DNA from: Corynebacterium amycolatum
Lineage (GTDB): Bacteria; Actinomycetota; Actinomycetes; Mycobacteriales; Mycobacteriaceae
Assembly (NCBI RefSeq): GCF_049243625.1
Contig: NZ_CP046975.1
Strand: one strand, 5' to 3'
DNA: 32,000 nucleotides
In this document: piece after piece, positions 1 through 32,000 of the stretch
How the letters are laid out: every line of letters begins with the position of its first letter
Position numbering within the stretch: position 1 is the stretch's first letter
Program-made: the position numbers and the translations under genes
The notes under the pieces: generated by a model
What the model was told of the DNA's origin: nothing
Database searches by the model: none
The model's input: the letters and a program-made list of their open reading frames with translations, nothing else

Positions 1-108
1 CTAGGCTACCCCCTTGCACCGGCTCCGTCGCCCGTGACGCTCCGAGGTGTTGGTCACGCTTGAGGCCGCGCACGGGCCGTCGGAAAGCGAGCGAAATGTA
101 CGGAGGGG

Positions 109-336
109 CTATAGATCCATAATTTTTCGGATCTCTTCCGGCAGCATTTCCTGCGAGGTGATCTGCGGGCCGTCGTAGGCCTCGAGTGCGCGGTAGACCT
201 GTGCGCGCTCTGTGCTGTCGAGGATGGGCAGTTCCTCGGCGAACAGCATGACCATCTGGTTCGACAGCGGGGTATTGGTGTACTCGGCGGCCATGTTGAT
301 GGTTTCGCGCGGCTTCTTCTTAAAAAAGTCGAACAT
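109..336 (-). CDS. small hypothetical protein (about 75 aa, acidic, helical; alternative in-frame start at 388-390)
   Basis: Only the C-terminal end of the 109..1560 minus ORF reads like a real protein (MFDFFKKKPRETINMAAEYTNTPLSNQMVMLFAEELPILDSTERAQVYRALEAYDGPQITSQEMLPEEIRKIMDL) and has G/C-rich third positions. The rest of that ORF is antisense to the plus-strand gene at 389..1009. ATG at 334-336, TAG stop at 109-111. Confidence 0.45.
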   Translation of the reverse strand: MFDFFKKKPRETINMAAEYTNTPLSNQMVMLFAEELPILDSTERAQVYRALEAYDGPQITSQEMLPEEIRKIMDL

Positions 337-388
337 GCGATACAGGCTACCCCGCTTCGAATCCGTCACTCGCGATACCATCAACCTC

Positions 389-1009
389 ATGACGTCCACG
401 CCCGCTGCTACTCCGCAGACCCTTGCCGTATGTAGTTCCACATCGCCCGTTGTCATTTGGCATGTGGAGCTCTCGCCGTCCTTTGCAGGCGAGAGGTTGT
501 CGGGTGCATGGCTGGTGGATCCGCTTGACGACGGAGCCCTGGAGACCGCCACCAATCTGCTCACCGGTTGCTTTGTTGCAACTGTGACCGCGGGCGATGG
601 TGACGGTGACGCTTCAGCTGAGAGTGCTGAGGGGGCTGAGGGGGCGGACCTGCTATCGCAGGCGATTGAGCAGGCGGGGGCCACGGTGGTGGACCTGCCA
701 GCATCGGTGGCCGGTATTCGTGACCACATCGGACAGCTGCGCGCCGCCGCGAAGGAAGAGAAGGCCAAGCCCGGCAAGGGAAATCTGACGGAGCCGCGGT
801 TTCCCAAGGTCAACGACGTGGAGGTCATTGATTTTCCGCATGTTGGCGAAAAAGTCGCAGGACCGGTGCTGGGGCTTGCCCGCGGGGTAGAAGAGCTGGT
901 GGCGCAGTGGATGGCTGTGGAGTCGCAGCGCCTGCGTCGCAAGTACTTGGCAGAGCCGTGGGGCGCGGAGCCGCGCCAGATTCCGCTGGTAAAAACGCGC
1001 GCATTGTAG
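389..1009 (+). CDS. hypothetical protein (start uncertain; GTG at 464 is an alternative)
   Basis: Plus-frame ORF 212..1009 has typical high-GC codon usage from about 464 onward (GAG/CTG/GCC-rich) and a plausible protein sequence. The 212-388 part looks like antisense noise opposite the small minus-strand gene. I recognise no family motif. Confidence 0.5.
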   Translation: MTSTPAATPQTLAVCSSTSPVVIWHVELSPSFAGERLSGAWLVDPLDDGALETATNLLTGCFVATVTAGDGDGDASAESAEGAEGADLLSQAIEQAGATVVDLPASVAGIRDHIGQLRAAAKEEKAKPGKGNLTEPRFPKVNDVEVIDFPHVGEKVAGPVLGLARGVEELVAQWMAVESQRLRRKYLAEPWGAEPRQIPLVKTRAL

Positions 1010-1060
1010 CGAGTTTTTGCTATCCAGGCCACCTTGTTTTTCCTGCGTACGCTGTGAAGT

Positions 1061-2044
1061 ATGGCAGCACAGACCGATAACGTAGTCGCCTTCCCAGGCG
1101 TTCGCGTGGCCACGGAACCGGCCACGCTCATTATCGGTGCCTCTTTAGAGGAAGAACCGTGCAGTGCCCACCGCGTCTTCGGGGTCAATGACCAGATGGA
1201 TCTGCGAAGCCTGTCCCGCGTGTTAGCGGTCATCTTTGGGTGGGGCGACGAAAGCGTGCCGACGAAGTTCCATTTGCCCGGCTCTGCGGTGGAGTCTGTG
1301 GCGCAGCTGGTGACTGGCGGCAGACCCGCAGCGGGCGAAGTCGTCGATGTTCCCTTATCCACCACAGTTGCCGAGGTGCTGCAAAGTCCCGGCGATACCC
1401 TTATCTGGCAGTGGGGCCTGTGGGAACATACCTTGCAGGTCAGAGAAGCTTTTGCCCGCGATGAGGCCACACCGGATGCCCTGTGCATCGGTGGCTCGGG
1501 TGCTATCCGCGCACTGGGGGATGTGGACGCGGAGGAGCCGGTAGATATTGCCGCAATCAATAGGGAATTGACCGGACGGGACTCTATTCAAAATACGTTG
1601 GCCACCGCTCGTGCCGATGTCGTGGACATCATCGAGAGGTCGGGGGTGTTTGAATTCGTGCCCCTGTTACAGGCTCTGGACCTGCAGAGGTCGGAATCAA
1701 CCGCGCTGGAATTGACCGGGGAGGCGGGGGAGAGCGTCGTCAAGCGATTGCGTGCATTGCCTATAGAGGACGCCGAGAAAGACCCAGCCGGGCACGATGC
1801 GGCGTTGGTGGAGCTGCTGTGTTTGGCGGCGCTGACCTCGGATGAGCTGCGGCATGATGTGGCGGCGCATGTCATGGAGCGCCTCGGTTGGGAGAGCGAC
1901 GAGGGCATCCCGCTATCCGGCGAGGATGTGGAGGAATTGGCGGCGGCTAGCTGGGCGGAGATGAGTGCGTTGGGCCTAGCTGGGGAGGATGCGCTCTCGC
2001 CAGTGGAGCGGCTGGATCTGCTGCGTGAGGCGCTGCGGCGTTAG
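1061..2044 (+). CDS. hypothetical protein with a degenerate pRiA4b ORF-3-like (PF07929-type) N-terminal domain
   Basis: 327-aa ORF with ATG start. Segments DLRSLSRVLAVIFGWGDE and GDTLIWQWGLWEHTLQV followed by ALCIGGSGA resemble, from memory, the xLxxLHxxIQxxxGW / YxYDFGDxWxH / CxxGxxxxPPED pattern of the PRiA4b ORF-3 family. The domain assignment is unverified. Confidence 0.55.
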   Translation: MAAQTDNVVAFPGVRVATEPATLIIGASLEEEPCSAHRVFGVNDQMDLRSLSRVLAVIFGWGDESVPTKFHLPGSAVESVAQLVTGGRPAAGEVVDVPLSTTVAEVLQSPGDTLIWQWGLWEHTLQVREAFARDEATPDALCIGGSGAIRALGDVDAEEPVDIAAINRELTGRDSIQNTLATARADVVDIIERSGVFEFVPLLQALDLQRSESTALELTGEAGESVVKRLRALPIEDAEKDPAGHDAALVELLCLAALTSDELRHDVAAHVMERLGWESDEGIPLSGEDVEELAAASWAEMSALGLAGEDALSPVERLDLLREALRR

Positions 2045-2105
2045 TTCGTTTCTCCTCTTTATTGCCTCTTCATGTTCGCGCTGGCTGTTTGTTAGCTGGC
2101 CGGTG

Positions 2106-2122
2106 GCCTAGAATTTCTAGGC
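2106..2122. promoter_or_regulatory. 17-bp perfect palindrome GCCTAGAA-T-TTCTAGGC abutting the GTG start of the GtrA-like gene
   Basis: Read directly: 8-bp arms around a single central T, ending 1 nt before GTG 2123. Operator-like or hairpin-forming. Confidence 0.3.
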
Positions 2123-2656
2123 GTGTCAGCGAATGAAACAGCAAATGAAAACACGAACCGTGAAAACGGCAAGCTCGGAAACGGCTCCCACGAAAATGGC
2201 TTTGTCGTAGAGGACTCGGCCGCAGTGCCGATGGCGACGGAGACCAAGGACGAGCACGGACTGAAAGTGCAGATGATGCGCTTTATCATCTCCGGCGTCA
2301 TCGCGGCGGTGGTGGACTTCGGCCTGACGTTCATCATGCTCAACGTCTTCGGGGCGACCAACTTCTGGGGCAAGACGGTCGGCTGGGTTTTCGGCACGAT
2401 TACGGCGTACATCATTAACAGCCGCTGGACCTTCAAGGCGAAGTCCTCGGCGAAGAAGGTGCTGGCAGTTGCGGTGCTGTACCTGATCACTTACGCCACG
2501 CAGGTCGGTATTTTCAACGTGTTGCAGCCCTGGCTCGTCGAATCCTGGGGCTGGAACGCGCAGTGGGCACAGTTCGGCGCATTCGTTGTCGCGCAGGGCG
2601 TTGCGACGGTAATTAACTTCATCATTCAGCGTGTATTCATCTTCCGTGTGAAATAG
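2123..2656 (+). CDS. GtrA family membrane protein (Rv3789-like, arabinogalactan-associated)
   Basis: The C-terminal 127 aa (MMRFIISGVIAAVVDFGLTF...INSRWTFK...IIQRVFIFR) show the four-TM GtrA pattern, and the gene lies directly upstream of glfT2. The N/E-rich 50-aa N-terminal extension from GTG 2123 is uncertain; the start may instead be near 2228-2273. Confidence 0.8.
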   Translation: MSANETANENTNRENGKLGNGSHENGFVVEDSAAVPMATETKDEHGLKVQMMRFIISGVIAAVVDFGLTFIMLNVFGATNFWGKTVGWVFGTITAYIINSRWTFKAKSSAKKVLAVAVLYLITYATQVGIFNVLQPWLVESWGWNAQWAQFGAFVVAQGVATVINFIIQRVFIFRVK

Positions 2657-2674
2657 CGCGATACGCTGGGGGAC

Positions 2675-4597
2675 GTGACTTCGACTGCTTCTAATAAGGA
2701 ATCCACTCAGCTGACCGCCGAAACCGATGTTGACATGCTGACTATTCAGCGCGTGCTGTTTGCTCCGCCCGCAGACTGGGTGGAGCCGGATTTGTACTAC
2801 CGAGTCGAAGGCGTTGGCGCCTACGACAGCTCGGTGCAGGCCACCCGTAACTCGATCACGCTCGGTCGCCACACCGTAGTGCGCACTGACACCTACTTCG
2901 GTCGCTTCAGAGCCTCTTACTGGCAGCGCTGGACCTCAATTAAGCAGGTCGAAATCCGCGCGCGCGTGGTCGGTTCCGCGCGTGTGCTGGCCTACACCGA
3001 GGATATTGGGGGCCACCTCCGCTTGGAGGACTCCTGGGCAGCGGGCGGCTCGGATGCCGACGGCAACTGGACCGGTGAACACTCGCCGATGTCGGGTTCT
3101 GCCAATGAAGAGGTGCGCCTGACCGTCCCGCTGGACTGCTTCGCCGATGGCGGTGCCATTCACCTGCGCTTCGACACCGAGGACGCAGGCGCAAAGATTT
3201 CCGATGTCCGCTATGTTGTGCCCAAGTCGGCTATCAAGCGTGATATTCCGACTGACCTGGTCATTTGTTCTTACAACCGACCGGTTGACTGTGCTCGAAC
3301 CGTCGCCACGCTGGCTGAGGACCTGCCAGCCCTTGAGCGCGTTCGCACCATCCGTGTCGTTGACCAGGGCGAACAGCACCCAGCCGACGAAGCTGACTTC
3401 ATCTGGGCCAAGGAGATCCTCGGCGAGCGCCTGAACGTCGTCCACCAGCCGAACCTCGGCGGCGCCGGCGGTTTCTCCCGCGGCATGCGCGATGCCACCG
3501 CTGCGGGCGACTGCATGGTGCTGCTTACCGACGACGACATCCGGCCCGAACCCGAAACCACCCTGCGCCTATCCGCTCTGGCCGTGTGCGCGGAAAAGCC
3601 GATGCTGCTCGGCGCGCAGATGCTCTTCCTGTTCAACCCGACCAGTCTCTTCCGCACCGGCGAGACCTACAACTGGAAGGCGCTGACCGTCGAGGAGAAC
3701 GACCCCAAGTTCGGTTACGCCGACGTGGACGTGCGCAAGTACCACCAGCTGCGTCGCCTGGGTGTTGACTACAACGCCTGGTGGACCTGCCTGGTGCCGT
3801 CCGAGGTCATTAAAAAGATTGGCCTGGCGCTGCCGCTGTTCTTCCAGTACGACGACATCGACTACGGTTTCCGTGCTGCCAAGGCCGGTTACCCGACCGA
3901 CACCATTCCGGGCGCAGCCGTCTGGCACGCCGATTTCTATTGGAAGGACATCGAAAACGCCGCCCAGTACTTCGGCCTGCGCAACTCCCTCATCGCCGCC
4001 ACCATGCACGGCGACGTCACCGCGAAGGACATGGTCAACGTCGCTTCACGACGAATCCTCTCGAACCTGGTCTCTATGCGCTACGGCCTGGCCTGGACGC
4101 AGATGGAAGCTGTTCGTGACCTGCTGCGTGGCCCGGAGGTGCTGAAGAACGCATCGCAGGGCGACTTCGCACGCATTTCTGCTGGTCGAAAGAACTTCCC
4201 GGAGACCGAGCTGCTGCCGATGCACGAGATGCCGGGTGGTCTGACTCCGGTTCGCCCACCGTCACACGAAATCTCCAGCGAAAACAAGACGATGGCAAAG
4301 CGGCTTGCGTACACCCAGATGGGCAAGAAGCGCCCGGGTCCGGTGGCTGTGGCCTTCGAGGACGCCTTCTGGTGGCACATTTCCACCTTCGACGATGTCT
4401 GGGTCACCGATGCTTCCCAGAACGGTGTGCGTCACCTGGTCCGCGACCTGGATAAGGAAAAGTCCATGCGTGCCGAGACCATCAGCCTCATGCGCGAACT
4501 GTCCTCCAAGTGGGACGACCTGGCGAAGCAGTGGCGTGCTGCCGTGCCATCTTTGACCAGCGAAGACAACTGGGAAAAGTTCTTCCAAGGCGAGTAG
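2675..4597 (+). CDS. glfT2: galactofuranosyltransferase GlfT2 (bifunctional UDP-Galf transferase)
   Basis: 640 aa. Long colinear similarity to M. tuberculosis GlfT2 as I recall it (QPNLGGAGGFSRG, DDDIRPEP, VDYNAWWTCLVP, LPLFFQYDDIDYGFRAAKAGYPT, GAAVWH, YFGLRNSLIAATMH). Confidence 0.9.
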   Translation: MTSTASNKESTQLTAETDVDMLTIQRVLFAPPADWVEPDLYYRVEGVGAYDSSVQATRNSITLGRHTVVRTDTYFGRFRASYWQRWTSIKQVEIRARVVGSARVLAYTEDIGGHLRLEDSWAAGGSDADGNWTGEHSPMSGSANEEVRLTVPLDCFADGGAIHLRFDTEDAGAKISDVRYVVPKSAIKRDIPTDLVICSYNRPVDCARTVATLAEDLPALERVRTIRVVDQGEQHPADEADFIWAKEILGERLNVVHQPNLGGAGGFSRGMRDATAAGDCMVLLTDDDIRPEPETTLRLSALAVCAEKPMLLGAQMLFLFNPTSLFRTGETYNWKALTVEENDPKFGYADVDVRKYHQLRRLGVDYNAWWTCLVPSEVIKKIGLALPLFFQYDDIDYGFRAAKAGYPTDTIPGAAVWHADFYWKDIENAAQYFGLRNSLIAATMHGDVTAKDMVNVASRRILSNLVSMRYGLAWTQMEAVRDLLRGPEVLKNASQGDFARISAGRKNFPETELLPMHEMPGGLTPVRPPSHEISSENKTMAKRLAYTQMGKKRPGPVAVAFEDAFWWHISTFDDVWVTDASQNGVRHLVRDLDKEKSMRAETISLMRELSSKWDDLAKQWRAAVPSLTSEDNWEKFFQGE

Positions 4598-4607
4598 CTT
4601 TACGGTC

Positions 4608-5279
4608 ATGACTATGCCTTCGCCCACGTCTAACCCAGGTGACAAGACGCGCAAACAGCTCATCGCCATATTGGTGTTGTTGGTCCTAATTGTCCTGGGG
4701 TTGGCGCTGTTCCTTTCCCTCCAGGTCTCCAGGGATCGAAATAGTGGTGCGGGGGTTGCCGAGGGCAGTGTGTCGTCGTCAAGCGAAAGCAATGCCGTGG
4801 CTGCTGATGACAACGGTGCTGGCGGCAGTGTTGGGGACGATGGTGGCCCGAATCCGACGTCGGGGCAGCAGGCCTCGGGGTCTGGGTCTGATTCGGGGTC
4901 TCATTCGCGAGCGTCCGGGACTTCGGACTCGGATTCTTCGGCGACAACGTCTGGAGCCAATTCGCTCACGGGAACCGTGAAAGTGTTTCAGACCAGAGCG
5001 GAGGTTCTTGCCTATGAGCAGCGACAGGACCCAAATCCTGGTGCGCAGGATAAAGGCCCCTATGCCATCTTGGTTTTGGATCAACCGACCGAGGTAACGG
5101 CGAAGCTATCTGGGCAAGGCGGGCCGGATACGCGCGAGATTAAGACAGCCGTGATTAATCCCGCTCTGCACAACGATGGTGAGCGCACAACAATTACCTT
5201 CGCCGATGACGAATACTACTGGCCATCTGACCCGGGAGTTCCTTCTGGAATCGTCCTCGAGAATGCGCCGCGGAATTAG
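4608..5279 (+). CDS. membrane-anchored hypothetical protein with Ser/Gly-rich linker
   Basis: N-terminal TM helix (LIAILVLLVLIVLGLALFLSLQV), then a low-complexity S/G/D region and a roughly 100-aa C-terminal domain. Follows the glfT2 stop by 10 nt. Confidence 0.65.
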   Translation: MTMPSPTSNPGDKTRKQLIAILVLLVLIVLGLALFLSLQVSRDRNSGAGVAEGSVSSSSESNAVAADDNGAGGSVGDDGGPNPTSGQQASGSGSDSGSHSRASGTSDSDSSATTSGANSLTGTVKVFQTRAEVLAYEQRQDPNPGAQDKGPYAILVLDQPTEVTAKLSGQGGPDTREIKTAVINPALHNDGERTTITFADDEYYWPSDPGVPSGIVLENAPRN

Positions 5280-5300
5280 CCTGAATTAGCTTCTACGCAG

Positions 5301-5327
5301 TTATCCACAGTCGCCAAATTGTCCACA
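5301..5327 (+). promoter_or_regulatory. pair of perfect DnaA-box 9-mers (TTATCCACA 5301-5309, TTGTCCACA 5319-5327), same orientation
   Basis: Read directly. Both are extended by G (TTRTCCACAG) and start 18 nt apart, in the intergenic region upstream of the AbiEi/DUF559-like gene. Confidence 0.4.
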
Positions 5328-5433
5328 GATAAGGGCAATTCGGCGGCTTTTCTGCTGCCAATTTTCACGGAGTCGGCCATAAATGAAGGCACTAATTCCA
5401 ATGTGTGAATGCCTGTAGCCGACCTCGGGGAGT

Positions 5434-6576
5434 GTGTCCAAACCAATGCCTACCTGGACTTACGATTCCGATGGCCTTATTCAGGCCGCTGCGCAGAAGC
5501 AAATCAAGCATCCTTGTGAATATGTCAGTGCCAAGTCAGAGCTGGATAATCTGCACGGGCACGTCGAAAGCACAAATATTCGAGATAAATCCCTGCTCAG
5601 GCTGGCGTATGGCACCTACATTGATTGCTCTCGCTGGAATGCTTTGTCAGCATTCGAACGTTTTCAACTGCAGATAAAGGCACTGGTCAAACCGGGCTCC
5701 GGGACAGTTATCACAGGCGAAGCAGCCGCTGCGCTGCATGGCATCCCGTTGCTTGTTCGAAATGCCACAATCGCGCTTGCCAATTCCGGCCTGCGCCGAC
5801 CCGGCGGCGGATTGCGCCATGTCGGTGGCAAGATTCTCGAACAAGACATCGTTCGCATTGGTGGGCGCTACGTTACCGATGTGCCGAAAACCGTCATCGA
5901 TATCTGCCGCTCCGCCGAGTCCGAAAACGGGCCAATCATCGTTGACACCGCACTACGGCAGTGGTGTGAGCTCGAAGAATTGCATACGGTCCTCACAAAT
6001 TACCCACGCTCGCCGGGAACCCGTCGTGCCCGTGAGCTACTCGGAACTGCCAGTGAACACAGCGAAACCATCGGTGAGTCAATCACAAAGAAATGCATAA
6101 TCGACTCAGGAATTGCCACGCTTTACGACGAAAAATGCGTGCTCATGCAGCAAGTCGAGTTCTATGACAGTGAAGGATTCATTGGGCGCGTCGATTTCTA
6201 TGTGCCTCATCTGAATTTGATCATTGAGTTCGATGGGCTGACTAAGTATTCCGGTGGTGGGGTAGCGGCTACGGAGACTGTACTTCTGGAGGAGCAAGCT
6301 CGTGAGAAGCGTCTGAGGAACCTCCACTTAGATGTACTCCGCTTCCAATGGTCACAGGTCATTAATGGGGACTGCGTGGAGGTCTTGCGACAGTTCGCTA
6401 TTCGGCAGAGGCAGCGCATTCAGGCAGGTGGGTTGGTATTTTCGTCCGAAGTTGGGCGTTTTCGTCAAGCCACTGTCCCGTATAAAGATCGGCAGCTCCG
6501 TGAGTCCAGAATCCAGCAGCGTAAGCAGCGTTTGCAGCTTCTGGAAAATGCACCGACCTCTCGCGACTCCAGCTAG
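5434..6576 (+). CDS. AbiEi_4-like N-terminal domain / DUF559 (Vsr-like endonuclease fold) C-terminal domain protein, orphan
   Basis: N-terminal part LLRLAYGTYI...TGEAAAALHGIPLL, and C-terminal part RVDFYVPHLNLIIEFDGLTKY...EEQAREKRLRNLHLDVLRFQWSQV, typical of the actinobacterial AbiEi/DUF559 architecture. G+C is visibly lower than in neighbouring genes. Start is GTG 5434 or ATG 5446. Confidence 0.7.
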   Translation: MSKPMPTWTYDSDGLIQAAAQKQIKHPCEYVSAKSELDNLHGHVESTNIRDKSLLRLAYGTYIDCSRWNALSAFERFQLQIKALVKPGSGTVITGEAAAALHGIPLLVRNATIALANSGLRRPGGGLRHVGGKILEQDIVRIGGRYVTDVPKTVIDICRSAESENGPIIVDTALRQWCELEELHTVLTNYPRSPGTRRARELLGTASEHSETIGESITKKCIIDSGIATLYDEKCVLMQQVEFYDSEGFIGRVDFYVPHLNLIIEFDGLTKYSGGGVAATETVLLEEQAREKRLRNLHLDVLRFQWSQVINGDCVEVLRQFAIRQRQRIQAGGLVFSSEVGRFRQATVPYKDRQLRESRIQQRKQRLQLLENAPTSRDSS

Positions 6577-6587
6577 GTTCAGTTGCT

Positions 6588-6870
6588 GACCTGTCGCAAT
6601 TGTGCTGACCGGACTTGGAACGATTTCGAGCGGGCTGGCTCGGATTTCCAGCGACTTATAGCCAGTTTCACTTCACTCATCGACGGTTTTCAAGACTCAT
6701 CGACGCTTTTTGGCCGTCGTGCTCACTTATGGCCAACTTCCCGCCACTTGTCGATGACATTTCAGGACTTATGGCCACGCTGTTGTCCTGGCCCGCGCAC
6801 TTATCGTAGGACTATTCACTTATGCGCAGGCTGTAGCGCATCGATGAGTGAATACCTCATCGATATGTCA
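6588..6870 (+). repeat. phased CACTTRT-unit repeat element, copy A (longest, at least 8 clear units)
   Basis: Units start at 6653, 6674, 6694, 6724, 6745, 6766, 6798 and 6817 (spacing 21, 20, 30, 21, 21, 32, 19), with degenerate units back to 6588. Terminal 9-bp hairpin ATCGATGAG-TGAATAC-CTCATCGAT at 6840-6864. Confidence 0.8.
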
Positions 6871-6979
6871 GTGGAGTAGAAGGGAACCAGGGGTTAGGTA
6901 ACGCTTTTGCGAGCTGAGCACTCGAAATGCGGACTAGATGACCCGGGCGAGGTCAAATATGCAGGCCAGCGCAACCTCG

Positions 6980-7069
6980 GCCCCACCAGCCCCAGCGCCG
7001 CAACGCCAGCCAGCCCCCCAGCCAGCCCCCCAGCAAGCAGCCCCAGCGCCCTCCCCAGCGCCCCAGCCC
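6980..7069 (+). repeat. C-rich low-complexity tract (G-rich on the glfT1 coding strand), includes tandem AGCCAGCCCCCC x2
   Basis: Read directly: 12-mers at 7008-7019 and 7020-7031, with multiple C3-C6 runs. Lies immediately 3' of the glfT1 stop (7073-7075) on the minus strand. Confidence 0.75.
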
Positions 7070-7072
7070 GAA

Positions 7073-8179
7073 CTACTTCGACTTCGGATCGAAGCGCTCG
7101 AAGTTCTCTGCGCGCCCCTGCTTCAAAAGCTTGAACCAGCGGTAGAAGCCGCGGACATCGCGACGCTGGACCAGGAAGAACCAGCCGAAGCGCAGGAACT
7201 CCTGTGGCATGAGCTTGCGCATGCCGGGCTGGCTCATCAGGTAGCCGCGGTTGCGGTAGGTGAAGTAGCGCTTGAAGTCATTGGTCGGGTACTGCGTGTG
7301 CATCTTGCCGCCGAGAATGGGCACAAATTCACCCGAGCCGGAGGGGTGCAGGTAGGCCGTCGTCAAGCATGTGCCGAACCGGAGGCCGGAGCGGACCAGG
7401 CGGCGGTGGAATTCGACCTCGTCGCCGCGGATGAATAGGCGGTAGTCGGGAACGCCGAGCTGTTCCAGCGAGCGGGCGCTAAACAGCGCGCCGTTGAACA
7501 GGGATGCGATGCCGGGCAGGAGGTCGTGGTTGCCGTCGATGGTCTCGAGGTCGCTAGGCAGTTCGAGCCCGGTCGCAGCCTTCTGATCTGCGAAGTTGGT
7601 GAACCACTTCGTGCCCTCGGAGTCGCGTACTTCCGGGAGTTTGGGGTTGATGCCGCTTTCGAAAAGCTCTTCGCGATGACGGCGCCACACCAGCCCGCGG
7701 CGCAGGGGGAATGCCAGCTTGTTCGGGGCCTTAATGTCGCAGACCACCGGCGAGACAGCGTCGAGCTGGTGACGTCGCGCGCAGCTGTGCAGCGCCTTCA
7801 GCACGTAGGAGTCCTCCGGGCGCCCGTCATCATCGGCGCACCAAATCCACTCCGCGCCCAGCGACAGCGCAGTCAGCATGCCCAGTGCGAAACCACCAGC
7901 GCCGCCCAGGTTCGTCTTGGAGCCGAGGTAGTGAATTTCCGGCGCCGATCCGCTTTCCGACGACTGCTGCGCCGCCACCTGCTCAGCGAGCTCCTTGACC
8001 TTCGGGTCGTTGCCGTTGTCGACGATGATGAGCCATTTCGGCATGTGGGTCTGGCTGGCAACGATGGGAAGCGATTGACGCAGGTCCTCGATGCGGTTGT
8101 GAGTCACCACGATTGCGGCCGTTGCTGCCTCATCGTGCTTTGGGTGGTCAGCCGAGTTTTCGCTCACTTCGTTCTCCAT
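7073..8179 (-). CDS. glfT1: galactofuranosyltransferase GlfT1 (GT2 family, Rv3782-like)
   Basis: 368 aa with GT2 signature (IVVTHNR, IIVDNG, NLGGAGGFALG, WCADDDGRPE). Last gene of a wzm-wzt-glfT1 minus-strand series, as in the Rv3781-3783 cluster. Confidence 0.85.
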   Translation of the reverse strand: MENEVSENSADHPKHDEAATAAIVVTHNRIEDLRQSLPIVASQTHMPKWLIIVDNGNDPKVKELAEQVAAQQSSESGSAPEIHYLGSKTNLGGAGGFALGMLTALSLGAEWIWCADDDGRPEDSYVLKALHSCARRHQLDAVSPVVCDIKAPNKLAFPLRRGLVWRRHREELFESGINPKLPEVRDSEGTKWFTNFADQKAATGLELPSDLETIDGNHDLLPGIASLFNGALFSARSLEQLGVPDYRLFIRGDEVEFHRRLVRSGLRFGTCLTTAYLHPSGSGEFVPILGGKMHTQYPTNDFKRYFTYRNRGYLMSQPGMRKLMPQEFLRFGWFFLVQRRDVRGFYRWFKLLKQGRAENFERFDPKSK

Positions 8180-8332
8180 CGGGGACGTACCGTTTATTAC
8201 TGTTTTTATTGCTGTCTATCTTGCCATGTTGCTCCGGGTGAGCAATTCGCCAACCACCCGCTCCGCCCGCAATCTGCTCGCGAGCCGCCCGCTTGGCCAC
8301 TATGGACCCGCGCCCAGCTCCCCGCGAAGCTG

Positions 8333-9115
8333 CTACCTGCGCTGCGCGAGCACGTTGCGCACCTGGTCGGCGGCCTCTTTACCTTCGTAGGCTTCGACCA
8401 CTTCGTCGACAAGCCCTGCCTGTCGAACCGTACCGTGATCAATCCACAGTGCCGTGTCACACAGCTGCGCCAGGAATTCATTCGAGTGCGACGCAAACAC
8501 CAGCAGACCGGAGCGGTCGACCAATTCGGTCAACTTCGTTCGGGCCTTCGCCATGAATGCGGCGTCGACGGCTCCGATGCCTTCGTCGAGAAGCAGAATC
8601 TCCGGCTCAATGGACGTGACCACACCGAGCGCCAGACGCACGCGCATACCGGTGGAGTAAGTGCGCAAGGGCATGTGCAGGTAATCGCCGAGTTCGGTGA
8701 ATTCTGCGATTTCGTCGAGCTTGGATTTCATCTGCTTGCGCGTCTGCCCCAGGAACAGGCCACGGATGATGATGTTTTCCAGGCCGGAGATCTCCGGGTC
8801 CATGCCGACACCGAGGTCGAACACCGGAGCCACACGCCCGCGCACATCGGCGGCACCGCGCGTGGGCTCATAGATTCCCGACAGTAGTCGCAGCAGCGTG
8901 GACTTACCCGCTCCGTTGTGGCCTACCAAGCCGACGCGGTCGCCCTCACGCAGATGGATGTTGATGTCCTTCAGCGCCTCAATGACCACGACATTGGAGT
9001 CATTGCGGCCAATCGCACCACCCGCGGCGCCGAGGAACGCCTTCTTCATCGACCGCGATTTGGCGTCGAAAATGGGGAAGTCAACGCACGCGTTGTAAGT
9101 ATCAATGCTGACCAT
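8333..9115 (-). CDS. rfbE: polysaccharide/O-antigen-type ABC exporter ATP-binding protein (Wzt/RfbE-like)
   Basis: Walker A GHNGAGKST, ABC signature YSTGMRVRL, Walker B ILLLDEG. 260 aa. Confidence 0.9.
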   Translation of the reverse strand: MVSIDTYNACVDFPIFDAKSRSMKKAFLGAAGGAIGRNDSNVVVIEALKDINIHLREGDRVGLVGHNGAGKSTLLRLLSGIYEPTRGAADVRGRVAPVFDLGVGMDPEISGLENIIIRGLFLGQTRKQMKSKLDEIAEFTELGDYLHMPLRTYSTGMRVRLALGVVTSIEPEILLLDEGIGAVDAAFMAKARTKLTELVDRSGLLVFASHSNEFLAQLCDTALWIDHGTVRQAGLVDEVVEAYEGKEAADQVRNVLAQRR

Positions 9116-9161
9116 GCTTATCCCTTGCTAGTTCTATTCGCTTTACGACGGCCTTTGCGGC

Positions 9162-10130
9162 CTAAACCCAGTAGCTCACGCGGGAGCGCCACAGGCGCAT
9201 GGCCCCGAGTGCCAGCAGCAGGCCAACTGCGGTGCAGGCAAGGACGACCCACCAGTGGTAGGTATCCACCGGCTGGCCGGTCAGTGGGGCGCGGATGATT
9301 TCCAGGTAGTGGAACAGGGGATTGATCTCTGCGATGCGTGCGCGTTCGGCGACGGCACCGCCCTGTTCCTCCAGTGTCTTGGTGGTCCACACAATCGGAG
9401 TCATGTAAAACACCAGCTGAATTAGGGAATCCAGCAGTGGTGCCACGTCGCGGTAGCGCGTAGCGATGATGCCGAAGAACATCGTCACCCACACACCGTT
9501 GACCACCAGCAGCGCCATCGCGGGGATGACCAGGAAGAAGTTCCAGCCCAAATCCGGACGGAAGACCAGCACGAGAATCAGCCAGATCACCATGTTGTGG
9601 GCCAGGAAAAGCAACTGACGCCACACCAGCCTGTAGACGTGAACACTCAGCGCACTGGGCAACTGTTTGATGAGGCCTTCATTTTCAATGAAGACGGTTG
9701 CGCCCTCGCGCACGCAGCCGGAGATGAAGCCCCAGATAATCAGACCAACGGTCACGTGCGGCAGGAAGAACGCCAGGTCCTGCTGGAACAGCAGCGAGTA
9801 CAGCAGGCCGAGAGCCAGGGCCATTGCGCCGGTGGCAATGGTGATCCACAGCGGGCCAAGCGTGGAGCGACGGTACCGCTGCTTGATGTCCTGCCAGCCC
9901 AGTTGCAGCCACAGTTCGCGCTGGCCAAAGCCGGTAGCCAGATCCCGCCAGGCAGCGCCCATGGTACGGGAACGCGACTTGAAAGCCGGTGCCTCACCCG
10001 TTGCGTCAACCATTCGCGCAATGTCGCGGCGGAGGGTTTCCTCCGTGCGGAGAGCGGAGCCATTGCGCACAGTATCGGCAGACTGGTCGGCTGCGTCTGC
10101 GGATTGGCAATCATTTTCTGCGTTAGTCAC
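9162..10130 (-). CDS. rfbD: ABC-2 type polysaccharide exporter permease (Wzm/RfbD-like)
   Basis: Conserved ABC-2 N-terminal motif (WQDIKQRYRRSTLGPLWITI) followed by six hydrophobic segments. Directly upstream of the ATPase gene. Start uncertain: GTG 10130, or internal ATGs that give about 266-282 aa. Confidence 0.85.
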   Translation of the reverse strand: MTNAENDCQSADAADQSADTVRNGSALRTEETLRRDIARMVDATGEAPAFKSRSRTMGAAWRDLATGFGQRELWLQLGWQDIKQRYRRSTLGPLWITIATGAMALALGLLYSLLFQQDLAFFLPHVTVGLIIWGFISGCVREGATVFIENEGLIKQLPSALSVHVYRLVWRQLLFLAHNMVIWLILVLVFRPDLGWNFFLVIPAMALLVVNGVWVTMFFGIIATRYRDVAPLLDSLIQLVFYMTPIVWTTKTLEEQGGAVAERARIAEINPLFHYLEIIRAPLTGQPVDTYHWWVVLACTAVGLLLALGAMRLWRSRVSYWV

Positions 10131-10601
10131 GTCTCCAAACTACTAGCAAGGGCGGATTAGATTGAATACCGACAGCGCCGGGCGAGCCATTATTCCACGT
10201 CATGACGGCGAACGACGGTCGCGTGGGATGGTTGTCATTGGTGGTTACGTGGTGCTTCTGAGGCTGGTTTCACAACTGGTTATGTGATTGGTTATGTGAC
10301 TCTGGAAAACTTACATACAATCGCCGCTGTAACTGCTTTATGGTCTGCGGCTGGTGCATATGATTCACGCATCGGGAGTGCTTGCGCATGGCTACAGGCA
10401 GGAAAAGTTCAGCCAATTTTAAGCAACTACTAAAAAGGGATAAAGATTATCCTATAGGGGGTTGCTTCGATAGAATTGGCTCCAACTAAGATGTGCAAGC
10501 GATACACGGTTCGAGGCATGGACACTCGATTCGTGGGTGATTGCACGGTTAATTCTGAAATAGATATCGCAGCTTGAATTCAAAACCGGGAAAGGGTTTT
10601 C

Positions 10602-11870
10602 ATGGCCTTCGATGTGCCTACAACCAGGGGTGCTTACTCGTCGCTTTCCGACGGGTGGACATACCTCAATGCGGGTCAACGCACCCAGGTGCCCGAACGT
10701 GTTCAGGCTGCGATGATTTCTGCATTTCGCAATGCGCAGAAGTCCCTTCCAGGTGAGACTGGGGCGGGGGCTCATGGCCAGTCGCGCAGCTCGGGGGTGC
10801 CCGCTGCAGCGGAACTAACCGCCAGTGCGCGCCGGGCTTTTGCAGACCTCACTGGCGGTCCGGTCGCCGGTGTGGTGTTGGGTTCTTCGCGTGAGGTGCT
10901 CATGGAGCAGTTCACCTCCGCAATGAGTCGACGCTTGACGCTCGGCTCTAACCTGGTGATTTCTCGCATCGGTTCGCAGGTCGTACACGCACCACTACGC
11001 CGGGCAGCCAATCTCTACGGGGCTCAAGTCCGCATTGCTGAGGCTGACTTGTCCTCGGGTACGTTGCCCTCCTGGCAGTTCGACGAACTTGTAGACGAGG
11101 GCACTCGCCTTGTTGTCGTCCCGGCCGCGGATCCATTCGTTGGCACCATTGCGCCGGTAGCTGACATTTCTCGGCGGGTGCATGAGCACTCCAACGCCTG
11201 GGTGTTGGTCGATGTCTCGGATATTGTTGCCTACCGCGACGTGTCGATGAGCAAGCTGGGCGCCGACATCATGCTGGTTGACGCCTCCGTGCTGGGCGGG
11301 CCTGAGGTCGCAGCTTTGGTGTTCAAGGATCCCGAGATGTTCGAGCGCATGACGTCGTTAAGCTATGTGCCGAATGCGCGCGGCGTCGAGCGGATTGAGG
11401 TTTCCCCGGTGTCGCCGGCACTGCTCGGTGGGGTGTCGGAATCGGTGCTGCACCTGGCATCGCTGGATAGCACGGCGAGGGGGTCGCGTAGGCACCGCAT
11501 TGAAACGGCGATGCCGCAGGTTTCTCGCTACTTGACGACGTTGTCGGAGCGCCTGATTGCGGCGCTGATGACCCTGCCGCGGGTGTACATCATCGGCATG
11601 GATACCGAAGATGATTCTTTCGCGAGTGTGTCGCGAGCACAGCACATTCCGCGCGTTAGCTTCCTCGTCGATGGGGTGTCGGCGAAGGTGGTCGTGGATA
11701 GGCTGCTGGATAATGGCCTGGTGACCAGCATTGTTGATGCATACGAATCGCCACTGCTGGAGGCCATGGGCATCGCTGAGGCTGGAGGTGCCGTGAGAGT
11801 CGGCCTCCAGCCGTTCAATACACCGCACGACATTGACCAGCTTGTGCGCGCAGTTGCCTCGCTCGGTTAA
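10602..11870 (+). CDS. aminotransferase class V-fold PLP-dependent enzyme-like protein (Rv3778c-like)
   Basis: 422 aa. N-terminal YLNAGQRTQVPERV pattern typical of class V aminotransferase/cysteine desulfurase-like proteins, and a position next to qor as in the mycobacterial Rv3777/Rv3778c pair. I could not identify the catalytic lysine by eye. Confidence 0.7.
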   Translation: MAFDVPTTRGAYSSLSDGWTYLNAGQRTQVPERVQAAMISAFRNAQKSLPGETGAGAHGQSRSSGVPAAAELTASARRAFADLTGGPVAGVVLGSSREVLMEQFTSAMSRRLTLGSNLVISRIGSQVVHAPLRRAANLYGAQVRIAEADLSSGTLPSWQFDELVDEGTRLVVVPAADPFVGTIAPVADISRRVHEHSNAWVLVDVSDIVAYRDVSMSKLGADIMLVDASVLGGPEVAALVFKDPEMFERMTSLSYVPNARGVERIEVSPVSPALLGGVSESVLHLASLDSTARGSRRHRIETAMPQVSRYLTTLSERLIAALMTLPRVYIIGMDTEDDSFASVSRAQHIPRVSFLVDGVSAKVVVDRLLDNGLVTSIVDAYESPLLEAMGIAEAGGAVRVGLQPFNTPHDIDQLVRAVASLG

Positions 11871-11886
11871 CTAGGCGGTCAGCTAA

Positions 11887-12864
11887 CTAGACGGTCAGCA
11901 CAATCTTGCCGCTGACCGCGCCACTGTCGAGCAGTTCGTGGGCCTTGGCCGCGTCGCGCATATCCATGACCTCATGAATTTGAGGGGTGACGGTGCCGTC
12001 GGCAAGCATTGGCCAGATGGTGTCCTCTGTGGCGTTGACGATGCGAGCCTTGTCAGCTAGATCGCGGTAGCGCAGGCCGGTGGCGGTAATGGAGCCGCGC
12101 TTGCTCAGCAGGCGGCCGATGTTGAGCTCGCCCTTTACGCCGCCCTGCATGCCGATGATGACCAGGTGGCCGTCCTTCGCCAGGGCCTTGACGTTTCGGT
12201 CGAGGTACTTTGCGCCCATGATGTCCAGAATGACATTGGCACCGCCCTCAGCTGTGACGATTTCCTCGAAGTCCTCTTCTTTGTAATTGATGAGGATGTC
12301 GGCGCCGAGCTCTTTGCACTTAGCCAGCTTCTCCGCCGACCCGGCGGTGACTGCGACGCGAGCGCCCAGCTGCTTGGCCATCTGAATAGCGAAAGTGCCG
12401 ATGCCACCCGCGCCACCGTGAACCAGTAGTAGATCGCCTTCCTTTAGGCCGGCAATCATCACGACATTCGAGAACACCGTGCAGGCAACCTCGACGATAG
12501 ATGCGGCCTCGGTGAAGGAGTAGCCATGTGGCAGTGGGAGAATCTGGCCGGCCGGGACTGCGACCTTTTCGGCGTAAGCGCCACCGGAGAGAAGGCAGCA
12601 GACCTCGTCGCCGACTTTCCAGCCCTGAGAGTCGCCCTTGACCTCTTCAATGACACCCGCGCACTCCAGGCCGAGGGTGTCGGTCACGCCTTTCGGTGGC
12701 GGGTAGTGGCCAGCGGCCTGCAGCAGGTCAGCGCGGTTTACTCCAGCGGCCTTGACCTTGACCAGCACCTGCCCATCCTCGAGAGTCGGTTCCGGAGCAT
12801 CGGCCCATTCCAGGGCGCGGGGGTTGGAAAGATCAGTCTGAATGATTGCCTTCATAGTCTTCAA
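11887..12864 (-). CDS. qor: NADPH:quinone oxidoreductase (zinc-type alcohol dehydrogenase superfamily)
   Basis: 325 aa. MDR-family pattern (GVNRADLLQAAGHYPPP, GECAGVI, GGAGGIGTFAIQMAK nucleotide-binding motif, C-terminal GKIVLTV). Confidence 0.85.
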   Translation of the reverse strand: MKTMKAIIQTDLSNPRALEWADAPEPTLEDGQVLVKVKAAGVNRADLLQAAGHYPPPKGVTDTLGLECAGVIEEVKGDSQGWKVGDEVCCLLSGGAYAEKVAVPAGQILPLPHGYSFTEAASIVEVACTVFSNVVMIAGLKEGDLLLVHGGAGGIGTFAIQMAKQLGARVAVTAGSAEKLAKCKELGADILINYKEEDFEEIVTAEGGANVILDIMGAKYLDRNVKALAKDGHLVIIGMQGGVKGELNIGRLLSKRGSITATGLRYRDLADKARIVNATEDTIWPMLADGTVTPQIHEVMDMRDAAKAHELLDSGAVSGKIVLTV

Positions 12865-13053
12865 AGGTAATGCAAAAACTGGTTATGCACGCGGTATTTC
12901 AAGCTCTTTTGCAATTAGCAAAAATAGTTATGTCTGTAGAGGTGGATGCTTGGGGTGTGGTTTGGGATGAGAAGACTAGCGAAAGGTGCTGGCAAGGGGT
13001 GTTATGAGGGCGTTTGCTGCCTCACGGCGGTATGCGGTTATGATGTTGTCGTT

Positions 13054-13138
13054 GGAAGTATGGCAGAGCGGCCGAATGCACTGGTCTTGAAAACCAGCGA
13101 GGGTCACACCTCCGGGGGTTCAAATCCCCCTGCTTCCG
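13054..13138 (+). tRNA. tRNA-Ser (anticodon UGA), no encoded CCA
   Basis: Hand-folded cloverleaf: acceptor GGAAGTA/TGCTTCC, anticodon stem CTGGT/ACCAG with loop CTTGAAA, long variable arm, T-arm GGGGG-TTCAAAT-CCCCC. Confidence 0.9.
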
Positions 13139-13144
13139 CAGATG

Positions 13145-13190
13145 GAAACCCTCGGTAGTTGTTCTACTGGGGGGTTTCTTCATTTGTCTT
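13145..13190 (+). terminator. putative intrinsic terminator after tRNA-Ser(UGA)
   Basis: GAAACCC...GGGTTTC outer stem with inner GTAG/CTAC pairing, followed by the T-rich TTCATTTGTCTT. Confidence 0.4.
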
Positions 13191-13578
13191 CAAAATTGGC
13201 GTATGTGGTGGGGTCAGCGACGGATAGTCGTACCGTACGTAACCGCGGTATTGCGCGCATTGCTGCATTCTCTCCGGCCGCAGGTATGACATGCGCGGAC
13301 ATGTGCGGGATTCGGCAGTATCGCACATGCTCAGGAACTGGTGGTCAATGACACCATCGCCAAGGGGGCGCCGACGCGATTGCCGACGGTTCGTTGAATA
13401 CAGGAACTGAAATCCACTTCAACCCGGGGCACTCGGTGGAAAAGCTGCATGACATGGACCCGAAACCGTTGTGGCCTGAAACAATACGGGCAATTTGCCA
13501 AAACCGGTAAGCTCGGTCTTGCTGTAATACAAACCCAGCGTCAAACTGGCGGACGGTATTGAGGGAAAAGGTCGAACA

Positions 13579-14319
13579 ATGGCAACGAATCGGAGCAACC
13601 ACTCGGACGACTCGTTCGGTGAGTGGAGCATAAATCCGGACGCGTCAGATGATCAGCCCTCTGCAGATACGCCGGCAAATGCGTGGAGCGCTGTGGATGG
13701 GGCACAGTGGGAGCAGGCTGAGGGGCAAACGCAGTATCTGCAGCAGTATCAACAGTCCCAGCAGCCTGAACCGTACCGCCCCGCCCCCTATGTCCCTGGC
13801 CCGCAAGCTGGGCCGGCTGCTGCACCGAGCAATGACAATAAGGGGCTGACCATCGCGGTTATTGTCCTGGCGCTCGTTGCGGTTTCCCTCCTCGCCGGCG
13901 CAATGGCCTTCTTCTACTTCTCCGATTCGAAGGGAGTGAATTCAGCCGGCAGCAACTCATCCCAGTCGGTTCAGTCCGCTAGAACTGAGGATTCCTCCAC
14001 GTCGTCGACCGCTGAGAAGAAGCGTCGCGCTGAGGGATTCCAGCCGCCATCGAGTTGGCGCCACTGCTCCGGCTCGGGTGATTCGGGTGATTTGAACTTG
14101 GTATATGCAGAAAATGTCGGAGGTAACACGACAACCTGCCCGTTTGCCACCAACGTGCGCAATTCCTTCGTTGAGCAGTACCAACTTACGAAGAAGCTCA
14201 ACGGTACTGTCACCGCTAGCAGCCCAACAACTGGCAAGACTTACACCATGACCTGCCGCGATAACGGTGAGGTTGTCACCTGCACCGGCGGTACGAATGC
14301 GACGGTGCACATTGTCTAA
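13579..14319 (+). CDS. membrane-anchored hypothetical protein with Q/P-rich N-terminus and Cys-containing extracytoplasmic C-terminal domain
   Basis: One TM helix (LTIAVIVLALVAVSLLAGAMAFFYF). The C-terminal domain has four Cys (WRHCSG, TTCPFATNVRNSF, YTMTCRDNGEVVTCTGG). ATG start. Confidence 0.6.
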   Translation: MATNRSNHSDDSFGEWSINPDASDDQPSADTPANAWSAVDGAQWEQAEGQTQYLQQYQQSQQPEPYRPAPYVPGPQAGPAAAPSNDNKGLTIAVIVLALVAVSLLAGAMAFFYFSDSKGVNSAGSNSSQSVQSARTEDSSTSSTAEKKRRAEGFQPPSSWRHCSGSGDSGDLNLVYAENVGGNTTTCPFATNVRNSFVEQYQLTKKLNGTVTASSPTTGKTYTMTCRDNGEVVTCTGGTNATVHIV

Positions 14320-15208
14320 ACGTCTCCGAGTAGCTCTGGCCGCAACCGCCGTCGTCACGCTCGGTCTTAGCGCCTGCACCATCGGCACCAACTCCGACTC
14401 GTCGATGCCCTCGCCGACGCTGTCCAATTCGCTTGACGACGGCCCCGGAGGCGCATCCTCCGGCGGGAAAGTTGTGCCCGGTGAGATGCCTCGCGAAGTT
14501 GTCGAGGCCGTGAAGTCCGCGCAAAAGGAATTCGGTGGTTTGGCCGGCGCCGCTCTGGCAACGCCGGATAAAGATTCCGAAGTGGTTTCCACGGGGGATT
14601 TCAAAACTGGTCCGGCCTGGTCTACCTCCAAGGTGCCAATCGCAGTGGCTTATGTGCGCCAATTGGGCGTGGACGCGCAGGTGGAATCTGCAATCACGGT
14701 TTCCGACAACGACGCGGCTGAGTCCATGTGGTACTCCCTGGGAGATGACGCGACCGCAGGCGAGACCACCAATAAAATCCTTCGAGAGGGCCACGACACC
14801 CGCACCGTCATGGGCACTGACCGCATCCGCGCGCAATACACCGTCTTCGGACAGACGCAGTGGGATTTGCGCGACCAAGCCGTTTTCGGCGCCAATTTGC
14901 AGTGCATCGAGGAGGGCCCAAAGGTTGCTGACCTCATGGGGCAGATTGCCGACGAGCAGTCCTACGGCCTCGGACGCATCCGCGGTGCCCACTTCAAGGG
15001 CGGTTGGGGCCCCGATGATGAAGGCGTCTACCTTGTGCGGCAGTTCGGCTATCTGCCGGGCAAGAAGCCGGGCACCTTCGTTGGTGTCGCTATCGCAGCC
15101 CAGCCTGACGACGGCACCTATGAGACCGGCCAGCAGATGCTCGACCGCATCGCAAAGGCGATTGAGCGCAGTGGTGGCGCAACCACTGGCCGCGCCGGCA
15201 CCTGCTAG
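14297..15208 (+). CDS. lipoprotein, beta-lactamase-fold serine hydrolase-like
   Basis: Signal peptide plus lipobox (AVVTLGLSAC). S-x-x-K (WSTSK), S-D-N (VSDND) and K-G-G (FKGGWG) motifs in class-A-like order. Start is ATG 14297 or TTG 14312, overlapping the upstream gene; the track ORF starts at 14267. Confidence 0.7.
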   Translation: MRRCTLSKRLRVALAATAVVTLGLSACTIGTNSDSSMPSPTLSNSLDDGPGGASSGGKVVPGEMPREVVEAVKSAQKEFGGLAGAALATPDKDSEVVSTGDFKTGPAWSTSKVPIAVAYVRQLGVDAQVESAITVSDNDAAESMWYSLGDDATAGETTNKILREGHDTRTVMGTDRIRAQYTVFGQTQWDLRDQAVFGANLQCIEEGPKVADLMGQIADEQSYGLGRIRGAHFKGGWGPDDEGVYLVRQFGYLPGKKPGTFVGVAIAAQPDDGTYETGQQMLDRIAKAIERSGGATTGRAGTC

Positions 15209-15222
15209 CTGAGCGATAGCTG

Positions 15223-16362
15223 CTAGTGCTCAATTCCTAGCGCAGCCAGCAGCTGCGAGGTCTCTTCCTCGGTAGTGATGGTGATGCGAGCACCTTCGCC
15301 GGCAAAGCAGCGGATGAGAATGTTGCGCTGCGCCAAGAAGTCACCGAGATCCGTGGTGGTGGCCACCGAGACGTCGTCAAGCAAAGAGAGATCGGCAATC
15401 CGATCCTCACCAATCCAAATGAAGTTGGCCTGCGAGTTCGGCAGCACCGTCTCGCGGCCGGTGGCGGCGTTGATGGCCTCGGTGACAGCGACGCGCTGTG
15501 CGCGGACCTCGGCGATGCGGGCGGTGAGCTCTTCCTGTGCGTCTAGCGAGGTGAGCGCGGCGATCTGCGCAAGAGTGTTTACGGAGAAGGGGATAGCGAC
15601 CTTATTCACGGCCTCCACAAGCTTCTCCGGACCGAACATGTAGCCCACGCGGAGCCCGGCCAGGCCGTAGACCTTGGAGAATGTGCGCAAGCCAACCAGG
15701 TTGGGGTAGGTATCCAGCAGCTCATGAGCCAACGGGGTAGCGGCGTGAGTGGCCTCGTCCACCAGCTCGATGTAGGCCTCGTCGAGAGCAACCACAACAT
15801 CGCCCGGAACCTGCGCCATAAACTCCGCAAATGCCTCGCGAGTGACGGTCGTGCCCGTTGGGTTGTTGGGGTTACAGACGAAAACCAGACGTGTGCGGTC
15901 GGTGATAGCGGCAGCCATAGCTGAGAGGTCATTGCGACCCTGCGCATCCAGCGGCACCGGCACCGGAGTAGCCCCGGCGACGCGAGCGAGAATGGGGTAG
16001 GCCTCGAAACTGCGCCACGGGAACACGACCTCATCCCCATCCGCACAGGTGGCCTGCACAAGCTGCAGGCACAGAGCGGAGGAGCCGCAGCCGACCGCGA
16101 CCTGCTCCATGGGCAGGCGCAGGTGTTCGCCGAGCTTAATGCGCAGGTCAACCGCGCCCATGTCCGGGTAGCGGTTCGGACTGGTAGTTGGGTCAGAGAT
16201 GGTCTGCGAGATGGCCTCCACCACCGAGGGTAGCGGCGGTTGGGTCATTTCATTGGACGCAATCTTCAGCGCGCCGGGCACAGTCTTGCCCGGAACATAG
16301 GCCGGAACCTGTTCGAGGTCGGCACGGGTTTTGGGCTGAACTGAAGATGCATCGTTGGTCAT
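15223..16362 (-). CDS. histidinol-phosphate/aromatic amino acid aminotransferase (class II, HisC/Pat-like)
   Basis: PLP-lysine motif RTFSKVYGLAGLRVGY, CNPNNPTG motif, and N-terminal VPAYVPGK. Most plausible start is ATG 16360-16362 (MTNDASS...), giving 379 aa. Confidence 0.85.
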   Translation of the reverse strand: MTNDASSVQPKTRADLEQVPAYVPGKTVPGALKIASNEMTQPPLPSVVEAISQTISDPTTSPNRYPDMGAVDLRIKLGEHLRLPMEQVAVGCGSSALCLQLVQATCADGDEVVFPWRSFEAYPILARVAGATPVPVPLDAQGRNDLSAMAAAITDRTRLVFVCNPNNPTGTTVTREAFAEFMAQVPGDVVVALDEAYIELVDEATHAATPLAHELLDTYPNLVGLRTFSKVYGLAGLRVGYMFGPEKLVEAVNKVAIPFSVNTLAQIAALTSLDAQEELTARIAEVRAQRVAVTEAINAATGRETVLPNSQANFIWIGEDRIADLSLLDDVSVATTTDLGDFLAQRNILIRCFAGEGARITITTEEETSQLLAALGIEH

Positions 16363-16573
16363 AGGCCTAACTGTAGAACATGGTCCGGATTGGGCAGTAC
16401 AAAATCCCCGCAAAATCCCAAGGTGTGGTCGCTATTTGTGGTGCCGTATTCGGTGGCTTCGCGGGTGTTTTGCTTTTCAATTCTTGTGTTCTGTAGGATT
16501 GGCTGCGGTTATTTGGTCTTGCCAACGCAATGGCGAACAGCTTTGCTGAAGCGGGATCGATGCCAGTGGTTTT

Positions 16574-16665
16574 GGAGGCGTGCCAGAGCGGCCGAATGGG
16601 GCTCCCTGCTAAGGAGTTGCCTGTCTTGCGACGGGCCGGAGGTTCGAATCCTCTCGCCTCCGCCA
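16574..16665 (+). tRNA. tRNA-Ser (anticodon GCU), CCA encoded
   Basis: Acceptor GGAGGCG/CGCCTCC, anticodon stem GCTCC/GGAGT with loop CTGCTAA, long variable arm, T-loop TTCGAAT, then GCCA. Confidence 0.9.
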
Positions 16666-16668
16666 CAC

Positions 16669-16744
16669 GCGCCCGTAGCTCAACGGATAGAGCATCTGAC
16701 TACGGATCAGAAGGTTAGGGGTTCGAATCCCTTCGGGCGCACCA
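16669..16744 (+). tRNA. tRNA-Arg (anticodon ACG), copy 1, CCA encoded
   Basis: Acceptor GCGCCCG/CGGGCGC, anticodon stem TCTGA/TCAGA with loop CTACGGA, T-loop TTCGAAT. Lies 3 nt after tRNA-Ser(GCU). Confidence 0.92.
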
Positions 16745-16748
16745 CGTA

Positions 16749-16785
16749 GACCCGCACCTTGTAGGTGCGGGTCTTTTTGTTTTTA
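16749..16785 (+). terminator. intrinsic terminator after tRNA-Arg copy 1
   Basis: GACCCGCACC-TTGTA-GGTGCGGGTC followed by TTTTTGTTTTT. Confidence 0.75.
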
Positions 16786-16841
16786 TTACCTGGCAGTGCA
16801 GCGCGAGCCGAGGCATTGCGGGGCGGGGCAGCGCGATCCTT

Positions 16842-17005
16842 CACTTGTGGCCAGGGTTCGGTCACTTATCGATGGTTTCTCGTGACCTGTCGATGGTTTT
16901 GCGCCACTTATGCGCGCGCTGTGGGTGCTACGTGTGCACTTGTCGATGCGCTGTTCACTTGTGGCCAGGCTATAGCGAATCGATGGGTGAACTATGCATC
17001 GATAA
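16842..17005 (+). repeat. phased CACTTRT-unit repeat element, copy B (6 units)
   Basis: Units start at 16842, 16863, 16884, 16905, 16937 and 16956 (spacing 21, 21, 21, 32, 19). Terminal TTCACTTGTGGCCAGGCTATAGC, then ATCGATG...CATCGAT (16979-17003). Confidence 0.85.
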
Positions 17006-17030
17006 GACAACGAACCAGCTCCCTTGCTTC

Positions 17031-17080
17031 AGCAACGCGCAGCAACAGGTAGCAACGCGCAGCAACAGGTAGCAACGCGG
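17031..17080 (+). repeat. tandem repeat, 20-nt unit (AGCAACGCGC AGCAACAGGT) x2.5, 10-nt AGCAAC sub-period
   Basis: Read directly: agcaacgcgc agcaacaggt agcaacgcgc agcaacaggt agcaacgcgg. Confidence 0.85.
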
Positions 17081-17302
17081 ACCTGCCGCCCGACTCACCA
17101 CCTCCCTGAGCCGCCACGGCCGTACCTCCAACACCCCCGCGCAGCCTTTGCCTGGCCGAATCCGATTAGCCTGGCCTTGTACTTGGTCAATCGGGGCTTC
17201 CGCCCCGCGCCGCCTCGCACACCGGGGGACATTTTCCTATCCTGAACAGTTGCAATAGACTTAGACCCCGGTTGCCCTCCCCGTATTTCGATAGGAGCCT
17301 TG

Positions 17303-20300
17303 ATGGACGCCCGTCTAGCCGTTCGCCGTAAGCCCGAGTTCCGCAATGAGGAAGCTACGCTGCTGTCCTCGATCGGCCAGGACGGTGAGGTGGCAATCTA
17401 CTATCTCTACGATGCTTTCGATGCGACGGAGGAGGACCTCGTCGCGCTGCGTGAGTCGGTAGTTGCTGATTCGCGTGTCGACGAGCTGGTCGAGCTCCCG
17501 GCCCCCGCCGAGCTGGGGAACTACCTTGCTGTCGAGCCTCTTCCTGGCCAGTACGACCAGCGTGCCGATGCCGCCGAGCAGGCCCTGCGTCTACTCCGCC
17601 CGGAAACCCGCGCGCAGATCACCTCGGCAACGCTGTATGTTTTCGACTCTCCGGTGAATGACGCCGTACGCTCCTTCCTCATTAACCCGGTCGAGTCGGG
17701 GGAGAAGAACCTGAGCGTCCTGCGCCGTCCGAGCATGGGCGAGATTGAGCCGCTGAAGGAGTACCCGGGCTTCACAGAGCTGGATGACGAAGGCCTGGCC
17801 GAGCTGCTCGCAGCCGACGGCATGGCCATGTCGCTGGCCGATCTGAAGACCATCCAGGACTACTTCCGCTCCGAGGGCCGCACTCCGACCGAGGTGGAGC
17901 TGTCCGCACTGGATACCTACTGGTCAGACCACTGCCGCCACACCACCTTCAACACCGAGCTGACCTCCATCGAGAACAACGAGCCGCGCTTTGCCGCGCA
18001 GTTGGATCGCGCGCTGCGTCGCTACGACGAGCTGCGTGAACTCAACGGCCGCACTCACAAGCCACGCACCCTGATGGATATGGGCACCATCATGGGCCGC
18101 GAACTGCGTCGCACGGGCGTTATGGATGACCAGGAAGTTTCCGAGGAAATCAACGCCTGCTCCGTCTATGTCGACGTCGAGGGCGATGACCGCAAGTGGC
18201 TCCTCATGTTCAAGAACGAGACCCACAACCACCCGACCGAGATCGAGCCGTTCGGTGGTGCCTCCACCTGTCTCGGCGGCGCGATCCGTGACCCGCTGTC
18301 AGGCCGTTCCTGGGTCTACCAGGCCATGCGTCTGTCCGGCGCAGGTGACATCAACACCCCGCGCGAGCAGACCCTCGAGGGCAAGCTGCCACAGCGCGAT
18401 ATTTCCTCTCGTGCCGCAGCCGGCTACTCCTCTTACGGCAACCAGATCGGTCTGGCCACCACTGGTGTGCGCGAGCTGGTCCACCCGGGATACGTCGCTA
18501 AGCGAATGGAACTCGGTGCCGTCGTCGCCGCTGCCCCGGCAGACAACGTCAAGCGCCTTGAGCCTGCGCCGGGCGATGTGGTGATCATGCTCGGTGGCCG
18601 CACCGGCCGTGACGGCGTCGGCGGTGCGACCGGCTCGTCGAAGGCCCACGATGAGGACTCGCTGGGCCGCTCCGGCGCCGAGGTGCAGAAGGGTAACCCG
18701 GTCAACGAGCGCAAGATTCAGCGCCTGTTCCGCCGCGAGGATGTCGCTACCAAGATTGTCCGCTGTAATGACTTCGGCGCTGGTGGCGTGTCCGTTGCGG
18801 TCGGTGAGCTGGCTGACTCCATTGACATTCACCTCGAGCGCGTGCCACTGAAGTACGCCGGTCTGAATGCTCGCGAGATTGCAATTTCCGAGTCCCAGGA
18901 GCGCATGGCGCTGGTCGTGCGCCCGGAGGACGCCGACTTCATCATCGCCGCCGCTGCCGAAGAGAACATCGAGGCAGTCGCGCTGGCAGATATCACCGAC
19001 ACCGGTCGGCTGCGCATGTTCATGGGCGACGAGGTTGTCTTCGACCTCTCCCGTGAGTTCATCGACACCAACGGCGCTGACCGTGCCCAGAACGTCGAGA
19101 TGGTTGCTGCGGAGGGCGGCGTCGTAAAGCAGGCACCGGCGAGCGTGCTGGAGTCGCTGCGTGCGGCGACGGCGGGCTCCCAGGAGGGCATGATCGAGCA
19201 GTTCGACTCGACCGTCGGCCGCTCCACCGTGCTCATGCCATACGGTGGTGCGACGCAGAAAACCGACGAGCAGGCGTCGATCCAGACGCTGCCGGTCGAT
19301 GGCGGCACGAGCACCGCGTCCGTCATGACTTGGGGTTACTCGCCATCGCTTGCCGACGAGTCCCCGTACCTCATGGGCTCCTACTCCGTCGTGGAGGCAC
19401 TGGCTAAGCTCGCAGCGGCCGGTGGCGATCCGCGCGGTGCCTGGCTGAGTGTGCAGGAGTACTTCCAGCGCCTGGACCAGGATCCGCAGCGCTGGGGCGA
19501 AGTTGCGCAGGCTCTGCTCGGTCTGCTCGAGGCTCAGGATGGCTTCCAGGTTGCGGCCATTGGCGGTAAGGACTCCATGTCCGGCACCTACGGCGAGGAC
19601 CTGCACGTGCCGGCGACACTGGTGACCTTCGCAGTTGCCGCGATGGACGAGACCGACGCCATATCCGCTGCAATCCCGGCCGGTAACTTCGACCTCTACC
19701 TGTTTGCGCACAAGCCGCTCGAGTCCGGGGAACCGAACTACGAGCAGCTCAACGAACTATTTGCCGCTGTGCGTGAGCTGCGTCCGGCTGCGGCCTCGGC
19801 TGTTACCAACGCGGATCTGGCCGCGACTCTGGTCAACATGGCTGTGGGCAATGGCGTGGGCCTTGAGGTATCGCTGACGGAGGCTCCGCTGGGTTCCATC
19901 GTTGTGGCTGTTCCGGCTGGTCAGGCTGTTGAGGGTGCTGGTGCGGGGGCTGGTGCGGGGGCCGTGAAGATCGGTGCCACCGACGAGTCGGGCACGCTGC
20001 GCTTCGGTGCGGAGTCCTTCACTGTTTCGGAGGCCCTGGAGGCGATGGAGTCCGGTTACCGCGAGGTCTTCCCGCTCAATGAGTACGAGGGCGAGCCCCT
20101 GCCGGAGTTCGCCAACCAGGTCAACGAGACCGAGACCGACCTGCAGAGCCCGGGCAAGAAGGATGTCCACGTACTGCTGCCGGTCTTCCCGGGTACCAAC
20201 TCCGAATACGACATGGCCGAGGCATTCGTCGCAGCTGGCGCTACCTACGAGTTCCACGTGATCCGCAACCTGACCCCGGCAATGCTGGCGGAGGACACGA

Positions 20301-20986
20301 AGGCGTTCATCGAGAAGCTCAAGGACGCTGACATCCTGGCGTTCTCCGGTGGCTTCTCCCTGGGTGATGAGCCGGACGGATCGGCTAAGTTCATCGCCGC
20401 GTTCCTGCGTTCCGACGATGTCGCAGCCGCCGTCAAGGAGTTCGTGGCCGGAAACGGTCTCGTGCTCGGTATTTGTAACGGTTTCCAGGCGCTGGTCAAG
20501 TCCGGTTTCCTGCCGTATGGTGACCCGGCGCAGCTCCGCGAGGACTCGCCGACCCTGGCCCACAATCGCCAGCTGCGCCACGTTTCCCGCATCGCCACCA
20601 CCCGCGTGGCAACCGTGAATTCCCCGTGGCTGCGCGGTTTCGAGCCGGGCCAGACCCACCTCATGCCGGTTTCTCACGGTGAGGGCCGTTTCGTGGTTTC
20701 CGAGGACGAGGCTCGCCGACTGTTTGAGGCCGGTCAGGTCGCTTTCCAGTACGTCGATACTGGTGGCGATGCCGACGGTGGTGCCGAGGGCGTGCCGACG
20801 ATGGCAGCGCCAGCCAACCCGAACGGTTCCTCCTACGCCATTGAGGGCATTGTCAGTGCCGACGGCAGGATCCTGGGCAAGATGGGCCACCCGGAGCGTT
20901 TCCGCGAGGGCCTGATGCGCAACATTCCGGGCATTGGTGAGCAGGACATCTTCGGCAACGCTGTCCGCTGGGTCCGCGGCGAGTAG
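17303..20986 (+). CDS. purL: phosphoribosylformylglycinamidine (FGAM) synthase, single-chain large form
   Basis: About 1227 aa. Motifs DHCRHTTFNT and THNHPTEIEPFGGASTCLGGAIRD in the synthetase part. C-terminal glutaminase domain with GICNGFQAL (Cys nucleophile) and HPERF. AGGAG lies 5 nt upstream of ATG 17303 (the track ORF starts at TTG 17300). Contains a short GAGAGAGAGA insert. Confidence 0.92.
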   Translation: MDARLAVRRKPEFRNEEATLLSSIGQDGEVAIYYLYDAFDATEEDLVALRESVVADSRVDELVELPAPAELGNYLAVEPLPGQYDQRADAAEQALRLLRPETRAQITSATLYVFDSPVNDAVRSFLINPVESGEKNLSVLRRPSMGEIEPLKEYPGFTELDDEGLAELLAADGMAMSLADLKTIQDYFRSEGRTPTEVELSALDTYWSDHCRHTTFNTELTSIENNEPRFAAQLDRALRRYDELRELNGRTHKPRTLMDMGTIMGRELRRTGVMDDQEVSEEINACSVYVDVEGDDRKWLLMFKNETHNHPTEIEPFGGASTCLGGAIRDPLSGRSWVYQAMRLSGAGDINTPREQTLEGKLPQRDISSRAAAGYSSYGNQIGLATTGVRELVHPGYVAKRMELGAVVAAAPADNVKRLEPAPGDVVIMLGGRTGRDGVGGATGSSKAHDEDSLGRSGAEVQKGNPVNERKIQRLFRREDVATKIVRCNDFGAGGVSVAVGELADSIDIHLERVPLKYAGLNAREIAISESQERMALVVRPEDADFIIAAAAEENIEAVALADITDTGRLRMFMGDEVVFDLSREFIDTNGADRAQNVEMVAAEGGVVKQAPASVLESLRAATAGSQEGMIEQFDSTVGRSTVLMPYGGATQKTDEQASIQTLPVDGGTSTASVMTWGYSPSLADESPYLMGSYSVVEALAKLAAAGGDPRGAWLSVQEYFQRLDQDPQRWGEVAQALLGLLEAQDGFQVAAIGGKDSMSGTYGEDLHVPATLVTFAVAAMDETDAISAAIPAGNFDLYLFAHKPLESGEPNYEQLNELFAAVRELRPAAASAVTNADLAATLVNMAVGNGVGLEVSLTEAPLGSIVVAVPAGQAVEGAGAGAGAGAVKIGATDESGTLRFGAESFTVSEALEAMESGYREVFPLNEYEGEPLPEFANQVNETETDLQSPGKKDVHVLLPVFPGTNSEYDMAEAFVAAGATYEFHVIRNLTPAMLAEDTKAFIEKLKDADILAFSGGFSLGDEPDGSAKFIAAFLRSDDVAAAVKEFVAGNGLVLGICNGFQALVKSGFLPYGDPAQLREDSPTLAHNRQLRHVSRIATTRVATVNSPWLRGFEPGQTHLMPVSHGEGRFVVSEDEARRLFEAGQVAFQYVDTGGDADGGAEGVPTMAAPANPNGSSYAIEGIVSADGRILGKMGHPERFREGLMRNIPGIGEQDIFGNAVRWVRGE

Positions 20987-21124
20987 TTCCTCGGTTTCTC
21001 CGGTCCGCGCCGGTGCTGGCCTCGGGGTCGGTTAGACCGGGGTAACCGCAACGAAACCTGTTGTTAATGTGCAACGAATATGTACTTGAATAAGTGCCCA
21101 AAAAGGTTGCGTGAACAGGCGATT

Positions 21125-21152
21125 TTGTAAAACTTCGCAGGATGAGTAAAGT
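21125..21152 (+). promoter_or_regulatory. putative sigma-A-type promoter for tRNA-Arg copy 2 (TTGTAA - 16 nt - TAAAGT)
   Basis: Hexamers read directly in an AT-richer stretch about 60 nt upstream of the tRNA. Not experimentally anchored. Confidence 0.3.
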
Positions 21153-21210
21153 ATCTATTCGTTGCAGGGGCCGAGGGAATTACCCCAGAGCCGCTGAATA
21201 ACAACAAAAT

Positions 21211-21283
21211 GCGCCCGTAGCTCAACGGATAGAGCATCTGACTACGGATCAGAAGGTTAGGGGTTCGAATCCCTTCGGGCGCA
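21211..21283 (+). tRNA. tRNA-Arg (anticodon ACG), copy 2, no encoded CCA
   Basis: 73/73 nt identical to 16669-16741. Followed by CAA instead of CCA. Confidence 0.92.
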
Positions 21284-21290
21284 CAAAGCA

Positions 21291-21322
21291 GACCCGCACC
21301 GATAAAGTGCGGGTCTTTTTGT
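21291..21322 (+). terminator. intrinsic terminator after tRNA-Arg copy 2
   Basis: GACCCGCAC-CGATAAA-GTGCGGGTC followed by TTTTTGT. The stem sequence matches the copy 1 terminator, with a different loop. Confidence 0.75.
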
Positions 21323-21328
21323 CTGCCC

Positions 21329-21449
21329 GACTTGTCGATGGTTTTCGGGCACTTATGCGCGCGGTATTGGCTCTGCCTGCGCTCATGTCGATGAGCTATT
21401 CACTTGTGGCCAGGCTATAGCTCATCGATATGTGAATATCTCATCGACA
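21329..21449 (+). repeat. phased CACTTRT-unit repeat element, copy C (minimal, 4 units)
   Basis: Units start at 21329, 21350, 21382 and 21401 (spacing 21, 32, 19). TTCACTTGTGGCCAGGCTATAGC, then ATCGAT (21424) and ATCGAC (21443) 19 nt apart. Confidence 0.85.
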
Positions 21450-21482
21450 GGTGAGGGGCGGAATTGACAGGTGAGGGGCGGA
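21446..21482 (+). repeat. tandem direct repeat GACAGGTGAGGGGCGGA x2 (20-nt period)
   Basis: Read directly at 21446-21462 and 21466-21482. Confidence 0.85.
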
Positions 21483-21554
21483 GCGGAGAATCAAGCAGGG
21501 AACTAGAATATTCGTGCCTTTTTCGTAAGTGAAGTCGACACGAAGTTCGCATTT

Positions 21555-21668
21555 CCGCCCACCCGCACCCGCAAACGGCCACCGCCCACCCGCAAACCGC
21601 CACCTGCCACCCGCACCCATGAGCCCGTCCACCCACGAGCCACCCCAAACCCTCAAACCCCAAACCCC
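21555..21668 (+). repeat. C-rich tract with CCGCCCACCCGCA repeats and CCCCAAACCCTCAAACCCCAAACCCC (G4-prone on the minus strand)
   Basis: The 13-mer CCGCCCACCCGCA occurs at 21555 and 21582, with a related copy near 21606. Four C3-4 runs separated by 3-5 nt at 21643-21668. Confidence 0.75.
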
Positions 21669-21731
21669 AGCGCCTCAGTATTCGAAACATCTCAAACTCG
21701 CAATATCTGCCTAACGGTCTACAGTGGAACC

Positions 21732-22721
21732 ATGATTCGTACTGAGTCCATTCTTGACCTTGCTACCGTAGCCTCGGGGCAGTCCCACGCTGACGCCCTG
21801 CAAGGCTCCATTGATTTGGCACAGACTGCGGAAAAGGCCAGTTATCAGCGTATTTGGTACGCAGAACACCACAATATGAACTCCATCGCGTCCTCGTCGC
21901 CGGCCGTTCTTATCGCAGCCGTGGCTGCAAAAACTGAGAGCATCACCCTCGGCTCCGGCGGCGTCATGCTGCCGAATCACGCACCGCTGACGGTCGCGGA
22001 GCAGTTCGGAACTCTCGCGAACCTGTACCCGGATCGCATCGAGCTTGGGCTGGGTCGCGCACCGGGCACTGACCAGGCCACTATGCGCGCGCTGCGCCGT
22101 GACCCGCGCTCTTCCGATTCCTTCCCGCAGGATGTGCAGGAGCTGCGCGGTTACCTCTCCGATGAGTCGCTGATCAAGGGCATCAACGCAATCCCGGGTC
22201 GTGGCACGCATGTGCCGCTGTACATTCTGGGCTCCTCTCTCTTTGGTGCTCAGCTCGCAGCCGCACTCGGCTTGCCGTATGCATTTGCTTCGCACTTCGC
22301 TCCGGACGCGCTTCGCGATGCCATTGCGGTCTACCGCGAGCAGTTCCAGCCTTCGGAGCAGCTGGATAAGCCGTACGCTTTTGCGGCTATGAATGTGATT
22401 GCGTCGGAAAGCGAAGAGGATGCGCACCAGCAGTACTTCGCTACCCGCAGGAACATGGTCAGGCGTTTCCTCAGCCGCGGTGGGCATCATCTCACTGACG
22501 ATGAGGCGGAGATTCTGATGGATACTCCGCAGGGGCGCCAGGTGCAGAATATGTTCCGTCATACGGCAGTCGGCACGGTGGCGCAGGTGCGTGAGCAGAT
22601 TGCGCAGTTCGGTGAGTACTCGACGGCGGATGAGCTAATCGTGGCTCATCAGTCGTTGAAGGTTCCTGACCGACTGCGTTCGGTAGAGCTCACCGCGGAG
22701 GCCGTGGGGCTGAGCGCGTAA
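21732..22721 (+). CDS. LLM-class (luciferase-like) flavin-dependent oxidoreductase
   Basis: 329 aa. Typical YhbW/LLM N-terminus ([58 protein letters not shown]). Confidence 0.85.
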
Positions 22722-22729
22722 GGCTCCAG

Positions 22730-22755
22730 GCCCCCGGCGCCTCGAGGCGCGGGGC
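22730..22755. terminator. GC-rich hairpin between convergent genes (possible bidirectional terminator)
   Basis: GCCCC(CG)GCGCC-TCGA-GGCGCGGGGC: 10 bp with a 2-nt bulge and only a weak T-run. Confidence 0.35.
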
Positions 22756-22768
22756 TTTAGCTTTCCGC

Positions 22769-23617
22769 TTACTCCACTGCAGCCAGCGGTAGCGCTTTTT
22801 CGCTGGCAAACTGCATTATTTCGGCATTGGTGCGCTCGCTGAGGAAGGCTGCGAGTTCCTCGCGGTTGCTCGCGCCAGTGGCCTCGGTCAGGGCGGCGGC
22901 AAAGTGCGGCTCCAGCGCTGCCACGGCCGCGTAGCCATCGGCGCTGGGGTAGAGGCCGTACGTCCACAGGCCGCCACCGAGTAGTCCGCCGGGCGCCGTC
23001 ATGCCGTACTTCAGCGGCGCGGCACCGGTCTCACCAGCCTGCTTCAGGCCGATGCGGCAGTGCAGTCCAGACTGCTTTACGACGTCCGCCCCAGCACCTG
23101 CCCGCTTAATCAACCCGGCAAGGGCAGCGGTGACCGCAAAGTGTGCGCCCAGAATGTCGCCCAACAGCACCGGGGGCATGGCCGGAGGCGTGAGGGTTCC
23201 GGCCTCCGCCTGGTAGGTCAGGTCATGGCCAGGCGTTTCTGGAGCTTCGGTATCACCGACAATGTCGATATGTACCGGCCCATTCGGGCGCTCGTGGAGA
23301 CCCGCCAGTCCCATGCGTTCCAGCGCGGAGGGGCGAACCGAGGTGATGACCACATCGGCCTCATCGATCAGTGAGCTCAGCTGTGCGCGGCCCTCATCGC
23401 TCTTCAGATTCGCCTGGATAATCTCGTGACCTGCGGACATAGCTTCGTACCAAGGGCGGCCGAAGGAACCGAGCGGGTCGCCTGTGGGTGGTTCGACCTT
23501 AATCACCCGGGCGCCTAGCTGGCCCAAGTGCTGAGCGGCCAGTGGTCCCGGAACGTTAATGGCGAAGTTGACGACAGTGATGCCTGCGAGGCTGGTGTGC
23601 AGCTCGGGGGAAAACAT
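22769..23617 (-). CDS. CoA-transferase family III (CaiB/BaiF-like), short form
   Basis: 282 aa. N-terminal GITVVNFAINVPGPLAAQHLGQLGARVIKVEPP and GHDLTYQA (catalytic Asp region). Starts 9 nt after the tyrA stop, so probably co-transcribed. Confidence 0.8.
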   Translation of the reverse strand: MFSPELHTSLAGITVVNFAINVPGPLAAQHLGQLGARVIKVEPPTGDPLGSFGRPWYEAMSAGHEIIQANLKSDEGRAQLSSLIDEADVVITSVRPSALERMGLAGLHERPNGPVHIDIVGDTEAPETPGHDLTYQAEAGTLTPPAMPPVLLGDILGAHFAVTAALAGLIKRAGAGADVVKQSGLHCRIGLKQAGETGAAPLKYGMTAPGGLLGGGLWTYGLYPSADGYAAVAALEPHFAAALTEATGASNREELAAFLSERTNAEIMQFASEKALPLAAVE

Positions 23618-23626
23618 AGTTCCACA

Positions 23627-24652
23627 CTAGAACACATCTATCTGCCCGCCGACGCTTTCGGCCAACTTCAACTGGTTGATCCAGCCGCCCTCGCCGACGC
23701 GCAGTCGGAAAATCGGGCGGTGAGCAGGGCGAGCCTCGTAGCGGACACGGGCAATCTGACCGGTTTTGGCCAGGTCCATAGCGGTTCCCTCGGTGGCCAA
23801 CTGGGTGCGCGCGGCGGTGAGGCGCTCGATGACGTCGTCAAGCGCGGTGAGCACGGGTTCGGTGTTGTTCTCACACCAGGACATGACCATGTCAGGAGCA
23901 GCGGCGGCGACGCGGGTGCAGTCGCGGAAAGAGCCGGCTGCAAGCGAAATGGCCAGGGGGCCACCGGCTTCACCGGCGGCGGCAATTGCGTAGGCCGCTA
24001 GGTGTGGCATGTGGGAGATGCGGGCGACGCTGGCATCGTGGTGATCGCTCAGCGCTGGAATGAGTTGACTGCCAAGAGCTGCTCCCAAGTTGGCGACCTG
24101 CGAAAAGACTTCAATCCAGCGCTCCGGGACGGGCTCGCCCGCAGCATCGGTAGCAGCTGCCAGGTCGTAGGTGATGACCCAGGGGGCACCGTCGAAAAGC
24201 CCTTCGAGCGTGGCGGACCAGCCCGCCTGCGCAGAACCCGCCATCGGGTGCGCGCCGACGAAGCGTTCCTCCATGCCACGCGCGGCGACCTCGGCGGCGA
24301 CGGCGGCCTTCACGGAGACCACATCCGTGATGCCACAGCTGGGGGCGTGCTCGTTGATGGCATCCAGCATCGCGCCGACGACCGTCATGGGGGTGCCGAT
24401 AACGATGAGTGCGCCGCTGGCCTCAGCGCGTTCGAGAGTGGCCTGAAAATCCGTGCTGGCATCGAATCCCTCCTTCGTGGCTTCCTCGACCGTTGCAGAC
24501 GAGCGATTCCAACCGAAGCATTCGACGTTATGGGCCCGCAGATCGCGCATCATGGAGCCACCGATGAGGCCCAAACCGAGGATGCATACCGCGGGTAGTT
24601 GTGCAGCTGACAGGGAGGACGAAGCAGGGGAGGGGGACTCGAAATTGCTCAC
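23627..24652 (-). CDS. tyrA: prephenate dehydrogenase
   Basis: 341 aa. Rossmann motif ILGLGLIGGS and conserved GAHPMAGS. GTG start at 24650-24652. Gene order tyrA / acidic protein / tadA as in Rv3754-Rv3752c. Confidence 0.85.
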   Translation of the reverse strand: MSNFESPSPASSSLSAAQLPAVCILGLGLIGGSMMRDLRAHNVECFGWNRSSATVEEATKEGFDASTDFQATLERAEASGALIVIGTPMTVVGAMLDAINEHAPSCGITDVVSVKAAVAAEVAARGMEERFVGAHPMAGSAQAGWSATLEGLFDGAPWVITYDLAAATDAAGEPVPERWIEVFSQVANLGAALGSQLIPALSDHHDASVARISHMPHLAAYAIAAAGEAGGPLAISLAAGSFRDCTRVAAAAPDMVMSWCENNTEPVLTALDDVIERLTAARTQLATEGTAMDLAKTGQIARVRYEARPAHRPIFRLRVGEGGWINQLKLAESVGGQIDVF

Positions 24653-24690
24653 CTGACAAGCATGACATACAGCGACTAGCGTTGTGGGTT

Positions 24691-25248
24691 ATGAGCACGA
24701 CCTTTTCCGGAGGGTACACCTCCGATGACGACCGCTCCTTCGCGGTTGCCGTAACTATGGGGGAGCGCGGTTGGCGCGTCGTCGATCTTGGGGACGACGC
24801 CACCGATTCCCTCGCCGACGCTGCACAGGCGCTGCGCAATCTGCGTTCGGAACGCGCCGCTGTCGGAATGCTCAATATCGACGACGATTACTTTATTCTC
24901 GTGCGCCAGGGCGTTGGGTCGCTGCGCGTTGTGCTTTCCGACGCCACCGCCGCCGTCACCGACGACATTGCGGCAGATGTGTTCGACGAGCTGGATCTGG
25001 ATATCCCCGACCTCGACGAGGACGAGCTCGACGATGTCGACGCCTGGGCCGAAGGAGATATGGATATCCTCGCTGACCTGGGCTGTTCGGAGGAAGCCCT
25101 GGAGTCCATCTGTGACGATCAGTCGCTGTGGGCGTCCGAGCAGCTTCTTGCCATTGCCGAGGAGCTGGGGTGCGCCGAGGAGCTCGCCGATGTCGCCGAC
25201 CTGGATTACGACGGTGACGATGACGACTACGACCCCTATGACGACTAA
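24691..25248 (+). CDS. tRNA adenosine deaminase-associated protein (Rv3753c-like, function unknown), highly acidic C-terminus
   Basis: ATG 24691 (MSTTFSGGYTSDDDRSFAVAV...). The upstream 30 codons of the track ORF look like promoter-region read-through. Conserved position between tyrA and tadA. The C-terminal third is D/E-rich. Confidence 0.7.
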   Translation: MSTTFSGGYTSDDDRSFAVAVTMGERGWRVVDLGDDATDSLADAAQALRNLRSERAAVGMLNIDDDYFILVRQGVGSLRVVLSDATAAVTDDIAADVFDELDLDIPDLDEDELDDVDAWAEGDMDILADLGCSEEALESICDDQSLWASEQLLAIAEELGCAEELADVADLDYDGDDDDYDPYDD

Positions 25249-25804
25249 CCCTGACAAAGGTCATCTGGCCGGGCGGCCAAGCGCCCTTGCGGCCAGCCAG
25301 CCAGCTGGTCGGCCAAGCGCCCTGCCCCGTCGAAAACAGGACATTCTCGACGAAGAGTGGATGCGCCTGGCTATCGCCGAAGCTGTTCACACGGCCCCCG
25401 GGGATGTGCCGGTGGGAGCTGTGGTCGTGGATGCCGAGGGCAGGGTTGTGGGCCGGGGCTCGAACCGTCGGGAAGCGGATGGTGACCCACTTGCCCACGC
25501 CGAAGTCATTGCGTTGCGCGAGGCCACCCGCGCTGTTGGTGACGGCTGGCGGCTGGAGCAGTGCACGTTGGTCGTGACACTTGAGCCGTGCGTGATGTGC
25601 GCCGGCGCGTGCGTCATGGGGCGCGTGGGGCGCGTGGTCTTCGGCGCGTGGTCGCCCAAGACCGGCGCGTGCGGCTCTATCGCCGATGTCATCCGCGATC
25701 CCGCCCACGCATTCACGCCGCAGGTGCGCGGGGGTGTGCTTGCCGACGAATGCTCCGTTTACCTGCGGGAATTCTTCGAACGGCAACGGCAGTCGGAAGC
25801 GTGA
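25238..25804 (+). CDS. tadA: tRNA-specific adenosine deaminase
   Basis: Zinc-binding motifs HAEVIALREA and PCVMCAGA, and WMRLAIAEA...VPVGAVVV aligns with the E. coli TadA N-terminus. ATG 25238 overlaps the upstream stop (ATGACGACTAA). The 24788 start of the track ORF is an out-of-frame artefact. Confidence 0.85.
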   Translation: MTTNPDKGHLAGRPSALAASQPAGRPSALPRRKQDILDEEWMRLAIAEAVHTAPGDVPVGAVVVDAEGRVVGRGSNRREADGDPLAHAEVIALREATRAVGDGWRLEQCTLVVTLEPCVMCAGACVMGRVGRVVFGAWSPKTGACGSIADVIRDPAHAFTPQVRGGVLADECSVYLREFFERQRQSEA

Positions 25805-25939
25805 GCGGGGTCACAGTTAGGTCACAATTCCCACTGTGGCCGTGACGAGTCTTCATTTTCACGTACCGTCGGAACTAGTGGGGCTGCTAGACGGTGGCTC
25901 TAGAGAATAGATAAGTCGTTTACATAGGAGGCTTACATA

Positions 25940-26128
25940 ATGAGCGAGCTGCAGAACAAGGCCGACGAGTTGGGCGGCAAGGTTAAGGAAGCTGCCGGCG
26001 ACGCCGTTGGCAACGACGACCTGGCAAACCAGGGCAAGGGCGAGCAGGCTGCGTCCAAGGTCAAGCAGGGTGCTGAGGACCTGAAGGATAAGGCCACTGA
26101 GACCTTGGGCAAGCTGACTGACAAGTAA
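25940..26128 (+). CDS. CsbD family general stress protein
   Basis: 62 aa with the typical CsbD sequence (GKVKEAAGDAVGNDDLANQGKGEQAASKVKQ). AGGAGG Shine-Dalgarno 8 nt upstream. Confidence 0.85.
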   Translation: MSELQNKADELGGKVKEAAGDAVGNDDLANQGKGEQAASKVKQGAEDLKDKATETLGKLTDK

Positions 26129-26152
26129 AGCGCTTAGCTCTCGGGTAGAGAT

Positions 26153-26207
26153 AACCCCAACCGTCTCCGCTTCTGATGTGCGGAGACGGTTGGGGTTCTT
26201 TGTGTTT
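26153..26207. terminator. strong bidirectional intrinsic terminator between csbD and ddh
   Basis: AACCCCAACCGTCTCCGC-TTCTGATG-TGCGGAGACGGTTGGGGTT followed by CTTTGTGTTT. Confidence 0.8.
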
Positions 26208-26236
26208 CGATGGCCGGCTGTCAGCGTTGGGGCTGG

Positions 26237-27217
26237 CTACAGCTTCTGAGCCACCAGGTCATCCAGTGGTTCGGCGGACAGTAGGTACGGGGCGATCTCG
26301 AAGACGGTACGGGCACCAGTCTCGCCAGCCTGCTTCAGGCGGTAGGCAGCGCGACCGTAGGCAACCTGGACGGCTGCGGTGAAGTCGGGGTTGCGCTCCA
26401 GTTCGAGACCGAACTTGATGACGTGACCGGAGGTACCGGCCTGGCCACGGGTAATGACCTGGCCGCCGTGCGGCATGCCCTGGTGGTCGCGGTCGAACTC
26501 CTCTTCAGAGATGAAGTCCACGATGGTCTCGTATGGGGCAAAGTAATCCGGCATGGTCACGATGGTTTCGCGGATCTGCTCCTTGAGCTTGGCGTCCTCG
26601 TCGGCGTTGCCGGTTTCTTCAGCGACGACGAAGCAGTGGCGCAGGTGGCACTCGTTACCCTTCAGGTCTGCGCCCTCGCCCTTCTTCACGGCCTCGATGG
26701 CTTCCGGGTTCGGCTTGGTGTACTGGACCCCCTTCTTCACTCCCGGCACACGACGCACGGCATCGGAGTGGCCCTGCGACAGGCCCGGCCCCCAGAAGGT
26801 CATCTGGTCTGCGCCCGGCAGGATGGCAGCGCCCAGGACGCGGTTCAGGGAGAACAGGCCCGGGTCCCAACCGGTCGAGATCATGGCGATGTTGTCACCC
26901 TCACGAGCGGAGGCGTCCATGGCCGCGCGGTGCTTCGGAATCTCGTGGTGGTTGTCGTAGGTGTCGACCGTCGTAAAGTTCTTTGCTAGCTCAGGGGCCT
27001 GCTCCGGGACATCGGTGGCCGAGCCGAGGCACACGAACAGCACGTCTACCTCGTCCTTGTACTTTTCGACATCCGCAGCCGGGAGCACGCGGGCCTCAGT
27101 GTCCAGCGAATCGCGACGGGAGAAAACACCGACGAGTTCCATATCCGGCTGGTCGGCAATGACCTTTTCGACGCTGCGGCCCAAGTTGCCGTAGCCGATG
27201 ATGGCGGAACGAATCAT
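26237..27217 (-). CDS. ddh: meso-diaminopimelate D-dehydrogenase
   Basis: 326 aa, colinear with C. glutamicum Ddh as I recall it (IGYGNLGRSVEK, DVLFVCLGSATD, TVDTYDNH, STGWDPG, FWGPGLSQGHSDA, MPHGG, RNPDFTA). Confidence 0.93.
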   Translation of the reverse strand: MIRSAIIGYGNLGRSVEKVIADQPDMELVGVFSRRDSLDTEARVLPAADVEKYKDEVDVLFVCLGSATDVPEQAPELAKNFTTVDTYDNHHEIPKHRAAMDASAREGDNIAMISTGWDPGLFSLNRVLGAAILPGADQMTFWGPGLSQGHSDAVRRVPGVKKGVQYTKPNPEAIEAVKKGEGADLKGNECHLRHCFVVAEETGNADEDAKLKEQIRETIVTMPDYFAPYETIVDFISEEEFDRDHQGMPHGGQVITRGQAGTSGHVIKFGLELERNPDFTAAVQVAYGRAAYRLKQAGETGARTVFEIAPYLLSAEPLDDLVAQKL

Positions 27218-27455
27218 GAGGGAGAACCCTTTCTGTGTGGCTGCACTTCTGTGTTTAAGTTTCTAGATTTCAAGCTACAGACTATTCCTTCATATCTCAG
27301 AGGGCGTTGGCCACCCCGAAGAGTGCGGTGGTTTAAGTGAATGGTGCAGTAGATGGAGTGATTTGGGATGGCGGGGCTGTGGTTCTTTGTGAACGGCTTG
27401 GCGGAGGACCGGCGGTGTCGACTGTGCGGACAGCTGAGCCTTCTGACCTGGGGAT

Positions 27456-27484
27456 TTGGTAGATAAAGGGGCTACCTGTAACGT
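27456..27484 (+). promoter_or_regulatory. putative promoter of tRNA-Ser(CGA): TTGGTA - 17 nt - TAACGT
   Basis: Hexamers and spacing read directly. The -10 element ends 8 nt before the mature tRNA 5' end. Confidence 0.35.
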
Positions 27485-27492
27485 TTTCTAGC

Positions 27493-27583
27493 GGTGACGT
27501 GTCCGAGCGGCCGAAGGTGAAGCACTCGAAATGCTTTGTGCGGTAACCCCGTACCGAGGGTTCAAATCCCTCCGTCACCGCCA
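27493..27583 (+). tRNA. tRNA-Ser (anticodon CGA), CCA encoded
   Basis: Acceptor GGTGACG/CGTCACC, anticodon stem AAGCA/TGCTT with loop CTCGAAA, long variable arm, T-arm GAGGG-TTCAAAT-CCCTC. Confidence 0.9.
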
Positions 27584-27585
27584 AT

Positions 27586-27632
27586 AAAACCCCCGGTGGT
27601 TCCTTTAAGTAGGAGCCTCGGGGGTTTTGCAT
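27586..27632 (+). terminator. intrinsic terminator after tRNA-Ser(CGA)
   Basis: AAAACCCCCG...CGGGGGTTTT outer stem (10 bp) with an inner GGTTCC/GGAGCC stem. Confidence 0.6.
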
Positions 27633-28007
27633 TTAATCGGTCCTGAGTGCCTGAGCGTGGTGGGGGTGCAAGAGGTGTTCGTCGTAAAGCGGTAAAGGGC
27701 GAGGTGTCCGACCGGCGCACCTAAATCACAAAAATAACATCAGTAACACACACCCCATTGTTCACGTTCATCCGGGAAGTCCGCTACTCTTAGCAAAAGT
27801 ATTTCCGGTTTTTATGTCGTGCCCGCCCCCAATGACCACGTCAGCGCCAGAGTTGATGTTGGCCAATCCGGGGTGGTCGCTAGCATCGGAGTAGCGAAGA
27901 GGCTTCAAACTGCAGGTAAAGTCCGAGGGAGTGCCTGGTTAGCGCGAACTTGGGGAAGCTGCAGTTGGGGCGGTCCAGGCGAATATTAGACGTAAGGGAA
28001 ACTTGAC

Positions 28008-31000
28008 ATGGCAAAGGCCTTGTTCAAACTCGGCAGGTTCTCCTACCTGCATAAATGGACTGTGATCATCGCGTGGTTCCTGATTTTGGCAGGGCTGGGC
28101 GGTGCAGTTGCCGCATTCCAGAAGGGGTTCATCGACCAGTTCTCGATCCCCGGCATGCCGTCGGCAACGGCTTCGCACGTGATTGAGGAAAAGTTCCCCG
28201 ATGTTCCGAACCCAATTCGAGAGCAGCGTATTTATGTCGCCTTCGAGGCTCCTGAGGGGCAAAGGCTCGATGACCCACAGAATAAAGAGGCTGTTGACCG
28301 GGTCATTAACGGCATCCGCGACAATGTCGGCCAAATCGCCGATGATTTGCAACTTCACAACCCGGTAGACCTTAATCCGAAGATGCAGGCGATGGTCAAG
28401 GAACAGGGCATGGCCGCTGGCCTGCCCAAGGATGTTGCCGAGGCCGACGCCAATGCCTTGCGTACCGTGTCCGATGACGGCCGCTACGGTATTTCCACCT
28501 TTGTTTTCGATGCCAAGATGCCACAGGATATCGAGCCAGAGAATATGCAGGCGCTTCTCGACGCCATGCAGGCCGGTCGTGACGCAGGCATCAAGGTCGA
28601 GGCCTCTGGCCCAGGCATGCAGCCCGCGATTGAGGTAGCTCCGATCTCAGAGATTGTCGGTGTGACCGTGGCGTTTATCGTGCTGGTTGTCACCTTCGGC
28701 TCTCTGGTGGCCTCGTTCCTGCCTATTGTGACGGCGGTAGTGGGCATCATCATCGGTGTCTTTGGCGTGACGCTGATGACCGCATTCACTGACGTCAACT
28801 CGATTACCCCGGTGCTGGCCGTGATGTTCGGTCTGGCCGTCGGTATTGACTACGCACTGTTCATCCTCTCTCGCTACAGGGCAGAAAGAGCCCGAGGGAT
28901 GACCAACGAAGATGCCATCGGCATGGCGACCGGTACGGCTGGCTCCGCTGTGGTTTTCGCAGGCCTCACCGTGATTGTCGCGCTGGCAGCGCTGACGGTT
29001 GCCAAGGTGCCGTTCATGTCCCTGATGGGTATTTCGGCGGCAATCACAGTGGCCTTCACAGTGCTGGTCTCCCTGACCCTGCTGCCGGCAGTTATGTCTC
29101 TGCTGGGGGATAAGGTCTTCGCTGGTCGTGTGCCCGGTGTTGCTGGCAACCCCTCGCGCAATCCGCGCAAGGGGCGCCGCTCTTCCTTCTTCGGTGAGAT
29201 GACGATGGGGCGCCGTTGGGTCACCTTCGTGCACAAGGCTCCAGGGCTGTTCCTGGTCGGCTGCATCGTCTTGCTGTTGGCGTTGGCCTACCCGGCCATG
29301 CACTTGAAGCTGGCGCTGCCGTCGGACTCTACTGCAGCTAAGGACAGCACGAACCGCAAGGCCATCACCATGATTGAAGAGGGCTTCGGCGCGGGACGTA
29401 ACTCGCAGCTCATCATTATTGCCAAGTCGGACGATGTGAAGCCCGATGCGCCGGTGCTCAAACCGCTTATCGAGTCCCTGAAGCAGACCAACCCGGAACT
29501 CTCTGACATCGAGGCCGCCCGCAAGGCTTCCTATAGTTACGCTGTCGACCAGTTCAAATCCAACGTCGGTGTCGAGCACATCCAGATGATTGGCATGAAT
29601 CATGACGGCACTGCGGTCAAGATGATCATGACCCCGAAGTCGGGTCCGCTCGATCCTGCGACCAAGCAGCTGATGAACGCGGTGCGCGACCAGCAGAAGC
29701 AGATTGAGCAAACCACCGGCCTATTCACCGGTGTCACTGGTCTGGTGCCTATTGAAATTGACATCACTGACCGACTCCAGGGCGCAATGCCGCTCTACTT
29801 GGGCGTTGTCGTGGGTCTGGCAGTAATTCTGCTGCTGATGATTTTCCGTTCCCTGATGGTGCCAGTGACTGCCGGTGTGGGCTTCTTGCTCTCTGTCGCA
29901 GCCGCATTCGGTGTCACAGTGGCATTTTTCCAGGATGGCCTCTGGGGTGTGATTAGCACTCCGGGTCCGCTGGTCAGCTTTGTGCCAATCTTCCTCATTG
30001 GTGTGACGTTCGGTTTGGCCATGGACTATCAGGTCTTCCTGGTTTCCCGCATGCGCGAGCATTACACCCACAACAAGGGTGAATCCTCGCCAGAGTCGAA
30101 GTACAACGCGGTCGAAGAATCGGTCGTCGAGGGCTTTACTCTCGGCGCTCGTGTGGTCACGGCCGCTGCGATTATTATGATCTCCGTCTTCGCGGCGTTC
30201 GCCGGGCAGCCCCTGGCGATTATTAAGGTATTCGGTTTCGCGCTGGGTGCCGCAGTGCTTTTCGACGCCTTCGTTATCCGCATGACGTTCATCCCGGCAG
30301 CCATGTTCTTGCTTGGCCGCGCTACGTGGTACATGCCGAAGTGGCTGGACAAGGTGTTGCCTTCTGTGGATGTCGAAGGCTCCGCCCTGGAAGAGGTTTC
30401 CGAGGAGCTGGTGGAGAAGGGCCGCCGGGAGCGTATGGCTCGCGGTGAGTCCCTGTTGCCCGAAAGTGAAGGTGCCGGGCGTGGCTTTGGCGACGCTGAC
30501 GAGGACGAGGACGAAACAGACAGTGCCGATGGTGAAGTCGGTGCTGGTGCAGAGGGGGCAGCCGCTGCAGCTGGTACAGGGGGTACAGCGGGCGGCACTG
30601 CTGTGGCTGTCGCGACCAAGAAGCGTAACCGCTGGATTCCGAAGCGGAAGAAGGCAAAGCTGGAGGAAGTCGAGCAGGCTGACCAGGCTGAGCAGACTGA
30701 ACAGGCCGAACAACCTGAGCGCTCCGAGCAGGCCGAACCGTCCGCCCCGACGGCACCAGCTGAGCCTGAGCAGGCCGAACAGCCGGAGCCGACTGAGCAG
30801 CCGGAGCAGGCAGAGCCGACCGAACAGCTCATGCAGGCAGCGCCAGCTGAACCAACCGACGCCCAGCCGAACCCGGAAAATGCCAAGGATATCGAGGTCC
30901 GTCCGTACTACAGCCCGGCTCGTAAGCGAAAGAAGATTACGGTTGCGGAACTGATGAAGCGCGAAGGACTCGAAGAGGAAGCGCCACGTCGTAGCCGCGC

Positions 31001-31055
31001 CGTGTGGGACCCGGAAAACGCTATTCAGCCCGAGGAAAACGACAGCGCTGAGTAA
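28008..31055 (+). CDS. MMPL family (RND superfamily) transporter, CmpL/MmpL-like, with long low-complexity C-terminal tail
   Basis: 1015 aa. N-terminus MAKALFKLGRFSYLHKWTVIIAWFLIL, two 6-TM bundles with large loops, and conserved GIDYALFILSRYR and GLAMDYQVFLVSRMRE motifs. The tail from about aa 787 is E/Q/A/P-rich. Confidence 0.9.
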   Translation: MAKALFKLGRFSYLHKWTVIIAWFLILAGLGGAVAAFQKGFIDQFSIPGMPSATASHVIEEKFPDVPNPIREQRIYVAFEAPEGQRLDDPQNKEAVDRVINGIRDNVGQIADDLQLHNPVDLNPKMQAMVKEQGMAAGLPKDVAEADANALRTVSDDGRYGISTFVFDAKMPQDIEPENMQALLDAMQAGRDAGIKVEASGPGMQPAIEVAPISEIVGVTVAFIVLVVTFGSLVASFLPIVTAVVGIIIGVFGVTLMTAFTDVNSITPVLAVMFGLAVGIDYALFILSRYRAERARGMTNEDAIGMATGTAGSAVVFAGLTVIVALAALTVAKVPFMSLMGISAAITVAFTVLVSLTLLPAVMSLLGDKVFAGRVPGVAGNPSRNPRKGRRSSFFGEMTMGRRWVTFVHKAPGLFLVGCIVLLLALAYPAMHLKLALPSDSTAAKDSTNRKAITMIEEGFGAGRNSQLIIIAKSDDVKPDAPVLKPLIESLKQTNPELSDIEAARKASYSYAVDQFKSNVGVEHIQMIGMNHDGTAVKMIMTPKSGPLDPATKQLMNAVRDQQKQIEQTTGLFTGVTGLVPIEIDITDRLQGAMPLYLGVVVGLAVILLLMIFRSLMVPVTAGVGFLLSVAAAFGVTVAFFQDGLWGVISTPGPLVSFVPIFLIGVTFGLAMDYQVFLVSRMREHYTHNKGESSPESKYNAVEESVVEGFTLGARVVTAAAIIMISVFAAFAGQPLAIIKVFGFALGAAVLFDAFVIRMTFIPAAMFLLGRATWYMPKWLDKVLPSVDVEGSALEEVSEELVEKGRRERMARGESLLPESEGAGRGFGDADEDEDETDSADGEVGAGAEGAAAAAGTGGTAGGTAVAVATKKRNRWIPKRKKAKLEEVEQADQAEQTEQAEQPERSEQAEPSAPTAPAEPEQAEQPEPTEQPEQAEPTEQLMQAAPAEPTDAQPNPENAKDIEVRPYYSPARKRKKITVAELMKREGLEEEAPRRSRAVWDPENAIQPEENDSAE

Positions 31056-31116
31056 CTTGCGAATAGTACCCAGGTAACCTCAATGCATTAGCACTGGACC
31101 ACAACCAAGGAGCTTC

Positions 31117-32000
31117 ATGTCGCAGTCGAGGACGACGGGCTTTGACGTCGTAAAGCAAATCGAAGGCGCGCGCGGACGTGCTGGCACCATCCACACCCCG
31201 CATGGCGATATTGCTACGCCGGCGTTCATTCCGGTCGGCACGAAGGCGACCGTGAAGACACTCACGCCCGAGCAGGTGCGATCCACCGGCGCGCAGGCGA
31301 TGCTGTCGAACGCGTACCACCTGTACCTGCAGCCCGGCGAGGAAATCGTCGACCAAGCCGGCGGATTGGCTAAGTTCTCCAACTGGAACGGTCCGACGTT
31401 CACCGACTCCGGTGGATTCCAGGTGCTCAGCCTCGGCGCGGGCTTTAAAAAGACCCTCGCGATGGACGTCACTGGCATGCAGAAAGACGACATCGTCGCC
31501 GAGGGCAAAGAGCGCAACGCGTTCGTCGATGAGGACGGCGTGACTTTCCGCTCGCACATCGATGGCTCCGAGCACCGTTTCACGCCGGAGGTGTCCATGC
31601 GTATTCAGCACGCGCTGGGCGCTGACATCATGATGGCATTTGACGAGCTCACCACGCTCATGAACACCCGCGGCTACCAGGAGGCGTCCGTCGCGCGCAC
31701 GCACCGCTGGGCGCGCCGTTGCCTGGAGGCTCACAACGAGCTGACAGTTTCGCGCGGTCAGGTCGACGGGCACGTCCATTCGCTTGACGACGGCCAGTTG
31801 CCCATCCAGCAGTTATTCGGTGTCGTGCAGGGTGCGCAGTACGAAGACCTGCGCCGCAAGGCCGCCCGCGGGCTGGTCGAGCTCTCCCGCGAGTTCGAGG
31901 ACGCCAGCCAGCTCGGTTTCCACGGCTATGGCATTGGTGGGGCGATTGAGAAGCAGAATCTGGGCCTGATCTGCGGTTGGGTCAATGACGAGCTTCCCGA
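31117..32000 (+). CDS. tgt: tRNA-guanine transglycosylase (queuine tRNA-ribosyltransferase), 5' partial (runs off window)
   Basis: My own translation from ATG 31117 (AAGGAG 5 nt upstream) stays open to the window end: MSQSRTTGFDVVKQIEGARGRAGTIHTPHGDIATPAFIPVGTKATVK...FTDSGGFQVLSL...GADIMMAFDE...GYGIGG. Absent from the ORF track because it has no stop in the window. Confidence 0.9.
   Translation, partial: MSQSRTTGFDVVKQIEGARGRAGTIHTPHGDIATPAFIPVGTKATVKTLTPEQVRSTGAQAMLSNAYHLYLQPGEEIVDQAGGLAKFSNWNGPTFTDSGGFQVLSLGAGFKKTLAMDVTGMQKDDIVAEGKERNAFVDEDGVTFRSHIDGSEHRFTPEVSMRIQHALGADIMMAFDELTTLMNTRGYQEASVARTHRWARRCLEAHNELTVSRGQVDGHVHSLDDGQLPIQQLFGVVQGAQYEDLRRKAARGLVELSREFEDASQLGFHGYGIGGAIEKQNLGLICGWVNDELP

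Follow-up and report, generated by a model that had tools for sequence, protein, structure and literature searches.

Imperfect palindromes in intergenic regions are reportedly a hallmark of the REP/REPIN-RAYT systems, in which a single-copy, vertically inherited gene is said to be flanked by the repeat, the repeat itself being specific to each lineage and solo copies being persistent. Direct repeats with inverted partners are also found in plasmid origins of the pSC101 or P1 type, where iterons are accompanied by inverted operator repeats, and AbiEi, the antitoxin of type IV toxin-antitoxin systems, binds inverted repeats in its own promoter. Regarding nucleases, I-Bth0305I has been described as a Vsr-like homing endonuclease with an EDxHD motif (PMC3239194), and VSR, DUF559 and 3r3p have been grouped together (PMC3424549).

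In this work we analyze a stretch of 32,000 nucleotides of Corynebacterium amycolatum DNA, referred to as the window, which contains three copies (A, B and C) of a structured intergenic repeat, with special attention to copy B. The reading we favor, with a probability of roughly 0.6, is that copy B, which has no gene of its own, is a solo site from a low-copy palindromic set belonging with a nuclease gene located at 5434-6576. No description of the element, or of a pairing of such a palindrome with a gene, was found in the literature searched.

Three phased repeats in the window

The sequence-only reading of this stretch had proposed three structured copies in the same orientation, each made of phased short units with the head CACTTRT, and this was borne out. 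All three are on the + strand (Table 1), with a mutual likeness of 70-81% across ~120 nt. The repeat search of the window returned them as one 119-nt family at 67-79% identity (6745-6863, 16884-17002 and 21329-21447), in agreement with blastn, which gave 80.8% over 120 nt for B and C (E 8e-28), 73.8% over 130 nt for A and C (E 1e-18) and 69.8% over 129 nt for A and B (E 9e-11). The motif CACTTRT is present 12 times in the window, versus 4.3 +/- 2.0 expected, a count that none of 100 shuffles reached, and all but one of these occurrences (11/12) are inside the copies, on the + strand. With the relaxed core ACYYRT, clusters appeared only at A, B and C, with 10, 9 and 5 matches, respectively, versus 0.34 expected per 160 nt. 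GC content near copy B is 0.59-0.63.

The distances between unit starts were reproduced exactly (21, 20, 30, 21, 21, 32 and 19 nt in A; 21, 21, 21, 32 and 19 nt in B; 21 and then 51 nt in C, equivalent to 32 + 19 through the degenerate unit CTCATGT), as were the ATCGAT pairs 19 nt apart, at 6840/6859 in A, 16979/16998 in B and 21424/21443 in C. The left ends of the copies were also as first delimited, but B and C, which had been closed at 17005 and 21449, reach further right by means of extra reverse units at 17045-17071 and 21447-21473, respectively.

Table 1. Coordinates of the repeat copies and associated features in the window.
Feature	Position	Strand	Description
DnaA-box-like motif pair	5301..5327	+	TTATCCACA at 5301-5309 and TTGTCCACA at 5319-5327; upstream of nuclease gene
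Candidate cognate protein gene	5434..6576	+	380 aa; AbiEi-like winged-helix N-terminal part and Vsr/DUF559-like PD-(D/E)xK nuclease C-terminal domain
Copy A	6588..6870	+	9 forward units, centre GCTGTAGC, 2 reverse units; core palindrome ~6795-6872
tRNA-Arg(ACG) copy 1 and intrinsic terminator	16669..16774	+	Directly upstream of B; context, outside the element
Copy B	16842..17005	+	6 forward units, starting at 16842, 16863, 16884, 16905, 16937 and 16956
Copy B core palindrome	16934..17011	no strand	F-1 (19 nt) F - TTCAC-N10-GCTATAGC-N10-GTGAA - R1 (19 nt) R2
Copy B centre	16969-16976		GCTATAGC, flanked by reverse units 16977-16991 and 16994-17008 with the ATCGAT pair
20-nt-period tandem repeat right of B	17030..17079	-	ACCTGTTGC units, extra reverse-oriented units
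tRNA-Arg(ACG) copy 2 and terminator hairpin	21211..21318	+	Directly upstream of C; 93% identical to copy 1; context
Copy C	21329..21480	+	Forward units at 21329, 21350, 21382 (degenerate) and 21401; centre GCTATAGC; reverse units up to 21473; core palindrome ~21379-21456

Palindromic architecture of the core

The ATCGAT pair is better read as two units on the reverse strand, which in copy B are CACCCATCGAT and GTCTTATCGATG, so that each copy has, in its 3' part, an imperfect palindrome of ~75 bp, consisting of two forward units, the 8-bp palindromic centre GCT(A/G)TAGC and two reverse units, with a spacing of 19 nt between the forward units and again between the reverse ones. This palindromy is visible in the form of nhmmer reverse-strand self-matches and of inverted repeats, and in copy B the two arms of the inverted repeat, at 16939-16958 and 16987-17006, show 80% complementarity. 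Although the copies differ at 20-30% of positions, all retain the symmetry TTCAC-N10-GCTRTAGC-N10-GTGAA and the 32/19 geometry. Inspection by eye for arm-to-arm covariation gave two suggestive positions only, in the comparison of B with C, and it was dropped as an argument for a hairpin of RNA or DNA.

A hairpin had been proposed for copies A and B. The folding potential is indeed there, but it is modest: as single-stranded DNA the window copies gave z = -2.5 (A), -2.4 (B) and -3.5 (C), versus -5.7 to -12 for the palindromes of other lineages described below. Resemblances to parS, GlxR, AmtR, MtrA and PhoR boxes, evaluated by eye, were partial and not conserved among copies, and TTCACT-N11-TATAGC was discarded as a promoter, also by eye, on account of its spacing.

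A candidate nuclease gene next to copy A

The earlier view that no protein encoded in the window was an obvious binding partner could not be maintained. Copy A begins 12 nt past the stop codon of ORF 5434-6576, the product of which combines a winged-helix part with a Vsr-like nuclease domain, and homologues of this gene are flanked by palindromes of the same design. Searches of Pfam, NCBIfam and PDB sequences with the protein alone gave no matches, and the domain identity was drawn from distant family members, in which PF13338 (AbiEi_4) is recognized, and from a structure model. The AlphaFold model (pLDDT 89) retrieved 3r3p (I-Bth0305I), 1vsr, 1cw0 and 1zel with Foldseek, the best domain-level structural match being the catalytic domain of I-Bth0305I (3r3p; probability 1.0, TM 0.68), a likeness at the level of fold only. 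Residues D254, E265, D267 and K271 are invariant and the catalytic motif is E-x-D-G-x-x-K.

Orthologues in sister species are 52-58% identical, versus 91% for PurL and 83% for the LLM oxidoreductase, and the family evolves fast. The gene was found at the same locus in the window, in the sister species L020 and in Corynebacterium lactis, with no empty gene site observed. The wider family comprises ~3,200 cluster representatives at E<=1e-30 in Actinobacteria, while no relatives of the protein were found in IMG/VR.

The DnaA-box-like motifs at 5301 and 5319 are the only ones in the window, none being present at B or C, and the same motif is ~60-fold enriched upstream of homologues. Along with the winged-helix domain of the protein and the direct repeats, which are in phase every 19-21 nt and have partial copies in inverse orientation, this family-wide association would fit an iteron-type replication origin, or the partition site, of an integrated mini-replicon whose initiator is encoded by the adjacent gene. 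We consider this very unlikely, however, given that an AbiEi-like part joined to a Vsr-like nuclease is not a Rep initiator fold, that copies B and C have no DnaA boxes, that no plasmid or phage homologues were found and that the gene is vertically inherited at syntenic sites.

Palindromes of the same design beside homologous genes

Most of the Corynebacterium homologues that were fetched have an adjoining palindrome with the same architecture and a different unit sequence. It is located only downstream of the gene in the window, L020, L064 and L070, and on both sides in L066, L069, L075/76/96 and a 30%-identical paralogue (L077/79/82), the two-sided palindromes being 64-74 nt long, 80-95% alike and 1.44-1.55 kb apart. 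In L065 and L068, two ambiguous cases, mainly tandem repeats are seen downstream. Copies of the paralogue palindrome were sought in the window and none was found.

Among metagenome loci, one repeat was present both upstream and downstream of the gene in 41 of 57 cases, versus 0 of 57 mismatched control pairs, a proportion that over-counts independent events because many of the wider-family loci are syntenic orthologues; direct evidence of mobility is little. Twenty-six of these 41 two-sided repeats are themselves inverted repeats. In the palindromes of the family, the best internal direct-repeat spacing is most often 19-21 nt, a range that includes 12 of the 20 strong cases versus 16% in shuffles and agrees with the 19-nt spacing of the window. 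A generic 6-mer cluster finder provided no discrimination.

This 19-21-nt geometry of two units recurs in palindromes of unrelated sequence that accompany the same gene family, and the most plausible physical interpretation of the repeat is still a putative array in which the sites for protein binding share one helix face. The sequence-only reading had suggested iterons, recombinase arm-type sites or operator arrays, and its one-face array can be kept, whereas true iterons and integrase arm sites are unlikely, as there is no Rep or integrase gene nearby and no plasmid or phage match, and no tRNA gene adjoins copy A.

Variation among strains and distribution of the family

Strains differ in the number of units in copy A, which ranges from 6 to 11 around an unchanging 32/19 core, and the 20-nt tandem beside copy B also differs in copy number. 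The extra forward units come from tandem duplication of the left arm, and what was formerly considered a conserved feature, the long succession of 21-nt units, is a strain-variable expansion, only the core being fixed. Copy B is missing from the orthologous site of L020, where the adjoining tRNA-Arg and purL are intact and the conserved purL-proximal region stays. Sites orthologous to A and C in sister species show the same design with unalignable sequence, and genome-specific units are common to the copies within one genome (A, B and C in the window; A' and C' in L020).

Several of these observations could be explained by a neutral intergenic repeat of fast turnover, produced by slippage and template switching in hairpin-prone spacers, devoid of function and next to the nuclease gene by coincidence. 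The VNTR-like unit number in A and in the tandem beside B, the dispensability of B in L020 and the imperfect palindromes of the window would all agree with it. Such a repeat would nevertheless have had to keep the 32/19 geometry and the TTCAC...GTGAA symmetry amid 20-30% divergence, to adopt the same architecture with different sequences at orthologous sites and beside homologous genes in many lineages, and to show family-wide enrichment of the 19-21-nt arm spacing, so that we regard this explanation as rather unlikely.

The family is low-copy. When 185,579 species genomes were scanned with a pattern that covers the central module, and which diverged copies may escape, three genomes, closely related to each other, gave 2-4 matches apiece, and the loci coincided. 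One copy in C. lactis, located after tRNA-Ser(CGA), has no counterpart in the window. A MAG contains a fourth copy that has retained 12 nt of the left flank of C and is beside an IS1249-family fragment, which could indicate that its duplication was IS-mediated rather than nuclease-driven. Scans of IMG/VR gave no matches with the central module or with the L020-type arm; with the unit CACTTRTCGATGGTTT, 38 single matches were obtained, none of which fitted the element HMM, and they were attributed to chance. No counterpart of copy B turned up in a distant blastn comparison with 50,697 phage and 72,556 plasmid records. In Rfam 15, only tRNAs were detected over the whole window at the gathering threshold, and at E<=10 the region 16500-17350 gave tRNAs and noise, with nothing credible over 16780-17120. 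A CRISPR array was also discarded, as the units have only a 7-nt head in common, with three tail types, and the intervals between them are 12-25 nt and partly repeated. The earlier exclusion of a CRISPR array has held.

The disposition of the units, forward on the left and reverse on the right like terminal or subterminal inverted repeats, the differences in presence between species and the IS1249-family fragment next to the extra copy in the MAG might suggest a MITE-like non-autonomous transposon, or transposon ends with subterminal transposase-binding sites, mobilised by an IS located elsewhere. This seems unlikely in view of the small number of matches per genome and their orthologous positions, and filled and empty sites show no clean termini or target-site duplications when compared. 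Also against it, searches of plasmids, phages and IMG/VR were negative, an IS with ends of this kind was not encountered in the collections searched, and the wider family is mostly syntenic.

tRNA genes and gene surroundings

B and C are solo copies with no associated gene, located downstream of duplicated tRNA-Arg genes and upstream of purL and the LLM oxidoreductase gene. A decayed nuclease gene was searched for beside both and none was found. Copy A, in turn, lies between convergent genes and has no adjoining tRNA gene. The association with tRNA genes that the first reading had proposed to check is consequently partial: a tRNA gene precedes B, C and one copy in C. lactis, but neither copy A nor the fourth copy of the MAG.

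The space around the two tRNA-Arg genes contains different cargo genes in each species, and tRNA-Arg(ACG) is the corynephage attB in C. diphtheriae. With B and C placed directly after these genes, they could be remnants of attachment sites of a phage or integrative element, with arm-type arrays for integrase or Xis. The position of copy A and of the fourth MAG copy away from tRNA genes argues against this, as does the fact that there is no partial tRNA duplicate (only the two full tRNA-Arg genes repeat), integrase or phage gene nearby. None of the ORFs of the window encodes an integrase. IMG/VR and GenBank phages provided no matches, and the same design flanks a nuclease gene and not an integrase gene, all of which makes this origin very unlikely.

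We attach an equally low probability to a transcribed structured RNA, be it an sRNA, a 5' leader or an RNA-stability hairpin. The cores can form hairpins and B and C precede purL and the LLM oxidoreductase gene, as this explanation would require, but no Rfam match was obtained even at E<=10, little compensatory change is seen in the arm spacers and copy A lies between convergent genes. Furthermore, a scan for sigma-70-like promoters and terminators over A and B revealed nothing within the elements, and upstream of purL in L020 copy B is absent while the conserved purL-proximal region is still there.

A putative partnership between nuclease and sites

The best reading of these data is that A, B and C are candidate cognate cis-sites of the nuclease, in a partnership analogous to that of REP and RAYT in which binding and cleavage would take place; we infer the link between protein and sites from their adjacency and co-variation. 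The winged-helix domain would bind the units, with two protomers per arm on one helix face, and this would bring the nuclease domains to the central palindrome. Protein and sites would co-evolve, so that each lineage would have its own unit sequence. Sites might duplicate into new intergenic places or, alternatively, solo sites might be left after loss of the gene cassette by recombination between flanking copies, and either route would account for B and C, solo copies that follow the tRNA-Arg terminators. Counting against this nuclease-site reading are the fact that the window gene has a downstream copy only and no flanking pair, the weakness of the window palindromes relative to other lineages, the possible absence of B, as in the sister species L020, and the very low copy number, with 2-4 pattern matches per genome.

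On a broader scale, and more tentatively, these elements could form part of an undescribed and widespread actinobacterial module, composed of a nuclease gene bracketed by its own co-evolving four-unit palindrome, a DnaA-box-like motif upstream and occasional solo palindromes seeded elsewhere. It might represent a replicator, selfish or domesticated, that has long persisted by vertical inheritance, similar to REPIN-RAYT with a different enzyme and possibly coupled to DnaA and chromosome replication; we give this possibility somewhat less than even chances. If the link holds, it would provide a first clue to the function of the AbiEi_4/DUF559-like proteins, an uncharacterised family of Actinobacteria that is very large, with thousands of clusters, and to their likely DNA targets, and, if true, it would constitute a second and independent partnership of a repeat and its cognate gene in bacterial chromosomes, besides REP/RAYT. 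The conserved DnaA-box-like motif suggests a connection with replication control. In practical terms, the arrays of copy A, with 6-11 units, are VNTR markers with which strains of the emerging opportunistic pathogen C. amycolatum can be typed, and a nuclease whose recognition site is long, modular and rapidly re-targeted could serve as a tool.

Comparison with known systems

With I-Bth0305I and Vsr, the protein shares the fold of the nuclease domain (TM 0.68 with 3r3p), and in both cases the genes target DNA, or are presumed to, and are apparently selfish and fast-evolving. Unlike homing endonuclease genes, ORF 5434-6576 is outside any intron or intein, its presumed target is uninterrupted and flanks the gene as intact copies, and the gene is vertically inherited and syntenic; its motif, E-x-D-G-x-x-K, also differs from that of EDxHD enzymes. 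The resemblance to AbiEi concerns the N-terminal part, which is similar to AbiEi/Rv2827c (PF13338 in distant members; 1zel), and the presumed sites, repeated and inverted as in AbiEi operators. In contrast to AbiEi, the domain shares its protein with a nuclease and no AbiEii toxin gene accompanies it, and the sites are placed downstream of the gene or flank it, and also occur at distant loci, not in the promoter alone.

As in plasmid iterons, direct repeats of ~20 nt are spaced at about two helical turns and have partial inverted copies, with DnaA boxes nearby, but only next to the gene of copy A. Unlike in iterons, there is no Rep initiator and no plasmid or phage context, solo copies are without DnaA boxes and the number of units varies among strains.

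REP/RAYT differs in its protein, a HUH/Y1, IS200/IS605-like transposase in the case of RAYT and an AbiEi-like winged helix with a Vsr/DUF559-like PD-(D/E)xK nuclease here, and in the abundance of the repeat, with tens to hundreds of copies in REP families and 2-4 per genome here. Instead of the REP hairpin of 20-40 nt with a GTAG head, the element has four units in palindromic arrangement (2+2) and 21-nt arrays that can expand, and a DnaA-box-like motif accompanies the gene. Still, as in REP/RAYT, short imperfect palindromes occupy intergenic positions, the single-copy gene is vertically inherited and flanked by its own repeat in 41 of 57 wider-family loci, the repeat sequence differs from one gene lineage to the next, and solo copies are found elsewhere at orthologous positions.

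Architecture of the repeat

Copies A, B and C of the repeat were found, as first claimed, on the + strand of the window, and a repeat search placed them in one 119-nt family with 67-79% identity. By blastn, B and C are 80.8% identical over 120 nt (E 8e-28), A and C 73.8% over 130 nt (E 1e-18) and A and B 69.8% over 129 nt (E 9e-11); the three are homologous. The unit motif CACTTRT occurs 12 times versus 4.3 +/- 2.0 expected, 11 of them on the + strand within the copies, and in a window scan the relaxed core ACYYRT clustered at A, B and C only. The unit spacings in the sequence-only reading proved exact (B: 21, 21, 21, 32, 19; A: 21, 20, 30, 21, 21, 32, 19; C: 21, 32, 19, counting one degenerate unit), as did the ATCGAT pairs 19 nt apart in each copy. 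Both members are better taken as further units, on the reverse strand, than as palindromes; in copy B they read CACCCATCGAT and GTCTTATCGATG.

On the opposite strand, too, the 3' ~70 nt of each copy fits the family model, with a concordant inverted-repeat search, and this, along with the identity of the ATCGAT pair, gives a core of forward (F) and reverse (R) units with the layout F-1, 19 nt, F, centre, R1, 19 nt, R2, two units 19 nt apart forming an arm. Read from the sequence, core symmetry is exact in every copy (TTCAC-N10-GCT(A/G)TAGC-N10-GTGAA). More forward units lie left of the core, where the two-unit arm has expanded in tandem (42 nt = 2 x 21), and extra reverse units lie right of B and C. 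Copy A has 6, 9, 10 or 11 units depending on the strain while the 32/19 core is constant, so the 21-nt array had been given too much weight. The 20-nt tandem right of B is also variable. So is, in the same spacer, the G-rich DNA that separates B from the tRNA-Arg terminator (GCGGGGCGGGGCAGCGCG), which tandem duplication has lengthened in strain SK46 (L015; L-numbers denote fetched comparison loci).

Folded as single-stranded DNA, the window cores only moderately beat shuffled sequences (z -2.4, -3.5 and -2.5). tRNA was the sole family found in Rfam, and phage, plasmid and IMG/VR searches gave no match to the element. A structured RNA is highly improbable given the lack of an Rfam match and of any promoter or terminator in a consensus scan inside B.

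Features of the window and their setting
Feature	Position	Strand	Remarks
ORF	1061-2044		Weak match to plasmid pRiA4b ORF-3-like family (PF07929, E 1.4e-5, just below curated cut-off)
GC dip	5001-7000		0.54 vs 0.60-0.65 around; spans nuclease gene and copy A
DnaA-box-like motif TTATCCACA	5301-5309		Upstream of nuclease gene
DnaA-box-like motif TTGTCCACA	5319-5327		Upstream of nuclease gene
Nuclease gene	5434-6576	+	380 aa
Copy A	6588-6870 (family 6745-6863)	+	Between convergent genes; starts 12 nt past nuclease gene
CCAGCC/CCCCAG-rich simple repeat	6966-7164		Just right of A; overlaps 3' end of glycosyltransferase gene, other strand
Convergent gene	7073-8179	-	
tRNA-Arg(ACG)	16669-16744		
G-rich stretch	16782-16835		
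Copy B	16842-17005 (family 16884-17002)	+	tRNA-Ser/tRNA-Arg(ACG) and terminator on one side, purL on the other
Extra reverse units, B	17045-17071		
Single-chain (large) purL	17303-20986		
Second tRNA-Arg(ACG)	21211-21284		
Copy C	21329-21449 (family 21329-21447)	+	Second tRNA-Arg(ACG) and terminator, then LLM oxidoreductase gene
Extra reverse units, C	21447-21473		
MMPL-family ORF	28008-31055		
9-nt-period repeat	30676-30852		Seven overlapping 63-nt copies in 3' end of MMPL-family ORF; probably encodes a low-complexity E/Q/P-rich tail

Copy number and sister genomes

The window comes from the chromosome of a member of the Corynebacterium amycolatum group, and proteins identical to its own are encoded in a 2.48-Mb genome and in many skin-type assemblies. 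Scanned over 185,579 species with one genome each, the central-module pattern TTCACTTNTGNNCAGGCTNTAGC matched no genomes apart from C. amycolatum SK46 and two others of Corynebacterium closely related to it, leaving aside one probable chance match. Each of the three has 2-4 matches, and these fall at the shared loci A, B and C. By this count the element is not a high-copy REP or MITE. An origin as MITE or transposon ends is quite unlikely: besides the low copy number, no target-site duplications were seen on comparing filled with empty sites, and no parent IS in the collections searched. In one MAG of a close relative (L013 4774-5181 and 5309-5461), mraZ is preceded by a fourth, C-like copy, which includes 12 nt of C's left flank and adjoins the N-terminal fragment of an IS1249-family transposase; a 25-nt tandem repeat with CACTTCG in it comes next.

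Comparison with a sister species (L020; PurL 91% identical, full synteny) was decisive. Its orthologous site B is empty, and copy B is dispensable there, while at its sites A and C lie sequences of the same design that cannot be aligned with the window copies (forward units CACCTATGGCTC and GACTTATGGC, centre CGTATACG or GTATAC, reverse units GAGCCATAGGT). C. lactis has a copy behind tRNA-Ser(CGA), built from CACTTGTTGGCG units around the centre GCGCTATAGCGC, where the window has none. A CCAGCC run similar to that right of copy A comes after the C. lactis element at L064 (5346-5556). Copies within a genome are therefore far more alike than orthologous copies, a pattern that, judged from these sequences, points to concerted evolution or turnover under genome-specific constraint. 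A neutral, slippage-driven repeat would account for the VNTR behaviour and the dispensability of copies, but is unlikely in view of a geometry conserved across unrelated sequences.

The tRNA-Arg(ACG) gene is duplicated throughout the C. amycolatum/lactis clade (L061, L062, L063, L020), with species-specific cargo between or after the pair (purL, ABC peptide transporter, F420-type oxidoreductase, lipocalin), and the region is a conserved insertion hot spot. In C. diphtheriae, duplicates of tRNA-Arg(ACG) serve as the corynephage attB sites. That the copies are phage att remnants at tRNA-Arg is nevertheless a very slim prospect, as copy A lies away from tRNA genes and neither an integrase nor viral matches were found. 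Single-chain purL lies between both tRNA-Arg genes in the window and L020; in C. uterequi (79% identical) it sits within a pur gene cluster, and its next relatives are patchy across Corynebacterium and Actinomycetaceae, a distribution and difference in location that suggest relocation or transfer.

A nuclease gene as candidate partner

No obvious binding partner had been recognized in the window, an oversight regarding ORF 5434-6576, which copy A adjoins and most of whose fetched Corynebacterium homologues carry palindromes of the same design. The nearest relatives of the protein all come from Corynebacterium, and it diverges fast (58% identity to C. lactis, 52% to the L020 orthologue); identity is much higher for PurL (91%, L020) and the LLM oxidoreductase (83%, C. 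lactis). Distant relatives match Pfam AbiEi_4 (winged helix) and DUF559, and D254, E265, D267 and K271 are invariant. The AlphaFold model (pLDDT 89) matches the I-Bth0305I catalytic domain (3r3p, TM 0.68) and Vsr (1vsr, 1cw0), and its N-terminal part Rv2827c (1zel); VSR, DUF559 and 3r3p belong to one PD-(D/E)XK group (PMC3424549).

Among the Corynebacterium lineages fetched, the gene lies near tgt, purH, pyrG or holB depending on the species, and most homologues adjoin a palindrome of the same architecture with lineage-specific units. The palindrome lies solely on the downstream side in the window, L020, L064 and L070, and on both sides in L066, L069 and L075/76/96, as direct copies of 64-74 nt, 80-95% alike and 1.44-1.55 kb apart; downstream regions of L065 and L068 are mainly tandem repeats. 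A 30%-identical paralogue (L077/79/82), which shares its C. amycolatum contig with the orthologue, is also flanked on both sides. Its own unrelated palindrome is a 73-nt, near-perfect TGACTAGGTTTATGACACTTT...AAAGTGTCATAAACCTAGTCA (fold z = -12; L079 2554-2626 and 4001-4073, on a 214-kb contig shared with L074; also L077, L080, L082), and a run of GCCACAAA repeats takes the place of DnaA-like boxes upstream. No remnant of the nuclease gene was found near B or C.

The wider actinobacterial family

In an exhaustive profile search, 3,200 cluster representatives passed E<=1e-30 and 9,900 passed E<=1e-10; a search for relatives on viral contigs found none. Scanning metagenomes with the family alignment gave 80 loci, mostly from high-GC Actinobacteria; both flanks were available for 57. 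In 41/57 loci, versus 0/57 for mismatched flank pairs, a single sequence of 20-108 nt is present upstream of the gene and again downstream, at a distance of 1.02-1.55 kb; since many loci are syntenic orthologues, inheritance is largely vertical and these are not 41 independent events. The flanking repeats are themselves inverted repeats in 26 of the 41, and their internal direct-repeat spacing peaks at 19-21 nt (12/20 strong cases vs 16% in shuffles), which is the arm geometry of the window. Lineage-specific palindromes of this geometry are a regular feature of relatives of the nuclease gene.

The DnaA-box-like motif T[TC][AG]TCCACA occurs 50 times in 33 kb upstream of the gene's relatives across Actinobacteria vs 8 in 319 kb elsewhere (~60-fold), in non-coding DNA between upstream palindrome and start codon; it is also present at L064, L068-L070, L075/76/96 and ~40 metagenome loci. 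An iteron origin remains very unlikely, as there is no Rep gene and B and C are without DnaA boxes; phasing is all that the element shares with iterons.

Proposed function and relation to known systems

We favor, with a probability of roughly 0.6, that the element is the cognate cis-site of the nuclease gene and copy B a solo copy. The units would be winged-helix binding sites, two per arm and about two helical turns apart, the nuclease may act at the palindrome centre, and protein and sites would co-evolve. The protein-binding array of the sequence-only reading is plausible to this extent, although without its partner gene and with undue emphasis on the 21-nt phasing. Duplication or gene conversion could give rise to solo copies, as could cassette loss through recombination between flanking copies; we hold any particular spreading mechanism with much less confidence than the cis-site assignment. 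That the element marks an undescribed, widespread actinobacterial module is a tentative proposal, at somewhat below even odds; in the open literature searched, no paper was found that connects flanking palindromes or DnaA boxes with DUF559/AbiEi_4 genes.

By analogy, the closest working likeness would be REP/REPIN-RAYT, where palindromes flank and co-evolve with a single-copy, vertically inherited gene and also occur as solo copies. The window element falls outside that group because its enzyme is not an HUH transposase, its copy number is very low and its site is a four-unit palindrome. The nearest fold, according to the predicted model, is that of Vsr-like homing endonucleases such as I-Bth0305I (PMC3239194), but the window gene does not interrupt its presumed target.
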